From Oscillospiraceae bacterium (GTDB lineage: Bacteria; Bacillota; Clostridia; Oscillospirales; Oscillospiraceae), in NCBI GenBank assembly GCA_017419715.1, contig JAFOKO010000069.1, forward strand, positions 345-64,344: a stretch of 64,000 bases of DNA, given 5' to 3'. Of this stretch, positions 1 through 64,000 are shown one piece after another. The position numbers and the translations under genes were made by a program. The notes below the pieces were generated by a model. That model was not told the origin of the DNA, searched no databases, and was given only the letters and a program-made list of their open reading frames with translations. Positions within the stretch are counted from its first letter, which is position 1. Each line of letters starts with the position of its first letter.

Positions 1-221
1 ATATCTACCGCTTTTACGGCAGGTGCAAGAATGGCGGTTCGATTTCCAAGGTCAAACCAGCACAAAGAAAGCTTCATATTCAGCTTGCCGACGATATAAA
101 TGTCTTCAAGTTTCTCAGCTTCCTTAAGCAAAAACTTTAACTCCTTCAAATGCCTGGAGGTATCCGTTTTCGTGGCCTGGAATAGCTGGTCCACTCGTTC
201 TCTTAATTCTTTTTTATCCAT
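1..221 (-). CDS. TPR-repeat / GGDEF diguanylate cyclase paralogue, N-terminal fragment. The gene runs off the window start.
   Basis: Reverse-strand translation from the ATG at 219-221 gives MDKKELRERVDQLFQATKTDTSRHLKELKFLLKEAEKLEDIYIVGKLNMKLSLCWFDLGNR... This is colinear with the N-termini of the two complete paralogues downstream. It is absent from the ORF track because it has no stop inside the window. Confidence 0.6.
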   Translation of the reverse strand, partial: MDKKELRERVDQLFQATKTDTSRHLKELKFLLKEAEKLEDIYIVGKLNMKLSLCWFDLGNRTAILAPAVKAVD

Positions 222-264
222 GGCAAACCCCTTTTTGTTCTATCGAATAACTCTCGTTATTGAA

Positions 265-1884
265 TTAGCAGCCAAGCACCCGCCTGAACTCATGGTCTCC
301 GTTTTTCAGCGCATGATAGGCAAACACAGTATTCTTTCCATGCTCCTTTGCGTAATACAGGGCCTGGTCCGCATGCTTGCTGAGCTCCAGAATGGTGTAA
401 TTTGAGTTCTTCATATCTATATTCACAATGCCGATCGAAACCGTCAAGCGCTGTTCGTTGGGGTTTTTTTCGTGCCTAAAGCCGGACGAGCGAAGCGTCT
501 CGGCAATTTTCAGCGCAATGGATTCTATCTCTTCGTCTTTATGGTTCAGAATGATTCCAAAGAATTCATCTCCGCCATATCGAAAAAACTTGACGGTGGC
601 AGTCTCCACGCTGTGGCAAGCACTTGCCACAAACTTGATCGCCTCGTCGCCGGCAGCATGACCATAAGTATCATTATACTCTTTGAAATAATCAATGTCC
701 AGGAAGATGCTCCCGATGTGTTTTCCCTTTTCCTCTGCCGTTTGAATAAAGCGATTTGTTATTTTGACAAGGGCAGAACGGTTCATCAAGCCTGTAAGCG
801 GATCCCGTTCTGCTCTTTCCTCGCTCTTGCGAACTCTTTGCAGCAATTTTCTGATCTCTTGAGATGCAACAGCAGCACTCTTTTGACTTTCGTACTGCAT
901 TTCATGCTGCTCCTGGATGCGTTTTTTATAGAGGGAATTGAGTTCCCGGTATAGGGCAAGGGCGCGAGCGTCTTCGCCGCGCGCATCATGAATGCTCACC
1001 TGGACTCGCTTTGAAAAAATCTGGTCAATTGTATGTTTGTTTGCTTCTGCATATGCCGTGAGGATATCGGCAAAACACTGTGCCCTTCTGAAATCGCCTG
1101 CCAGGATCTCCTGCAGCGCGATTTTTTCAAAGTCCCGATGAAATTCATAGGAATCATAACCGGAGTTGACGGACTGGATGGTCAAGTCCGCATAATGCTC
1201 GGCTTCTTTCAGCTTCCCGTTCCGATAGAGCACACAGCAGCGTCTGGCATAATAGCCCCAAAGCAGAACCTCGCGCTCCATCTGCTCCAGGTCCGACCGG
1301 CAGTTGTCCAGAATCTCCAACGCTTTGTCGTACTGCTTGAGCCCTTCATAGGCGTCCGAAAGGTTCATGGCGTAGATCACAGCGTTCATGTGGTCTTCCG
1401 GCCGTTTGGAGTAAAGCTCTGCAAGGCTTTCCTTTAAGATCCGGATGCTTTTTCTGTATTCCCCCATCAGGCAAAGACTTTCTGCAATATTGTTGCAGAT
1501 CACATCTTTTCGGATCCCATACGGTTTTTTTAATCCGCGAAGCGCATCGAGCGCCAGATTATAATTCTCTATCGCGCGCTCATAGCTATCCTGTGCCCGA
1601 TAGGCAAGCCCCAAAAGATTGCGGCTGAACGCTAACATTTTGCGGTCGTTCAGTTTTTCAAAAATGTCCACAGCTTTCACTGCATGGGGTAAAATAGAAT
1701 CTCGGTTTCCCAGGTCGAACCAGCAAAGTGAAAGCATCATATTGAGCTTTCCGATCATATAGACATCGCCGAGCTTCTCAGCTTCCTTCAGCAAATACTT
1801 CAGTTCCTTCAATTGTTGGGCGGTAATTTGCTGAGTGATATCGGAAAGTCGATCTACACGCTCTTTTAATTCTGATCGTTCCAT
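265..1884 (-). CDS. Diguanylate cyclase: N-terminal TPR-like helical repeats, a coiled coil, and a C-terminal GGDEF domain.
   Basis: 539-aa ORF. C-terminal signature: LTGLMNRSAL...FLDIDYFKEYNDTYGHAAGDEAIK...FRYGGDEFFGIIL...SIGIV. There is no RxxD I-site upstream of GGDEF and no TM segment. Confidence 0.85.
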   Translation of the reverse strand: MERSELKERVDRLSDITQQITAQQLKELKYLLKEAEKLGDVYMIGKLNMMLSLCWFDLGNRDSILPHAVKAVDIFEKLNDRKMLAFSRNLLGLAYRAQDSYERAIENYNLALDALRGLKKPYGIRKDVICNNIAESLCLMGEYRKSIRILKESLAELYSKRPEDHMNAVIYAMNLSDAYEGLKQYDKALEILDNCRSDLEQMEREVLLWGYYARRCCVLYRNGKLKEAEHYADLTIQSVNSGYDSYEFHRDFEKIALQEILAGDFRRAQCFADILTAYAEANKHTIDQIFSKRVQVSIHDARGEDARALALYRELNSLYKKRIQEQHEMQYESQKSAAVASQEIRKLLQRVRKSEERAERDPLTGLMNRSALVKITNRFIQTAEEKGKHIGSIFLDIDYFKEYNDTYGHAAGDEAIKFVASACHSVETATVKFFRYGGDEFFGIILNHKDEEIESIALKIAETLRSSGFRHEKNPNEQRLTVSIGIVNIDMKNSNYTILELSKHADQALYYAKEHGKNTVFAYHALKNGDHEFRRVLGC

Positions 1885-1899
1885 GGTAATTACCCTTTA

Positions 1900-3516
1900 T
1901 TACTTGGCCGTGACCCGCTTGTATTCCCACTCTCCGTCTGGCAGCTCGCGGGCCATGAAGGCAACATCTTTCCCGTAATCCTTTGCATGATACAGCGCTT
2001 TATCCGCATATTTGATGATATCCAGGATCGTGTTGTTCGAATTCTTCATATCCATATTGACAACGCCGATCGAAACCGTCAATCTCTGCCCATTCGGGTT
2101 TTTGACATGCTGAAAACCGGAAGCATGCACATTGTCGGAAATGCGTTTGGCCAGTTTTTCCAGATCCTCGTCCTTATGGCCGAGAATAATCCCGAAGTAC
2201 TCGTCACCGCCGTAGCGGAAGAATTTGATGGTCTGGCTTTCCACACCCAGGCAAACGGAAGCAACATACTTGATCGCCTCATCGCCGGCGGCATGGCCAT
2301 AGGTATCGTTATACTCTTTGAAATAATCGATATCCAGGAATACGCCGCCAAGCTTTTTTCCTTTTTCTTTTGCGCTTTGGATGAACTCGTTCGTCACATT
2401 CACCAAGGCGGAACGGTTCATCAGTCCCGTAAGCGCATCGCGCTCTGAGCGCTCTTCGCTCAAGCGGATCTTTTGTACCAGCTTGGCGATTTCTTTATTT
2501 GCGCTCTCAAAATTCTTCTGGCTTTCGTACTGCATCTCATTTTGCTCACGCATCCGCTTTTCATAGAGTTCATTGAGTTCTTTATAGATCATGAGCGCTT
2601 TATCCAGTTCGTTGCGCGAATAGCAAATATTGCCCTCTACGCGCTTTGCAATGATGAAGTCCAGGGTATGGCCGCTTTTATTTGCATAATCAATCAGCGC
2701 TTTTGCAAATTGTTCTGCTCGCTGATAGTCTTGAAGCTCGGCCTCGATGGATGCGATCTTTTCAAAATCACGGTGGAATTCATAGGAATCGAAGCTGGAC
2801 TTGAAGCCCTGCAGCGACATATCCGCAAACTTCGCGCCGCCTTCCGGATCGCCGGACTTATACAACACGCAAGAACGCCTTGCGTAATAGCCATACACGA
2901 GGGTGCTTTTATCCAGCTTCTCAACGCTATCCTTGACGGCATCGAGGATTTCCAGGGATTTCTTGTATTCCCCAAGGCTCTCATAAAGATCGGAAAGGTT
3001 CAAGCCGTAGAGCGTAATGGAAAAATGATTGTCTGGATTCTTTCTCTTGCAGGCGCTCAGACAGTTTCTCATGATCCGGATACTCTTCTGAAACTCGCCC
3101 ATCTGGAAATAGCTATCCGCGATGTTATTCAGTATCATTTCTCTTCTGATACCGGGCTTCTTTTTGCCGCGGATCGTCTCCAGCGCCCTGTTGTAGGACG
3201 CAAGGGCCTGCTGATAGTTTTCCTGGGCCCCGTAAGCGATGCCCAGCAGATTGAAGCTTCGCGCCAGCATGAGCGGTTCATCGGAATTCTCAAAAATGCC
3301 CACTGCCTTGCAGGCGTGCGGAAGAATATCGATGCGGTTGCCCAGCTCGAAATAGCACATAGAAAGATTCAGATTGATTTTGCCGATAACAAAGATATCC
3401 TCAAGCTTTTCCGCCTGCTTCAGGATCTTCTTCAACTCTTTCTCGCGTCGAGCATAATCATTTTTCGTATCGTTGAGAACCTGATCTACGCGATCATTTA
3501 ATACGGATTTAAACAT
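1900..3516 (-). CDS. Diguanylate cyclase (TPR-like repeats + GGDEF), tandem paralogue of 265-1884.
   Basis: The ORF runs to 3543. The ATG at 3514-3516 (MFKSVLNDRVDQV...) aligns with the starts of the sister genes and has AAGGGG 9 nt upstream. The catalytic motif reads RYGGDEYFGIIL. The gap to the next paralogue is only 15 nt. Confidence 0.85.
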   Translation of the reverse strand: MFKSVLNDRVDQVLNDTKNDYARREKELKKILKQAEKLEDIFVIGKINLNLSMCYFELGNRIDILPHACKAVGIFENSDEPLMLARSFNLLGIAYGAQENYQQALASYNRALETIRGKKKPGIRREMILNNIADSYFQMGEFQKSIRIMRNCLSACKRKNPDNHFSITLYGLNLSDLYESLGEYKKSLEILDAVKDSVEKLDKSTLVYGYYARRSCVLYKSGDPEGGAKFADMSLQGFKSSFDSYEFHRDFEKIASIEAELQDYQRAEQFAKALIDYANKSGHTLDFIIAKRVEGNICYSRNELDKALMIYKELNELYEKRMREQNEMQYESQKNFESANKEIAKLVQKIRLSEERSERDALTGLMNRSALVNVTNEFIQSAKEKGKKLGGVFLDIDYFKEYNDTYGHAAGDEAIKYVASVCLGVESQTIKFFRYGGDEYFGIILGHKDEDLEKLAKRISDNVHASGFQHVKNPNGQRLTVSIGVVNMDMKNSNNTILDIIKYADKALYHAKDYGKDVAFMARELPDGEWEYKRVTAK

Positions 3517-3649
3517 ACTTATAACCCCTTTTACGATCATCAATCAGCTACGAATTTATTTTCCTTTTTATTATACTATTCCATTCCATAAAAATCAATC
3601 TCTATTTTTAATTAGCATACGCGTTTCTCTTATGAAATCCAAAAAAACG

Positions 3650-3700
3650 ACAAAAAAACAGGAACCCCTCATTTCTCTTTTTCATCAGAGAAATGAGGGG
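3650..3700 (-). terminator. Rho-independent terminator after the phosphonate genes.
   Basis: 14-bp perfect stem: CCCCTCATTTCTCT (3665-3678) with AGAGAAATGAGGGG (3687-3700). On the minus strand it is followed by TTCCTGTTTTTTTGTCGTTTTTTT. Confidence 0.8.
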
Positions 3701-3705
3701 TTTCG

Positions 3706-4827
3706 TTACAAGGAAGCCAAGTAATTCATAAAGTTTTGCTTATTTTCCAAAGCAGTCGTTGTGGGGCGTCCAAGATCTTCTCTTGCGCCAATGGAGCACT
3801 TGACCTCGATCATGCTCAGCATGCCTCTGTCTCTCGCCGCGGCAAGCTCTCGATCCAGACTTTCAAAATCATGCACGCATACTGCATACGGATAACCGCA
3901 GGCCCTTGCAATGGAAACCAGATCGATGTGTTCCGCAACGGTCGGCATCCCGCCAACTGTCTCATGGGCGCCGTTGTTGATCACCACATGGATCAGGTTT
4001 TTCGGATGATTGGCTCCGACAACAGCCATCGCGCCCATGTGCATCAAGACCGCGCCGTCGCCGTCAACGCACCAGATCCGCTGCTCCGGCTTTTGCAGCG
4101 CCACGCCCAAGGCAATGGAAGAGCTGTGCCCCATGGAGCCGACGGTCAGGAAGTCGTATTTGTGGCTTTGCCCATTGGCCACTCTCGTTTCAAACAGCTC
4201 CCGGCTTGCTTTTCCCGTGGTGGAAACGATCGGATCCTCGCCGCTTGCCTGCACGATATGCCGAATGATCTCTTCCCGGACCATCTGGTTTTCGTTGCGA
4301 TAAGTAACGCTTGGCGCGTCTGTCAACGCCCCCTTGCGGATCACGAAAGCCACATCTTTTCCCGCGGCAAGGATCGCCCGGAATTCCTCCATCTTGGCCG
4401 CAAGCGCTTCGTCTGTCGTGTCTTTTCCGATCACGAATGCAGCAACGCCCATGTCCTCCAGGAGCTTGACAGTCACTTCCCCCTGGTAGATATGCTGGGG
4501 TTCATCGTGAACGCCGGGCTCTCCGCGCCATCCGACAATAAACACGACCGGGATGGCATAGACCTTGTCGTTCAGCAGGCTGGCCACAGGATTGATGATA
4601 TTGCCCTCGCCGGAATTCTGCATATAGACGACCGGGACCTTACCCGTCGCCAGATGATATCCGGCCGCAAGCGCGGTGCAGTTCCCCTCATTGGCTGCTA
4701 TGATATGATGCTTTGGGTCGATCCCATAGCGCGCCATCAAATAATTGCACAGTGCCTTGAGTTGGCTGTCCGGCACGCCGGTATAAAAATCAGAGCCGAT
4801 AATCTCGACAAGCTTTTCAACCTTCAT
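3706..4827 (-). CDS. aepY: Phosphonopyruvate decarboxylase (ThDP-dependent).
   Basis: 373 aa. The N-terminus SDFYTGVPDSQLK is typical of Ppd. ThDP motif: VDGDGAVLMHMGAMAVVG...VVINNGAHETVGG. It lies immediately downstream of PEP mutase. Confidence 0.85.
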   Translation of the reverse strand: MKVEKLVEIIGSDFYTGVPDSQLKALCNYLMARYGIDPKHHIIAANEGNCTALAAGYHLATGKVPVVYMQNSGEGNIINPVASLLNDKVYAIPVVFIVGWRGEPGVHDEPQHIYQGEVTVKLLEDMGVAAFVIGKDTTDEALAAKMEEFRAILAAGKDVAFVIRKGALTDAPSVTYRNENQMVREEIIRHIVQASGEDPIVSTTGKASRELFETRVANGQSHKYDFLTVGSMGHSSSIALGVALQKPEQRIWCVDGDGAVLMHMGAMAVVGANHPKNLIHVVINNGAHETVGGMPTVAEHIDLVSIARACGYPYAVCVHDFESLDRELAAARDRGMLSMIEVKCSIGAREDLGRPTTTALENKQNFMNYLASL

Positions 4828-4839
4828 TGTTCCGCCCTC

Positions 4840-6135
4840 TTACAGCTCGTCGATCAGCGTGATGATCTGTTTGATCGGCATCAAGCGGTCATCCACTTCC
4901 TTGGCCCGGTGATAGCGCAAGATGTCCTCCGCTGTCTGCTGCATGGCCGGGAATGCCGATCTGGTCAACTGATTCGCATAAATGACGATGTTCACGCCGT
5001 GCTGTGCCAGCTCTTCCTCCGTAATCGTATTAAAGCTGGAGGGAACCACCACAATGGGCGTCGTCTTGTTTTCCGCACGGAATCGATCACAGAACTGGAC
5101 GATCTCTGCCGGATCCTTCTTTCGGCTGTGGATCATAATGCCGTCCGCACCCGCTTTCACAAAGGCGCGTGCCCGTTCCAGCGCATCCTCCATGCCCTTT
5201 TCCAGGATCAAACTCTCGATCCGGGCGATGATCATAAAGTCATCCGTCAACTGAGCCTTCTTTCCGGCTGCAATTTTGGCGCTGAATTCCTCGATCGTCG
5301 CCTGAGTCTGCTGAACCTCCGTCCCGAAGAGGCTGTTCTTTTTCAGTCCCTTCTTGTCCTCGATGATCACGGCGCTCACACCCATGCGCTCCAGGCTTCG
5401 AACCGTGTAGACAAAGTGCTCCGTCAAGCCGCCGGTATCCCCGTCAAAAATGATCGGCTTTGTGGTGACCTCCATGATATCGTCAATGGTGCGGAAGCGG
5501 CTGGTCATATCCACCAGCTCGATGTCAGGCTTTCCCTTCGCCGTGCTGTCACAAAGAGATGAGACCCACATGGCGTCAAACTGATCCAACCTGCCCTCAT
5601 GCTCCACGACCGTTTTTTCCACGATCAGGCCCGTAAGGCCGCTGTGGGCTTCCATCACCTTCACCACAGGCGTCATTTCGATCAGCTGGCGAAGCCGTTT
5701 TCTTCTGTACTCCGGCATAGCCAGCTTTTCGCGCAACTGCAGATCGATCTTTTTGACCGTTTCATTATAGGTATAGGGGATGTCAACGATCTCGCCGCCG
5801 TATTCGCCCAGCAGATCTGCAACATGCTGCCGGATGGCTGATTCGGGGCCTTCCCGCCAGTTATCGCCGTGCAGTACATAATCCGGGTGGATCAGGGTGA
5901 TCACATCGTCATACATGGCGTCGTCCTGAATCACGACCTGTTCCACGCCTTCTATGCTCCGGTAAAGCCGGACCCTCTCCTCCTGGCTTATGGTGGGGAA
6001 TTTGTTATAGCGGATCAAGGCTTTGTCCGACAGTGCGCCAACAATGACCTTGCCGCGTTTCCGCGCCTCGCGGATGATGTTCATGTGTCCTTCATGCAAA
6101 ATGTCTGTACAAAAACAGGTGTACACTGTTTTCAT
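4840..6135 (-). CDS. aepX: Phosphoenolpyruvate phosphomutase fused to an N-terminal HxGH cytidylyltransferase domain.
   Basis: 431 aa. The first ~130 aa carry a TagD/ECT-like nucleotidyltransferase signature (CFCTDILHEGHMNIIREARKRG). The rest is PEP mutase / isocitrate lyase superfamily (SGLTGLIVE...DGDTGG...SAVIIEDK...ARIESL). Confidence 0.85.
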   Translation of the reverse strand: MKTVYTCFCTDILHEGHMNIIREARKRGKVIVGALSDKALIRYNKFPTISQEERVRLYRSIEGVEQVVIQDDAMYDDVITLIHPDYVLHGDNWREGPESAIRQHVADLLGEYGGEIVDIPYTYNETVKKIDLQLREKLAMPEYRRKRLRQLIEMTPVVKVMEAHSGLTGLIVEKTVVEHEGRLDQFDAMWVSSLCDSTAKGKPDIELVDMTSRFRTIDDIMEVTTKPIIFDGDTGGLTEHFVYTVRSLERMGVSAVIIEDKKGLKKNSLFGTEVQQTQATIEEFSAKIAAGKKAQLTDDFMIIARIESLILEKGMEDALERARAFVKAGADGIMIHSRKKDPAEIVQFCDRFRAENKTTPIVVVPSSFNTITEEELAQHGVNIVIYANQLTRSAFPAMQQTAEDILRYHRAKEVDDRLMPIKQIITLIDEL

Positions 6136-6248
6136 TGTGATCGTATTCTCCTTTATTTCTTGGCGTTCGTTGCAAAACGAGGATTTTCTGTGTAATAAGG
6201 TAGCAGGGACCAGGAATCAGTCGCCGGGAATTATAGGCAATATGAATA

Positions 6249-6746
6249 GGCAATAGGAGACGCGGGGGTGCGGACGGGGAGCAGGATTCGGTAGCGGCGC
6301 ACGGCGCGGGACGGAGGAATCCGTCCCCTACAGGTGCGGTGCGTTTGTCGGAACAGCTCAATCCAATCGGTGCGCCCCTCATCCGGCCCTTCGGGCCACC
6401 TTCCCCCCTCGGGGGGCTTTACGGGGGCGCGTCCTTTGCCTTCCCCCTCGGGGGAAGGTGGCGCCGGGCGTCTCACGGAAGCCCGGTGACGGATGAGGGG
6501 CGTTGCGGCTTCGCACTGCTTCCCCGCCTGTCATTCTGAGCAAAGCGAAGAATCCGTACCTCCCGTCCCCTTGCCTTCCCCCTCGGGGAAGGCTCTGGGG
6601 GCGCGGTGCAGGTTGCGGGCGGCCAATGGGCCCCTACGGGGTGCGGTGCGTTCGACGGGGGCGGACGGCAGGGTGCCGTCCCTGCATGGTCGGGACGCTC
6701 GGGGCGTCGGGGACGCCGCCCCCTACATTCCGCGTCTCCTATTGCC
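6249..6746. repeat. GC-rich, highly structured, non-coding element bounded by inverted repeats (MITE/REP-like composite), inserted between aepZ and aepX.
   Basis: 17-bp perfect terminal IR: GGCAATAGGAGACGCGG (6249-6265) with CCGCGTCTCCTATTGCC (6730-6746). Two nested perfect 13-bp IRs: 6373-6385 with 6490-6502, and 6395-6407 with 6450-6462. Many short G/C hairpins. ORFs here are short, overlap on both strands, and are low-complexity P/G/R-rich. Confidence 0.7.
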
Positions 6747-6827
6747 TAATGCCGATTGCCGATTGCCCGGTGCGAATCACGCAACTTGCGTTTGTATTCA
6801 ACCAGGTCCTCGAATTGCAACGAACAC

Positions 6828-7961
6828 TTATTTCTTATAAACCACCGGGGTTTTGACGCCGGTCACCGCAAGCGCTTCCTTGAACACAACGAAGAAATCC
6901 TTGATATCGGCCTCGTCGATCGCGCCAAGCGCGCACAGGCGGAAGGTGTTGGTGGTGCTGATCTTTCCGGGATAGATCGTGAAACCGCGGGCGTAGCAGT
7001 AGTCGTGGACCGCCTCAAAGGACCAATTTGGATCATCCGGATAGATAGCAGAGGAGACCAGGCCAGTCCTCCACTCGGGTTTGATGACCTGGCGGAAGCC
7101 CAGCTCGTCCAGTCCGGCGTTGATGGCGTTGAATACTCTGGTGTGCCGGGCCCATTTTGCCTCTTCGCCCTCGGCCCAGTATTCCTTCAAGGCCTGGAGC
7201 GTGGCATAGATGGTCTGCACCGGCGGGGTAAAGTGCATCTCCCCGGTCCGTTCAAAATAGTCATACTGCATATACAAATTGCAATAATAGGAACGCTTGG
7301 GATACTCCTTGCTCTGTTCGATGATCTTCCGATTTCCCACAATAAAACTCAAGCCGGTAAAGGCCATCAAGCCCTTCTGGGCACTGGCCATACAGAAGTC
7401 GATGTTGTCTTCTTCCAAATGGATCGGCCGCATGGCGTAAGAGCTGGTGGTATCCACCGTGAAAACGGCGTTGTATTTGTGGGCCAGAGCGCCAATTTCC
7501 CGAATGGGGTTCAGAATGCCAGTGCCAGTCTCGTTGTGCGTGGTGTGCACCAGGGCAATATCCGGATTCGACCGGAGCGTTTCTTCCACCACAGCCAGGT
7601 CCGGCCGCTGGTCCACGGGGAATTGCAGATCCATATGAGGAAGGCCGTAATACTGGCAAATCTCCACTGCACGGGAACTGTACGCGCCATTATTCACCAC
7701 AAGCACTTTTTTCCCCGCCGGGAGCAGGCTGTTCAGCACCACATCAATGTTGATCGTGCCGGAACCGCAAAACAAAACACTGGTGTATTTCTCCAGGTCG
7801 CCGCGGACGATTCGGACCAGATCCTCCCGCAAGCCTTTCATCAGCCCGCCGAATTCCTTCTCTCTGGGGCAGATATCCGGCACCACCTGGGCATACTTTA
7901 CCGTATCGGTCGTGGTGGAGGGGCCGGGATTCAGCAGAACATTTCTCTTAACAGATTCCAT
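6828..7961 (-). CDS. aepZ: 2-aminoethylphosphonate:pyruvate aminotransferase (class V PLP enzyme).
   Basis: 377 aa. N-terminus NVLLNPGPSTTTDTVKYAQVVPDICPREKEF, internal SAQKGL lysine motif. Clustered with PEP mutase and Ppd. Confidence 0.85.
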   Translation of the reverse strand: MESVKRNVLLNPGPSTTTDTVKYAQVVPDICPREKEFGGLMKGLREDLVRIVRGDLEKYTSVLFCGSGTINIDVVLNSLLPAGKKVLVVNNGAYSSRAVEICQYYGLPHMDLQFPVDQRPDLAVVEETLRSNPDIALVHTTHNETGTGILNPIREIGALAHKYNAVFTVDTTSSYAMRPIHLEEDNIDFCMASAQKGLMAFTGLSFIVGNRKIIEQSKEYPKRSYYCNLYMQYDYFERTGEMHFTPPVQTIYATLQALKEYWAEGEEAKWARHTRVFNAINAGLDELGFRQVIKPEWRTGLVSSAIYPDDPNWSFEAVHDYCYARGFTIYPGKISTTNTFRLCALGAIDEADIKDFFVVFKEALAVTGVKTPVVYKK

Positions 7962-8105
7962 GGAGTGCTCCTTTCTGATTGTTCAAGCGCTTCAAATTTT
8001 GTTCAATTTTAAGTGCTTTCGGTATTATAGCATACGCCATCTCAAAAATCTACACTTTTTTGTTCAAAATTCCTTCCAAAATGTTCATTTTTGAAAAAAA
8101 CGCTC

Positions 8106-8133
8106 TTGCATTTCCTCTCTGATTTGCTATAAT
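8106..8133 (+). promoter_or_regulatory. Sigma-A-type promoter for ridA.
   Basis: TTGCAT (8106-8111), 16-nt spacer ending in TGc (extended -10), TATAAT (8128-8133). It is 37 nt upstream of the ridA ATG, which has an AAAGGAG RBS. Confidence 0.5.
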
Positions 8134-8169
8134 GAGCTTGTAAACTGAACAAGCGAAAGGAGTTTTCTT

Positions 8170-8547
8170 ATGCTGAACCGTATTTCCACTCCCAAAGCGC
8201 CCGCGGCGATTGGTCCCTACTCTCAGGCCGTCTGGGCAGGAGATTTCCTGTATCTGTCCGGCATGATGCCGATCGATCCCGCCACCGGCGCGCTGGAGCC
8301 CGCCGACATCACTGTACAGGCGGAGCGGATCATGAAAAACATCGATGCCGTCCTCACCGAGGCTGGCTTGACCCAGGAAAATGTGGTCAAAACCACCTGC
8401 TTCCTCTCCGACATGGGCAACTTTGCCGCCTTTAACGCTGTCTACGGGGAATACTTCAGCTCCAAGCCCGCCCGTTCTTGCGTGGCAGTTCGGGAGCTCC
8501 CCAAGAGCGCTCTGGCGGAGGTTGAAGTGATCGCATACAGAGGATAA
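8170..8547 (+). CDS. ridA: RidA/YjgF family reactive-intermediate deaminase.
   Basis: 125 aa. APAAIGPYSQAV...GMMPIDPATG...RSCVAVRELPKSALAEVEVIA is a typical RidA pattern. Confidence 0.9.
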   Translation: MLNRISTPKAPAAIGPYSQAVWAGDFLYLSGMMPIDPATGALEPADITVQAERIMKNIDAVLTEAGLTQENVVKTTCFLSDMGNFAAFNAVYGEYFSSKPARSCVAVRELPKSALAEVEVIAYRG

Positions 8548-8562
8548 GATCGGAGCCTTCCA

Positions 8563-8602
8563 ATTCGGCCGGCGTTGTGTTTTGTCACAACGCCGGCCGA
8601 AT
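8563..8602. terminator. Long perfect hairpin between the convergent genes ridA and the vWA gene (candidate bidirectional terminator).
   Basis: 17-bp stem: ATTCGGCCGGCGTTGTG (8563-8579) with CACAACGCCGGCCGAAT (8586-8602), 6-nt loop. U-tracts are weak on both strands. Confidence 0.5.
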
Positions 8603-8605
8603 GTA

Positions 8606-10156
8606 TTATTCCAGTTTTGAAATCAGTTCCAGAAACTCCGTGCGGAAATCATCGTTGGCCGCCGGCGTAAGCAGTTCCTTTGCGTGCTCCAGGCTGGATG
8701 TCCCCTTGTAGGCAGAATCTCTCAGCACCATTGCAACTTCAGCAACACCGGCTGCCCAGCGCAAATTATCGCTCATCGTGTCGTGGAATGCATCTTTCGC
8801 AACAGCATAGCTTTGCAGAACGCTCTCAGAGCTTTCCGGTGCTTTATAGCGGATGTTCAGCGTGCAAAGCTCATCGGCAAATTCCGCACTGCCTGTCTCT
8901 GTCTTTCCATATTTGGAGTCCACAGAAGGGATCTCAAAATCAGAGTCCACAGGAACGATCTCAAAGAGTGCCGTAATTTGATGCCCCGCGCCGATCTCGC
9001 CGCCGTCCTTGCTATCGTCGGCAAAGTCTGCGGCCGACATTACCCGGTTTTCGTAGCCGATCAAGCGGTAGCCCTTGATCTGGGCAGGATTGAACTCCAG
9101 CTGAAGCTTGACATCCTTGGCGACCGTAAACAGCGTGCCGCCCGCCTCGTTGACCAGGACGCGGCGTGCTTCGTCGATCGTGTCGATATAGGCGTAATTG
9201 CCGTTGCCGTTATCTGCCATGGATTCCAGCTTATTGTCCTTATAATTTCCCATTCCATAGCCCAGCACAGACAAGTAGACGCCGCTCTTTGCCTTTTCCT
9301 GGATCAGTCTGGTCAATTCTCCCTCACTCGTGATGCCGACATTAAAATCGCCGTCTGTCGCCATGATCACGCGATTGATGCCGCCATCGATGAAGTGTTG
9401 TTCCGCAATTTCGTAAGCCATCTGAATCGCCTTGTCTCCCTGCGTACAGCCATCCGCCACAAGCCCCTCGATCGCTGCAGCGATCTTCTGCTGCTCGCTA
9501 CCGTTCATGCCCTCTAAAATGACGCGCTCGCCGGAGGAATAGGTAACGATCGAAACCATATCGTTCTGATCCAAGGTCTCCACCAGTGTCAAGAAAGAAC
9601 GCTGAACCAGCGGAAGCTTATTGCTGGAATCCATAGAGCCGGAAACATCGATCAGAAAAACCAGATTAGACCGGGGAAGCTCGTCGGCATTCAATCTTTT
9701 GGTTTGCAGGCCGACAGACAGAAGCTGCGTTTTCTCATTCCAAGGGCAGGGCGCGATTTCTGTGGAAACGGAGAAAGGCTCGTCGCTTTCGGGCTCCGGG
9801 TAGTCGTAGTGGAAATAATTGATAAACTCCTCTACCCGAACAGAATCTGGCTGCACCTTCTGGCCGTTCACGATCTGTCTGCGGAAGTTGGAGTAGGAGG
9901 CCGTGTCGACATCTGCCGCAAAGGTGGCAAACGGATTCGCGGCAACGCTTTGGAAGCTGTTTTCCGGCAGATAATCGTATTCCTCCGTGTTCCAATCCGG
10001 TTCCATCACATCGACATACGCCTCTTCCGGGTAATACATGACATCCGCCTTCATTTCATTGACTGCCGCGTCCTTGCTGTTTGCGGCGCATCCGCTAAGC
10101 GCGGAGGCCAAAAGCATGCCGCTGAGTAGCAGTGCTCGAATCGATTGTTTTTTCAT
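8606..10156 (-). CDS. von Willebrand factor type A domain lipoprotein (YfbK-like).
   Basis: The preferred start is MKKQSIRALLLSGMLLASALSGC (lipobox) at 10156, with GGAAGGG upstream. The ORF extends to 10210. The vWA MIDAS region reads LVFLIDVSGSMDSSNKLPLV. Confidence 0.8.
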   Translation of the reverse strand: MKKQSIRALLLSGMLLASALSGCAANSKDAAVNEMKADVMYYPEEAYVDVMEPDWNTEEYDYLPENSFQSVAANPFATFAADVDTASYSNFRRQIVNGQKVQPDSVRVEEFINYFHYDYPEPESDEPFSVSTEIAPCPWNEKTQLLSVGLQTKRLNADELPRSNLVFLIDVSGSMDSSNKLPLVQRSFLTLVETLDQNDMVSIVTYSSGERVILEGMNGSEQQKIAAAIEGLVADGCTQGDKAIQMAYEIAEQHFIDGGINRVIMATDGDFNVGITSEGELTRLIQEKAKSGVYLSVLGYGMGNYKDNKLESMADNGNGNYAYIDTIDEARRVLVNEAGGTLFTVAKDVKLQLEFNPAQIKGYRLIGYENRVMSAADFADDSKDGGEIGAGHQITALFEIVPVDSDFEIPSVDSKYGKTETGSAEFADELCTLNIRYKAPESSESVLQSYAVAKDAFHDTMSDNLRWAAGVAEVAMVLRDSAYKGTSSLEHAKELLTPAANDDFRTEFLELISKLE

Positions 10157-10226
10157 AACAAACCCTTCCTTCTTTTTTTGATCCTGTTCATTAGACGGCG
10201 AATGATCCAAAATGTTCCAAAAAGTA

Positions 10227-10343
10227 TCTATTCAGTCGCTCCGTAGGGCGGCCCGACCTCAGGACGCCGTGCTCTCCGATTTGACATGTTTCCGGCGGCC
10301 AGAGCTCTGGCCGCCCTACGAGGGGAAGGGGTAACTGAATAGA
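10227..10343. repeat. 117-bp GC-rich nested palindromic element downstream of tRNA-Gly.
   Basis: Outer IR: TCTATTCAGT (10227-10236) with ACTGAATAGA (10334-10343). Inner IR: CGTAGGGCGGCC (10242-10253) with GGCCGCCCTACG (10309-10320). Central perfect palindrome: GGCGGCCAGAGCTCTGGCCGCC (10293-10314). Confidence 0.65.
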
Positions 10344-10344
10344 C

Positions 10345-10388
10345 AACCAAAAAGAAAAAATCTCTTGTCGCAAAGTACAAGAGATTTT
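10345..10388 (-). terminator. Rho-independent terminator after tRNA-Gly.
   Basis: Stem: AAAATCTCTTGT (10357-10368) with ACAAGAGATTTT (10377-10388). On the minus strand it is followed by TTTTTTCTTTTT. Confidence 0.8.
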
Positions 10389-10390
10389 TA

Positions 10391-10466
10391 TGGAGCGGGT
10401 GACGAGGCTCGAACTCGCTACCTCCACCTTGGCAAGGTGGCGCTCTACCGGATGAGCTACACCCGC
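10391..10466 (-). tRNA. tRNA-Gly (anticodon GCC), CCA encoded.
   Basis: Minus-strand sequence: GCGGGTGTAGCTCATCCGGTAGAGCGCCACCTTGCCAAGGTGGAGGTAGCGAGTTCGAGCCTCGTCACCCGCTCCA. The 7-bp acceptor stem pairs. The anticodon stem is CCACC/GGTGG with loop TTGCCAA. The T-loop is TTCGAGC. Confidence 0.92.
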
Positions 10467-10479
10467 AGGCAACGGAAAT

Positions 10480-10507
10480 ATTATAGCACATTCTGGTGAT
10501 TTGTCAA
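10480..10507 (-). promoter_or_regulatory. Near-consensus sigma-A promoter for tRNA-Gly.
   Basis: Minus strand: TTGACA, 16 nt ending in TGc, TATAAT. The -10 box is 13 nt upstream of the tRNA 5' end. Confidence 0.65.
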
Positions 10508-10526
10508 TATCTTTTTTATTTTTTTA

Positions 10527-11225
10527 TTATTTTGGTTCGGAGCAATAGAACTCCTCCATGGTATCCAGACACAGGCAGCCAAGCGTCCCAAAGAAAACCG
10601 CGCCACAGTCCATCGCAATATGCCGGTTTGCGCGATAGATTTTACCCTTATACTGTGGGTCGATCAGAACCGTGGGGGTATGTCCAGTCACCAAATACCT
10701 GTCGTCATAGTAGGCCTTGGTGTAATCCATTCTGGTCCAGATCATGTCCATCGGGTCGCAATCCTGGGGTTGCTTATTCTTCTCATAGGCCCCAACCCCG
10801 GCATGGACCAGCAGAAAGCGTCTGCCGTTCACCGTCAAGTCTTCATACAGCTTCAGCCCCGAGAGATAGTCTCGAATCGCCCGCTGTGATTCCCGTTGCA
10901 GTCCTTGGAAGGCATCCCAGGTCACTTTTCCCCCGTTTCGATCCGTCCAATTCACAAACGAACGAATGGCGGCGAACTGCTCCAGAAGGGACGGCTTGTT
11001 TTCCGCATTTTTGATCGCCTGTAAAAACATGTCCTCATGGTTTCCGCGCAACATCACTACATTTTCGCGCTGCATCACATCCAGAAGCAGCGGGATGCCA
11101 TCCCTTCCACGGTCTGCCACATCACCCAGCAAGTATAGGGTGTCCGCCGCGGAAAAGCGGATCTCTTCCAGCATACGCTGAAACAGCGTATAACATCCGT
11201 GCGGATCTGAAATCACATAATTCAT
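10527..11225 (-). CDS. Metallophosphoesterase / Ser-Thr protein phosphatase family (PrpE/ApaH-like).
   Basis: Motifs: ISDPHGC...LLGDVADRG...GNHE...VHAG...GHTP. The ATG at 11225 has GGAG 7 nt upstream. The ORF extends to 11237. Confidence 0.8.
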   Translation of the reverse strand: MNYVISDPHGCYTLFQRMLEEIRFSAADTLYLLGDVADRGRDGIPLLLDVMQRENVVMLRGNHEDMFLQAIKNAENKPSLLEQFAAIRSFVNWTDRNGGKVTWDAFQGLQRESQRAIRDYLSGLKLYEDLTVNGRRFLLVHAGVGAYEKNKQPQDCDPMDMIWTRMDYTKAYYDDRYLVTGHTPTVLIDPQYKGKIYRANRHIAMDCGAVFFGTLGCLCLDTMEEFYCSEPK

Positions 11226-11252
11226 AGAACACTCCATTCGGACAGAACGGGA

Positions 11253-13934
11253 TCACGGCTCGTTCGGTCCCTCTTCCGCTTCCTCCAAAACTGCCGCTTC
11301 ATCGTCCGGTTCTACGGGTGTGCCGTTTTGCATGGCCGCCCATTTCTCCTTGGTGATCAAAAGCTGTCGGGGCTTGGAGCCTTCGAAGGGTCCGACAATC
11401 CCCCGTTCCTCCATTTCGTCCACGATGCGGGCAGCGCGGGCGTAGCCCAGTTTAAGACGCCGCTGCAACAGAGAGACGGAACACAGGCCGGACTCCAGGA
11501 TCACCTCGACGGCGGCCGGCAGCAGCTCATCTCCCTCCTCATCTTCGGCAACCGCGCCGCTGGGATTGGAAGGCGTTGCGCTGGAGCTGGCCGCGTTGCC
11601 CTTGCCGGACTGGGACGCTCTCTGCTCGATCTCCTGCTGAACTTCGTCGTTATAATCGGCGCTGCCGTTGGCCTTGACAAAGTCGATGACCCGTTGGACC
11701 TCCGTCTCGTCGATATAACAGCCTTGCACCCGCTTTTTCCCCTTGCCCAGGGGCGCATAGAGCATATCGCCGCGGCCGATCAGCTTTTCCGCGCCCATTG
11801 CATCCAGAATGATCCGGGATTCCATGGCGCTGGACACGACCAAGGCGATCCGAGAGGGGATATTCGCCTTCATCAAGCCGGTGATCACATCTGCAGAAGG
11901 ACGCTGGGTTGCGATGACCAGGTGAACACCTGCAGCGCGGCCCATCTGGGCAATGCGGCAAATGGCCTCTTCTACTTCTTTCCCTGCAACCAGCATCAGA
12001 TCCGCCAGCTCGTCGATCACCACAACAAGCTTCGGGATCGTCTCCAGGGCTTCATCGGCAGCAGCCAGCTTGTTAAAGGATTCGATATCCCGCACCCCTG
12101 CTTCCGACAAAGAACGATAGCGGCGCATCATCTCCGTGACAGCCCACTGCAGCGCGCCGGCAGCCTTCTTGGCGTCTGTCACCACCGGGATCAGCAGATG
12201 CGGAATGCCGTTATAGATGCCAAACTCCACCATCTTCGGGTCCACCACAATGAGCTTTACCTCGTCGGGCGTGGCCTTATAGAGCAGTGAGATCAAAATG
12301 CTGTTGGTGCAGACGGATTTGCCGGAACCCGTGGTGCCGGCGATCAGCACATGCGGCATCTTGGCGATATCACCGATCACACAGGCTCCGTTGATGTCCT
12401 TGCCCACAGCAAAGGAGATCTTGGACTTTGCTCCGCGGAATTCTTTCGAATCGATCACCTCGCGGATGGAAACGGTGCTCACCTGTTTATTGGGGACTTC
12501 AATGCCTACCATGGAGTTTTTGTCGGGGATCGCGGAGATTCGAACGCCGGAAGCGCCCAACTCCAGCGCAATATCATCTGCCAGGCCCGTCAACTTATTC
12601 AGTCGCACGCCCTGGGCCAGCTGCAGCTCATACATTGTGACATTCGGGCCCCGGGTGACATTGACGATCTGGGCGTCAACATTGAAGCACGCCAGCTTTT
12701 CCTGAAGCCGTCTGGTGTTTTCCCGCATTTCCGCGCTGGCATCGATATTGTCGCGAGTAACCGTATTCAGCAGGTCGATAGGCGGATAGACATACAAAGG
12801 CTTCTCCTGATCCGCATCCTGTGTCTGTGCGGATTCGATCTCCATGCCAATCTCTGCAGCGGCCCTTCTGGCTTCGGAAGCCTTCACTTTTTCAGACGGC
12901 GGCGTCTTGACGGGCGGCGCTTCGATCTCCTGCGCCGCCGGAGCAACGGGATCAGCCGGAGGCTCCGGCGCCACTTTGGCCCGCTTCAGCGGCACAGGGG
13001 CAGAGAACGCCGTCTGCTCGGGTTCAATCTCTTCTTTGGACGGCAAGATCGGATCATCAATCGGCAGGTCAATGTCCAGGCGACGGGACGGTTTTGCGCG
13101 TCTCTGCTTGACAGGCTCCTGGGGAAGCTGGACTGGCACGGCGGGTCCCTGCTTCGTATTATTCACGGTTCGGGCTTGTTCCGGATCGTCCACCGGCAGA
13201 TCGTAGGCAAAGCGGCGCTGCTCCTGGCGGCGAAGCTCCCGCTCCTGCTTGCGCTCTCCCCGAATCTCACGGTGCTGTATGGCACGATCCACCAAGACCT
13301 CTGCAGGCTCCCTTCGCTGGGGACGATCCATGCGGCGAAGCTCGTCCCGGCGATCATTGATTGCCCGAAGCAGTCCGGTCAAGGTCAAATTCAAGGAGGC
13401 GGGCAGGGTAACGATCAGCAGCAGAATGCAGATCGCCCAACCCACAGCATTGCCGCCGGGCAAGCAAAAGAGCATGGCCAGCAGGCCGCCGAACAGGCCG
13501 CCAGAGATGCCGCTTGCTCCCTCCTCATAGAGAACGCCGATCAAATCGCCGCCCCATACTGCCTTGGATTCTCCAATTACCAGATGGGCCATGGCGGAAA
13601 CCAGCAAGGCAAAGCCCAGCGAACAGAGTACCCGCATCGTAACCGGTCTTCCGTCATGGAAAAGCAGTGCGACCGCGCACAGGATCAAACCGAGGGGAAG
13701 TACAACCAATCCCACATGTCCGACCATTCCCATAAAAAGCTTCGCAAGCACGCTTTGCTTATCCATGCCGCTCAGCAGGATCAGCAGCGCGAAGACCGCG
13801 CATGCAACACCCCAGATCTCCTTTCGAAACGCCGAAAGGATCCCCGGTTCCTGCTGTTTCCGTTTGGAGGGCGATTGCTTGCCGGCGTTTTTCGGTTTCC
13901 CGTTCGTTTTGGTTTTCTTTTTGCTTGTTGTCAT
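11253..13934 (-). CDS. ftsK: DNA translocase FtsK/SpoIIIE.
   Basis: 893 aa: N-terminal TM segments, a long Pro/charged linker, the motor domain (HVLIAGTTGSGKS...VVVIDELADL), and a C-terminal gamma winged-helix (LQRRLKLGYARAARIVDEME). Confidence 0.92.
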   Translation of the reverse strand: MTTSKKKTKTNGKPKNAGKQSPSKRKQQEPGILSAFRKEIWGVACAVFALLILLSGMDKQSVLAKLFMGMVGHVGLVVLPLGLILCAVALLFHDGRPVTMRVLCSLGFALLVSAMAHLVIGESKAVWGGDLIGVLYEEGASGISGGLFGGLLAMLFCLPGGNAVGWAICILLLIVTLPASLNLTLTGLLRAINDRRDELRRMDRPQRREPAEVLVDRAIQHREIRGERKQERELRRQEQRRFAYDLPVDDPEQARTVNNTKQGPAVPVQLPQEPVKQRRAKPSRRLDIDLPIDDPILPSKEEIEPEQTAFSAPVPLKRAKVAPEPPADPVAPAAQEIEAPPVKTPPSEKVKASEARRAAAEIGMEIESAQTQDADQEKPLYVYPPIDLLNTVTRDNIDASAEMRENTRRLQEKLACFNVDAQIVNVTRGPNVTMYELQLAQGVRLNKLTGLADDIALELGASGVRISAIPDKNSMVGIEVPNKQVSTVSIREVIDSKEFRGAKSKISFAVGKDINGACVIGDIAKMPHVLIAGTTGSGKSVCTNSILISLLYKATPDEVKLIVVDPKMVEFGIYNGIPHLLIPVVTDAKKAAGALQWAVTEMMRRYRSLSEAGVRDIESFNKLAAADEALETIPKLVVVIDELADLMLVAGKEVEEAICRIAQMGRAAGVHLVIATQRPSADVITGLMKANIPSRIALVVSSAMESRIILDAMGAEKLIGRGDMLYAPLGKGKKRVQGCYIDETEVQRVIDFVKANGSADYNDEVQQEIEQRASQSGKGNAASSSATPSNPSGAVAEDEEGDELLPAAVEVILESGLCSVSLLQRRLKLGYARAARIVDEMEERGIVGPFEGSKPRQLLITKEKWAAMQNGTPVEPDDEAAVLEEAEEGPNEP

Positions 13935-13986
13935 AATATGAAATGCTCCTACGATTGGAATCTTGATCAGAATTGCGGCGTGCGCA

Positions 13987-14832
13987 TTACGCGGAGATCA
14001 AAAACAGGATCAGGGAGAGGACCCCCGCTCCCCAGGACCAATAGGCAAACACAGTGGGACTTCGGTGCGCCATAAGATCGGTGAAAAAGCGCAGGGTGAA
14101 AAAGCCCACCAGCGCGGAAAGCGCAAAGCCCAAAATCAGATACGGCGCCGTAGCGAGGCTTCCCGTTCCCCCGCCGGCTGAAATGAGTTGGACCAACCCG
14201 GAAGCCAGGAAAACCGGAATGCCCAGCAGGCCGGCAAACTCGGCTGCCGCCGTCCCATTCATGCCGCGATGCAGCAGCACAGACACCACCAACCCAGAGC
14301 GGGAAAGGCCGGGAAAAACCGTAAGTATCTGCACGATACCAGTCAAAATTGCGTCGTGCAGCGTCATTTCGCGAATGATCCGCTCGCCCCGCGCCGAACG
14401 AGCCGTAAAAAACAGCACGATACCGGACAAGATCAGCAACGCGCAGATATAGAGCAGCGCATAGTCTCCGGTCTCGATCTGTTTGCGCAGCGTGTTGAGG
14501 AAAAAAGCAAGGACCATAGGAAGCGCCGCCATGAAAACCAGCAGGCCCAATCTTCTGCCAAAGGGAACGCCGCGCTCGCGTTTGGGCGGACGGATCACCC
14601 CCAGCAAGACCAGGTTTTCCTGCAGCATTTCTTTGAGATGCGCATGATAAAACAACAGGCCCGCAAAGCCTACCCCTAAGAGCAGCATGGCGCGGAAGGA
14701 CTGAAAGGCAGCTCCTGTGACAGGAACGCCCAGGATTTCGGCAAGCAGATAGATATGCCCAGAGCCGGACACGGGCAAAATCTCTGTGATTCCGGCAGCA
14801 AGGGCCAGCAAAACAGCGGCAAGAATGGTCAT
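13987..14832 (-). CDS. uppP: Undecaprenyl-diphosphate phosphatase.
   Basis: 281 aa, polytopic. ITEILPVSGSGH and PGLSRSG are the BacA/UppP motifs. Confidence 0.88.
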   Translation of the reverse strand: MTILAAVLLALAAGITEILPVSGSGHIYLLAEILGVPVTGAAFQSFRAMLLLGVGFAGLLFYHAHLKEMLQENLVLLGVIRPPKRERGVPFGRRLGLLVFMAALPMVLAFFLNTLRKQIETGDYALLYICALLILSGIVLFFTARSARGERIIREMTLHDAILTGIVQILTVFPGLSRSGLVVSVLLHRGMNGTAAAEFAGLLGIPVFLASGLVQLISAGGGTGSLATAPYLILGFALSALVGFFTLRFFTDLMAHRSPTVFAYWSWGAGVLSLILFLISA

Positions 14833-14986
14833 AGTTCCTCCATTAGGCGAATCGTCGCCACATCTGGGTTATTATACCATATCAACGATCGGATTTCCAG
14901 CTTTTTTTCCGTGATCCAAAGGGCGAATTAGAATACTTTTCCGATACCTGGAAAAGCTAAGGAAAAAACAAACAGGAGCTGATCAC

Positions 14987-15688
14987 ATGGAACTTGAAAC
15001 GAAACCAACCGCAGAAGGCGCAATGCCGGAGCAGAAACTGGACCAAACGCTGGAGCTCGGTTCCGGCTTAGTTCGGACTCAGTACGGCAATATCTATATT
15101 CTCACCATCATTGGGCAGATCGAGGGGCACCAGGTGCTTCCGGAAACGGTGAAAACCACAAAATATGAACATCTGATGCCTTTATTGGCACAAATCGAGG
15201 AAAGTGAACAAGTTGACGGCCTGTTGCTCCTGCTCAACACGGTAGGCGGAGACATTGAAGCAGGACTTGCTATCGCGGAGCTGATCTCCGGGATGAAGAC
15301 CCCTTCCGTCTCTCTGGTGCTCGGAGGCGGACATTCCATCGGCGTTCCGCTGGCCGTAGCAGCTCAATGCTGCATGATCGCTCCGACCGCCGGCATGACC
15401 ATTCACCCGGTCCGCATGAGCGGTACTGTGGTCGGCGCACCGGCGACCTTTCAATACTTTAACCGCATTCAAAGTCAAATCGTTGACTTTGTGGCGGAAA
15501 ACTCTCATATTTCCAAAAAGCGTTTCACAGAGTTCATGATGGCCACGGGTGAGTTGGCCACCGATGTCGGCACTGTGCTTTACGGCAAGCAAGCGGTGGA
15601 TTGCGGTCTCATAGAGCGTCTGGGCAGTCTCTCCGAAGCTCTGGACCGCTTGCATCAAATGATCGCAGAACGGGCGGCGCAGGGATAG
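14987..15688 (+). CDS. ClpP-fold serine protease family protein (TepA/YmfB-like).
   Basis: 233 aa. ILTIIGQIEGH...LLLLNTVGGDIEAGLAIAELI...GGGHSIG resembles the ClpP-class TepA family. Confidence 0.7.
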   Translation: MELETKPTAEGAMPEQKLDQTLELGSGLVRTQYGNIYILTIIGQIEGHQVLPETVKTTKYEHLMPLLAQIEESEQVDGLLLLLNTVGGDIEAGLAIAELISGMKTPSVSLVLGGGHSIGVPLAVAAQCCMIAPTAGMTIHPVRMSGTVVGAPATFQYFNRIQSQIVDFVAENSHISKKRFTEFMMATGELATDVGTVLYGKQAVDCGLIERLGSLSEALDRLHQMIAERAAQG

Positions 15689-15740
15689 GAAAAACGGCAA
15701 GGAGATCCCAACGATCCCCTTGCCGCTTTTGAATTGCATG

Positions 15741-17189
15741 TTACAGTTTGCCGCCGGCTTCCAGGAGCATGTTCTGCTTGATATCCCAGAGCTTTTGGCT
15801 CAGGTCTACATAGTAGGCGTGCGGGTTATCAAATCGCTTTACCTCATCCCAGAGCGTATCCACCTGGGCGGCGCAGTAGGCGCGGATCGTCTGCAGGTCC
15901 GGAAGATCGTAGACCAGCTTCCCCTTCTGGAAAATGGGGACCTGAAGCTCCTTGGCTTCAAAGTCATAGACCAGCTTGCGCTTCCAGACCGCTTCCGGAT
16001 CGAAGATTTCAAAATCGCCGCTGTCGTCCACGGTCTCGTCGTACACGCTCAGATAGTCTGCGATTGCCTTGCCGGTATCTCGGCCATAGAAACGCCAAAC
16101 TTTTTTGTAGTGCGGATTGGTGATCTTTCCGACATTCTCGCTCACTTTGATCTTGGGAACGATCTTTCCGTCCGCATCTTCCACGGCGCAGACCTTATAG
16201 ACGCCGCCGAATACCGGCTCGGATTTTGCGGTGATCATGCGTTCGCCCACACCAAAGAGGTCGATCTGGGCGCCCTGATCCAAAATATCTTTGATAAGAT
16301 ACTCGTCCATCGAGTTGGAGACAGAGATCTTGCATTCCGTCCAGCCTGCCTCGTCCAGCATTTCTCTGGCTTTCCGGGTAAGATAGGCCATATCGCCGGA
16401 GTCGATGCGGATGCCACACTTCTTGATCCCCAAAGGCTTCAGCACTTCATTGAAGGCGCGAATGGCATCGGGAATGCCAGAACGCAGGGAGTTATAGGTA
16501 TCGACCAGCAGCGTTGCATTTCTGGGGTAGATCTCACAGTATTTCTTGAAGGCTTCATACTGGGAATCAAACATCTGGACCCAGGAATGGGCCATTGTTC
16601 CGCCGGCCGGCACGCCAAAGCGCTCGTCGGAGATGGTGCAGGCAGTCCCGTTGACGCCGCCGATATAACACGCTCTGGCACCGTTGATGGCTGCAGCAGT
16701 TCCCTGTGCCCGACGGGAGCCGAATTCCAGCACCGTCCGTCCATCTGCAGCCCGGACGATCCGGTTCGCCTTGGTGGCGATCAGGCTTTGATGGTTGAGC
16801 GCCAATAGCACATAAGTTTCAATGAACTGTGCTTCAATGGAAGGCGCACGGACCGTCATGATCGGCTCGTTGGGGAAAACGGGCGTTCCCTCAGGGATGG
16901 CCCAAATATCTCCTGTAAAATGGAAGTCGCGCAAATAGGCCAGGAAAGCTTCATCGAAAAGGCCCTTTCCACGAAGATAGGAAATGTCCTCCTCTGTGAA
17001 TTTCAGGTTTTGAATATACTCCACCACATCCTGCAGACCAGCCGTAATGGCAAAGCCGCCCTTATCGGGAATGGAGCGGAAAAATACATCAAAATAGGAA
17101 ATCGTGTCTTTCTTCCCGGTCAAAAAATAGCCGTTTGCCATTGTGAGCTCATAAAAGTCACAGAGCATTGTCATGTTTTCGCGTTCCAT
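15741..17189 (-). CDS. pncB: Nicotinate phosphoribosyltransferase.
   Basis: 482 aa. LCDFYELTMANGYF...EFGSRRAQG...GTMAHSWV...IRIDSGD. Confidence 0.9.
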   Translation of the reverse strand: MERENMTMLCDFYELTMANGYFLTGKKDTISYFDVFFRSIPDKGGFAITAGLQDVVEYIQNLKFTEEDISYLRGKGLFDEAFLAYLRDFHFTGDIWAIPEGTPVFPNEPIMTVRAPSIEAQFIETYVLLALNHQSLIATKANRIVRAADGRTVLEFGSRRAQGTAAAINGARACYIGGVNGTACTISDERFGVPAGGTMAHSWVQMFDSQYEAFKKYCEIYPRNATLLVDTYNSLRSGIPDAIRAFNEVLKPLGIKKCGIRIDSGDMAYLTRKAREMLDEAGWTECKISVSNSMDEYLIKDILDQGAQIDLFGVGERMITAKSEPVFGGVYKVCAVEDADGKIVPKIKVSENVGKITNPHYKKVWRFYGRDTGKAIADYLSVYDETVDDSGDFEIFDPEAVWKRKLVYDFEAKELQVPIFQKGKLVYDLPDLQTIRAYCAAQVDTLWDEVKRFDNPHAYYVDLSQKLWDIKQNMLLEAGGKL

Positions 17190-17190
17190 T

Positions 17191-19125
17191 TCAGATTTTC
17201 TCCTCCAAAAGCTGTCGATCTTTGGCCCCGATCTCGGCTATGGATTCCTTGGTCTGCCGATAGGCACCGTCGATTTTTGTTAGTACGGAAAGCATTTCAT
17301 TCACATTTGCCTGCATTTCCTGGCAAAGCTGCTCCAGATCTTCGTGGCAGCTGCTCATATTGTCGTTGGCCTGTCCCAGCACAGTCTCCACCTGCCGGTA
17401 GACTTCCTTCGCCCGATCGCGGGCAAGGCGCTCCGTTTGCTCAGCCCGGCGATACGCCGCCAGCTCAAGCTCCGCATAGTCTCTGCTCGGTTCCGAATCC
17501 GCAAACGCGGACTTTGCGTTGGTCTCCGCCGCGGCAAGCTGTTCCTGGACTTGCGTCAAAAGCGCTTCCTTGGCATCCCGTTCTGCACGGGCCTGCTCCA
17601 GGGCGTCCTCCAAGCTCAGGATCTGGCGCTCCAGGTTTTCCCGATCGCTTTGCAGATCCGCAATGACAGTCTCTGTCTGTGCAGCATCCGACCCGGTATC
17701 CGCCTTGGCGGCAGCAAGGGCTTCCTTGGCGGCGAACAGCTCTTCCTGCAGCGCGGAATACGCATTCTGTAAGCGCTCCCGCTCTTCCTCATGTGCTTGG
17801 GCGGCGGAGGCTGCCTCAAGCTCCCAGTCCGCGCGGGACTGAAGCAGCTCTTCCTTCAGCGCATGGACCTGATTTTCCAGGCCGTCCTTGTCGCTGCGCA
17901 ATTCCTCCAGCATGGCTTCCGTTTCTTTTGTCTCCGCGTTCTCTGCAGCGGCAGAGAGGGCTTCTTTTGCCTCTGCCAGCTCATCCTGCAACGCCGCGTT
18001 GGCATTTTGCAGGCTGGCCAGTGCTTCGTCATGCGCACGCGCCATAGTGGCTGCCTCCAGCTCTCGATCCTTGCGCAGCTGCATCAGCGTTTTCTCGAGA
18101 TCCTGGATCTGGTTTTCCAGGTTTTCCTTGTCGCTGCGCAGTTCCTCGATCGTGGTCTGGGCATCCGCGGTATCCTTTGCATCGCTGTTTTCCATTGCGG
18201 CGGAAAGGGCTTCTTTTGCCTCTGCCAGCTCGTCCTGCAACGCCGCGTTGGCATTTTGCAGGCTGGCCAGTGCTTCGTCATGCGCACGCGCCATAGTGGC
18301 TGCCTCCAGCTCTCGATCCGTGCGCAGCTGCATCAGCGTTTCCTCCAGATCCTGGATCTGGCTTTCCAGGTTTTCCTTGTCGCTGCGCAGTTCCTCGATC
18401 GTGGTCTGGGCATCTGCGGTATCCTTCGCTTCGCTGTTTTCCATCGCGGCAGCAAGTGCCTCTTTCGCTTCTGCAAGTGCCTCTTGCAAATCAGCGTTTT
18501 CTTTTTTCAGCAGTTCCAGCGCTTCCTCATGCTCCGGCGTTACGGAAGCAGGCTCTTCCCGTCGGTTTGCGCGTGCCTCCGCGAGCTCATTCTCCAGGGT
18601 TTTGATGCGATGCGCAAGCTGTTCGTTGTTATGCCGCAGCTCCGAAATCGTGGCGCGAACATTTGTAAACGCAGAATCGCTCCCGGCGTTTTTCTTTGCA
18701 GCTTCCAGCGCTTCTTTTGTTTCATCCAGCTCCATTTGAAGCATGGCTTTTTCCTTTTGCAGGCGATTTCTCGCTTCCTCATGCGCTTTCAGAAGCGGGA
18801 TCGTTTCGGCATCATGTTCCACACGGATGCGGGAAAGCTCATCCTGCAATCTTTTGTTTCGTTCCGACAAATCGTTATTCAGATTTCGTAGGTCTTCAAC
18901 CAGCTCTTCTGCATCAGCGAGGGACTTCGTGGATTCGGGATTGTTTTTCGCGGCGGCAAGCGCCTCATTCGCCTCATCCAGTTCTTCTTTTAGCTTCGCG
19001 TTTGCCTTTACCAGCCGGTCCAACGCTTCTTCATGCGCCTGAGTCATTCGGTCGATAAAATCAACAACATCCTCTCGATTGTATCCGTGCAGCGCTGCCC
19101 GGAATTGGGTGGTGATCTCAGTCAC
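17191..19125 (-). CDS. DivIVA-domain protein with a long, internally repeated coiled coil.
   Basis: 644 aa. The N-terminus FRAALHGYNREDVVDFID is the DivIVA-type motif. It is followed by at least 5 modules of ~75-83 aa (LQxELxEAKEAL..AA...ELRSDKENLExQI), two of them nearly identical. Its stop is 1 nt from the pncB start. Confidence 0.75.
   Translation of the reverse strand: MTEITTQFRAALHGYNREDVVDFIDRMTQAHEEALDRLVKANAKLKEELDEANEALAAAKNNPESTKSLADAEELVEDLRNLNNDLSERNKRLQDELSRIRVEHDAETIPLLKAHEEARNRLQKEKAMLQMELDETKEALEAAKKNAGSDSAFTNVRATISELRHNNEQLAHRIKTLENELAEARANRREEPASVTPEHEEALELLKKENADLQEALAEAKEALAAAMENSEAKDTADAQTTIEELRSDKENLESQIQDLEETLMQLRTDRELEAATMARAHDEALASLQNANAALQDELAEAKEALSAAMENSDAKDTADAQTTIEELRSDKENLENQIQDLEKTLMQLRKDRELEAATMARAHDEALASLQNANAALQDELAEAKEALSAAAENAETKETEAMLEELRSDKDGLENQVHALKEELLQSRADWELEAASAAQAHEEERERLQNAYSALQEELFAAKEALAAAKADTGSDAAQTETVIADLQSDRENLERQILSLEDALEQARAERDAKEALLTQVQEQLAAAETNAKSAFADSEPSRDYAELELAAYRRAEQTERLARDRAKEVYRQVETVLGQANDNMSSCHEDLEQLCQEMQANVNEMLSVLTKIDGAYRQTKESIAEIGAKDRQLLEEKI
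17958..18455. repeat. Two near-identical in-frame tandem copies of a 249-bp unit inside the DivIVA-domain gene.
   Basis: GGGCTTCTTTTGCCTCTGCCAGCTC... begins at both 17958 and 18207, a period of 249 bp (83 codons). Only scattered mismatches are visible between the copies. Flanking copies are more diverged. Confidence 0.85.
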
Positions 19126-19165
19126 GACATTAGCCTCCTCGTTTTCTTTTTCTTTCGATCCGTGT

Positions 19166-20392
19166 TTAGTCTTTGATGATTGCCTTGTGGTGAACTTTCT
19201 TTCCTTTGCGAATATGCAGCCCGTCCTTGAGCTGATCGACCGTGAAACTCAGCTCAAAGCCCGTAACCTTTTCATCGTTGATTGTGATCCCGCCGCCCTG
19301 GATCAGCTTGCGCGCATCAGAGCGGGAGGAAGCCAGCTTGCAGATCGTCAAGACGGTAATCACATCGATCACGCCGTCCGGCATGTCGGATGCGGACAAC
19401 TCTGTGGTGGGCATATTGGCATCATCTGAGCCGCCTGCAAACAGCGCTTTTGCGGCGTTCTGTGCCTTCTCCGCTTCTTCCTCACCGTGGACCATTTTGG
19501 TCAACTCGTAGGCCAGGATCTCTTTGGCCCGGTTCAGCTGCTCGCCTTCCCACCGGTCCATTTCATTGATCTGCTCCAGCGGCAGGAAGGTTAGCATACG
19601 GATGCACTTCAGCACATCTGCATCCCCTACATTGCGCCAGTACTGGTAGAACGCAAACGGACTGGTTTTGTTTGGATCGAGCCAGACCGCGTTGCCGGCT
19701 GTCTTGCCCATCTTTTTGCCCTGGGAGTCCGTCAACAGGGTAATGGTCATACAGTGCGCGTCCTTGCCAAGCTTCCGGCGGATCAATTCAGTACCGCCCA
19801 GCATGTTGGACCACTGATCGTCGCCGCCAAACTGCATATTGCAGCCGTAGTGCTGGAACAGATGGTAGAAGTCGTAGGACTGCATGATCATATAGTTGAA
19901 TTCCAGGAAGGACAGCCCCTTCTCCATGCGCTGCTTGTAGCACTCGGCGCGCAACATGTTGTTGACCGAGAAGCATGCACCGACCTCTCGGAGCATATCC
20001 ACATAGTTCAGCTGCAACAGCCAGTCCGCGTTGTTGACCATCTGGGCCTTGCCCTCGCCAAATTCGATAAAGCGCTCCATCTGCTTTTTAAAGCAGGCGG
20101 CGTTGTGGTCAATGTCTTCTTTTGTCAACATTTTGCGCATGTCCGTACGGCCGGAAGGGTCGCCGATCATCGTCGTGCCGCCGCCGATCAGCGCGATGGG
20201 CTTGTTGCCTGCCAGCTGCAGGCGCTTCATCAGCGTCAAAGCCATAAAATGGCCCGCTGTCAAACTGTCCGCGGTACAGTCAAAGCCAATGTAGAAGGTG
20301 GCTTTGCCCGCATTGATCATATCCCGGATCTCTTCTTCATTTGTGACCTGGGCAATCAAGCCGCGGGCCTTGAGTTCTTCGTACAATTGCAT
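19166..20392 (-). CDS. tyrS: Tyrosine--tRNA ligase.
   Basis: 408 aa. Class I HIGH-type motif (SLTAGH), KMGKT (KMSKS-type), and a C-terminal S4 domain. Confidence 0.92.
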   Translation of the reverse strand: MQLYEELKARGLIAQVTNEEEIRDMINAGKATFYIGFDCTADSLTAGHFMALTLMKRLQLAGNKPIALIGGGTTMIGDPSGRTDMRKMLTKEDIDHNAACFKKQMERFIEFGEGKAQMVNNADWLLQLNYVDMLREVGACFSVNNMLRAECYKQRMEKGLSFLEFNYMIMQSYDFYHLFQHYGCNMQFGGDDQWSNMLGGTELIRRKLGKDAHCMTITLLTDSQGKKMGKTAGNAVWLDPNKTSPFAFYQYWRNVGDADVLKCIRMLTFLPLEQINEMDRWEGEQLNRAKEILAYELTKMVHGEEEAEKAQNAAKALFAGGSDDANMPTTELSASDMPDGVIDVITVLTICKLASSRSDARKLIQGGGITINDEKVTGFELSFTVDQLKDGLHIRKGKKVHHKAIIKD

Positions 20393-20405
20393 CTGTCATT
20401 GCTCC

Positions 20406-21914
20406 TTAATGATTCTGAATCCATTGTTTGTAAGGTGTGAACTGGAAAGTAATGTCTCCACATTTGCTGTAATAATAGAATGACCCTATTGCACCTATAC
20501 TTGCATCTCCGTGGATATATCTTGGATAGGGATAGCCAGGTAGTTCAATCACGCTATCTCCACGCTGCATTGCCTCTTCGGCGATCTGGACACGGAGCCG
20601 CTCAACGGAACCGTTTTTGAAGTGGATCCACATATTCCCAAGCAGAAGCAGACAAGACGCGAGTATCATGGCCGATGCAATCTGCTTGATTCCGTCCCAA
20701 TCCATTGTGGCCTGTCGAAGCAGTGTCATCATAATAAGGATCAAGAGTGCATCAAAAAAGTAGGCGTTTCTTGGCCCCACCGGCTTAACGACAAGCAACG
20801 GCGCCATAAAGACCAGGAATGTTCCAGCCGCAACGAAGAGGACAAAGCGGGCATTGATGTTCCGAATACAACTGTATGCCGAAAAAGCAATCGCAACAAA
20901 CAGGCCCAGATCGATCAAAAAATCAATTGCAAACATATAGCGGCCGACATAATGGATCCCATAGGACAACAGGGGGAACGCCGCATAATAGAGCAAACAG
21001 GCTTTGGAGATCAAGCGCTTTCCCTTTGTTTCCGAATTCGCTCTTACACAAACAAGCATCCCGCTTAGGCAAAGCGATATCACAACAAGATAGTTTTCCG
21101 TGATGATATACTCGGAAAGCTGAACAAAATTGTTCTTCGCAATCAGCAGGAGATCGGCGAGCCCGGAAGCCTGATTCCGATAGCCTTCCAGGCCGACATT
21201 GTGGTATCCGGGCGCAAGAAACATCACGATACAGCCAATGACAGTTCCCGCAAGATGCGCGGCCAGCGTCCAATCTATCCGTTTCTTGCGAAGCAAATCC
21301 GTTACAAAAAGGGCGGCAGAAAGGGCGCACATACCGACGGAAATGTTTTCCATAAAGAATTGCGTAGACAATCCCAAAAGGAAAAGAAGCGCAATCCACC
21401 CAAAGGAATGCCGACGCAAATCATCACAAATAACTTGTTTTGCAAAACCAAAATAGAAGAAAAACAGCAGTACAGGGGGAACATAGTTAAAAAAACCCGC
21501 CGCCCAAGTATAGGTTTGAGACACCACCCGGGCGGGCATCGCAACCAGCAAAGCAAAACACATCAGATAGCTGGCAAAGCTCCGGTTTCCGGAAAGCCGA
21601 AAAACACAAAGCAAGATGAAAAGGATCACACCACAGCGAAATAACTCTCGGAGGATCTTCTGAAGGAAGAAAGTCACCAAAAAATTGCCAAGAAGGCGCC
21701 CGTTGGTCGTTTGATAATGCTGAAGCGACACATCAATTGCACGGCGAAGCTGCTCTCCAAAGCTTAGACTCGTTCCGGGTTTCGGGTAAAAATGCCAATC
21801 GTCTCCCGTAACCGGGAATCCATACGACATCAAAAGCAGAAGTACATAGGATAGAATCCCCCAAAAGAATACCTTCTTGCGATAGGATAGCTCTTGCGAG
21901 CGCTGTAATCTCAT
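20406..21914 (-). CDS. Polytopic integral membrane protein, possible GT-C-fold glycosyltransferase. Low-GC relative to its neighbours.
   Basis: 502 aa with ~12 hydrophobic segments. There is an acidic motif TGDDW just after TM1. The start overlaps the recN stop by 4 nt, and the stop is 13 nt from the tyrS start. Individual 60-nt lines counted by hand give ~37-45% GC here, against ~67% in recN. Confidence 0.5.
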   Translation of the reverse strand: MRLQRSQELSYRKKVFFWGILSYVLLLLMSYGFPVTGDDWHFYPKPGTSLSFGEQLRRAIDVSLQHYQTTNGRLLGNFLVTFFLQKILRELFRCGVILFILLCVFRLSGNRSFASYLMCFALLVAMPARVVSQTYTWAAGFFNYVPPVLLFFFYFGFAKQVICDDLRRHSFGWIALLFLLGLSTQFFMENISVGMCALSAALFVTDLLRKKRIDWTLAAHLAGTVIGCIVMFLAPGYHNVGLEGYRNQASGLADLLLIAKNNFVQLSEYIITENYLVVISLCLSGMLVCVRANSETKGKRLISKACLLYYAAFPLLSYGIHYVGRYMFAIDFLIDLGLFVAIAFSAYSCIRNINARFVLFVAAGTFLVFMAPLLVVKPVGPRNAYFFDALLILIMMTLLRQATMDWDGIKQIASAMILASCLLLLGNMWIHFKNGSVERLRVQIAEEAMQRGDSVIELPGYPYPRYIHGDASIGAIGSFYYYSKCGDITFQFTPYKQWIQNH

Positions 21915-23569
21915 GAATGAATACCTCCCAGCATCTCCGCCGCACTTTTTCTGGTTATTTCTGTGATTTCCGCTCCGCCGATCAGTCTTGCCAGTTCGTC
22001 AATGCGGCCTGCACGATCCAGCGCGGTAACATCCGTATAGGTTCTCCCCTGCCGTTCTTTTTTTTGGATCAGCAAATGATGCTCTGCCAAGGCGGCGATT
22101 TGCGGCAAATGGGTCACGCAGAGGACCTGTCGGCCTTCCGCCACCTTGCGCAGCTTTTCCGCCACCTTCTGTGCAGCCCGCCCGGAGACACCGGCATCGA
22201 CCTCATCGAAGATCATGGTGGAAACCTGGTCATTGGCCGCCATTACATGCTTCATTGCCAACATGATCCGGGCCAGTTCACCGCCGGAAGCAACTTTGGC
22301 GAGAGGCTTGACAGCCTCCCCCAGGTTTGCGCTCATCAGAAAACGCAAACCGTCCATGCCCTCCGGCCCCAAAGGCAGCTCTGAAAACGCACAGACAAAC
22401 TGCACCTTGGGCATATTCAGCTCGGTAAGTTCCTCACAGACGCGCTGTTCCAGCCTCGCGGCCGCTTCCTTTCTGGCTGTGCGAAGACGAAGCGCAATTG
22501 CCTGGGCAAAGTCCAGCGCTTTCTGATACGCCGTCTCCGCCTGCTTCAGCTTTTCATCTGCAAAGATAATATCATCCAGCTCCGTCTTGGCGTTGTTCAA
22601 AAAGTCCAGCATCTCGGTGCAGCTGGAGCCGTACTTTCGTTTCAGCTTGTGGATCAGATCCAGTCTTGCGCCGATTTCGTCAATTTCCTCTTCGGAGTAG
22701 CCAAGACGATCCCGATAATCCCGAAGCTCTTCTGTCAAATCAGCCAGAGAAAAGCTTAACTCCTGCAGTCTGTCATGAATGCCTGAGAGGGATTCATCCA
22801 GACGCAACGCAGCTGCCAGACGAGATCGTGCCTCGTCCAGCAGCTCAGAAGCGCCTTGCCCATCCTCGTCTCCATTCAAAGAAGTGATTGCGTCGTTGAC
22901 AGCAGCGGAGAGCTTTTCCCCGTTCATCAGCAGTCTCTGGCGCTGTTCAAGTGCTTCATCCTCGCCTGGACGCAAACCGGCCTTTTCCAGCTCTTTGATT
23001 TGATATTGCAGCATCTCCTGGCGGCGCGCCTTTTCGCTTTCATCCATGGACAAGCGGTCCATATCCGCCTTGCAGGCCTTGACGCGCTCCCAGGCGGCAG
23101 AATACTCTGTAAGCAAGGCTTCGTCTCCGGCAAAAGCATCCAACAGGCCCAGGTGCGTCTGCTCGTCAAAGAGCTGCTGGGAATCGTGCTGCCCATGGAT
23201 GGTCATAAGCAGCCGTCCCAGAGCGCGCAACTGGCCAACCGTAACACCTCTGCCGTTCACACGGCAGAGGTTACGGCCATCCAAAAAAACCTCTCGCTGG
23301 ATCAACAGTTCGTCTTCGTATGGTATTTGATACGCAGAAAACCAATCCAACACTGGGATTCCGTCAAACACAGCAGACACGAAAGCACGGTCTGCACCGG
23401 TTCGGATCATCTCACGATAGGCCCGTTCCCCCAAAATGGCGGAAATCGCGTCGATAATGATCGATTTGCCCGCACCGGTTTCGCCAGTCAAAACATTGAA
23501 GCCACGATCAAAGCTGATATCAGCCGCCTCAATGACCGCAATGTTTTCGATATGCAGGAGTGTTAGCAT
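21911..23569 (-). CDS. recN: DNA repair protein RecN.
   Basis: 552 aa. N-terminus MLTLLHIENIAVIEAADISFDRGFNVLTGETGAGKSIIIDAI. C-terminus GGELARIMLA...IFDEVDAGVSG. Confidence 0.93.
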   Translation of the reverse strand: MLTLLHIENIAVIEAADISFDRGFNVLTGETGAGKSIIIDAISAILGERAYREMIRTGADRAFVSAVFDGIPVLDWFSAYQIPYEDELLIQREVFLDGRNLCRVNGRGVTVGQLRALGRLLMTIHGQHDSQQLFDEQTHLGLLDAFAGDEALLTEYSAAWERVKACKADMDRLSMDESEKARRQEMLQYQIKELEKAGLRPGEDEALEQRQRLLMNGEKLSAAVNDAITSLNGDEDGQGASELLDEARSRLAAALRLDESLSGIHDRLQELSFSLADLTEELRDYRDRLGYSEEEIDEIGARLDLIHKLKRKYGSSCTEMLDFLNNAKTELDDIIFADEKLKQAETAYQKALDFAQAIALRLRTARKEAAARLEQRVCEELTELNMPKVQFVCAFSELPLGPEGMDGLRFLMSANLGEAVKPLAKVASGGELARIMLAMKHVMAANDQVSTMIFDEVDAGVSGRAAQKVAEKLRKVAEGRQVLCVTHLPQIAALAEHHLLIQKKERQGRTYTDVTALDRAGRIDELARLIGGAEITEITRKSAAEMLGGIHS

Positions 23570-23572
23570 GGA

Positions 23573-24025
23573 TCAATCCAGAAGCTTCTTGATCTCAATG
23601 CAGAAGCCGATCGCGGACTGTACATCCCGCATGATGATCAGCAGGGTATCGTCGCCTGCCAGCGTACCGACCACCACGGACATGTTCATGGCGTCAATGG
23701 CGCGGCCGGCAGCCGGAGCGAGGGTGGGAAGGGTTTTGACGACAACGATATTCTGTGCATAATCATAGCTGATCACGCTTTCCTTAAAAATCGCGTTCAG
23801 CCGGTTGGAAAATGCGCCGGAAGTCTCCTTTGTCCCAATGGAATACCGATATGTACCCATTGCAGTGAGGTCCTTCAGAATGCGAAGCTCTTTAATATCG
23901 CGTGAAATTGTGGCCTGGGTGCTGTGGAAACCCGCCTGGCGAAGCTCCTCCAGAAGCTGCTCCTGGGTCTCGATGTCCTTGGAGGCGATGATTTCCATAA
24001 TTTTAGTTTGTCTTTGTGATTTCAT
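23573..24025 (-). CDS. argR: Arginine repressor.
   Basis: 150 aa. The winged-helix N-terminus is QATISRDIKEL. The C-terminal oligomerisation domain reads GTLAGDDTLLII. Confidence 0.9.
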   Translation of the reverse strand: MKSQRQTKIMEIIASKDIETQEQLLEELRQAGFHSTQATISRDIKELRILKDLTAMGTYRYSIGTKETSGAFSNRLNAIFKESVISYDYAQNIVVVKTLPTLAPAAGRAIDAMNMSVVVGTLAGDDTLLIIMRDVQSAIGFCIEIKKLLD

Positions 24026-24052
24026 AATATCTCTCCATTTCTCGTCTCTAAG

Positions 24053-24913
24053 TTACTGGTTGAGTTTCGATTTAACTATATCAAAGAACGTTGTGTCCTT
24101 CAATTTCAGTAACTTGGTCTTTTGATTTCCCATTTCTAACAGGATCTTATCTCCCGTAAAGACGCGAAGGGCTTTCCCTCCGTCCACGGACAGAAAAGCG
24201 TTTCGTCGATTGATCCTTCCCAACTGGATCTCCACGCGTCGATTTGGGGAAGCGATCAAGCTTCGAGGCTGCAGATTGTGCGCGCAAATGGGTGTAAGAA
24301 TGATGTTATCCGCCTGAGGCTCTACGATGGGGCCGCCAGCAGACATAGAATAAGCGGTCGAGCCTGTGGGAGTTGCGGCGATCAAGCCGTCGCCAGAGAA
24401 GTTCATGGCCTCAATTCCGTCCAGGAACACAGAAGTATGAATCACGCGAGCCACAGCCCCTTTGGTGACAACAGCGTCATTCAGGGCCACATCCCGATGA
24501 ATCACCCGTCCCTCGTGGATCAGGCGCACATAGATGGTCATGCGTTCGTCGATCATATAATCATCCGTTGCAAGTCGTCGAAGAAGCTCCATTTCTTCGG
24601 ATTCCAGTTCCGCCATGAAACCGACTGTGCCGATGTTGACGCCGAGGACCGGAATTGCCCGGCGCATCGCCACCTTGGAGGCATGCAGGATAGTTCCGTC
24701 TCCGCCAAAGCAAATGAGCGCATCGGCTGTTTTTATTTCCTCTTGAAGCTCTGAGAGCGGGACATCCGCAGGAAGCGAAAAGCTGGGGTCAACATCAAAG
24801 GCAAGGCAGATCTTTACCTCCACGCCGGAGGATTCCAAAATCTTTTTTGCCTCCAAAACACAGGAAAAGTCCCTGTCCCGATAGGGATTTGGGGTCATAA
24901 CGACTTTTTTCAT
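24053..24913 (-). CDS. nadK: NAD(+) kinase.
   Basis: 286 aa. GGDGTILHA, NIGTVGFM and TPTGSTAYSMSAGGPIV motifs. Confidence 0.92.
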   Translation of the reverse strand: MKKVVMTPNPYRDRDFSCVLEAKKILESSGVEVKICLAFDVDPSFSLPADVPLSELQEEIKTADALICFGGDGTILHASKVAMRRAIPVLGVNIGTVGFMAELESEEMELLRRLATDDYMIDERMTIYVRLIHEGRVIHRDVALNDAVVTKGAVARVIHTSVFLDGIEAMNFSGDGLIAATPTGSTAYSMSAGGPIVEPQADNIILTPICAHNLQPRSLIASPNRRVEIQLGRINRRNAFLSVDGGKALRVFTGDKILLEMGNQKTKLLKLKDTTFFDIVKSKLNQ

Positions 24914-24921
24914 ATCCTTCT

Positions 24922-25722
24922 CTATTTTAACTCCTCATGGGCACTACAAACAATGGATCGCAAATCAGGCTCAAACGAAATACCGGGTTCCTTAGACAGG
25001 TGGCCTAAAAACTCGATGTTCCCCTCTGGTCCCTTGACGGGCGAAAAGCTGAGATTCTTGACGGTGAAGCCGATCTCATGCACAACGGAAAGGAAAGCCT
25101 CCAGGACCTCTCGGTGGACCTCCGGATCCCGAACGACGCCCTTTTTCCCGACCTTTTCCTTTCCCGCCTCAAACTGGGGCTTGATCAGGCAGAGCACCTG
25201 CCCGCATGGTTTCAGCAGGGAATAAATCACCGGAAGGACGATCCGAAGCGAGATGAAGGATACATCCACAACGGACAGATCCAGCGCTTCTCCCAGGTCT
25301 GCAAGCGTGACATCCCGGATATTGGTGCGCTCCATACAGACGACTCTGGGATCGTTGCGGATCTTCCAAGCCAGCTGGCCGTATCCAACATCAATGGCAT
25401 AGACCTTTCTCGCGCCATGCTGCAGAAGGCAGTCGGTAAATCCGCCGGTGGAGGCGCCGGAATCGGAGCAGACACAGTCCGTCGGGTCTACACGGAAATC
25501 CCGCAAGGCCTTTTCCAGCTTCAATCCGCCGCGGCTCACATAGGGACAGGCAACTCCGCGCACCTCGATCGACTGAGTTTTCTCTACGGAAAAGCCGGGC
25601 TTGTCCACCTTCTGCCCTTCCACATAGACCAGGCCGGACATGATCAGCGCCTGGGCTTTTGCGCGGGACGCCGCGTGACCCTGCTCCGTGAGCAGGATGT
25701 CCAGGCGTTCTTTCTGTTTCAT
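24922..25722 (-). CDS. tlyA: TlyA family rRNA 2'-O-methyltransferase (S4 domain + FtsJ-like methyltransferase).
   Basis: Start chosen at MKQKERLDILL (ATG 25720-25722, AAGGAG upstream). The longer ORF to 25896 would overlap dxs and encodes an R/P-rich nonsense extension. SAM motif: DSGASTGGFTD. Confidence 0.88.
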   Translation of the reverse strand: MKQKERLDILLTEQGHAASRAKAQALIMSGLVYVEGQKVDKPGFSVEKTQSIEVRGVACPYVSRGGLKLEKALRDFRVDPTDCVCSDSGASTGGFTDCLLQHGARKVYAIDVGYGQLAWKIRNDPRVVCMERTNIRDVTLADLGEALDLSVVDVSFISLRIVLPVIYSLLKPCGQVLCLIKPQFEAGKEKVGKKGVVRDPEVHREVLEAFLSVVHEIGFTVKNLSFSPVKGPEGNIEFLGHLSKEPGISFEPDLRSIVCSAHEELK

Positions 25723-25775
25723 ACAACAATGCTCCTTTGGGGAAAGTGGCGCGTGGGACGATGCGATGAAAGGCC

Positions 25776-27608
25776 TCATTTTTGAAGCAAAGCGAGGGCG
25801 GACTGGCGGATATGTTCCGCGTCCAAGCCGGCGCGGTGCAGCAGCTCCGGGACGGTTCCATGTTGAATAAAGCCTACGCCGAGGTCTAATCCGCACTTTT
25901 TTACGCCCGATAGGGCAGGATCCGCGGCGATCTCATCGAAAATACCGCTGTGCGTGGGGCACTCCTCCGCCATAAGAAAGGCGCCGGTTTTCCGTGCAGA
26001 GCTTTTGCATAGCGCTGAAATGGGCCGAATCGTGTTCAGCTTTACGACCTCGGCTTCTATGCCATCGGCGGCAAGGAGATCTGCCGCGTCCAGGACGGGA
26101 TTGATCATCGTGCCGTAGGCGCAGAGGGTGATGTCTCTTCCCTGCCGCAGGATCGGTTCCGTGCATTGCTCCGTATAGCGTCCATCCCCGCCGCGGGGAT
26201 AGCGGATCGCAACCGGTCCTTCCAGTTCCAACACAGCAGTCTTCAGCATAGATACCAGCTCCGCCTGGTTGGCGGGACAAAAGATCTTCATGCCCGGAAC
26301 TTGCCGCAGATAGCCCACATCGAAAACGCCGTGATGCGTCTCCCCGTCGGCGCCGACCAAGCCGGCCCGATCCACAGCAAACACCACATGGAGGTTCAGC
26401 AGGGCAACATCATGGATCATCATGTCAAAGGCCCGCTGCAGGAAGGTGGAATAGAGTGCGACCACAGGGATCATTCCCTGCTTTGCCAGGCCTGCCGCCA
26501 TTGCCACCGCGTGGCCCTCGGCGATTCCAACATCTCCAAAGCGCTCCGGGTACTTTGCAGCAAAGGGATCCAGTCCCGTACCGCTCTGCATAGCCGCTGT
26601 AATGGCACAAACCCGCGGATCCGCATCGGCCAGCGCGGTAAGCGCTTGCCCAAAGCTGTCGGAAAAGCAGGGCTTTTTGCCGGCAAGCGGCACGCCCGTT
26701 TTGGGGTCGAACGGACCAACGCCGTGGAAGCGATCCGGGTTCTTCTCTGCCGGGGCATAGCCGCGTCCCTTTTGTGTGATCACATGCAGGATCACCGGCT
26801 TTTTCAAGTCCCTTGCCTGCCGGAGCTGCCAGGTAAGCTTTTCCACATCGTGACCGTCCACAGGCCCAAAATACTCATAGCCCATGTCGTTGAACATGTT
26901 GGAGCTGATCAGGCGCTTTTTTAAGCCTTCCTTGACATGATGCACCCCATTGTAGAGCGCGCGGCCGAATTCGGTGTTTTTTGTGGCGGAACGCCAGGCT
27001 TTTTTGAGCTGATAATAGCTGGGCTTTTGACGGATATTTGACAGATGCTTTGCCATAGCGCCCACATTCGGCTTGATGGACATACCGTTGTCATTGAGGA
27101 TCACGATCAACGGTTCGCCGCTGGAACCGGCATCGTTCAATCCCTCGTAGGCCAGTCCGCCGGTCAAAGCGCCGTCCCCCATCAGGGCAATGACATTATA
27201 ATCGTCGCCCCGGAGGGTCCGCGCCCGGGCCATGCCCAGGGCAACAGAAACCGAATTGGAGGCATGCCCGGCAATAAAGGCGTCATGCTTGCTTTCGCTC
27301 GGTTTTGGGAAGCCTGCAAGACCATCCAGCTTTCGCAGTGTCGGAAAGCGCTCCGCCCGCCCGGTCAAGATCTTATGCACATAGGATTGATGTCCCACAT
27401 CAAAGACAAGGCGATCTTTGGAGGTATCAAACACGCGGTGGATCGCAACTGTAAGCTCTACCACGCCAAGGTTGGACGCCAAATGCCCGCCGGTCACAGA
27501 GACCTGCTCCACGAGGAAGCTTCGAATCTCATCACAGAATGCACGCAACTCCGTTTCATTCATGTCTCGAAGCGCTTCTGTGGATGGAATATGAATGAAG
27601 TCTGTCAT
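25776..27608 (-). CDS. dxs: 1-deoxy-D-xylulose-5-phosphate synthase.
   Basis: 610 aa. GGHLASNLGVVELT...DVGHQSY.HK...GDGALTGG.AYE.LN. Confidence 0.94.
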   Translation of the reverse strand: MTDFIHIPSTEALRDMNETELRAFCDEIRSFLVEQVSVTGGHLASNLGVVELTVAIHRVFDTSKDRLVFDVGHQSYVHKILTGRAERFPTLRKLDGLAGFPKPSESKHDAFIAGHASNSVSVALGMARARTLRGDDYNVIALMGDGALTGGLAYEGLNDAGSSGEPLIVILNDNGMSIKPNVGAMAKHLSNIRQKPSYYQLKKAWRSATKNTEFGRALYNGVHHVKEGLKKRLISSNMFNDMGYEYFGPVDGHDVEKLTWQLRQARDLKKPVILHVITQKGRGYAPAEKNPDRFHGVGPFDPKTGVPLAGKKPCFSDSFGQALTALADADPRVCAITAAMQSGTGLDPFAAKYPERFGDVGIAEGHAVAMAAGLAKQGMIPVVALYSTFLQRAFDMMIHDVALLNLHVVFAVDRAGLVGADGETHHGVFDVGYLRQVPGMKIFCPANQAELVSMLKTAVLELEGPVAIRYPRGGDGRYTEQCTEPILRQGRDITLCAYGTMINPVLDAADLLAADGIEAEVVKLNTIRPISALCKSSARKTGAFLMAEECPTHSGIFDEIAADPALSGVKKCGLDLGVGFIQHGTVPELLHRAGLDAEHIRQSALALLQK

Positions 27609-28225
27609 TTCTGTATTTTTTTCTTTCTTAAAAACAGATGCTTAAAACGCCAAATCAGTTTTGCAGCGCAATGTACAATGCTTGTGGAATAATCCAGGGC
27701 AATTTGCTTGCAGAAAGCCTTTCCCAGGATCGTCAAAGCAGCAACCAATGCGGAAAGCAGCAGCTGAATCACCTGCTGAGGCAGACTCTGCGTACTCTTG
27801 TAGGCCTCCAGGGCAACCACGGCGGCAGCCGTGCCGGAGATGATCCCGCAAATATCCCCTACCACATCGTTGCAAACGGAAGATACCTTTCCCGCATTTC
27901 GAAGCAGCCAGATCCCCTCCGCACCGCCGGGAACCTTCCTGGCGGCCATGGAGTGGAAGGGCTTTTCTTCGGCAGCGGTGACTGCCACGCCCAGCATATC
28001 AAAAAAGATGCCGATCACAATAATGGAAAGCAGGATGAAAAACGCGCCAAGCAGAGATGCCGCGTTCAGTAGTTCCTGAGAAAAGAAGGAAAAAGCGGCG
28101 GAGATCAGCAATGCCATCAGGAAAATGGAAATGAGCCAATGCAATTGGGAAGCGGTCTTCCCGCCGTTTCGCGTTTTTCGGTGTTTTGGGTCTGGTTTAT
28201 CGGATGGATCGTGTTTTGATTTCAA
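27605..28225 (-). CDS. oapA: Small 4-TM membrane protein, candidate OLE-associated protein A (OapA).
   Basis: 206 aa. TTG start with a GAGGAAG RBS. Basic N-terminus, four hydrophobic segments, and a D-x-x-x-D pair (CNDVVGDICGIISG). It lies 33 nt downstream of the OLE candidate and overlaps the dxs start by 4 nt. This is the position reported for oapA in OLE-containing Firmicutes. Confidence 0.6.
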   Translation of the reverse strand: MKSKHDPSDKPDPKHRKTRNGGKTASQLHWLISIFLMALLISAAFSFFSQELLNAASLLGAFFILLSIIVIGIFFDMLGVAVTAAEEKPFHSMAARKVPGGAEGIWLLRNAGKVSSVCNDVVGDICGIISGTAAAVVALEAYKSTQSLPQQVIQLLLSALVAALTILGKAFCKQIALDYSTSIVHCAAKLIWRFKHLFLRKKKIQK

Positions 28226-28258
28226 GGGTTTTCTTCCTCTGTCAAATCTTGTTGAAAT

Positions 28259-28862
28259 GGTGGTAATACTTGAAGTAAATCTTGCGGCTTAGGTCGGGTT
28301 GGTTTTCCCCGCAGACAACCCGTCGTCGCCGAACGGGCAGTTCCCTTTTCATGCCTGTGTCGCGTCGTTGCCAGTACGCAATACCCGATTGCCACTGAGT
28401 CCGCACTGTAATCCTTCAAATATCCAATAAATGACTGCCTAGGTGTTTTCCACCCCGGACGCCGTCGATTCTTAGCCTCTTTTGCAGATACGGTTTCCAG
28501 AGAATATCGTCTTTGCCTGTGGCCACAGGTAAGTGCGCGTAACTCCTCTTTCCCCATCGTATCCACGCAAGGCAGGCTACACTGCACACAGCACGCTAAC
28601 CGCACCGCAATGCAGGTTCATCTCCTGTCCCGTACGCCGTCCTTGTCCACTGGATTGTGCGGCGGCCGCACGAAAACAGGTCTCCACGGTAACCGGGTCG
28701 TAACCCCCATGCCATTGAAGGCCGCCCGGAAACCTTAACCCCCAGCACCCACCCGAATCTGGGCGAAACAAGCAAGCACCAGGGACTTCATCGATATGCC
28801 CTTCAAAGGATTTTTAGGCCCTTCCTGGTAATCGTCGGTCCCGACTAGGATACAGCACCACC
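28259..28862 (-). ncRNA. ole: OLE (ornate, large, extremophilic) RNA candidate, ~604 nt.
   Basis: The 728-nt gap between the ispA stop and the oapA start holds only short, implausible ORFs. A dedicated promoter ends 6 nt upstream. The 5' GGUGGU (28862...) can pair with the 3' ACCACC (...28259) as a closing helix. There are many internal hairpins, for example CCUGUGGCCACAGG and GUGCGGC/GCCGCAC. Gene order xseA-xseB-ispA-[RNA]-oapA-dxs-tlyA-nadK-argR-recN matches the published OLE context. No covariance-model search was possible. Confidence 0.7.
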
Positions 28863-28868
28863 ACTTGT

Positions 28869-28897
28869 ATTGTAACATATTTCTTATAAATATACAA
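28869..28897 (-). promoter_or_regulatory. Sigma-A-type promoter directly upstream of the OLE RNA candidate.
   Basis: Minus strand: TTGTAT (28892-28897), 17-nt AT-rich spacer, TACAAT (28869-28874), then ACAAGT followed by GGTGGTG. Confidence 0.55.
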
Positions 28898-28953
28898 GAG
28901 CTATCATATACAGAATACTTTGAATTCGTAGATTTTCTACTTTTTGCACAAAT

Positions 28954-29832
28954 TTAGTGATCTCTATTTGCCAAATATTCAGCAGTTTCCCTTAAGGTCG
29001 TGGTATTCTCAAAGTCTTCCAGCGCTAAGCATGCCAATTCTGTCTGTGTTTCAATCAGTTTTTGGCAGCTTTCCAGCCCATAGAGCCGGACGAATGTGTT
29101 CTTTTGCGCATCGACCCCAACTGCTTTTCCAAGTTTTTCCGCATAGCCGATCACATCGAGCACATCGTCCCGAATCTGGAAGGCCAGGCCCACGCGGTCG
29201 GCATAACAACGGGCGGAAGTGCGCTGCGCGGAGCTTCCCCCGCCGCAGACGACCCCCATTTCGCAGGCTGCCCGGATCAGTGCTCCAGTCTTCCTGTGCT
29301 GAATATCCAAAACCTCCCGTTCGGTCAATTCCCGTTCTTCGGATTGAATATCTAAAACCTGTCCGCCCACCATGCCCCAGGGGCCGGCGTTCTTAGCCAG
29401 AATGCGCACGCAGGCCGCGATTCGCTCCGCCGGAAGCGGAGCGCTTGCCAGAACCGCAAAGGCATCCGTCAACAAGCCGTCACCCGCCAGAATCGCCATG
29501 GCATCCCCATAGACCTTGTGGTTGGTCAAGCGGCCCCGGCGGTAATCGTCGTTGTCCATAGCGGGCAGGTCGTCGTGGATCAGACTGTAAGTGTGAACCA
29601 GTTCAATTGCAAGGGCTGCCGGATCGGCGTCCTCCGGTCTTCCGCCGCAGGCCGCGCAGAACTGATAGACCAGAAAGGGACGCAGCCGCTTGCCGCCGGC
29701 CAGCAGGCTGTAATCCATCGCCTCGAACAGTTTCTCCTGGGGCTCGCCGTGTGCGGCATAGTGTCCGGCGAGCAGGGCTTCAAATCGGGCGTTGGATCCC
29801 GCCCAAATCTCAGTTAGCTTCTTCATTGGCAA
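28954..29832 (-). CDS. ispA: (E)-farnesyl/geranylgeranyl diphosphate synthase (polyprenyl synthetase family).
   Basis: 292 aa. First DDxxD region: LIHDDLPAMDNDDYRRG. Second: FQIRDDVLD. Confidence 0.9.
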   Translation of the reverse strand: MPMKKLTEIWAGSNARFEALLAGHYAAHGEPQEKLFEAMDYSLLAGGKRLRPFLVYQFCAACGGRPEDADPAALAIELVHTYSLIHDDLPAMDNDDYRRGRLTNHKVYGDAMAILAGDGLLTDAFAVLASAPLPAERIAACVRILAKNAGPWGMVGGQVLDIQSEERELTEREVLDIQHRKTGALIRAACEMGVVCGGGSSAQRTSARCYADRVGLAFQIRDDVLDVIGYAEKLGKAVGVDAQKNTFVRLYGLESCQKLIETQTELACLALEDFENTTTLRETAEYLANRDH

Positions 29833-30052
29833 ACGGCACCTCCTGTATGCTCCCGTCGGAGCCCTTGGTCAACTTGACGATCTCGAGCTCCGCCTCGTCC
29901 AAGAGCTTGCCACAGCTTCCAGCCAGGGCAGTCCCCTCCTGAAAGAGCTTCATTGCCTCCTCCAACGGTACTGCACCGTCCTCCAGGCGGCGGACGATCT
30001 CCTCCAGCCGGGTCATATTGGCTTCAAAGCTTTTGGATCTGGGTTTTGGCAT
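29810..30052 (-). CDS. xseB: Exodeoxyribonuclease VII small subunit.
   Basis: Start chosen at MPKPRSKSFEANMTRLEEIVRRLEDGAVPLEEAMKLFQEG (ATG 30050-30052). The ORF-track start at 30136 lies inside xseA. Confidence 0.85.
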   Translation of the reverse strand: MPKPRSKSFEANMTRLEEIVRRLEDGAVPLEEAMKLFQEGTALAGSCGKLLDEAELEIVKLTKGSDGSIQEVPFANEEAN

Positions 30053-31250
30053 AGTTTTCTCCTTCCACCGTTGCGCGGATCGTTCCGTCGGAAAATGATA
30101 TGCGCAAACAGTTTGCACGCACAGCGTCATTGACACCGGTGACCAGCTTCCCGCTCTCGTCCGAAACCGTGGCGTAACCGCGCATCAGAACCTTGAGCGG
30201 GCTCATGGCGTCCAGGGACGCGGCCAACCTGGTCAAATTGTTTCTTTGACCGTGTATCAGATCATTTTGAGCGTTGAGAAGTAGGTTGATCGTATAATCC
30301 AAGTTCTGTCTCCGTTCCCGGATCAAGCTCTGGGGGTCCCGCAGGGCCGGGCAGGCGCACAGGGCGTCCAGACGGCTCCGGGCAAGCTGGGCCTGCCGCT
30401 TGAGAGCGGCGGCCATCTCCTTTTGCAGGGCCTCCAAATGCCCGCGCAGCTCCGTCTGATCCGGTACCGCAAGCTCCGCCGCGTTGGATGGGGTTGCAGC
30501 GCGAAGATCCGCCACATAATCGGAGATCGTCACATCGGGCTCATGGCCCACGGCGGAGATCACAGGGATCTCGGACGCATAGATGGCGCGAGCCACAGGC
30601 TCCTCATTGAAGGCCCACAGATCCTCCACGGAGCCGCCGCCCCGTCCGACGATCAGAAGGTCGCAAAGCGCTTCCCGGTTGGCATATTCGATGGCGCGGG
30701 CAATCTCCCCCGCCGCCGTCTCCCCCTGGACCCGAACGGGCAGCAGGATCACCTTGGAGAGCGGATAGCGCTTGCCGAGAATGCGGAGCATATCGTGCAC
30801 GGCAGCCCCTGCAGGGGATGTCACCACGCCGATTCGATGGGGATAGTCCGGCAGTGCTTTTTTGTGGGCTTGATCGAACAGCCCCTCTTCCAGCAGGCGC
30901 TGCTTGAGCTGGTCGAAGGCCATCTGCAGATCCCCTGCTCCATCCGGGATCAGCCGGGAGCAGTAGAGCTGATAGGCCCCATCCCGCGGGAAGACCGAAA
31001 CCTTGCCGACCGCCAGAATCGACATGCCGTTCTGGGGCTTGAAGCGCAGGGAAAAGGCGTTGCCCTTAAACATAACACAGCGAAGCTGGCCCTCCGCGTC
31101 CTTAAGGGAAAAATAGTGATGGCCGGACGGATAGAACTTGTAATTGCTGATTTCGCCCCGGACACAGACATTCTGCAAGGCAGGCACATTGTCAAACGCC
31201 GCTTTGATCAGATTGTTCAGTTGTGTAACACTAAATATTTGTTGATCCAT
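30024..31250 (-). CDS. xseA: Exodeoxyribonuclease VII large subunit.
   Basis: 408 aa. FSVTQLNNLIK...V.GEISN......SGH.YFSLKD, followed by VVTSPAGAAVHD...RGGGS.EDLW.FN. Confidence 0.92.
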   Translation of the reverse strand: MDQQIFSVTQLNNLIKAAFDNVPALQNVCVRGEISNYKFYPSGHHYFSLKDAEGQLRCVMFKGNAFSLRFKPQNGMSILAVGKVSVFPRDGAYQLYCSRLIPDGAGDLQMAFDQLKQRLLEEGLFDQAHKKALPDYPHRIGVVTSPAGAAVHDMLRILGKRYPLSKVILLPVRVQGETAAGEIARAIEYANREALCDLLIVGRGGGSVEDLWAFNEEPVARAIYASEIPVISAVGHEPDVTISDYVADLRAATPSNAAELAVPDQTELRGHLEALQKEMAAALKRQAQLARSRLDALCACPALRDPQSLIRERRQNLDYTINLLLNAQNDLIHGQRNNLTRLAASLDAMSPLKVLMRGYATVSDESGKLVTGVNDAVRANCLRISFSDGTIRATVEGENYAKTQIQKL

Positions 31251-31252
31251 AC

Positions 31253-32218
31253 TTATGATTTCACATTCTGCTTGAGCCAGGCCAGGATGGCAATGCCCAT
31301 GGCATTGTCCGTAGAATACCGGGGCGCTCCGAAAATGGCTTCCGGGAGCATGCGGCGGAGCAAAGAATTGGAAGCCACGCCGCCGGAAAAGAGGATCGGA
31401 AGCTCCCGATCCTTCCGGGCGTTTTTCGTTGCCTTCTTTACGGCTTCCGCCACGGAGCGGAGGGCAAAATACGCTGTCTCGCCTTCAGAGGCCCCCCTTT
31501 CCCGGTAGGCGCGGACTTGATTCTCCACGCCGGAGAGAGAGAACTCGCAGGCGTTGACCTTGACGCGGAACCATTCTTGGCTTCGGGCGCAGGAGGATAC
31601 AGATTCTTCGCTTCGCTCAGAATGACAGCATTGGGAAGCAGCGGCATCCAAGGCCTTCCCGGCCGGGAAATCCAGCCCGAGCAGTTGCCCTGTGCGGTCG
31701 ATGAGCTGGCCTGCTGAAATATCTGTCGTGCCGCCGATCTTCTCACAGTCGATCTGCCCGTCCGCCGTTGTGCGAACATGCAGCAGCTCCGTGGTGCCCC
31801 CGGAAAGATGCCAGGCAAGGAATTCCGAGCCAAGCAGCTCCAGCTTTCCCGCCGACCAAAGAACAGCGGCGATATGCCCCTGCTGATGGGAAAACTCATA
31901 CAACGGAACATGCAGGGCGGAGGCCAGCACGCTTGCCTGGGATGCGCCCGCCAAAAAGCAGGGCATATAAGAACCCTCCACAGCCCTGGGCCGTGTGCTA
32001 ACGCCGACGGCAGATATTTTTGAGGTTTCCACACGCACAAAGAGCCTGTCGGATAACTCCGGCAGGCGCTTGATGTGTGCGAACAGCGCATCCGATTGAC
32101 GGAGGCCCAATTCTCCGGCTTTCACCGGCAACAGTTGAGAGACATTGTCTCCCACTGTACCGTCGAAGGCCGCCACAGATGTGGTATAGTTGCTGGTGTC
32201 AAAGCCCAGGCAGATCAT
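31253..32218 (-). CDS. TsaD/Kae1 (peptidase M22, ASKHA-fold) family protein carrying an in-frame repeat-derived insertion.
   Basis: 321 aa. ICLGFDTSNYTTSVA...SHQQGHIAA...LSGGTTELL...FSGGVASNSLLR. Residues ~AASQCCHSERSEESVSS are encoded by the ~50-nt repeat module also found at 6516-6563. Confidence 0.7.
   Translation of the reverse strand: MICLGFDTSNYTTSVAAFDGTVGDNVSQLLPVKAGELGLRQSDALFAHIKRLPELSDRLFVRVETSKISAVGVSTRPRAVEGSYMPCFLAGASQASVLASALHVPLYEFSHQQGHIAAVLWSAGKLELLGSEFLAWHLSGGTTELLHVRTTADGQIDCEKIGGTTDISAGQLIDRTGQLLGLDFPAGKALDAAASQCCHSERSEESVSSCARSQEWFRVKVNACEFSLSGVENQVRAYRERGASEGETAYFALRSVAEAVKKATKNARKDRELPILFSGGVASNSLLRRMLPEAIFGAPRYSTDNAMGIAILAWLKQNVKS
31592..31641 (-). repeat. ~50-nt copy of the GTCATTCTGAGCGAAGCGAAGAATC-type repeat module, embedded in frame in a CDS.
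   Basis: Minus strand: CTGCTTCCCAATGCTGTCATTCTGAGCGAAGCGAAGAATCTGTATCCTCC. Plus strand at 6516-6563: CTGCTTCCCCGCCTGTCATTCTGAGCAAAGCGAAGAATCCGTACCTCC. Aligned by eye, there are a few substitutions and one small indel. Confidence 0.8.
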
Positions 32219-32667
32219 GCCTTGTTCCCCCGCTCGCGGGAAAAGGCCCCCAGCACGCCATTGACGAAGGCTACCGTCTCCGGTTCCTCGTATTTTTGCA
32301 CAAGCTTGACCGCTTCGTTAATGGCCACATTGATGGGCACATCTTCCACATAGAGGGCCTCATACATTGCAAGCTCCATGCAGGCCCGGGCCAGCCGGGA
32401 GATTCGGCTCACATTCCAGCCGATGGAATGCTTGGCGAGATAGCCTTCCAGCTCTTCCCGGTGCTCGCAAACGCCAAGCACAACGGATGAGATATAAGCG
32501 CGCTGCTTTTGCTTGGGTGCCTCGGCATATACCTCATTTTCCTCGGAGAGCAGGCTGTAGTAGGTCTCGTCAAAGCGGGCCGCGATCACCGTCCTGGGAT
32601 CCTCCTCGGTGCACTGCACCGCGTAGATGAGATGGACAGCAATTTCCCGGGCATCTGATCTTGTCAT
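32215..32667 (-). CDS. nusB: Transcription antitermination factor NusB.
   Basis: Start chosen at MTRSDAREIAVHLIY (ATG 32665-32667). ATG 32685 is an alternative. The ORF-track start at 32835 overlaps asp23 and encodes nonsense. Confidence 0.85.
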   Translation of the reverse strand: MTRSDAREIAVHLIYAVQCTEEDPRTVIAARFDETYYSLLSEENEVYAEAPKQKQRAYISSVVLGVCEHREELEGYLAKHSIGWNVSRISRLARACMELAMYEALYVEDVPINVAINEAVKLVQKYEEPETVAFVNGVLGAFSRERGNKA

Positions 32668-32681
32668 GTATTGTGTTCCGC

Positions 32682-33014
32682 TCATTCCTGCTTGCCCATA
32701 GAAATGCCGGTGACATTGACATCCACACGGCTGACCGTAAGGCCGGTCATAGACTCGATGGCATTGGCCACGGCGTTCTGCACATTCTTGGCGATTTCCA
32801 TCACGGGGTGGCCGTAGATCACAACCAGGCCGCACTCCACCACAACAGAGTCCTCACCCAGCAGGACATGGATCCCCTTGCGGTCGCTACGGGAGCTTAC
32901 GACGCCCTCTACATCCTTGACGGCGGCGGCAGCTACCGTTAGCAGCACATCTTCGTTGATATTGACCGTGCCATTTTCCAGTTCTTTTGTCATGTAATCC
33001 TTGTTCTCAGACAT
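32682..33014 (-). CDS. Asp23/Gls24 family envelope stress protein.
   Basis: 110 aa. GTVNINEDVLLTVAAAAVKDVEGV...VVIYGHPVMEIAKNVQNAVANAIESMTGL.V..V.V.V.GI. Confidence 0.85.
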   Translation of the reverse strand: MSENKDYMTKELENGTVNINEDVLLTVAAAAVKDVEGVVSSRSDRKGIHVLLGEDSVVVECGLVVIYGHPVMEIAKNVQNAVANAIESMTGLTVSRVDVNVTGISMGKQE

Positions 33015-33055
33015 TTTGCTTTCCTCCTTCTGTGATTGCAGCGAGAGTTTTTATC

Positions 33056-33083
33056 ATTGTATCACAAATTGAGAAAAATACAA
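33056..33083 (-). promoter_or_regulatory. Sigma-A-type promoter with extended -10 upstream of asp23-nusB.
   Basis: Minus strand: TTGTAT, 16 nt ending in TGa, TACAAT. It is ~40 nt upstream of the GAAGGAGG RBS and ATG of the Asp23 gene. Confidence 0.5.
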
Positions 33084-33093
33084 CCGGTTTTTT

Positions 33094-33666
33094 CTAATTT
33101 ACTTCAATTATTCTGATTTGTGACAGCTCGTAATCCGTTTGCGCAAGGATCACATCGGTCAACACCGCAACATCGGTTTCGGACAGTCCCTGTGCGGACA
33201 CCGCCAGGTCGATCCCCTCGTCTGTCATATAGGCCACACAGTCGGCGTAGCCCTTTGAAATGATCAGACTTTCGATCGACGCCTCAGAGAGGGCCATGCG
33301 AACGATCCCTTCCAATTGCAAGGTGCTAGCGCTTACATCCTCGTTCTCACCGGCATAGGAGATCGTCTCCTGCAGCAGATGAACCGCGCTGTCCCGGCTT
33401 TCCTGTCGGCTCAGGCGCATTTTCGCAAATACCTGTTCTGCAGTCATATTGTCGTTCCTTGCGTCCTCCACAGCAGCTTCGGCTGCCGGGTCCTCCGCCG
33501 AGGCAATAACCAGGGTCGCATCGTCCAGGATCTTCTCCGCATCCAGAGTAGAAACCAGATCCACCGCGCTTCGTTCTTCGTAGCGCCAGTTGAGATAGAT
33601 GCCCCCACAGACAAAGGCCAAGATCGCGGCCACCATGGCATTTCGTTTCCAGGATTTCATGTTCAT
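33094..33666 (-). CDS. spoIIIAH: Stage III sporulation protein AH.
   Basis: 190 aa. It has an N-terminal TM anchor, is the last gene of an eight-gene spoIIIA-ordered cluster, and has a C-terminal YscJ/FliF-like region. Confidence 0.75.
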   Translation of the reverse strand: MNMKSWKRNAMVAAILAFVCGGIYLNWRYEERSAVDLVSTLDAEKILDDATLVIASAEDPAAEAAVEDARNDNMTAEQVFAKMRLSRQESRDSAVHLLQETISYAGENEDVSASTLQLEGIVRMALSEASIESLIISKGYADCVAYMTDEGIDLAVSAQGLSETDVAVLTDVILAQTDYELSQIRIIEVN

Positions 33667-33672
33667 TCCCCT

Positions 33673-34218
33673 TTACTTCATTTTCACGACGGTGATTTGA
33701 TCGGCCCCCAGGCCCAGCAGCGCCGCCACTGCAGCGGAGAGCTGATAGCGGACGCTTGGGTCCGCGCCGCCCTCGGCTACGATCAGCGCGCCTTGAAAGA
33801 CCGGATAGGCCGTGCTCACAACGGCTGGTTCATCGTATGCGCTTCCGCGCCCAAACATGACGGTTCGTTCCTCCGACGACTGGCTTTCCCTTTCCCCCTC
33901 CCGGCTGGTGGAAACAGAGCGATCGGTCTGATACTGGGAAGATGGCCCTGTTTTCAGGGTCAGCATCACCTTTACCCGGCCCGCGCCGTCCACCTGGCTT
34001 AACAGTGCAGCCAACTGCTGCTCCATTTTTGCGCAATAGTCCTCGTCCTCCCGGGTGTTTTCCGTTGCTGCAGGCTCCGGCATTTTTGGTTCTGCCGTCT
34101 CTTTTCTTCCGCTGGGCCAGAGCACAAGAAAAACCCCCAGCAGCAGGATCAGCGCCGGGTATTTATAGCGCTCCAGCCAAGCAGGCAGCTTCCCCAGCAG
34201 CTCTTTGCTGATTTTCAT
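33673..34218 (-). CDS. spoIIIAG: Stage III sporulation protein AG.
   Basis: Start chosen at MKISKELLGKLPAWLERYKYPALILLLGV (ATG 34216-34218), with a 4-nt overlap on the spoIIIAF stop. The C-terminus reads VFQGALIVAEGGADPSVRYQLSAAVAALLGLGADQITVVKM. Confidence 0.8.
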   Translation of the reverse strand: MKISKELLGKLPAWLERYKYPALILLLGVFLVLWPSGRKETAEPKMPEPAATENTREDEDYCAKMEQQLAALLSQVDGAGRVKVMLTLKTGPSSQYQTDRSVSTSREGERESQSSEERTVMFGRGSAYDEPAVVSTAYPVFQGALIVAEGGADPSVRYQLSAAVAALLGLGADQITVVKMK

Positions 34219-34691
34219 CCGCCCACCCACCTTTGCCGCGTCGGCGGGAGCTCCAAGTCCCGTTGCAGGATCTCCGATAAGGCAGTCTGTTCCTCGGCTG
34301 TCCAGCTTCCCCGGACGACAACTGCATCCGGCACAAAGGTTCCGGCCTCGGCCTCGCGGGCTGTTACCGTTGCTGTGATCTGCATGCCAAGCTCCTCCCC
34401 CCTGTCCTCGATCCACGCCGCCGTTTGCTCCTCCACCAGGCCGCGCAAGATGGCGTTATTCTTCTCCCTTGCAAGCTCTTCCCGTTCCGGCCTGCTCAAG
34501 CCTGTAACCAGGTCCGGCAGGCGGCTCAGATCCACCTGCAGCAGGGGACGGAGGGCTGTGAGAATCAGCAGGCAGCCGCCGCACAGAGACAAGGCTTTGC
34601 TTGCCCGTTTGCCGTGCAATAGCGCACTGCACAGGCTCACGAAAAACCCGCAAAAGACAAGGCGCAAGATATAGCTTTTGAAAGCTGTCAT
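34215..34691 (-). CDS. spoIIIAF: Stage III sporulation protein AF.
   Basis: 158 aa from the ATG at 34689-34691 (MTAFKSYILRLVFCGFFVSL...). Two N-terminal TM segments. The 509-aa track ORF is an out-of-gene extension across spoIIIAE. Confidence 0.75.
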   Translation of the reverse strand: MTAFKSYILRLVFCGFFVSLCSALLHGKRASKALSLCGGCLLILTALRPLLQVDLSRLPDLVTGLSRPEREELAREKNNAILRGLVEEQTAAWIEDRGEELGMQITATVTAREAEAGTFVPDAVVVRGSWTAEEQTALSEILQRDLELPPTRQRWVGG

Positions 34692-35773
34692 AGGTTCACC
34701 GTCCGAATACAGAGTACAAGGGTCATCAGCGCCAGCAGGCAGGCGATGGCGCTCAGGGCAAGCATCAGGCCAAGCGCCTGGGAGAGTTTTTCCAGCAGCG
34801 GACTCTGGCTGCCCTTGCCGAAGAGGCTGCACAGGCCCGCGGCCAGGCGCAACAGCAAATACTGCAGGCCCATCCGAACGAATGGCGCAAAGCAAATGCC
34901 AAACACCGCCAGCATGCCGTACAGCCCTATCCCGGTCCGAAGTTGCGACGCCACACTGATCAAGGAGGCGGACGCCTCCGAAACAATGTTCCCCACCACA
35001 GGCACCATCCCCGCAATGGCAGAGCGGACCGACCGAAGCTTTTGCCCGTCCACTGCCCCGGAGATCAATCCCGTGAAGGACATGATCGCGGCATAGGCCC
35101 ACATCAGCAGCTTGACCCCCGTCACCAGCAGCCATTTGAGATAATCCCGAAAGCCGGACAATTGCATCAATCCAAGAGCAGCTTCCGCCACGCTGAGCAG
35201 CAGAAACAGATACAGCAGCGGCACGAGCAGACCGGAGGTCAAAGACAGGAGCAGTTGCAGCAAAACCATTCCAAGCCCGGAAACAGCGGAAGCACGCAAG
35301 CTGCCCGATGAAGCCATCAAAGTGCCCATGCCTGGCAGGAGCAGCGCGCAATAGTTCTGCAGCGCCCGGATCGTCTCCGTCCCAAGCGCGATCATAGAGC
35401 CCAGTGGGCGCACGCAGGCTGCAGCAATGGTCAAGCCCCCCACCAGTGGAACGGCCGATTTTCCCCGAGGGCAGTCCTCCAGTAAGGCGCAGAACAGGGC
35501 GGAAGCCAGGATCAAGCCAAGGGTGCGAAGACCGTCCCCAAAGCCAAGCTCGTCGATCTGCCCCAGCGTTTTCCCAAGCATGGAGAGCAAACGCGCACCG
35601 AAGCCACTCACCGTGCCTTCGTAGGGACCGATCTCGTCCACAAGCTCCGCAGACAGGCCCTGTTCCGGGTCGATCCCTTCCTCCAAAGCTGATCGCAGAT
35701 CCGACGCTTCTGCCCGAAGGGGCAGCACAGAAAGCATCATCCAAACCACACAGAAGCTTGCAAGGATTCTCAT
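34688..35773 (-). CDS. spoIIIAE: Stage III sporulation protein AE.
   Basis: 361 aa from the ATG at 35771-35773 (MRILASFCVVWMMLSVLPLRAEA, a signal-like sequence), followed by a polytopic membrane domain. It has 4-nt overlaps with both neighbours. Confidence 0.8.
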   Translation of the reverse strand: MRILASFCVVWMMLSVLPLRAEASDLRSALEEGIDPEQGLSAELVDEIGPYEGTVSGFGARLLSMLGKTLGQIDELGFGDGLRTLGLILASALFCALLEDCPRGKSAVPLVGGLTIAAACVRPLGSMIALGTETIRALQNYCALLLPGMGTLMASSGSLRASAVSGLGMVLLQLLLSLTSGLLVPLLYLFLLLSVAEAALGLMQLSGFRDYLKWLLVTGVKLLMWAYAAIMSFTGLISGAVDGQKLRSVRSAIAGMVPVVGNIVSEASASLISVASQLRTGIGLYGMLAVFGICFAPFVRMGLQYLLLRLAAGLCSLFGKGSQSPLLEKLSQALGLMLALSAIACLLALMTLVLCIRTVNL

Positions 35774-36156
35774 AGCAGTTCCTCGATCAACGCAAGGATC
35801 GCCTGCAGCAGCGGTAGGCTTACCACAAGGCAGAGCAGACTGCCGCCCAGCTCCGCCAGCTTGGCAAGCGCGGACTGGCCCGCATCTGCGCAGACGGAGG
35901 AAGTGAGCTCCGTTAGCAATCCAAGACCAAGGCATTTCCAAAGCGGGGCGATCAGCTTGTCCTCCAGCTCTGCCTTGGCAGCAAGGGAAGCGGCCAGAGA
36001 CAGGACCGGATCCAGATAGGAAAAGAGCAGACTGGCACCAAGCGCGCAGGCGGCAAGGGTCAAAACCAGGCTCAACTCGGGGCTCTGCTTTTTCAACACC
36101 AGGGTCAATAAGGTCGCCGTCAATAGTATGGCGGAAAGGCGAAAAGAAGTATCCAT
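35770..36156 (-). CDS. spoIIIAD: Stage III sporulation protein AD.
   Basis: 128 aa, small polytopic membrane protein in the expected operon position. Confidence 0.78.
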   Translation of the reverse strand: MDTSFRLSAILLTATLLTLVLKKQSPELSLVLTLAACALGASLLFSYLDPVLSLAASLAAKAELEDKLIAPLWKCLGLGLLTELTSSVCADAGQSALAKLAELGGSLLCLVVSLPLLQAILALIEELL

Positions 36157-36350
36157 CAGAAATGAAACAGGTCCTTGACCAGAGCAAATAGCTCTGCAAT
36201 TTTCTCCACCACGATCATCAGCACCACAACCAGGCCTGCCAGGGTCGTCATCGTCGCCTGCTCCTCCCGCCCCGAGCGGACCAGGACCTGGTTGAGGATG
36301 GAGATAATGATCCCCATTGCAGCAATTTTAAAAATCAGATCAATATCCAT
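36156..36350 (-). CDS. spoIIIAC: Stage III sporulation protein AC.
   Basis: 64 aa, two TM segments. IFKIAAMGIIISILNQVL.RSGREEQA....LAG..VVL is typical of SpoIIIAC. Confidence 0.82.
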   Translation of the reverse strand: MDIDLIFKIAAMGIIISILNQVLVRSGREEQATMTTLAGLVVVLMIVVEKIAELFALVKDLFHF

Positions 36351-36865
36351 CAGAGCACCAACACCAGCACAGCCGCTCCAGCCGTCAAGCCCAGCACCTC
36401 GTAGGTCCTGCAGCGTCCCTCCATTTGCCCGGAGAGCTCTCCCGAGAGGGCCGCCAGCTCCTCCGAGGCCAGGTGGATCTGCCGAAGCTGCCCCTCTCGG
36501 TCAAAGCGGCCAAATCCGTCAAACAGTCGTTCCAAAGCGAGGCGGGCCGAGGACGGCAACAGCATCCCAGCCTCCGCGCAGGCCCGGCAGGTCAAGCCTT
36601 CCGGCGCAAAATCCGGCTTTTCGCCTTCCCGCGCCAGGACCTCAAAAAATCGGCGAACCGCTTCCGTTCTCCCCTCTCCCGCCCGGCGGCAGAGCGGCAC
36701 GAAGGGGGGCGCTGCAAAAGAGATCTCCCCCGCAATCAGCTCCAGCGCCGCAGCAAGCTCCCGAAGCGTTTCATGCGTCTGCCGCAGACGCAAGGCAGCA
36801 TGAAAGCCTGCCCAAAGGGACGCCGCCAGGATCAGTCCCGCCCCTGCTATTTTGCAGTAATCCAT
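36350..36865 (-). CDS. spoIIIAB: Stage III sporulation protein AB.
   Basis: 171 aa with an N-terminal TM (KIAGAGLILAASLWAGF), in the expected operon position. Confidence 0.72.
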   Translation of the reverse strand: MDYCKIAGAGLILAASLWAGFHAALRLRQTHETLRELAAALELIAGEISFAAPPFVPLCRRAGEGRTEAVRRFFEVLAREGEKPDFAPEGLTCRACAEAGMLLPSSARLALERLFDGFGRFDREGQLRQIHLASEELAALSGELSGQMEGRCRTYEVLGLTAGAAVLVLVL

Positions 36866-37745
36866 CGTTCATCCTTTCCCATGCAATGCTCCGATCCGGA
36901 AGGATCAGTGCGAGGTTTTCAAACACACGCGTCTTCAGAAGTTGACGGTAAAGCGGGCGGGCGGTAAGCTCCGCAAAGGAAGCAGCGTGCGCCGTGGCCA
37001 GAAAGCGAACGCCGCAATAGGCCGCCTGCTCCATGCACGATATATCGGCAGAAGCTGTGATCTCATCCAGGGCGATCCACTGGGGCGCCATCGTTCGCAC
37101 CAGCTGCTCGATGCCTGCAGCCTTTGGAAATCCGGTCAACACATCCGTGTGCTGTCCTACATTCAGCTGTGGGACGCCATTTCGGCAGGCAGCCAGCTCG
37201 CCTCGCTCATCCACCACGCCCACCCGCTGCCCAAAGCGATCTGAGCTTTGCCGGATCAGATCTCGGAGCACCGTTGTTTTTCCCGCCCCGGGCGGGCCCA
37301 GGATCAGCGTGGACGCCGGATGGTTCTGAATATGGAGCGCAAGGGCGTCGGCGCAGCCGTTTCGTTCCCCAGCAAGACGCACAGCCAGGGATTGATAGCA
37401 GCGGACTGTCTTGATCGTGCCATTTTCCACAGAGGCTGTCCCGCACAGGCCCAGACGGTGTCCGCCGCTCAAAGTCAAATAGCCCCTCCGAAGCTGCTCC
37501 TGCACCGCATAGGCCGCATTCCCCGACGCTCTTCGGACGATCTCTTCCAGTAGCTCCGGCGTGACCCGGGGCAGATTTTGTCCTCCCAAGCTCAGCTCCC
37601 GTCCGGCCATCCTCCAGCTTGCGGGAAATCCCGTTCGAAACCGAAGCTCCTCTACCCGGCCGCCTCGTTCTTCCAATAGCTTTTTCACTGCTTGCCGCAT
37701 GGGTTCCGGAAACAGCTCCGGAACTGTCTGCAATCGTTTGTCCAT
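36771..37745 (-). CDS. spoIIIAA: Stage III sporulation protein AA (AAA-type secretion ATPase-like).
   Basis: 324 aa. Walker A: ILGPPGAGKTTVLRD. Walker B-like: WIALDEI. The C-terminal ~31 codons overlap the spoIIIAB start in another frame. Confidence 0.85.
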   Translation of the reverse strand: MDKRLQTVPELFPEPMRQAVKKLLEERGGRVEELRFRTGFPASWRMAGRELSLGGQNLPRVTPELLEEIVRRASGNAAYAVQEQLRRGYLTLSGGHRLGLCGTASVENGTIKTVRCYQSLAVRLAGERNGCADALALHIQNHPASTLILGPPGAGKTTVLRDLIRQSSDRFGQRVGVVDERGELAACRNGVPQLNVGQHTDVLTGFPKAAGIEQLVRTMAPQWIALDEITASADISCMEQAAYCGVRFLATAHAASFAELTARPLYRQLLKTRVFENLALILPDRSIAWERMNDGLLQNSRGGTDPGGVPLGRLSCCLASAADA

Positions 37746-37762
37746 CCTTCATCACCTGGAAC

Positions 37763-37789
37763 AGCGTATGAACGGAACACAAAAATATT
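37763..37789 (-). promoter_or_regulatory. Possible sigma-E-type (mother-cell) promoter for spoIIIA.
   Basis: Minus strand: AATATT (37784-37789), 13 nt, CATACGCT (37763-37770). This resembles the ATATT...CATACA-T pattern. It lies ~18 nt upstream of the spoIIIAA ATG region and overlaps the T-tract of the secF terminator. Confidence 0.35.
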
Positions 37790-37823
37790 CCCGTCCAGAT
37801 CGCATTTGCGATCTGGACGGGAA
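37788..37823 (-). terminator. Rho-independent terminator after secF.
   Basis: 16-bp perfect stem: TTCCCGTCCAGATCGC with GCGATCTGGACGGGAA, 4-nt loop. On the minus strand it is followed by TATTTTTGTGTT. Confidence 0.8.
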
Positions 37824-37842
37824 TTGATCGGTAGGAGTGAAC

Positions 37843-38751
37843 TTAGCGCCGAACCTTTCCGCCGTTGAACTTGTTCCACAGAGGACCGGAGATGCAGACA
37901 GAGGAGTAGCAGCCGCAGACAATGCCGATGCAGATGGGCAGGGCAAAGTTCCGGATGGAGCTAACGCCAAGGATCAGCAGCATGACCATCACGATCAGCG
38001 TGGTGATGGTCGTGTTGATAGAACGGGTCATAGTCTCCCAGATGGAGGTATCTATAATATCGCCGAAGTTACCGGTGCGCATGGTCTTGCGGTTCTCGCG
38101 GACCCGGTCGAAGACCACGATGGTCGCATTGATGGAGTAGCCCAGGATGGTCAATGCAGCGGCGATGAAGTTGATGTTGAAGGGAATGCGGAAGATCACA
38201 TACATGCTCAGCATGACCAGCAGATCATGCACCAGCGCGCAGACGGCAGCGAGGCCGGACCGGAACTCGAAGCGGAACGCAATGTAGAGCAGGATCAGTA
38301 GCACAGCGACCAGAGATGCCATAAAGGCCGCTTTGGACAGGTCCTTGCCGACGGAAGCGGAGACGCGCTCGACCTGGAAGCCATTCTGGATATTCACATT
38401 GTAGGCTTCCGCAATGCCGTTTTGAACGGCTTCCACCTGTTCGTCCGTCAATTCCACGGCCTTGATGCGCAGGCCGTTCGTGCCGGAAGAGGTCACAGAG
38501 GAAGCTGTCTTGCCGGTCACTTCTGCAAAAATCTCGCCGGCGCGGTCCGTGACCGTCTTGTCCACCGTCACAGGCAGCTGGAATTCGAAAGTGGTGCCAC
38601 CTACGAAGTCGATGTCAAAGTTGAACAGGCCAGAGACGCCGCAGACCGTCAAGATCAAGCTAACTAAGCCGACAGAAACCATAATCAGAGAAATAATGCC
38701 GAACAGCTTAAAATGCTTTGCAAAGCTAAATTCCCTATTCTTTTCAATCAT
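37843..38751 (-). CDS. secF: Protein translocase subunit SecF.
   Basis: 302 aa. FNFDIDFVGGT...six TM segments...HDLLVMLSMYVIF. Confidence 0.9.
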   Translation of the reverse strand: MIEKNREFSFAKHFKLFGIISLIMVSVGLVSLILTVCGVSGLFNFDIDFVGGTTFEFQLPVTVDKTVTDRAGEIFAEVTGKTASSVTSSGTNGLRIKAVELTDEQVEAVQNGIAEAYNVNIQNGFQVERVSASVGKDLSKAAFMASLVAVLLILLYIAFRFEFRSGLAAVCALVHDLLVMLSMYVIFRIPFNINFIAAALTILGYSINATIVVFDRVRENRKTMRTGNFGDIIDTSIWETMTRSINTTITTLIVMVMLLILGVSSIRNFALPICIGIVCGCYSSVCISGPLWNKFNGGKVRR

Positions 38752-38767
38752 GTTGACGCCTCCTTTC

Positions 38768-40078
38768 TTACACGCAGTAAAGCTTGGGATTGGTGATCTT
38801 CAAGCCAACGGCAGTCTTGAGCAGGATCTTGGTCATGACCAGCATCACCAGCATGGACAGGGCAACGCCGATCAGCAGCGTCGTCGCAAAACCGAGGATG
38901 GTGCCGGAGCCCTGCCACAGCAGGACAAAGCCCGCGATCATGGTGGTCACATTGGCGTCCACGATGGCCAGCAGCGCGCGCTTGTAACCGGACTCCACTG
39001 CAAAGCGGAGGGTCTTGCCCATGCGCAGTTCTTCCTTGATGCGCTCGAAAATAATAACATTGGCGTCCACTGCCATACCGACAGTCAAAATGATGCCCGC
39101 GATACCAGGCAGGCTGAGGTTCACATGGAACAGGGAGATCGCCACCGCAAAGAGTGCGCCGTAGGTCACCAGGGCCACACAGGAGATGACGCCCATCAAA
39201 CGGTAAACGACGATCATAAAGAGCATGACCAAAACCAGGCCGATCAGTCCGGCCATCAGGCTGGTAGACAGGCTCTTTTCACCCAGGGATGCGCCAATGG
39301 TCTGCTGCTTTGCTGTCATCAGTTCGAAGGGCAGTCGGCCAGCGGAAATGATGTTGGCCAAATAGCGTGCCTCGTCCTCCGCGTTCTCGGCATTGACCGT
39401 AATAATGACGGAATCATTATCCAGCGTAGAATTGACATAGGGTGCGCTGATCTGCTCACCGTCGAGCTGGATCGCAAGATAGTTCTTGCCGTCGGTGCGG
39501 GCAAGGACCTTCACAGAAGCCTCGTACAGCTTCTTGCGGCCTTCAGCCGTAAGGTCCAGTCGCACATGGGGACGAAGGATACCGGTGGAATCCGTCGCGG
39601 TGTTTTCATACTCCGCGTCGGCGATCTCAGCGCCGGTCAGCCAGACAGTCCCGTCGGCATCCACAAAGCTGACCACAGCCGTGCGGCCCAGCTGCTGGAC
39701 GGCACTCTCGGGGTCCTCGACGGAGGGGATCTCCACCACGAGACGGCGCTCACCGGAAACATAGCAGGAAGCCTCGGTGTAGCCCAGGGAGTCCAGACGC
39801 TGCTGCAGCATCGTGCGGGCCACTTCCATTCCTTCGGGCAGCTCCGCTTCGTCATAGTCGGCAGGGATCACGGCCTCATAGGTGATTTCGGAACCGCCCA
39901 CGAGGTCCAGACCAAGGACCACGCCTTTGGACACCGGCTCGATCACATAGTCAACGGAAGGCTCGCCGGTCGCTTCATCGGTTTTCGCGTTTTCGAAGTA
40001 GATCCCGTGAATTGCAGAGAACAGCAGGCCCGCCACCACAAGAACAACGATTACAAGCGTGATAACGGATTTTTTCAT
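38768..40078 (-). CDS. secD: Protein translocase subunit SecD.
   Basis: 436 aa. LGLDLVGGSEITYEA...SLPGIAGIILTVGMAVDANVIIFERIKEE. Confidence 0.9.
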   Translation of the reverse strand: MKKSVITLVIVVLVVAGLLFSAIHGIYFENAKTDEATGEPSVDYVIEPVSKGVVLGLDLVGGSEITYEAVIPADYDEAELPEGMEVARTMLQQRLDSLGYTEASCYVSGERRLVVEIPSVEDPESAVQQLGRTAVVSFVDADGTVWLTGAEIADAEYENTATDSTGILRPHVRLDLTAEGRKKLYEASVKVLARTDGKNYLAIQLDGEQISAPYVNSTLDNDSVIITVNAENAEDEARYLANIISAGRLPFELMTAKQQTIGASLGEKSLSTSLMAGLIGLVLVMLFMIVVYRLMGVISCVALVTYGALFAVAISLFHVNLSLPGIAGIILTVGMAVDANVIIFERIKEELRMGKTLRFAVESGYKRALLAIVDANVTTMIAGFVLLWQGSGTILGFATTLLIGVALSMLVMLVMTKILLKTAVGLKITNPKLYCV

Positions 40079-40198
40079 TCTTCTTTCTTACCTCCTAATG
40101 TGGATTCTACGGTATTATACAACAAAGTGGCTAATCAGTCAACAAAAAAATACCAAACACCCAGACACAAGGCGCAAAAGAACCGTACCCTGCTGCAA

Positions 40199-40240
40199 AA
40201 CGGGCTTGCGAATGGTTTTTCTTCCATCGCAAACCCGTTG
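40199..40240 (-). terminator. Candidate terminator after the ECF S-component gene.
   Basis: Imperfect 16-17-bp stem (AACGGGCTTGCGAATGG with CCATCGCAAACCCGTT). The minus-strand tail is TTTTGC. The U-tract is weak. Confidence 0.45.
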
Positions 40241-40250
40241 TTGTCTTTGA

Positions 40251-41177
40251 TTATGATTCGCTCTTTCTTGCTTTTCCGACGCCGATCATCGTCGTGCCGC
40301 CCACAAAGGCAACGACGGAGAAGATCGCCATGACCAGGTAACGCATGCCGAGCGCGGCGTTTGTATCATATAAAGTGCTTCCGGCAAGAATGCCCGCCTG
40401 CTCCGCCTCTCCGGACGCCGTTTCAATCGTTGTTTTTACTGCGACAGCGATCGCGTTTTGCGCGGCGTCGTTCCAGGCATTTTTCATCAGGATCACGGCA
40501 AAAATCGCAAAACCAAGGCCGACCACAGCCAACGCGCCGCCATAGACCATCAGCGAAGTATTCTTGTCGACGGAGAAGCCGAGGATCAACGCGATCGCGG
40601 GGGCAAGAACCACATTGATGCCAAGCTCCACCAGAAAATTCGCGCCCACGAGGAAGGTAAGCACATAAGAGACTGTCGATGTGGCATCAGTTCCCTGTGC
40701 CCACAATGTAAGCGTATCCCAGAAGAAAAGCCGACAACCAATCAGAAAAATGCCGGTATTCACGACGGGGCAAACCAGAGCAGCAAGCACAACGGCCGCA
40801 TACTTGTTGAACTTTGCCACAAGCCGATAGATCAGGCCGGAAAGCAGACCGGCAAACACGCCCTTGGCAATCACGGTGATAATTGTTCCTGCAACATTGA
40901 CCGCAAAAAATGCGCCCGCATCGCCCGACAGCAGGATCACCATGGCGTTGACAAAGCCGAACCACGCGCCGTACCAAACCCCAAGCATGGCCGCGCCGAT
41001 GACGATGGGGACCAGGGCCAAGTTGATGTTGAAAACACCAAAACGAATGGCTGTGCCGAGCAGGGCAAGGACGACCACAACTGCTGTTAGCATAGCTGCC
41101 AGAGTTAGCTTGCGAATCTGTTCCTTCCCGGTTTTGCGGCCGCCCATGCCGACCGCTGGTTTGGATGCTTGAATCAT
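40251..41177 (-). CDS. ECF-transporter S-component-like membrane protein with extra C-terminal TM segments (substrate unknown).
   Basis: Start moved to MIQASKPAVG (ATG 41175-41177, GAAAGGGAAG RBS), because the track start at 41252 lies inside the promoter. The hydrophobic core pattern is LTLAAMLTAVVVVL...NINLALVPIVIGAAMLG... Confidence 0.55.
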   Translation of the reverse strand: MIQASKPAVGMGGRKTGKEQIRKLTLAAMLTAVVVVLALLGTAIRFGVFNINLALVPIVIGAAMLGVWYGAWFGFVNAMVILLSGDAGAFFAVNVAGTIITVIAKGVFAGLLSGLIYRLVAKFNKYAAVVLAALVCPVVNTGIFLIGCRLFFWDTLTLWAQGTDATSTVSYVLTFLVGANFLVELGINVVLAPAIALILGFSVDKNTSLMVYGGALAVVGLGFAIFAVILMKNAWNDAAQNAIAVAVKTTIETASGEAEQAGILAGSTLYDTNAALGMRYLVMAIFSVVAFVGGTTMIGVGKARKSES

Positions 41178-41230
41178 TTTCTTCCCTTTCTGCTGCTGTT
41201 CCGCCCTATCGTCGGATACAGCGCTTGCGT

Positions 41231-41259
41231 AATATACCATACTTGTATTCAAATGTCAA
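41231..41259 (-). promoter_or_regulatory. Sigma-A promoter for the ECF S-component gene.
   Basis: Minus strand: TTGACA (41254-41259), 17 nt, TATATT (41231-41236). Confidence 0.6.
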
Positions 41260-41262
41260 TCG

Positions 41263-41299
41263 GAAAGAAAAAAAATCTCCGCCATTTCTGGCGGAGATT
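41263..41299 (-). terminator. Rho-independent terminator after rpsU.
   Basis: 11-bp stem: AATCTCCGCCA with TGGCGGAGATT, 4-nt loop. On the minus strand it is followed by TTTTTTCTTTC. Confidence 0.85.
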
Positions 41300-41324
41300 C
41301 GTTTGTTTTTGAAAAACAGGAAAA

Positions 41325-41507
41325 TCAGAAGCCTCTTCTCTTGTTCTTGCGGGCAGCCTCGCTCTTCTGCTTCCGCTTCAAGCTGGGGCTGACATAATGC
41401 TCACGCTTGCGAACTTCCTGCTGGATGCCCGCCTTCTGGCAGCTCCGCTTAAAGCGCTTCAGAGCATTCTCCAAGGACTCGTTTTCCTTGACCTTGATCT
41501 CAGACAT
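41325..41507 (-). CDS. rpsU: 30S ribosomal protein S21.
   Basis: 60 aa. [45 protein letters not shown]. Confidence 0.93.
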
Positions 41508-41578
41508 TGATTTCCCTCCCTCCGACGCGCCCGGTTCGATCCTTGACGCTTTCAGGGCCTTTTTTAAAAGGCGTAGTT

Positions 41579-41607
41579 ATTATACAGGTCATTTTGTCAA
41601 ATGTCAA
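41579..41607 (-). promoter_or_regulatory. Consensus sigma-A promoter for rpsU.
   Basis: Minus strand: TTGACA (41602-41607), 17 nt, TATAAT (41579-41584). It is ~70 nt upstream of the rpsU ATG. Confidence 0.7.
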
Positions 41608-41687
41608 GGGTAAAAACATTATTTTTTAAGGTTTTTATACCGATATGCTGCAAAAGCCAGAGAATTATGTTTCCTTGCCGCATCGGG

Positions 41688-43145
41688 TCAATTTGCTTCC
41701 GGCCGCTCCGGCAGATCGGCATCTGTGCGGATCGCTTTCATTTCCCGCTTCATCTGATACATGATCTGATCGGCGCGTTTGTACACATCGTTTACGCCGC
41801 TGTCTGTCTCGGGGTCGTAAAGCGCGATCCCGATGGCTGCTGAGACATGGTTCCAAGGCTCGTCCTCGGCCCGATAATCCGGCGTGATCTGATCCAGAAA
41901 GCGCTTTTGCTGGGCCTCAGCCTTGTAATAGTCCGGTCCGCGCAAAATGACAGCAAACTCATCTCCTCCCACCCGGAATACCTGGGAATGGGTAAAGACG
42001 GAGCACAGGATGCGAGAAAGCTTGCGCAACGCCTCGTCTCCCTTTTCATGGCCGAAGGTATCGTTCATCCGTTTCAGATAGTTCAAATCGACCATTGCCA
42101 GACCAAAGCGAAGCGCTCTGTCTTTTTGCAACGCCTGCTCCAGCTTTTGGAGCTCCATCTGGCAGGCGTTCTTGTTGCGGATCCCTGTCAAGGTATCCGC
42201 AACAGCCAGTTCACTCATTTGATCCACCAGCTCGCGCATATTTCTGGTCTTTTCCTCCGCTGAAAGGATCTCCGTGACATAGTTCTGCATATCCTGTGTC
42301 ATCTGTGTGATCGCGGTGGACAGGGATTTTAATTCGTTGTCCACACGGATCTCCGGCGCTTCAAAGCTCAGCGCCTCCAGGTCATGCTGCCCGTGGCTTC
42401 TCGCAGCAAAGTCCACAACGCCCTTTTCCAGCTGCTGGATCGGTTCCGTGACATTATGCTTTGCCCAGGTCAAAAACGCAATGGTAAACAGCAAGCTCAG
42501 AACCAGGATGACAATAAAGTTTTTGATAAACTGTGACAGCAGCTCGGAACTGATCTCTGTGATATCGACATCGACCCCCATGATCGCATAGGATTCCCCC
42601 GCCGCGTCCTTCAGTGGGATCGCCCCGGTATAATCATAGCCCCAGGCGGTTTTCGACTCAAAGAATTCGACCTCACCCGCATCGTGCTGCATGATCTCAA
42701 AATACTTCTCTACCGTTTTGATCTCAAATTCATCCTCAGAGATCCAGCCCAGATAGAGATTTCCCTCGGAATTCTCATATCGGTTAGAGTCACCCTTGGC
42801 GGAGAACACACACATGACATTCCCCGTCTCATTGAGATTCAGCGGTTTATCGACATAGAGGTAGTGAATGTTGTAGCTGTTCATGATCTCGTCCATAAAG
42901 CGGAGCGTCCGCTGGTAGCTTGGGCTCTCCACGCCGGTCTCGATGCAGTGCTTCACATCCTCATCGTCGATCTGTGTTTCCAGAAAATGCAGCAGGTCGG
43001 AAATATAGGCCTCATAGCGCGTAAACAGGGCTTTCTTTTCATTGAAATAGTTCAAAACACTCAATACAAGGCAAAGGATCGCCGCAAAGAGAACGCAGCC
43101 GTATGCGACGCTTTTTTTCAGAGGCCTTTTCTTGAGGTTTTTCAT
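41688..43145 (-). CDS. Sensor diguanylate cyclase: TM, extracytoplasmic sensor domain, TM, HAMP-like linker, GGDEF.
   Basis: 485 aa. LTGIRNKNA...MVDLNYLKRMNDTFGHEKGDEALR...FRVGGDEFAVIL. There are two hydrophobic segments at ~aa 15-35 and ~205-225. Confidence 0.85.
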   Translation of the reverse strand: MKNLKKRPLKKSVAYGCVLFAAILCLVLSVLNYFNEKKALFTRYEAYISDLLHFLETQIDDEDVKHCIETGVESPSYQRTLRFMDEIMNSYNIHYLYVDKPLNLNETGNVMCVFSAKGDSNRYENSEGNLYLGWISEDEFEIKTVEKYFEIMQHDAGEVEFFESKTAWGYDYTGAIPLKDAAGESYAIMGVDVDITEISSELLSQFIKNFIVILVLSLLFTIAFLTWAKHNVTEPIQQLEKGVVDFAARSHGQHDLEALSFEAPEIRVDNELKSLSTAITQMTQDMQNYVTEILSAEEKTRNMRELVDQMSELAVADTLTGIRNKNACQMELQKLEQALQKDRALRFGLAMVDLNYLKRMNDTFGHEKGDEALRKLSRILCSVFTHSQVFRVGGDEFAVILRGPDYYKAEAQQKRFLDQITPDYRAEDEPWNHVSAAIGIALYDPETDSGVNDVYKRADQIMYQMKREMKAIRTDADLPERPEAN

Positions 43146-43156
43146 ATCAAACGATC

Positions 43157-45568
43157 CTATTTCACGATAAGATTTACAAGTTTATTGGGGACCACGATGG
43201 TCTTGACGATGTTCTCACCGACACGGGCCACCGCTTTCTGGACCCACTCGTCTCCCTTGACCAGTGCTTCCAGCGCATCCCGATCCAGATCAGCAGGCGC
43301 TTGCACCGTGCCCTTGGTCTTGCCGTTGATCTGAACGGCGATGGTAAGCTCCTGGTCCTTGCACTTGGCCTCTTCATACCGGGGCCAGGCGGAGAGGGAG
43401 CAAAGGCCCTCAAAGCCCTTCATCTCCCAGAGTTCCTCGGAGATATGGGGCGCAAAGGGGCTCAGAAGCTGGAGCAGCGTCTTGAGCTCGGCGCGGTTGC
43501 AGCCTTTGTCGGAGAGCTGGTTCACCAGGGTCATGAGCTGGGCCAGCGCCGTGTTGGCCTTCAGCTGGTCGATGTCGGAAGTGACCTTCCGGATCGTCTT
43601 GTGCATCAGATTTTCGTTGACCTTGGCGTAGGTCGTTTCCTGATCCTCCACCGTCTCGGCCAGGGCCCAGACCTTATCCAGGAAGCGCTTGCAGCCCTTC
43701 ACAGAGTTGGAAGCCCAGGCGGCAGGTTTTTCAAAGTCACCGATGAACATGATATAAGTGCGCATCGTATCGGCGCCGAATTCGTTGATGACATCGGTGG
43801 GATTGATCACATTGCCACGGGACTTGGACATCTTGATGCCGCCCTCGCCCAGGATCATTCCGTGGCTCGTCCGCTTGGCATAGGGCTCTTTGGTGGGGAC
43901 CACGCCGATGTCATACAGGAATTTGTGCCAGAAGCGGGAGTAGAGCAGATGCAGGGTGGTGTGCTCCATGCCGCCGTTGTACCAGTCCACAGGCGTCCAA
44001 TGCTTCAGCGCCTCGGGAGAAGCCAGGGCGTCGTCGTTGTGAGGATCGGTATAGCGCAAGTAGTACCAGTTGGAGCCCGCCCACTGGGGCATCGTATCCG
44101 TCTCGCGCCGGGCTGGGCCGCCGCAACTGGGGCAGGACACATTGACCCACTCGGCGATCGAAGCCAGCGGGCTCTCGCCGTCGTCGGTGAGCTCATAGCT
44201 CTCAACCTCGGGCAGCAGCAGCGGCAGCTCTTTTTCATCCAGGGGGACCATGCCGCACTTCGGGCAGTGAATGATCGGGATGGGCTCGCCCCAGTAGCGC
44301 TGGCGGGCAAAGACCCAGTCACGGAGCTTAAAATTCTTCTTGGCTTCGCCGATGCCCCGCTCCGCCAGCCAGCTAATGATCGCCTTTTTGGCCTCGGCGA
44401 CGGACAGGCCGTTGAGGAAGTCGGAGTTGACCAGCGTACCGGTGGCGACATCGGTAAAGGCCGCCTCTTCGACATTGCCGCCCGCGATCACCTCCACGAT
44501 GGGCAGACCAAACTTCCTGGCGAACTCCCAGTCACGGGTATCATGGGCCGGGACTGCCATGATCGCGCCGGTGCCATAGGTGGCAAGGACATAGTCGGAG
44601 ATAAAAATTGGGATCTCTTTTCCGTTCACGGGGTTGATGCCCTTTACCCCGCCCAGGCAGACGCCTGTCTTGTCCTTGTTGAGCTCGGTGCGCTCCATGT
44701 CGGACTTGGAGGCGGCAAGGGCCTGGTAGGCCTTGACTTCATCGGGATTTGTCAACTTGTCCATCCACTTCTGCACCAGGGCGTGCTCCGGGGACAGGAC
44801 CATATAGGTCGCGCCAAAGAGCGTATCGGGTCTGGTGGTGTAGACAGTGACTTCGTCTCCGAGCGTTGTTTGGAAATTCACCTGGGCGCCGTAGGAACGG
44901 CCGATCCAGTTGATCTGCTGTGCCTTGACCCGCTCCGGGAAATTCACATCGACCAGATCGTCGATCAAGCGGTCTGCATAGGCAGTGATGCGCATCATCC
45001 ACTGGCTCTGCTCCTTGCGGATCACCGGCGCGCCGCAACGCTCACAGACGCCCTCTACAACTTCCTCGTTGGCCAGGACGCACTTGCAGGAGGTGCACCA
45101 GTTGACCGGCATTTCGGTCTTGTAGGCAAGGCCTTTTTTGAACATCTGCAGGAAGATCCACTGGGTCCACTTATAGTACTTCGGATCGGTGGTGTTTACT
45201 TCCCGGTCCCAGTCGAAGCTGTAGCCGAGGGCCTGCAGCTGAGAACGAAATACGCTCACATTGCGCTCCGTTACAGCGCGTGGATGGACATGGTTTTTGA
45301 TGGCAAAGTTCTCCGTGGGCAGGCCAAAGGCGTCATAGCCCATGGGAAACAGGACATTGTATCCCTCCATTCGTTTTTTGCGGGCGATCACATCCATGGC
45401 CGTGTAAGGGCGGGCGTGGCCCACATGCAGTCCCATACCGGAGGGGAACGGGAATTCGATCAAGCCGTAGAACTTCGGCTTCTCGCTTTGATCCTCGGTG
45501 CGATAGGTTTGATTCTCGATCCAATAGCGCTGCCATTTGGATTCAATGGCTGTATAATCGTATTTCAT
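43157..45568 (-). CDS. leuS: Leucine--tRNA ligase.
   Basis: 803 aa. [13 protein letters not shown] (HIGH region) and KMSKSRGN (KMSKS). Typical LeuS N-terminus: [14 protein letters not shown]. Confidence 0.95.
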
Positions 45569-45571
45569 ACA

Positions 45572-45946
45572 TCATTCCTCCAGGGCAACAGGCTTCGCGT
45601 CGTTCCACATCCGTTCCAGATCGTAAAACTGGCGGGTCTCGTCTGTGAAGACATGGCAAACCAGGGAGCCGAAATCCAGCAGGACCCAGGTCCCGCTCCG
45701 ATGGCCCTCCCGGTGCAGCAGTTCCTCACCACAGGCCTCCACAGCCTCCTCCACCGCATCGCACAGGGTGTTGACATGCGTATTGGAGGTACCGGTGCAG
45801 ATCAAAAAGTATTCGGCCAGCGTCGTGACCTCTGTGACCTCCAGAAGCTTGATGCCGACGCCCTTCTTCCCTTCCATGGCCTTGGCGGCAGCAAGGGCAA
45901 TTTCTTTCGTAGTCATTCTATCATTCATCCTTCCGTTGAAGTTCAA
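45572..45946 (-). CDS. rsfS: Ribosome silencing factor RsfS (Iojap family).
   Basis: 124 aa. YFLICTGTSNTHV..L.D.V......W.L.D.G...VH.F....R..Y.LE..W. Confidence 0.88.
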   Translation of the reverse strand: MNFNGRMNDRMTTKEIALAAAKAMEGKKGVGIKLLEVTEVTTLAEYFLICTGTSNTHVNTLCDAVEEAVEACGEELLHREGHRSGTWVLLDFGSLVCHVFTDETRQFYDLERMWNDAKPVALEE

Positions 45947-45951
45947 TTCTA

Positions 45952-46518
45952 TTAGAAAACCTTACCGGCGAGATCCGCTGCCACGGAGTAGAAGGTCATC
46001 GCGCACACCAGCAGGGAAATCAGCAGGATCAGCACGCCCTTGACCCAACCGGGGACGCCAAGATTATCTGCCTCCATGACCTCTTCGAGATCCTCTGGCA
46101 TATCCTTCAAAGTATCCGCCGTGATGCGAGCCAGCGGCTTCGGTGCAGGAACGCTTTTCACAGGAGCGGGGGCCGCAAAGGGCGAGACCGTGCTTCTCTG
46201 TGTGGGCTTGGGGGGCTCCGTATCTCCGATCAGTGCATGCAACTCTGCCAGCAGCGCATCATCATCAAACTCATCCTGGGGAGGAGGCGGAAGCGGGGCT
46301 TTCTTTTCTTTTTCTTCGCGATGCGCCATCCCTCTCGGGGAAAGCACATCATCCAATTTCTTCTTGTCCGCGGGAGCCTTCTCCGCAACGCTCGCCTCTT
46401 GGGACTCCACAGCCTGCTCGGTGTTGGTCTCGGCAGAAGGCGTCGGAGTCGCTTCCTTCTCAGAAACAGAAGCTTCCGGCTGATTCGTTTCTTCCTTCCG
46501 TTTGAATTGTTCGTCCAT
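45952..46518 (-). CDS. Hypothetical tail-anchored protein: acidic/Pro-rich low-complexity region plus a C-terminal TM.
   Basis: 188 aa from the ATG at 46516-46518 (MDEQFKRKEETNQPEAS...). The C-terminal TM is WVKGVLILLISLLVCAMTFYSVA. The 326-aa track ORF overlaps the nadD-yqeK gene and was trimmed. No recognisable domain. Confidence 0.5.
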   Translation of the reverse strand: MDEQFKRKEETNQPEASVSEKEATPTPSAETNTEQAVESQEASVAEKAPADKKKLDDVLSPRGMAHREEKEKKAPLPPPPQDEFDDDALLAELHALIGDTEPPKPTQRSTVSPFAAPAPVKSVPAPKPLARITADTLKDMPEDLEEVMEADNLGVPGWVKGVLILLISLLVCAMTFYSVAADLAGKVF

Positions 46519-46544
46519 GTTTTTTTTCTTATTCTTAGAGTTGC

Positions 46545-47744
46545 TCACAAGTTTTGACTCCTCTCGGTGTTGTTTCGATAGTAATTCCAGGCAGCAAGGG
46601 AATCCGTATCCAGGATCATTCCCTGTTTCTTGACATGAGTCACAGCTTGATCCAGGCCGCAGAACACAGCGGCATCCAGATCCTTCCAGGTAAGCTCCCG
46701 CAAATGCTCCACGCCGGGGAATTTTCGATTGGGCTCCATATAGTCCGCAATATAGAGGATCTTCTCCAAAAGGGTCATTTCCGCCCGTCCGGTCGTATGC
46801 CACCAAATGGCTTGCACGATCTCCTCCGGCTCTCCAAAGATCTCGCGGGCTATAACTGCCCCGGTCTTTGCATGCAGAAGCTTTGGGTTCTCCTGCTGGA
46901 ACGCGGTAAGCATCATACCATATCTGGCGCACAGATGCAACTGTTCTCTTCCGGAAAGCGCCTTTGTGATGTCGTGTAGAATACCGGCGCGGCGTGCCAG
47001 ATCCGGATCAGCCCCCCAGTGCTCCGCCAAGCTGGCTGCAGTGTCGGCCGTTCCCTGTACATGGGCCCGTCTGCCCTCGTAATGGAGGGCGAGTGAGATC
47101 TCACGGAGCTGCTCATAGGGCAGGCCCCGCAGCTTGGCATCCGTCAAATACCAACCGTTTTGCTGGATCAGTTCCAAAACCGCGGGGGGCAAATAGTCCG
47201 GCGCGTGGAAGGCCAGCAGGCGGCGAACTGCAGTGGAGGAAACCGCCTCAAAGCGGTTCTCTACCTCGATCACACGGGCTCCCATCTGCTGCCGCAGACG
47301 CTCCGCCTCCTGGCAGACTGCCTTCCAGCTATCCTCTTTGTCGTCCCGGTGCATCACCGCAAGAGAAGCAAGGGAAGCAATCCGTTCCGGTGCCCGCCAG
47401 CTGGCAAAGGACAGGAACATATCGGTGCCCATAATCAGAATCAGCGCGTCCTCCGGGAATTGCTCCCGCAGCGTTTCCAGCGTTTCCACCGTGTAGCTTT
47501 TCCCTTCCCGGCGGATCTCCAAATCACAGATCTCCGCGCCCTGGACCTCTGCAAAAGCAGCCCGGCAGAGCGCCACACGCTCCTCTGGCGTCGGAGAGCC
47601 GACAGGAAGCGTCTTATGCGGCGGATCGGCAGCCGGCACGATCAAAAGTCGATCCAGCTGCAAATTCTTGATCAACTCGGACGCAGCCAGGACATGACCG
47701 GTGTGGGGCGGATTGAAGCTGCCTCCGTAAACACCAATTCTCAT
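46545..47744 (-). CDS. nadD: Fused nicotinate-nucleotide adenylyltransferase (NadD) and YqeK-type HD-domain hydrolase.
   Basis: 399 aa. N-terminal half: GVYGGSFNPPHTGHV...SST.VR. C-terminal half: GILHDITK...LLHAKTGA...HTTG...YIADYMEPNR (YqeK HD family). Confidence 0.85.
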   Translation of the reverse strand: MRIGVYGGSFNPPHTGHVLAASELIKNLQLDRLLIVPAADPPHKTLPVGSPTPEERVALCRAAFAEVQGAEICDLEIRREGKSYTVETLETLREQFPEDALILIMGTDMFLSFASWRAPERIASLASLAVMHRDDKEDSWKAVCQEAERLRQQMGARVIEVENRFEAVSSTAVRRLLAFHAPDYLPPAVLELIQQNGWYLTDAKLRGLPYEQLREISLALHYEGRRAHVQGTADTAASLAEHWGADPDLARRAGILHDITKALSGREQLHLCARYGMMLTAFQQENPKLLHAKTGAVIAREIFGEPEEIVQAIWWHTTGRAEMTLLEKILYIADYMEPNRKFPGVEHLRELTWKDLDAAVFCGLDQAVTHVKKQGMILDTDSLAAWNYYRNNTERSQNL

Positions 47745-48187
47745 TTCTCGCCGTCCTGTTCCGCACGGCGGCGCTGCTTGGCAAATTCAATCGCCGTCTG
47801 CTTGAAGTATTCGTTTCTTCGTTCCCGCTCCGCCTTGGCGGCCGCTCTTCGCTTTTGCGCACCGGCGCGCACCGGATTGACCTTGAACTTTGCCTTGGCA
47901 GTTCCCGTCTTCTTTGCAAGGGTTTCAGAACGGCGCCAGACAACGAACTTGTTGCCCACGCACTGGATGCCCTCGGCGTGCAGCGCCTCACAGAGCTGAT
48001 CGCTTACCTCCCGTGCGCTCATCAGAGCGGTTTCCAAAACCTTTCCTTTGACCAGTTCCCTGGCCTCGAGCTGTCGGCTCAATTCCTCCACCAGCGCGTC
48101 TGTGACGCCTTCTTTGCCCACCATCAGGGTCGTTTCTATTTCATTTGCCTTGGCGCGGAGCTCAGCCCGCTGTTTGCTTGTGATCAT
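47741..48187 (-). CDS. yhbY: YhbY/CRM-domain RNA-binding protein with a ~50-aa basic C-terminal extension.
   Basis: 148 aa. LTSKQRAELRAKANEIETTLMVGKEGVTDALVEELSRQLEARELVKGKV is the CRS1/YhbY fold signature. The tail is rich in K/R/A (AKKTGTAKAKFKVNPVRAGAQKRRAAAKAERERR...). Confidence 0.8.
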   Translation of the reverse strand: MITSKQRAELRAKANEIETTLMVGKEGVTDALVEELSRQLEARELVKGKVLETALMSAREVSDQLCEALHAEGIQCVGNKFVVWRRSETLAKKTGTAKAKFKVNPVRAGAQKRRAAAKAERERRNEYFKQTAIEFAKQRRRAEQDGEK

Positions 48188-48777
48188 TTGTTATCCTCCA
48201 GCATTTGTTCCAGTCGAAGCAATGCGTTTGCACGGTGTGAGATCCGATTTTTCCGCTCCGCCCCCATCTGGGCGAAGGTGCAGCCCTGAGCGGGAACATA
48301 GAAAACGGGATCAAAGCCAAAGCCGTCCTCGCCGCTGGGTTCCAGGGCGATCATTCCCTCACAGCTTCCCCGCGCAACCAGCTTGCGGCCATCCGGGTAC
48401 AGCAGGGTAATGACGCATACAAAGCGGGCAGTGCGCTCTTCGGCACGAATTCCCCGCATGTTTTTTAGTAAATAGTTCAGCCGATCCCAATCCGTTACGC
48501 AGTCCGGCGCGCCATAGCGGGCGGAATAGATCCCGGGCGCGCCGCCCAGCACATCCACGCAGAGGCCGGAGTCGTCCGCGATGGCAGGCAGACCTGTTGC
48601 CTCCATCACAGCTCTGGCCTTGAGCTCAGAATTCTCTTCAAAGCTGGTTCCGGTCTCGTCCACATCGATCTTTACGCCCAAGTCGGACTGCAGCACGAGG
48701 TCCATATCATACGGAGCCAGGATCGCTTGAATCTCCGCCAGCTTGTGGCGGTTTTGCGATGCAAGAACAACTCTCAT
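48184..48777 (-). CDS. rdgB: Non-canonical purine NTP pyrophosphatase (RdgB/HAM1 family).
   Basis: Start chosen at MRVVLASQNRHKLAEIQ (ATG 48775-48777, 4-nt overlap with the rph stop). Motifs: ETG.SFEENS..KA...DDSGL.V..L.G.PG.YSAR...FGFDP.F. Confidence 0.88.
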   Translation of the reverse strand: MRVVLASQNRHKLAEIQAILAPYDMDLVLQSDLGVKIDVDETGTSFEENSELKARAVMEATGLPAIADDSGLCVDVLGGAPGIYSARYGAPDCVTDWDRLNYLLKNMRGIRAEERTARFVCVITLLYPDGRKLVARGSCEGMIALEPSGEDGFGFDPVFYVPAQGCTFAQMGAERKNRISHRANALLRLEQMLEDNK

Positions 48778-49487
48778 AGGGTGATATACCTCCGCAGCAG
48801 GGAGCACAGCTCCCTGTTGCCTTTCTCACAGAGCTCCAGAAGCTTTTGCTGTTCCTCCCGGGTGTAGGGTCTCGCCTCTCCGGTGGCCTGGATCTCCACG
48901 ATGCGCCCATCCGAAGTCATGACACAGTTCATATCCACCATGGCGTGGCTGTCCTCTTCGTAGCACAGATCCAGCATCGGCGTGTTGTCTACCAGCCCGG
49001 CGGAGATCGCGCTCACATAGTCATTCAGCGGAATGGAGGCGAGTTCTCCGCGCTCCACCAGCCGCTGCAGGGCCAGAGCCAGGGCCAGGAAGCCGCCTGT
49101 CACCGAAGCTGTCCGGGTGCCGCCGTCTCCCTGGAGCACATCACAGTCCACGATAACGGTCCGCTCTCCGAGGGCGGAGAGGTCCGCCGCGCTACGCAGG
49201 CTCCGGCCGATCAAGCGCTGGATCTCGGCGCTCCGGGCGGAGAGCTTCAGCTTGGAAATGTCCCGCTTGGAGCGCTCCCGGTTTGCCCGGGGCAGCATGG
49301 AATACTCTGCCGTGATCCAGCCGCCCTGTTGCACATGGGGCGGCACTTTATCCTCCACAGAGGCGTTACAGAGGACCACCGTGTTGCCCATCTCGATCAG
49401 GCAGGAGCCCTCGGCAAATTTCGTAAAATGCGGTGTGAGCTTGACTGTCCGAAGCTCATCCACTTTTCGTCCGTCGATCCGTATCAT
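48774..49487 (-). CDS. rph: Ribonuclease PH.
   Basis: 237 aa. IDGRKVDELR.V......F..AEGS.LIE.G.T.VLC...GW.TAEYSMLP..T..R...DCDVLQ.DGGTRTAS.TG. Confidence 0.93.
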   Translation of the reverse strand: MIRIDGRKVDELRTVKLTPHFTKFAEGSCLIEMGNTVVLCNASVEDKVPPHVQQGGWITAEYSMLPRANRERSKRDISKLKLSARSAEIQRLIGRSLRSAADLSALGERTVIVDCDVLQGDGGTRTASVTGGFLALALALQRLVERGELASIPLNDYVSAISAGLVDNTPMLDLCYEEDSHAMVDMNCVMTSDGRIVEIQATGEARPYTREEQQKLLELCEKGNRELCSLLRRYITL

Positions 49488-49497
49488 ACGCTGTCCC

Positions 49498-50391
49498 TCA
49501 AATCAGTGCTTCCACAAATTCCCGGCTGCTGAAGGGCATGAGATCGTCAATGCCCTCGCCCACGCCGATGTATTTGACTGGGATCTGCAGGCTGTCCGCC
49601 ACGGCGATCACAATGCCGCCCTTGGCTGTGCCGTCCAGCTTGGTCAAGACGATGCCGGTCACACCGGCGATCTGCTGGAATTGGCGTGCCTGAATCAAGC
49701 CGTTTTGTCCCGTCGTACCGTCCAGAACCAGCAGGACCTCCTTGCTGGCGTTCGGCAGCTCCCGGTCGATGATCCGGCTGATCTTGCCCAGCTCGTTCAT
49801 GAGGTTTGCCTTGTTGTGCAGACGCCCGGCCGTATCGCAGATGATGACATCCACATTGCGGGCCTTTGCGGCAGAAATACCGTCGTAAACGACAGAGGCA
49901 GGGTCCGCCCCCTCATTCTGCCGGACAAGCTCCACACCCGCCCGTTCAGCCCAGATCTCCAATTGGTCGGCCGCGGCGGCGCGGAAAGTGTCCGCCGCGC
50001 AGAGCAGGACCCGCTTGCCCTCCTCGGCCAGCTGGTTGGCCAGCTTACCGATGGTGGTGGTCTTGCCGACGCCGTTGACGCCGATGACCAAAATCACGGA
50101 AGGTCTGGTTTCCAGGTTCAGGCGCGTGTTCCCCTGCTCCAGCATTTCTGTCAAAATGTCCTGCAGGGCACGGTGCACCTCTTCCTCCTGGCGAAGCTTT
50201 TGCGCACCGACCCGCTCGCGCAGGGCCTCCACAGCCTTGACGGCAGTATCCACGCCCATATCCGCCAGGATCATGCGCTCTTCCAGCTCGTCATAGAACT
50301 CATCGTCCACGCCCCGGAAGGCGGGGAAGATATTGCCAATGCTTTTCTTGGTCTTGGAGAGACCTTTTTTAATTTTTTCAAAAAAACCCAT
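49498..50391 (-). CDS. ftsY: Signal recognition particle receptor FtsY.
   Basis: 297 aa. [15 protein letters not shown]...DTAGRL......[10 protein letters not shown]. Confidence 0.93.
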
Positions 50392-50411
50392 ATTTCAAAC
50401 CTCATCGGTAG

Positions 50412-53400
50412 TTATTGTTGATTCAGACCCAGTTCTTTTTCCAGTCCATCCAGATCCAGGTGCAGGATCTTGGAGACGCCCTGCTCCTGCATGGTGACGC
50501 CAAACAGCGCGTCCGCCTCTTCCATGGTGCCGCGGCGGTGGGTGATGACGATAAACTGTGTCTTGGAACACAGCTGCCGCAAATAGTTGGCATAGCGTTC
50601 CACATTCCGGTCATCCAGCGCAGCGTCGATCTCATCGAGCATGCAGAAGGGCGTCGGGCGCACCTTCAAGATGGAGAAGTACAGGGCGATGGCCACGAAG
50701 GCCTTCTCACCGCCGGAAAGCAGGGTAATGGTTTTCAACTGCTTGCCGGGGGGCTGCACCTTGATCTCGATACCGCAGGCCAGCGGATCGTTGGGGTCCT
50801 CCAGCTCCAGGGATGCCCGGCCTCCGCCGAACATCTCCACGAAGGTCTCGCCAAAGTAGTGGTTGATCCGGGTGAATTCGCCCACAAAGATCTCCGTCAT
50901 CTGCTTGGTGATATCCCGAATGATCCCCTCCAGATCTCGCTTGGACTGCAAGACATCATCTCGCTGGCCGGAGAGGTATGTATAGCGCTCGTTGACCCGC
51001 TCATATTCCTCTATGGCGCCGAGGTTCGGCGTGCCGAGGCCGTGCAGCTTCCGGCGCAGCTCAGCCACCTTGCGATTGGCGGCGGCCACCGATTCCAGCG
51101 CAGCTGCATAGGCAGGTGCAGTCGATGGCGTCAACTCATAGCTGTCCCAGAGCTTGTCCACGATCTGCTTTTCCTCCATCTGGGAGGTATTCCGCTTTGC
51201 TTCCAGGCGGGCGCATTCGCGCTCCAGATCGATGATGTCCTTATTCTTCTGCTGGGCGTCCCGGTCGGCGGCAGTGCGTTGGGCTTCCAGCTCGTTCCGC
51301 TGCTCCAATGCCTCCCGGTGGGCCGTGCGCAAAAGCTCGGTTTTGGCGGTTTGTGCCTGCAAAGCGTCCTTGTTTTCCTCGATCCGCGTCTCTAAGGCGC
51401 GCATTTGCGTCTCAAGGCCGTCGATCGATTCCTGCTTTTGGCTTCGGTCGCCCTCCATGGAGGCAAACAGTTCCTCCAGACGGCGCAGCGCCTCCATTGC
51501 GGTCAACTTCTCCGCGTTCAGCGCGGCCACCGCCATCTTTTTTTCGGTGAGTTCGTCTGTCAAGCCGCTGCCCTCCTGGCTCAGCGCGCTTTGATCCACC
51601 GAAAGCGCATCGATGGAGGCGGATATCTCCTTTTCCCGGGCCTCCAGAGTCTCACAGTCCCGCTGCAATGCGTCTCGCCGACGCGAATCAGTTCCGATTT
51701 GGGCCCCAAGCATGTCGATCTCCCGCTGGTTTCCCGCACAGGCTTGACAAATGGCATCATACAAGACGCTGTATTGTTTTTCCTCGCCTTCAAGGCGAAG
51801 GATCTGATCCTCAAATTCACGAAGCTTTCCCTGGATGGCAGACTGTTCATAGCCCACCAGATCCCGCTGGCGGTTGGCCTCGGCGCTCTGCCGGGCAAAG
51901 TCCTCCTTCTGGGCGTTCAGCTTGGCGATCTGGGCCTCCAGGCGGCTGATCTCATTGGCACGGGACAATACGCCGGCTGAGCGGCTCACGCTGCCGCCGG
52001 TCATGGAGCCGCCCGCGTTCATGACCTGCCCGTCCAGGGTAACGATCTTAAAGCGGTTCTTGTATCGGCGGGCCATGGCGATGGCGTCGTCCAGGTTTTC
52101 CGTGATGACAGTACGGCCCAGCAGATTCTCCACCACAGGACGGTAGCGCGCATCATAGCGGACCAGGTTGGAGGCAATGCCCACAAACCCGTGGCAATTC
52201 TCCACGCCCTGTTCCTGGAGAACGCGGCCCTCCACCGCGGACAGCGGCAGAAAGGTCGCTCTGCCGACATCTCGCAGCTTGAGCTGCTGGATCGCCTGTT
52301 TGGCGTCCTCCTCCGCGGAAACCACCACATGCTGCATGGCGCTGCCCAGAGCGATCTCCATTGCTACAGAATAGCGGTCGTCGGTCTGGATCAAGCGGGA
52401 CAGCGGCCCATGGATATTCCGAAGGCTTCCGGCCTCCGCCTGCTGCATCACAAACTTGACGGCCTTGGAAAAGCCTTCATATTCCCGTTCCATTTCCCGG
52501 AACAGATGCAGGCGGGAGCTGGCGGTATCCAGCTTCACGCCGCAGTCCTGCAGCGCCTGGCGGAGTTCTTCCGCCTTCTCCTCCCGGGCCTTCTGGCGAA
52601 GGGCGTATCCTGCAAGGGAATTCTTGCAGCCCTCTGCCGCCTCGCGGGCCTTTGAGAGGGCCTTGCGGCAGGCAGACAGCTTCTCTTCGGTCTCGCTCCG
52701 TCTGGTTTGCGCGGTGTCGCGGTCGGTACAGAGTTCCTTCTCCCGCTCCCGGCTTCGTTCCAACGCCTCCGCCAGTGCGGCAATGTCCGCACGCTTGGCA
52801 GCCAGATCGGCCACGCAGGCGGCATGGCGGTTGCGCAGCTCCAAATAGCTTCGGTTCATGCCCTCGGTGGAGGCGGTCAACAGGTCCAGCTCTTTCCGGA
52901 TCTCTGCAAGGCGAAGCTCCAGCGTCTTAGTTTCCTGGTCGATCTCCCCGAGGCGGCTTCTACGCTCTTGGATCTGATTTCGCAGATCCCGGCGGCGTCC
53001 ATCCTCATCAGCAAGCTCCTGGCGCAATCTGGAGAGATTCTCCGCCGCGTTGCGCCTCTCGCCTTCCAGCACATCCGAGCGTCCGGAGATGCGCTGCAAT
53101 TCAGCTTCCGCCTCGGAGATCCGCTCCCGGCGAGTCTCGATCTCCACATCCCGTTCCCGCAGCTCCCCATTCAAGCGCTCAGAGCGGCGATACAGGGCAT
53201 CCAGGTTTTCATGTTCCTGATTCAGGATAAATGCTGCCGCGTTGTAGTCTTCCTCCGCTTTTTTGGCGGCAGCGGCCAGGCTTTCCAGGCTGTGCAGCCA
53301 CAGCGCGACCTCCTGTCCTTTGAGTTCGTCCCGCAGGGCCAGGTATTTTTTGGCCTTCTCCGACTGTTCTCGCAAGGGCTCCACCTGGAGCTCCAGCTCA

Positions 53401-54005
53401 GAGATTTTGTCGTTGATGCGCAGCAGATTGTCTTCCGTGCGCTCCAGACGGCGCTCCGTCTCCTCCTTGCGGTGACGGTATTTGGAGATACCGGCGGCCT
53501 CCTCGAAAATCTCGCGGCGATCCGTGCTCTTGACGGCAAGGATCTCATCGATCCTGCCCTGAGAAATATTGGAATAGCCCTCCTTGCCCAGGCCGGTATC
53601 CATAAACAGCTCGTTCACATCCCGGAGACGGGCGGATTGTTTATTGATATAGAATTCGTTTTCACCGGAGCGATAATAGCGCCGCGTGATCATCAGCTCG
53701 TCGCTGTCGATCGCAAAATACCGATCCGAATTGTCAAAGACCAGGCTGGCCTCGGCGAAGCCAAGTTGGGGGCGTTTGAGCGTTCCTCCAAAAATCACAT
53801 CCTCCATCTTGACGCCACGGAGCGATTTGGAGCTCTGCTCGCCCATGACCCAGCGAATGGCGTCGGAGATATTGGATTTGCCGGAGCCGTTGGGGCCGAC
53901 AATGGCCGTGATTGCTCCGTCAAATTGGAGCCGGATCTTATCCGGAAAGCTCTTGAACCCCTGAAGGTCCAGTGATTTTAGATACACAGGTGCACTCCTA
54001 CTCAT
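50412..54005 (-). CDS. smc: Chromosome segregation protein SMC.
   Basis: 1197-aa ORF. LKSLDLQGFKSFPDK...GPNGSGKSNISDAIRWV, long coiled coils, a hinge, and a C-terminal LSGGEKAFVAIAL...LDEIDAALD. A GTG at 53985-53987 (VYLKSLDL), preceded by AGGAG, is a plausible true start. Confidence 0.93.
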   Translation of the reverse strand: MSRSAPVYLKSLDLQGFKSFPDKIRLQFDGAITAIVGPNGSGKSNISDAIRWVMGEQSSKSLRGVKMEDVIFGGTLKRPQLGFAEASLVFDNSDRYFAIDSDELMITRRYYRSGENEFYINKQSARLRDVNELFMDTGLGKEGYSNISQGRIDEILAVKSTDRREIFEEAAGISKYRHRKEETERRLERTEDNLLRINDKISELELQVEPLREQSEKAKKYLALRDELKGQEVALWLHSLESLAAAAKKAEEDYNAAAFILNQEHENLDALYRRSERLNGELRERDVEIETRRERISEAEAELQRISGRSDVLEGERRNAAENLSRLRQELADEDGRRRDLRNQIQERRSRLGEIDQETKTLELRLAEIRKELDLLTASTEGMNRSYLELRNRHAACVADLAAKRADIAALAEALERSREREKELCTDRDTAQTRRSETEEKLSACRKALSKAREAAEGCKNSLAGYALRQKAREEKAEELRQALQDCGVKLDTASSRLHLFREMEREYEGFSKAVKFVMQQAEAGSLRNIHGPLSRLIQTDDRYSVAMEIALGSAMQHVVVSAEEDAKQAIQQLKLRDVGRATFLPLSAVEGRVLQEQGVENCHGFVGIASNLVRYDARYRPVVENLLGRTVITENLDDAIAMARRYKNRFKIVTLDGQVMNAGGSMTGGSVSRSAGVLSRANEISRLEAQIAKLNAQKEDFARQSAEANRQRDLVGYEQSAIQGKLREFEDQILRLEGEEKQYSVLYDAICQACAGNQREIDMLGAQIGTDSRRRDALQRDCETLEAREKEISASIDALSVDQSALSQEGSGLTDELTEKKMAVAALNAEKLTAMEALRRLEELFASMEGDRSQKQESIDGLETQMRALETRIEENKDALQAQTAKTELLRTAHREALEQRNELEAQRTAADRDAQQKNKDIIDLERECARLEAKRNTSQMEEKQIVDKLWDSYELTPSTAPAYAAALESVAAANRKVAELRRKLHGLGTPNLGAIEEYERVNERYTYLSGQRDDVLQSKRDLEGIIRDITKQMTEIFVGEFTRINHYFGETFVEMFGGGRASLELEDPNDPLACGIEIKVQPPGKQLKTITLLSGGEKAFVAIALYFSILKVRPTPFCMLDEIDAALDDRNVERYANYLRQLCSKTQFIVITHRRGTMEEADALFGVTMQEQGVSKILHLDLDGLEKELGLNQQ

Positions 54006-54184
54006 AGAAATTCACTATATTATAGCAGAATTCGTTTTCTATTGCAAGACGCGAATTTATGTTTTTGCCGGAAGTGCAAAAAAATCCTGTTTCCGCTTCT
54101 GCTTCTTGATTTGTACCCGCATCGGCGGTATAATACGCTGAGATATAAAAATGCAGTATCATCCACTGCAGGAGGAAGATTTCC

Positions 54185-55285
54185 ATGGATATTCAGTTAT
54201 ACGAGAAAACCAAAGCTGCACAACACGCGCTGCATTCTTGTCCCGAGCTCCCTGGCGCGGAGACGCAAACGCGGGCTTTTATTCAATCATTCCTGCAGGA
54301 GAATACCTCCCTGCAGATCGTGTCCAGAGGGACCTGGCTCTACGCGAAGCACGACGAGGGCACGGCAAAAACCGTCGTTGTCCGGGCGGACCACGATGCG
54401 GTCCCCACCCCTTGCGGCCCCCGTCATCTTTGCGGACACGACGGCCACACTGCCGCCCTGTTGGGCTTGGCTTTGCTGCTGGAGGGCAAGGCCCTCGGGA
54501 AAAATGTCATTCTTCTCTTCCAGCCTGCCGAGGAGACCGGCGCCGGCGCGGCGGCGTGCTGTGAACTGTTTTCTTTGGAGGGCTTGACACGGGAAAACGC
54601 CTGCATACTCGGCTCTCACAATATCCCCGGGGAACCCATGGGCACAGCCCTCTTCCGGCGGGGCACCTTTGCCTGTGCCTCCTGTGGCCTGGATATCGGC
54701 CTGCATGGCAGTCCCACCCACGCCGCCTACCCGGAGAACGGGATCAATCCCAGCGCGGCCGTGGCGCAGCTTGCGCTGGAGCTGCCCGTCCTCGCGGCGC
54801 ATACTGCAGAAAAGCACCACTGCATGACGCTGGCCACCATCGTTGGCCTTCGAAGCGGCGAGCGCGCCTTTGGTGTTGCCGCCTCGGAGGGCAGCCTGTG
54901 GGTCACGCTCCGGGCCGAGACGGCTGCCGCCTTTGACGAACTGAACAACCGGGCAGACCAGGCTGTGCGCAATGCCGCCAATACCAATCAACTTCGTTTT
55001 ACTGTGAAGCGCGAGGATGTCTTCCCTGCCACAGAAAACGACCCTGCCCTCCAGGATGCCTTGGAGACTGCCTGCAAGGCACAGGGCGTCTCTTACAAAT
55101 ATCTGGACCAGCCCTTCCGCTGGTCGGAGGATTTCGGTCACTACGGGCAGCATGTTCCCGCCTGCTTCTTCGGGATCGGCGCGGGGCTCGATACGCCGCC
55201 CCTGCACACGGAGCACTATGCCTATCCCGATGATCTCGCGTCGGTAACTGCCGCGCTGTTTTTCGATATTCTGTCGTCCCTGTGA
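54185..55285 (+). CDS. M20/M25/M40 family amidohydrolase (aminoacylase-like).
   Basis: 366 aa. LH.CPEL...E..T......VRADHDA...LCGHDGHTAALLG...QPAEETG.GA. Confidence 0.75.
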   Translation: MDIQLYEKTKAAQHALHSCPELPGAETQTRAFIQSFLQENTSLQIVSRGTWLYAKHDEGTAKTVVVRADHDAVPTPCGPRHLCGHDGHTAALLGLALLLEGKALGKNVILLFQPAEETGAGAAACCELFSLEGLTRENACILGSHNIPGEPMGTALFRRGTFACASCGLDIGLHGSPTHAAYPENGINPSAAVAQLALELPVLAAHTAEKHHCMTLATIVGLRSGERAFGVAASEGSLWVTLRAETAAAFDELNNRADQAVRNAANTNQLRFTVKREDVFPATENDPALQDALETACKAQGVSYKYLDQPFRWSEDFGHYGQHVPACFFGIGAGLDTPPLHTEHYAYPDDLASVTAALFFDILSSL

Positions 55286-55483
55286 CCCGTACAGCCGGGT
55301 CGCGGGCTTTTCGGAATGCGAGCATTCTGCGAGGCTTAGCCAGTGTCCTTGCGCTGCCGGAAACGCGGCACTGTCTGACGCCAAGATCAGAACCATGCCT
55401 CTCGGCAAAATCGCGTGAGTTCTTTTGATCCGCGCCTTGGTCGTCCAGATCCCCGCACTTTTTTACAGTTGATCCCGCACCAC

Positions 55484-55517
55484 AAAAAACCTGCCGATGA
55501 TCGTCGGCAGGTTTTTT
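55484..55517. terminator. Bidirectional rho-independent terminator between the convergent peptidase genes.
   Basis: AAAAAACCTGCCGA (55484-55497) pairs with TCGGCAGGTTTTTT (55504-55517). This gives A/T runs on both sides. Confidence 0.8.
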
Positions 55518-55549
55518 GCTTCATCAATTGCTTCTTTTCCGTTTGCGGA

Positions 55550-57298
55550 TCACGGCAGCTCCAGGAAGGATTTCAGGAAGTCTGCGGTTTTCTGCATGGT
55601 AGCTTCCTCAAAGGGACTGTCCAGCCCTGCCTCGTTCAGCACGAAGGAGAATTTCCTGTGGTGCGTACGGTTCAGCAGACGGCAGTAGGCTTCAACGCCT
55701 GCGCCGGGCTGCTCAGCCTCCAGACGGCAGACCTGCATGGAGGCCATTCCGGCGGTGGAATAGCTGACGACATAGGAAGGACACAGGAAAAAGTGCTGAA
55801 TATCGACCCAGTGCATTTTATCGAGCGCATAGGCCTCTTGGAATGCGTAATCCTTTGCGCACTGTGCATAGATAGAATCGATTTTGTCTACGGTGATTTC
55901 TTCGGGCGCCAGCGTGTAGACCTGCATTTCAAAGTCCGCAAAAGCCGCTTGCCGAATGATGGTGTACATCATTAAATCTCGCAGAATGACGCGGAGGCCG
56001 CTTTCGCGTTTTGTTTCGTCAAAGGCAGGGTTGTATGCTGTAGCGAGAAACTCCATCCCAGTGGAATAGATCTCGGCAATGTCCTGCCCCATATCATCCC
56101 CGTAGTTGCAATAAGAATCAACAAAATGTCCGAATTCGTGGATGAGGGCATCGAAATCTCCGTACGCGGTGAAAAGAATGGGGGCCTCATAAGAAGGGAG
56201 GTAGGTCTGATAGCTGGTGGGGTACTTGGACGAGGAATCCGAATTGTCGTACAACTGATGCCCCTCCATAAACCGGAAGGCTTCCAGAATGGGGTCCCCC
56301 AACTGTTCCACTGTCTCGGAAAGCTGAGTGATCTCCTGCGATTTCGCTACGAAGGGATATGTCGCGTTCGTCAGCATGGGGTTATGCCCCGCCATGCTTT
56401 TTACAAGAGGAACCAGCTGCTCCCGGACGAGGCGCAAATACTCCTGCGTTTGCGACGGCGTATAATCCCGGTGGAAGGCGACGGCGTACCTGTAATCGGA
56501 ATAGTTATCATATCCCTTCGTGGCAGCGATCTGCTGACGCAGCTTCACGAGCTCCACGAAGATGGAAGACATTGCGTCGTGATACTGTGCTTTCGTGGAG
56601 CTGTCCCAATCCCAGGATGTCTCCGTTTCAAGATATTGATGTAGCAGCGCGTTTTCCTCAGCCGTCAGGCGGAGATATTCTGCTCCACCGGCCTGAAAAT
56701 CGTCATAGTCTTCAAAAAAACCTGCGCCAAAATAGGCCTGTTCCAGGGCGCCCCGGCAGGGAGAGGCGGCAAAAGCGGCATAGAGTGTGGACTCTTTTTC
56801 CTCCAAAACCGTATACTGCGCCTCACAGAAGTCGTATTCATCAAAATAATAGTCTACGCTCGTATCCAGGCAATACCGGAAAGACGCGATCCCATACATC
56901 GTTTCAAAGGACTGGCGTTCGGGCAGGAGCGCATAGTAGTCCGCAAGCAGAGCTTCCGCGTCGCTGCAATCGGCGGCCTTTGCCGTGAGCGCGTCGTAGG
57001 CTGCAAGCAGACTATCGGTATCCGGACGGGCGTAGGGCATTTCGGAAAGATTCGGGATCGTGAGCGCTTCCTGGGGCAGGAAGCTCATTTTTCCGCCGTT
57101 TTGCCAGCGGACCGGTACCCCTCCGTCCTGGGCTTCGCTTGCCAATGCTGTTTCGGCAGCTTCGGTCATCGGAGGATTTGTCTCCGACGCGGGCACAGAC
57201 GCCTCCGTGGCAGCAGGAGCATTCGTGCATGCTGTGCAGCAGAGGCTCAGCAGAAGGACTGCCGACAGCAGCAGGGCGATCAATCGTGTGTGTTTCAT
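55550..57298 (-). CDS. M3-family oligoendopeptidase (PepF-like) lipoprotein.
   Basis: Start chosen at MKHTRLIALLLSAVLLLSLCCTAC (ATG 57296-57298, GAGGAG RBS). The ORF extends to 57343. Zinc motif: IHEFGHFVDSY. Confidence 0.8.
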   Translation of the reverse strand: MKHTRLIALLLSAVLLLSLCCTACTNAPAATEASVPASETNPPMTEAAETALASEAQDGGVPVRWQNGGKMSFLPQEALTIPNLSEMPYARPDTDSLLAAYDALTAKAADCSDAEALLADYYALLPERQSFETMYGIASFRYCLDTSVDYYFDEYDFCEAQYTVLEEKESTLYAAFAASPCRGALEQAYFGAGFFEDYDDFQAGGAEYLRLTAEENALLHQYLETETSWDWDSSTKAQYHDAMSSIFVELVKLRQQIAATKGYDNYSDYRYAVAFHRDYTPSQTQEYLRLVREQLVPLVKSMAGHNPMLTNATYPFVAKSQEITQLSETVEQLGDPILEAFRFMEGHQLYDNSDSSSKYPTSYQTYLPSYEAPILFTAYGDFDALIHEFGHFVDSYCNYGDDMGQDIAEIYSTGMEFLATAYNPAFDETKRESGLRVILRDLMMYTIIRQAAFADFEMQVYTLAPEEITVDKIDSIYAQCAKDYAFQEAYALDKMHWVDIQHFFLCPSYVVSYSTAGMASMQVCRLEAEQPGAGVEAYCRLLNRTHHRKFSFVLNEAGLDSPFEEATMQKTADFLKSFLELP

Positions 57299-57438
57299 GT
57301 TGTCTTCTCCTCTTCGTGTTTTATGTGCAGTTTGATCCTGCACTACTCTTTAGTGGCTTTTTTTCGCATTTCGTTACATAAAAACGAAAAGAAACAGAAA
57401 ATAATCCCGCCGACTTTCGTCAACGGGATCATCGTCTA

Positions 57439-57791
57439 TGGTGGAGCTGAGGGGAGTTGAACCCCTGTCCGAAAACAACTTGGCAGGAACTTCTCCGGGC
57501 GCAGTTTGTTATTTGCATTCCCTCGACGGCACGGGAACAAACACCCTTACCGCCTTGGTAGCTTCATGATGCATGGTGCGGGCAAAGCTTACCGCACGCA
57601 CGGTCACCACTCAAATCACACCCGAGCCCCGGCTCGTGGTCCTTCCGGGGCGGATGGGCCGCTAATTAAGCAGCAGCCAGAACGAGATTATCGTTGTCAG
57701 TTAATTTAAAAAAGTTGCCCAGTTTAAGGAGGTTAGACACCTCCGCCCGCTATTCCAACCTCACTATCCCCGTCGAAACCGGTACAGCCCC
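57439..57791 (-). ncRNA. ssrA: tmRNA (SsrA), 353 nt.
   Basis: The minus strand starts GGGGCTGTACCGGTTTCGACGGGG and ends GGGGTTCAACTCCCCTCAGCTCCACCA. The acceptor stem pairs, with G3:U. The internal tag frame ends ...GAC AAC GAT AAT CTC GTT CTG GCT GCT GCT TAA, i.e. ...DNDNLVLAAA stop. Confidence 0.93.
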
Positions 57792-57794
57792 GGA

Positions 57795-58331
57795 TCATCT
57801 GCCATAGGGATCTGCTAATTTTTTGGGCTCCGGGTAGGATTCCCCAAGGGTATCCACACGGATCGACGCCATTTTCTGTTCTTGTAGAGGCCGGTCATTC
57901 ATATCCACCTTGACAGACGCGATTGCATCCACCACTTCCAGGCCTTCGGTGAGCTTGCCAAACGCGGCGTACTGTTTATCCAGATGCGGAGAATCCTGGT
58001 GCATCAGGAAAAACTGGCTGCCTGCAGAATTGGGATGGGAAGAGCGTGCCATGGACAGGACGCCGCGCTTGTGCTTGAGCTTGTTGTCCACGCCGTTGAG
58101 AAGAAACTCTCCCTTGATGCAGTAGCCGGGGCCGCCCATGCCGGTTCCGGTGGGATCGCCGCCCTGGATCATGAACCCGCGAATGACGCGGTGGAAAATC
58201 AGACCGTCATAAAAGCCCTGGTTCGCCAGGTGAATAAAATTGTAGACGCTTTGCGGCGCGACATCGGGGTAGAGCTCCCCTTTCATCACCGCGCCGTTTT
58301 CCATGGTAATTGTAAAAACAGGATTGGACAT
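57795..58331 (-). CDS. ppiB: Peptidyl-prolyl cis-trans isomerase, cyclophilin type.
   Basis: 178 aa. FHRVIRGFMIQGGDP.GTG.GGPGY...E......H.RGVLSMA.....NS.GSQFF. Confidence 0.92.
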   Translation of the reverse strand: MSNPVFTITMENGAVMKGELYPDVAPQSVYNFIHLANQGFYDGLIFHRVIRGFMIQGGDPTGTGMGGPGYCIKGEFLLNGVDNKLKHKRGVLSMARSSHPNSAGSQFFLMHQDSPHLDKQYAAFGKLTEGLEVVDAIASVKVDMNDRPLQEQKMASIRVDTLGESYPEPKKLADPYGR

Positions 58332-58350
58332 CGTATTGTTTCCTTTCCGA

Positions 58351-58815
58351 TCAGTGATTTCTCTCTTTCAATGCGCGGTCGATCTGCCGTTTCGCATCCC
58401 GCACCGCGGCGTCATCGCGTTTGTCGTACAGCTTCTTGCCGCGGCAGAGCGCCACTTCCACTTTGACCCGCGAGTCTTTGAAGTAGACCGACAGAGGAAT
58501 GATGGAGTAGCCGTCCTGCTTGACCTTTCCGAACAGGCGATTGATCTCCCGCTTGTGCATCAGAAGGCGGCGCGGACGCAAAGGATCTTTGTTGAAGATA
58601 TTCCCTTTTTCGTAGGGCGCGATATGGAGCTGCTTGATGAAGATCTCCCCGTCTTTGATCTGGCACCAGGCTTCCTTCAGGGAGACTGTGCCGGCCCGGA
58701 TGGATTTCACTTCCGTGCCAACCAACTCAATGCCCGCCTCAAAGCTCTCTTCAATAAAGTACTCATGGCGCGCCTTCTGGTTCTTTGCCACGATCTTTAC
58801 GCCGGAGGCTGCCAT
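58351..58815 (-). CDS. smpB: SsrA-binding protein SmpB.
   Basis: 154 aa. [34 protein letters not shown]....SL.E......DGE......HI.PYE.GN. Confidence 0.93.
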
Positions 58816-58928
58816 GGAATCACCTCATCCTCTCTCAAACTTGCGCCTTATTATAGCACAGGGCAGTACCAACATGCAAGTCTTTTTCCGGTGCGTCAAA
58901 AATATTTTTTTGAATTATGAATAAACTC

Positions 58929-58957
58929 TTTACCTTTCCCGCTGTTTATATTATAAT
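58929..58957 (+). promoter_or_regulatory. Sigma-A-type promoter upstream of the Gate-domain membrane protein operon.
   Basis: TTTACC (58929-58934), 17 nt, TATAAT (58952-58957). It is ~40 nt upstream of the TTG start and its GAAGGGAGAG RBS. Confidence 0.45.
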
Positions 58958-58999
58958 AGGCAAGATGTTTTATGAAGGCACCGAAGGGAGAGAGCATCA

Positions 59000-60523
59000 T
59001 TGAAAGCAAAAAAGAAAAAACAGATGTCGATCTATTCCAAAGCGGTCGTTTGCCTTGCCTGCTTCGTCGGGTTTTTCAGCATTTTTGCAATTCCCATGGG
59101 TTTGGGAAACGCGCTAAACACACTGATGAACACTGCATACAAGCTGTTGACCGACACGGTCTTCTACATCATGGCAATCGCCGTGATCGCAGGCGCGCTG
59201 TCCGATCTGTTGACAGAGTTCGGGGTCGTTGCGCTGTTGAACAAGCTGCTTTCCCCCATGATGGGGCCCCTGTTCGGAATGCCCGGCGCTTCCGCTCTGG
59301 GCATCGTTTCGACCTATCTTTCCGACAACCCCGCGATCCTCACGCTGGCTGACGACAAAAAATTTCGGCGTTTTTTTAAGGCCTATCAGATCCCTGCGCT
59401 GACCAACCTCGGCACGGCGTTCGGCATGGGCCTGATCGTGACCAGCTTTACGCTTGGCATGGGCAGCATGCTGAAAGGCCGTGTTTGGCTCGCGGCGCTG
59501 TGCGGGAATCTGGGCGCCATCATCGGCGCCATTATCTCCACCCGGATCATGCTGCATTTTATGAAGAAAGCATACGGTTTAGAGGCCCCCGCCCTGCAGG
59601 AGCAATTCGTCGATGAAGCCGCGACGCAAACCGCCCATCATAAGGGCTTTCTGCATGTGCTGGACGCGCTCATGGAGGGCGGCAAGAAAGGTGTAGACAT
59701 GGGCCTTGCCATTATTCCCGGCGTTTTGATCATTTGCTCCATCGTCATGATGCTGACCAACAGCAGACCGACCGCCCAGTATAAGTTCGCCATGATCCGG
59801 CACGAAACGCTCAGCGGGGGCATCATTTCGACGGATCTGATCGAAATCCCGGACAGCGGCAACTACATCCTTCGCATTCAGCCGGACAGCAGCATTGCAT
59901 ACTGGTCCAAGCAGTCTCCCGAAGAGGACGAGCCGTCTTATTCCTTTGCCAACGGGCGAACCTTTGTGGAAGGCGAAACGCTCTATGTCAAGCTGCCGCC
60001 TTCCGGCTTCGGCGATAATGAAACCAACTACAGCCTTGTGCTGTACAAAGCCGATGAAACCACGAAAATTGAAATCCCTTTGACTCCGATCCCGGACGCT
60101 GAACGGGAATTCAGCTGCACGATCCCCCAGGAGCCCTATCACGGCAGGGAGTTTGAGGGGGTTGCGATCCTGCCGTGGATCGCCAACCAGATCGGCTTTT
60201 TGCTGAAGCCCCTGTTTGGGTTTTCCAGCGCGGAAGCCATCGCGGTGCCTGTGACAGCACTGGGCTCTGCCGGCGCCGCTCTGGGTATGATCCCCGGTTT
60301 TGCAAAAGACAGGCTGATCGGCGTCAACGATTTGGCTGTCTTTACTGCAATCTGCATGTGCTGGAGTGGATACCTGAGTACCCATGTTTCCATGATGGAG
60401 GTCTTAGGCTGCCGTGAACACACCGGGAAGGCCATCATCAGCCACACCATTGGCGGGCTTTGTGCCGGCATTTCCGCCCACTGGCTATTCGTGCTCTTTG
60501 ACATGCTCTTTAACATGTTCTAA
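59000..60523 (+). CDS. Nucleoside-recognition (Gate) domain membrane protein with an inserted ~120-aa soluble domain.
   Basis: 507 aa, TTG start. LLNKLLSPMMGPLFGMPGASALGIVSTYLSDNPA is Gate-domain-like. A hydrophilic insert (~aa 255-375) separates the two hydrophobic halves. Confidence 0.6.
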   Translation: MKAKKKKQMSIYSKAVVCLACFVGFFSIFAIPMGLGNALNTLMNTAYKLLTDTVFYIMAIAVIAGALSDLLTEFGVVALLNKLLSPMMGPLFGMPGASALGIVSTYLSDNPAILTLADDKKFRRFFKAYQIPALTNLGTAFGMGLIVTSFTLGMGSMLKGRVWLAALCGNLGAIIGAIISTRIMLHFMKKAYGLEAPALQEQFVDEAATQTAHHKGFLHVLDALMEGGKKGVDMGLAIIPGVLIICSIVMMLTNSRPTAQYKFAMIRHETLSGGIISTDLIEIPDSGNYILRIQPDSSIAYWSKQSPEEDEPSYSFANGRTFVEGETLYVKLPPSGFGDNETNYSLVLYKADETTKIEIPLTPIPDAEREFSCTIPQEPYHGREFEGVAILPWIANQIGFLLKPLFGFSSAEAIAVPVTALGSAGAALGMIPGFAKDRLIGVNDLAVFTAICMCWSGYLSTHVSMMEVLGCREHTGKAIISHTIGGLCAGISAHWLFVLFDMLFNMF

Positions 60524-60561
60524 TTCTTACATTTCCGCATGTTGGCGGAAAAGGAGGCTAT

Positions 60562-61647
60562 ATGGCACAGCAGATCCTTGAGTATAAATGCCCCTGTTGC
60601 GGCGGGATCATCGAATTTGATTCCGGCACGCAAAAGATGAAATGTCCGTACTGTGATACGACCTTCGATCCCTCTGCCCTGCTGGAAATGGATGCGGCGC
60701 TGAATCAGCAGCAGCCGGATCAGCTGGAATGGGATACTCCTCAGGAATCGTTCAGCAATGCAGAAACGGACGGGATGAATGTCTATACCTGTCAATCCTG
60801 CGGCGGTGAGATCATCGCCGACGCAACCACCGGCGCAACCAACTGTCCCTTCTGCGGCAATCCGGTGGTGTTGACTGGCGCCTTTGCCGGTGCGTTGAAG
60901 CCGGATCTGATCATCCCCTTCAAGCTGGGCAAGGAGGACGCCAAAGCGGCGTTGCGGAAGCACATGAGTGGGAAAAAGCTCCTGCCAAGGCTTTTTTCCA
61001 AAGAAAGCCACTTGGACGAGATCAAAGGCGTCTATGTTCCCTTCTGGCTCTATGGAGCCGATGTATCGGCCAGCTACAATTTCAAAGCCACCAAGGTCCG
61101 AAGCTGGCGTTCCGGCAACCGCGAATACACAGAGACCACCTATTTCCGCCTGGAGCGGGCAGGCGAGCTCAGCTTTGACGATGTTCCCGTGGACGGCTCC
61201 ACCAAGATGGACGACGCGATGATGGAATCCATTGAGCCTTTTGACACGAAGGAAGCTGTTCCCTTTCAGACGGCCTTCCTTTCCGGCTATTATGCAGATA
61301 AGTACGATGTAGACGCAAAGCAAAGCATCGACCGGGCCAACACCCGCATCAAGAACAGCACCCAGGAGGCGTTTTCCGCAACCGCGACCGGCTACGGCGC
61401 GATCACCACGGAATCCTCCTCCGTTCAGATCAAAAACGGAAAAGCAAAATACGCCATGTATCCTGTCTGGCTGCTTACGACGAATTACCAGGGGAAAAGC
61501 TATCAGTTTGCCATGAACGGCCAAACCGGCAAGCTTGTGGGAGACATGCCGGTGGACAAGAAGCTGTTTTGGAAGTGGCACATGATCTACACCGCCATCT
61601 GCAGCGGCGTGAGCTGGATCATTCTCTACTTCTTCCTGCTTCACTAA
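60562..61647 (+). CDS. Double zinc-ribbon protein with a C-terminal TM anchor (function unknown).
   Basis: 361 aa, AAGGAGG RBS. Two CxxC...CxxC units: CPCCGG...CPYCDT and CQSCGG...CPFCGN. The C-terminal TM is IYTAICSGVSWIILYFFLL. Confidence 0.6.
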   Translation: MAQQILEYKCPCCGGIIEFDSGTQKMKCPYCDTTFDPSALLEMDAALNQQQPDQLEWDTPQESFSNAETDGMNVYTCQSCGGEIIADATTGATNCPFCGNPVVLTGAFAGALKPDLIIPFKLGKEDAKAALRKHMSGKKLLPRLFSKESHLDEIKGVYVPFWLYGADVSASYNFKATKVRSWRSGNREYTETTYFRLERAGELSFDDVPVDGSTKMDDAMMESIEPFDTKEAVPFQTAFLSGYYADKYDVDAKQSIDRANTRIKNSTQEAFSATATGYGAITTESSSVQIKNGKAKYAMYPVWLLTTNYQGKSYQFAMNGQTGKLVGDMPVDKKLFWKWHMIYTAICSGVSWIILYFFLLH

Positions 61648-61656
61648 GGAGGTGCC

Positions 61657-62523
61657 GTGATGAAACGCTTATGGACCTTGCTTCTTTCCCTGCTTTTGAT
61701 CGCAAATCTGGCTGGGCGCATCTACGCATCCGACGATACGAGCCTTCCTATCACCGAAACACAGAACGCCGCCTATGTTGTCGACGACGCGGACCTCCTC
61801 ACCAGCAGCGAAGAGGCTGAATTAGCCCGTCGGGCCGAGGAGATCAGCCAGCGGCAGCACTGTGATGTGGTGATCTTGACAGAGCAAACGCTCCAGGGAA
61901 AAACGCCCCAGCTCTTCACCGAGGATTTCTATGTTGACAATGGCTATGGCTACGGTGCGGACCACAGCGGAATGATCCTTTTGCTCTCCATGGAAGAGCG
62001 CGATTGGTATCTGGCCACCCGCGGTGACGCGATCCAGGCGATCACCGACCAGGGCCGTGAATACATGTGGAGCAAATGCAGCTCCAACATGTCCGACGGC
62101 AATTATGCGGCCGGGTTCCGCAACTACTTAAGCACGGTCGATACCATGCTTTCCGCCTATAACGGAACGCTTTCCGACAAAGAGCAGGATGCGTTTCAGC
62201 GGGACTTCAACAAGTTTCTTGGTGTTCGAAATCGGCCCGGCATCGTAAAAACGACTGTCATTGCCTTGATCGTCGGTTTTTTGCTTGCCTTTCTCTTCTC
62301 CGCAAGCCTCAGGGCTCAGCTGAAATCCGTGCGGATGAAGTATAACGCTACGAATTATCGTCGTCCGAACAGTATGCATCTAATCAAAAACAGAGACATT
62401 TACCTCTATGCAAATACGACCTCCCGAGTGATCGAGACCCAGCGTTCCTCCAGCGGGGGCGGAAGCTCCACCCATACCCATTCCTCCGGCGCAAGCTTTG
62501 GCGGCGGAGGCGGCAAGTTCTGA
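61657..62523 (+). CDS. TPM-domain (YgcG-like) protein: signal peptide, TPM domain, TM, and a Gly/Ser-rich tail.
   Basis: 288 aa. YVVDDADLLTSSEEAELARRAEEISQRQHCDVVILT...GMILLLSMEERDWYLATRG is the TPM pattern. TM: VIALIVGFLLAFLF. Tail: SSSGGGSSTHTHSSGASFGGGGGKF. Confidence 0.75.
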   Translation: MMKRLWTLLLSLLLIANLAGRIYASDDTSLPITETQNAAYVVDDADLLTSSEEAELARRAEEISQRQHCDVVILTEQTLQGKTPQLFTEDFYVDNGYGYGADHSGMILLLSMEERDWYLATRGDAIQAITDQGREYMWSKCSSNMSDGNYAAGFRNYLSTVDTMLSAYNGTLSDKEQDAFQRDFNKFLGVRNRPGIVKTTVIALIVGFLLAFLFSASLRAQLKSVRMKYNATNYRRPNSMHLIKNRDIYLYANTTSRVIETQRSSSGGGSSTHTHSSGASFGGGGGKF

Positions 62524-62532
62524 ATCCTCTCA

Positions 62533-62572
62533 AACAAGGCCTTCGGTTCCGTCCGATGGCCTTGTTTTGTTT
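62533..62572 (+). terminator. Rho-independent terminator after the TPM gene.
   Basis: AACAAGGCC (62533-62541) pairs with GGCCTTGTT (62558-62566), followed by TTGTTT. Confidence 0.65.
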
Positions 62573-62726
62573 CGATCCGGCACGGAATAAGAACATAAGC
62601 TATGGGATCGGCTCGAAAAAGTAAAAAAAACAGTTTACTTTTTTATGCCGTTCTGATAAGATAATAATGTTGGGCATTTTGTGTCAATTGTCCCAGACTA
62701 CACAAGAAAGGCAGAGATACTGATTT

Positions 62727-64000
62727 ATGGAACAGAAGCACAGCCAGACGAGCGAAACACGAAAACCGGATCATCCTTTGATTGCAATACTGAAATTTCT
62801 CCCCTTGTTTTTGTTTGCAGGGTTAGTTCTGTTTTTTAAGTTTGATCTTTTGATCGCAGCGCCGATTGCCAGCTTTTTTGCCATTGTCGTCTATATGTTG
62901 ACCTCAAAGGTCAAATTTGGCGACGCCTTTGAGCAGGGCATGGAAGCGACGAAAAAGATCATTCTGGTTTTCTTTATTTTGATGTTTGCCACCACAGTCG
63001 GCGAGTGCTTTATGAAAACCGGCGTCGGTGCAGCCATGATCCATCTGGCGCTGAAGCTTGGCGTATCCGCCCGAACCATTGCGCCGGTCTGTTTGTTGGT
63101 TTGCTCCCTGCTCTCTGTGGCTACAGGCTCCTCCTGGGGCACCTTCGCAGCTTGCGCCCCGATTTTTCTCTGGCTCAGCCACATCGTCGGCGGCAACGCC
63201 GGCTTGACGGTCTGTGCAATCGCCGGCGGTTCCTGCTTTGGGGATAACATCGGCATGATCTCCGATGTGACGGTCCTCAGCTGCGGGATGCAGAACATTA
63301 AGATCATCGATCGCGTGAAGCATCAGCTTTTCTGGTCCGTTGGCTGCCTGCTCCTTTCCGGTATCGTGTTTTATTTGGTCGGCCTGCTTGGAATGAAGTT
63401 GCCCGCTACCACCGGCGATGTTGCGGAAGCGATCTCCAAGATCGATGCCGGAACCATGGAAAAGCTGCACGAGGAACGAGAATCTGCATGGCAGATGCTG
63501 AACCAGCTGCAGCAGAATATTCCCTACTACATGATCATTCCCGTCGTCGTCGTTATTGGCTTAAGCTTCTTGAATATCCACACCCTGCTTTGCCTGGGCG
63601 CGGGCATCTTCTCTTCTCTGATTCTCGGTACCATCGCCGGCACGATCAGTCTCTCCGATTGGTTCTCCGCGACCGGCATTATCTTCAAGGGCTTTGAATC
63701 TGCTGGCAGCTGGGTCGTGGTCATGATGATGTGGATTTCCGTCTTTGGCGGTGTGATGAACGCCATGGACGCCTTCGCCCCCTTGAAGCGCTTTGTGGTG
63801 CGGATCTCCGGAAATATCCACCATCTGATGGGCTGGTGTTCCGTCCTGTGCCTGCTAGGCAACGCCGCTCTGGCAGACGAGGCCGCTCAGGTCTCTACCA
63901 TGTCTCCAATCGTGCGTGATATCGTTGAGCAGAATACAGAATGTGACTCAGAAGCCGACGCCTACGGCCTTCGCGTCAAGCTGGCCACCTTCACCTCCGC
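62727..64000 (+). CDS. NhaC-family Na+/H+ antiporter-like transporter, partial. It runs off the window end.
   Basis: The frame is open from the ATG at 62727 to the window end. It is missing from the ORF track because there is no stop. My own translation gives MEQKHSQTSETRKPDHPLIAILKFLPLFLFAGL...SVATGSSWGTFAACAPIF...GGSCFGDNIGMISDVTVLS...STMSPIVRDI. The protein is polytopic and NhaC-like. Confidence 0.7.
   Translation, partial: MEQKHSQTSETRKPDHPLIAILKFLPLFLFAGLVLFFKFDLLIAAPIASFFAIVVYMLTSKVKFGDAFEQGMEATKKIILVFFILMFATTVGECFMKTGVGAAMIHLALKLGVSARTIAPVCLLVCSLLSVATGSSWGTFAACAPIFLWLSHIVGGNAGLTVCAIAGGSCFGDNIGMISDVTVLSCGMQNIKIIDRVKHQLFWSVGCLLLSGIVFYLVGLLGMKLPATTGDVAEAISKIDAGTMEKLHEERESAWQMLNQLQQNIPYYMIIPVVVVIGLSFLNIHTLLCLGAGIFSSLILGTIAGTISLSDWFSATGIIFKGFESAGSWVVVMMMWISVFGGVMNAMDAFAPLKRFVVRISGNIHHLMGWCSVLCLLGNAALADEAAQVSTMSPIVRDIVEQNTECDSEADAYGLRVKLATFTS

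Follow-up and report, generated by a model that had tools for sequence, protein, structure and literature searches.

A full-length OLE RNA and its membrane partner OapA between ispA and dxs in an uncultured Oscillospiraceae bacterium

In the stretch of DNA analysed here (64,000 nt of contig JAFOKO010000069.1, hereafter the window), positions 28862-28259 of the minus strand almost certainly encode a canonical full-length OLE RNA, and positions 28225-27605 its obligate membrane partner, OapA. The locus is an ordinary new instance of a well-described bacterial RNA-protein system, with no departure from the published full-length OLE type. The one point overstated in a first-pass annotation of this DNA was its hint at a "divergent" representative, the RNA being typical of full-length OLE; the refuting conditions listed there were checked directly or by approximation, and none contradicted the assignment.

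The gene order nusB-(tsaD-like)-xseA-xseB-ispA-ole-oapA-dxs-tlyA-nadK-argR-recN is present in the window, and the ispA-ole-oapA-dxs context and the order of the wider block, both pointed out earlier, match. The upstream neighbour of ole is ispA (farnesyl diphosphate synthase; 28954-29832, minus strand; NF045485 at 320.5 bits, and PF00348), while dxs (25776-27608, minus strand, from ORF coordinates; TIGR00204 at 667 bits) overlaps the oapA stop by 4 nt (27605-27608), which makes translational coupling probable. As in Halalkalibacterium (Bacillus) halodurans C-125, ole lies immediately 5' of oapA inside the xseA-xseB-ispA-...-dxs-tlyA-nadK-argR-recN cluster; the OLE/OapA RNP of that strain is reportedly the subject of studies by Puerta-Fernandez in 2006, Block in 2011, Wallace in 2012, Harris in 2018-19 and Lyon in 2022-24. 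Unlike the alkaliphilic Bacillus, the present host is an uncultured, Oscillospiraceae-like, spore-forming anaerobe of 55% G+C that carries spoIIIA (spoIIIAA/AC/AD are within the window). Oscillospiraceae, Faecousia, Oscillibacter and Clostridia MAGs come closest among genomes, which gives a Bacillota host, as expected for OLE, whose hosts are typically anaerobic or extremophilic; the sequence is a metagenome scaffold, and the OapA of the closest species-level genome is only 72% identical.

Between the end of the ispA ORF at 28954 and the TTG start of the next coding sequence at 28225 there is a gap of 728 nt (28226-28953), a size and position that held on re-examination. This gap had been described as containing only two short ORFs, but the minus strand alone has six, of 127, 64, 59, 57, 54 and 47 aa, and their presence could be taken to mean that the gap is protein-coding, i.e., that the 127-aa ORF (28605-28222) or another short ORF is real and the RNA match incidental. 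We regard this explanation as extremely improbable. Only 1/40 related loci has a frame, whichever it is, that stays open for 100 or more codons from the corresponding point, and likewise only 1/40 keeps the 127-aa frame open; these short ORFs are therefore spurious. Long stretches without stop codons (median 128 aa) are found in every one of these G+C-rich OLE sequences, with varying frame and strand. Moreover, conservation takes the form of paired columns with compensatory changes, without codon periodicity, and the public gene call for the same contig leaves the gap empty.

Regarding the identity of the RNA, a search with the Rfam OLE covariance model (RF01071), which the first-pass annotation had proposed as a check, returned an untruncated match at 28244-28877 on the minus strand that covers model positions 1-616 of 616 and scores 443.6 bits (gathering score 50 bits; E = 5.7e-127). 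The model takes in short flanks; the mature RNA is predicted to measure 604 nt (28259-28862, minus strand), beginning with the P1 5' arm and ending with the P1 3' arm. Standard pairs are formed at 143/156 pairs of the model, and 224/249 (90%) of the upper-case, strongly conserved consensus positions are identical. More than 190 columns are invariant among 41 relatives, in agreement with the extensive near-invariant blocks, approximately 25% of positions, that characterise OLE. The same family, matched at full length, is found in H. halodurans. In contrast, the folding energy of the single sequence is ordinary (z = -0.85 vs 20 shuffles), hence thermodynamics by itself would not single out the OLE region.

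The 13/156 model pairs that are non-standard here might suggest a non-functional remnant, an OLE pseudogene kept by linkage alone, an explanation to which we give almost no credence. These mismatches are confined to P5.1, P6 and P9, in variable parts that differ among relatives too, whereas the strongly conserved positions are kept at the level given above, and the bit score sits mid-range among those of 40 relatives (391-547 bits). Furthermore, oapA is intact, with every family-invariant residue present, and the ole promoter is intact and conserved.

A covariation-supported structure with homologous intergenic regions had been named as a further check, and it was obtained with 41 OLE sequences, comprising this locus and 40 homologous loci. 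Paired cells amounted to 89.2%, compared with 76.9% in shuffled alignments and 40-46% when partners were slid; pairs changing on both sides numbered 107/162, compared with 46-61 in controls; and the covariation score was 0.402, compared with about 0.10 in controls. None of 500 shuffles reached any of these covariation measures. The alignment was made with MAFFT, which takes no account of structure, and the pairing scheme is that of the RF01071 fit of this sequence, so that the unshifted register is somewhat favoured over the slid controls. With this alignment, the ornate structure characteristic of OLE, about 25 helices, was found to be kept by covariation.

The molecule is closed by P1, formed by GGUGGU (28862-28857) and ACCACC (28264-28259) on the minus strand. 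This closing helix, recognised in the first-pass annotation, forms 6/6 pairs here and spans 604 nt, and across the 41 sequences 5/6 of its pairs change on both sides and 98.8% of its cells are paired. The P3/P3.1 helix, proposed in the literature as membrane-spanning (PMC12265935), is absent from the Rfam structure line and was drawn by hand, with the 5' strand at 28830-28841 and the partner strand at 28457-28470 (minus strand); it has 5 + 6 standard pairs, an A-A mismatch and a 2-nt bulge, and these 11 drawable pairs are close to the 12 typical of OLE. Its distal P3 pairs covary, while P3.1 is poorly aligned by MAFFT, with 69.5% paired overall.

Loops of all four dimer contacts are present in this RNA (P4 CCUAAAAAUCC, P5.1 GCCCA, P6.1 UGGC and P9 GGCC), as in the Clostridium OLE RNAs, and their sequences vary little or not at all among the 41 relatives. 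According to a summary of the cryo-EM work, the C. acetobutylicum and C. botulinum OLE RNAs are homodimers (Kretsch 2025 and Wang 2025, as summarised in PMC12265935), and the present RNA may dimerise in the same manner. The P4 hairpin (28805-28824, minus strand) has an A-rich loop, CCUAAAAAUCC, whose nucleotides are invariant in 41/41 sequences, on a helix (helix 2) that is 98% paired; this loop is dimerisation contact 1 (PMC12265935), a role that it would presumably also have here. The loops of P5.1 and P6.1 are kissing-loop partners (PMC12265935). In the Rfam alignment, the P5/P5.1 hairpin (28739-28785, minus strand) carries the loop CGCCCAG, invariant from C113 to G119, and nine pairs of its helix 3 change on both sides, while the P6/P6.1 hairpin (28688-28734, minus strand) carries the loop CAAUGGCAUG, of which AA.GGCAU is invariant, on helices 4 and 5, both of which covary. 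The published fourth contact is the GGCC loop of P9 (PMC12265935), here a long stem (28475-28573, minus strand) whose helices 8-12 are mostly paired and covarying and whose loop, UGGCCA, is palindromic; in the GGCC core the outer G and C never vary, and conservation of the two central bases is 90% or more.

In P7 (28624-28680, minus strand; helix 6) and P8 (28582-28615, minus strand; helix 7), 10 and 7 pairs change on both sides, respectively; unlike in H. halodurans, 14 nt are inserted in a variable loop of P7 compared with the Rfam model. The P13 hairpin (28360-28381, minus strand) has a GNRA (GCAA) tetraloop and a 5'-side bulge, and in its helix 20 all 5/5 pairs change on both sides. A GNRA loop plus bulge are the docking requirements of OapB (PMC7936274), and P13 carries these features of an OapB docking site. 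P14/P14.1 (28310-28359, minus strand), with a GCGA tetraloop, corresponds to a weak secondary OapB site of B. halodurans (PMC7936274), and its helices 22 and 23 covary, with 8 and 5 pairs changing on both sides. With regard to OapC, the k-turn-region sequences are kept as well: the sequence AUCGAUGAAGU of J4a/5 (28785-28795, minus strand; named according to the literature) flanks P5/P5.1 and is part of the k-turn region bound by this protein. Both the k-turn-region sequences and the GNRA loop and bulge of P13 are shared with H. halodurans OLE. The genes for OapB (YbzG) and OapC (YbxF) are normally unlinked to ole. Among OLE species, only about 60% have OapB and 45% OapC (PMC11332333).

OLE variant 1 (TANB77) and variant 2 (RF39) belong to the same family and, like the present RNA, come from uncultured gut-type Bacillota known from metagenomes (PMC11332333, Fernando & Breaker 2024). 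In these variants the P7/P8 stems are shortened or missing, the reduction affecting P7-P9, and the P13 OapB site is often lost (PMC11332333). In contrast, P7, P8 and the long P9 show no deletion here and the P13 GNRA loop is retained, which assigns this RNA to the full-length type and not to a variant.

Immediately downstream, on the same strand as ole, oapA (27605-28225, minus strand) starts 33 nt past the ACCACC of P1, preceded by a ribosome-binding site, GAGG (28236-28239, minus strand), that ends 10 nt before the TTG start; the public gene call agrees on this start and on an identical 206-aa product. The first-pass annotation had described a four-TM protein with a basic N-terminus and a DxxxD pair at this spacing, overlapping dxs, exactly as found. 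Basic residues are concentrated at both termini, residues 1-28 containing 10 K/R/H and the final 17 residues 8; the four hydrophobic segments span approximately residues 25-53, 51-87, 121-139 and 148-173, and the DxxxD is D120-V-V-G-D124. Across 95 family members D76, D120, G123, D124, G131, K169 and K173 are invariant. The DxxxD motif is a hallmark of OapA (PMC11332333), and the H. halodurans protein likewise has four TM helices and this motif, there at positions 100/104 and here at 120/124. The functional importance of the Asp pair, pointed out in the first-pass annotation, is borne out by the PM1 mutant of B. halodurans OapA (D100A + D104A), with phenotypes worse than those of the deletion (PMC9723947).

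Searches against Pfam and NCBIfam at 1e-3 returned no family for the 206-aa protein, so a match to an unrelated family, which would have contradicted the assignment, was not obtained, and the hallmarks of OapA were found instead. The AF2 model (mean pLDDT 89.5) consists of long helices, and its top 5 Foldseek matches in the PDB were all CNNM transmembrane domains of CorB/CorC (7m1t, 7m1u, 7cff, 7cfg), with probability 0.98-1.00; the same fold result has been published for H. halodurans OapA (PMC11332333). The PDB itself contains no OapA chain. The CNNM/CorB/CorC/MpfA Mg2+ transporters (PF01595; 7M1T, 7M1U, 7CFF, 7CFG) are the only meaningful fold matches of this TM domain, but the protein has four TM helices as opposed to three in CorB (PMC11332333), and its DxxxD is missing from CNNM domains. 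An MpfA-type transporter was therefore rejected on several grounds: PF01595 matched below threshold (E = 0.013, 15.6 bits, against a Pfam cut-off of 28.4), no CBS or CorC_HlyC domains were found in the Pfam search, and four TM helices and the DxxxD are present. Furthermore, in 40/40 loci that encode homologues of the 206-aa protein and have the full upstream flank, a full-length OLE (391-547 bits) lies directly upstream on the same strand. The DxxxD, the four TM helices, the CNNM-like fold and the position directly 3' of ole support the conclusion that this protein behaves as OapA.

Upstream of P1, a sigma-A promoter had been proposed, and its elements are at the positions given for them: a -35-like TTGTAT (28892-28897, minus strand), which lies within a longer conserved motif, CTTGTATATTYA, at 28887-28898, and TACAAT (28874-28869), separated by a 17-nt spacer, followed by ACAAGT (6 nt) before the GGTGGTG at 28862. 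The proposal stood in terms of position, which is conserved in 37/41 related OLE loci, where 16-18 nt separate a TTG from a TGnTA extended -10. The -35 is weak, and no promoter was called upstream of ole by a simple sigma-70 scanner, because it matches TTGACA at only 3/6 positions. A TG at 28877-28876, left out of the first-pass annotation, turns the ole -10 into an extended -10, TGtTACAAT (28869-28877, minus strand). Support for the promoter comes from this extended -10 and from its conserved position across relatives: the consensus over the 37 anchored loci is TaTG.TAtaAT, and a combined -35/-10/TG score of at least 9 is reached in 24/41 loci compared with 0.8% of random positions. The predicted transcription start, 6-8 nt past the -10, falls on the start of P1. 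Similarly, the proximal promoter of H. halodurans ends a few nt before P1, and B. halodurans OLE has its own proximal promoter, with a more than 100-fold effect on expression, and 5' ends near P1 (PMC3413148).

By homology, ole would be transcribed from its own sigma-A-type promoter, with the transcript beginning approximately at the first P1 base, and transcription of xseA-xseB-ispA probably also reads through into it. A sequence scan found no intrinsic terminator between ole and oapA, and transcription therefore probably runs on into oapA-dxs. The RNA could then serve chiefly in cis, as a structured, riboswitch- or stabiliser-like 5' leader on the oapA-dxs mRNA, and not as a free-standing non-coding RNA; the spacing of just 33 nt without a terminator and the oapA/dxs overlap, by which a single transcript probably carries ole, oapA and dxs, are in line with this. 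Nevertheless, we consider such an exclusive leader role very unlikely, since this RNA is a full-length member of a class that in B. halodurans yields a single, very stable and abundant product of approximately 600 nt, which forms an RNP with OapA and can also be provided by a distal locus (PMC3413148), and no known leader comes near a 600-nt structure in which about 25 helices are combined with conserved dimer-contact loops. Both roles are compatible, and the OLE precursor may well be the oapA mRNA. For a free-standing OLE RNA, the species of about 600 nt would be released or defined by processing, as homology suggests.

The mechanism proposed for this locus is transferred from H. halodurans and the two Clostridium cryo-EM structures. 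By this analogy, the RNA would fold and dimerise, and OapA dimers, CNNM-like and possibly involved in divalent-cation handling, would keep it at the cytoplasmic membrane; the RNP may help the cell to cope with stress. In the model organism, OLE is associated with stress from short-chain alcohols, cold, excess Mg2+ and poor carbon sources (PMC12265935, PMC9723947, PMC7936274).

Finally, the conserved sequence around the -35 is longer than a sigma-A -35 hexamer requires. The exact 12-mer CTTGTATATTCA occurred once per locus in 13 of 81 loci searched; 8/13 belong to the 41-locus alignment, and all 8 have it just upstream of OLE. Its counterpart in this window is CTTGTATATTTA (28898-28887). We tentatively suggest, with rather low confidence, that the CTTGTATATTCA element could be the operator of a dedicated regulator in an Oscillospiraceae-type clade; if true, it would offer a handle on the signal that turns OLE on in non-extremophile gut anaerobes. 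In some relatives an inverted TATACA was seen approximately 22 nt upstream, and in this window a direct TGTATAT repeat lies 15 nt upstream.

Comparison of the whole window with Rfam 15 gave three matches in total, and the OLE RNA family (RF01071) was found at 28877-28244 on the minus strand with 443.6 bits (gathering score, 50; E = 5.7e-127), spanning model positions 1-616 of 616 with no truncation. This covariance-model match bears out the OLE RNA that the first-pass annotation, made by eye, had proposed for the gap between ispA and oapA. OLE ranks with the biggest and most highly conserved non-coding RNAs of bacteria that still await a biochemical function, and it is for this reason that the class matters. 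When the RF01071 structure line was projected onto the window sequence, and pairs were counted only where residues stood on both sides, standard pairs were formed at 143/156 model pairs, and 224 of the 249 upper-case (strongly conserved) consensus positions were identical. The 13 non-standard pairs were located in P5.1, P6, P9 and a few other helices; the relatives, too, vary or are unpaired at most of these sites. Single-sequence MFE was uninformative (z = -0.85); the MFE fold still reproduced P1, P5, P6, P8, P9 and P12. With P7, P8, a long P9 and the P13 end each retained, the window OLE is of the "full-length" type, and it belongs to neither variant 1 nor variant 2 of Fernando and Breaker (2024; PMC11332333).

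The gap itself had been reported as 728 nt lacking a credible ORF, and reading of the minus strand of 27500-29100 together with an ORF list agreed: the ispA ORF stops at 28954, and the first credible CDS beyond it begins with a TTG at 28225. The accompanying statement that only two short ORFs occur there did not hold, as minus-strand ORFs of 127, 64, 59, 57, 54 and 47 aa are present. A protein-coding gap, for which the 127-aa ORF would be the longest candidate, was nonetheless rejected: this frame is open in just 1/40 relatives, and long stop-free stretches arise by chance in all of the related OLE sequences, which are G+C-rich. In a matching public metagenome scaffold (ENA ERZ28654457, scaffold_49, 81 kb) the gap has no annotation, nor is any family given for the 206-aa protein encoded downstream of it. 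The practical value of the locus is correct annotation, the 728-nt "empty" gap becoming ole and the "hypothetical" membrane protein oapA.

Covariation was evaluated in 41 OLE sequences (the window and 40 relatives) aligned by MAFFT, which is not structure-aware, with pairs counted for the Rfam structure plus P1. Standard pairs were formed by 89.2% of cells, against 76.9% after shuffling and 40-46% when partners were slid by 1-3 columns, a comparison that favours register 0 somewhat, as the counted structure was taken from the window sequence's model fit. Moreover, 107 of 162 pairs had changed on both sides (76.7 shuffled; 46-61 slid by 1-3 columns), and the covariation score was 0.402 (0.175 and about 0.10, respectively); on all three measures the observed values were reached by 0/500 shuffles. 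The closing helix P1, first noticed as GGUGGU (28862-28857) facing ACCACC (28264-28259) across a 604-nt molecule, is real by covariation, with both-side changes at 5/6 pairs, 98.8% of cells paired in the 41 sequences, and variants among relatives such as GGUGG/CCACC, GACGG/CCGUC, AGCGG/CCGCU and AAUGG/CCAUU. P2 (6 pairs) and P3/P3.1 (5 + 6 pairs), absent from the Rfam structure line, were drawn by hand. In the same alignment P2 was almost invariant, with no compensatory changes, and says nothing either way, while distal P3 covaries and P3.1 was too poorly aligned to judge.

Directly downstream lies the 206-aa ORF (oapA, 28225-27605, minus strand), which, as originally described, starts 33 nt after ACCACC and overlaps dxs by 4 nt. 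Its product matched no family in Pfam and NCBIfam at 1e-3, because OapA is without a curated model; at a relaxed threshold CNNM (PF01595) appeared with E = 0.013 and 15.6 bits, under its cut-off. This agrees with the OapA of the literature, termed "weakly homologous" to the CNNM domain (PMC11332333). A PDB sequence search with the protein yielded only noise (complex I subunits, E of at least 0.3), with no OapA structure deposited. Four membrane segments were indicated by hydropathy, both termini are strongly basic, and an AlphaFold2 model built from the family alignment was confident (pLDDT 89.5). The five best PDB matches of this model were all CorB/CorC CNNM transmembrane domains (7m1t, 7m1u, 7cff, 7cfg), with fold-match probabilities of 0.98-1.00 and E = 0.012-0.42; 7M1U is also the published top match of H. 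halodurans OapA (PMC11332333). When 1.84 billion representatives were searched in full with HMMER, the family comprised 1,059 clusters, and D76, D120, G123, D124, G131, K169 and K173 were invariant in a 95-member alignment. D120-VVG-D124 is the DxxxD motif, which sets OapA apart from CNNM domains (PMC11332333). The functional importance of the OapA Asp pair, as put forward in the first-pass annotation, was confirmed by the B. halodurans OapA mutant D100A/D104A ("PM1"), whose phenotypes are worse than those of the deletion (PMC9723947).

When 185,579 species-representative genomes were scanned with the OapA family alignment, relatives of the 206-aa protein turned up at no fewer than 566 loci. 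The best 80 of them belong to Oscillospiraceae, Faecousia, Oscillibacter, Avilachnospira, other Clostridia MAGs and Sporobacter termitidis DSM 10068. Since the closest among these relatives is just 72% identical, the representatives do not include the organism of the window. Rfam was run on 40 loci with a complete upstream flank, and in 40/40 a full-length OLE (391-547 bits) immediately precedes the homologue in the same orientation, so that OLE was present in every genome tested of Oscillospiraceae and relatives. The first-pass annotation had hinted at a divergent representative; the 443.6 bits of the window copy sit mid-range among these relatives, and therefore it is not divergent. The window thus carries a commonplace full-length OLE RNA accompanied by OapA; a pseudogene is at variance with the partner gene and promoter, both of them intact, and with the typical bit score. 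The OLE-OapA system has already received detailed description, and a published survey covers 2,822 species of Bacillota (PMC11332333). In this context, the window copy adds little, being standard in OLE type, partner, promoter arrangement and neighbourhood and recognised by the curated model, and it contributes one extra sequence for comparative models.

The loops assigned by cryo-EM work to OLE homodimer contacts (PMC12265935) are found in the window OLE as an A-rich P4, kissing P5.1 and P6.1, and a palindromic P9, all invariant or nearly so in the 41 sequences. Furthermore, P13 carries a GCAA tetraloop with a 5'-side bulge and P14.1 a GCGA tetraloop, features of the site for OapB (YbzG, KOW), another OLE RNA-binding protein (PMC7936274). 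J4a/5 (AUCGAUGAAGU) and J5/6 (GUUAAGG) agree with the consensus and form a putative k-turn for OapC (YbxF, L7Ae), likewise an OLE RNA-binding protein. From an anticorrelation in the literature, MpfA paralogues would be expected to be few or absent in this genome.

In alignment A2 (columns 85-95 and 142-168), an extra hairpin of ~20-25 nt between P5 and P6 was observed in 11/40 related OLE RNAs, namely a group from Oscillibacter, Avilachnospira and Sporobacter (L014, L038, L054, L039, L047, L052, L079, L050, L057, L058 and L049). These RNAs have UGCGG in place of UUAAGG, and in most of them J4a/5 is changed too, e.g., AACUGUGAAAC for AUCGAUGAAGU; the nucleotides concerned are those forming the OapC k-turn in H. 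halodurans. The window OLE is without this change. In the available text on published OLE variants, these are described only for the J6/7-P8 region.

The reported ole promoter was found in place, with TTGTAT (28897-28892), a 17-nt spacer, TACAAT (28874-28869) and six nt before GGTGGTG, and a TG at 28877-28876, missed at first, makes an extended -10. A generic sigma-70 and terminator scan of 27400-29400 returned no promoter and no minus-strand terminator, the ole promoter being overlooked because its -35 matches only 3/6 positions. In 37/41 loci, an extended -10 (TGnTA...) that ends a few nt before P1 is preceded at a distance of 16-18 nt by a TTG (consensus CTTGtATATTca..aa...TaTG.TAtaAT), and a combined promoter score >=9 was reached in 24/41 loci, compared with 0.8% of random positions drawn from them. 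The predicted promoter is thus supported by conservation and not by the scanner. It parallels that of B. halodurans, where a proximal promoter lifts OLE expression >100-fold, 5' ends map at the P1 start, and some OLE is co-transcribed with its neighbours too (PMC3413148). No intrinsic terminator was detected between ole and oapA (27605-28258, minus strand), and the oapA and dxs genes share 4 nt. A single primary transcript therefore probably carries the RNA together with oapA and dxs, and the OLE 3' end would arise by processing. That the element is a leader only keeps a small residual probability, and such a role is at odds with known facts on the OLE class.

The -35 of ole is overlapped by a 12-nt motif, CTTGTATATTCA (also written CTTGTATATT; window copy CTTGTATATTTA, 28887-28898, minus strand), whose conservation runs past the hexamer. 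In 13/81 loci (L004, L005, L009, L012, L014, L016, L019, L027, L033, L037, L038, L054 and L059) the exact 12-mer is present as a single copy, which lies just upstream of ole in the eight of them that belong to the Rfam-checked 41-locus alignment. When at most one mismatch is allowed, CTTGTATATTYA is matched in the window at the ole promoter alone. An inverted TATACA or TATGCA lies ~22 nt upstream of the motif in some relatives; in the window itself, TGTATAT is repeated directly 15 nt upstream (about 28906-28912). The motif may be an operator, and it is the only mildly new lead at the locus. Judged by eye against the consensus sequences, an ArgR ARG box was discarded for its wrong half-site spacing, and a sigma-E promoter for its -10 mismatches to CATACAHT.

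The gene order first noted from xseA to recN was upheld by Pfam and NCBIfam, all on the minus strand: nusB (32835-32215), a TsaD-like paralogue (32218-31253), xseA (31250-30024), xseB (30136-29810), ispA (29832-28954), the predicted RNA ole (28862-28259), oapA, dxs (27608-25776), tlyA (25896-24922), nadK (24913-24053), argR (24025-23573) and recN (23569-21911). The TsaD/Kae1-family paralogue (321 aa), an insertion that separates nusB from xseA, is unlikely to be the housekeeping TsaD, because its score is far under the equivalog cut-off (TIGR03723, 103.5 vs 296 bits). The longest tlyA ORF (324 aa, GTG start) overlaps the dxs end by 121 nt; an internal start codon is chosen in the public gene call (266 aa), and, as the S4 domain begins at residue 63, translation of the long N-terminal extension is unlikely. 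Directly after recN, a 502-aa DUF6056 multi-pass membrane protein (20406-21914, minus strand) overlaps the recN stop by 4 nt with its start, a position occupied by spoIVB in Bacillus. Upstream of the nusB-xseA-ole cluster, spoIIIAA (PF19568), spoIIIAC and spoIIIAD (PF06686) were identified (35770-37745, minus strand), so that the host is probably an endospore former, which fits published work in which OLE correlates with sporulation proteins.

Elsewhere in the window, a full-length tmRNA (RF00023, 173.1 bits; 57439-57791, minus strand) and a tRNA gene (RF00005, 65.2 bits; 10394-10466, minus strand), the latter overlapped by a spurious 93-aa ORF, were detected. A short repeat with the core GTCATTCTGAGCRAAGCGAAGAATC occurs twice, at 31602-31621 (minus strand) and 6535-6554 (plus strand), against 0.01 copies expected by chance, with ~50 nt shared including flanks and one copy in frame within the TsaD-like ORF; similar sequences are common small repeats of Clostridia genomes.
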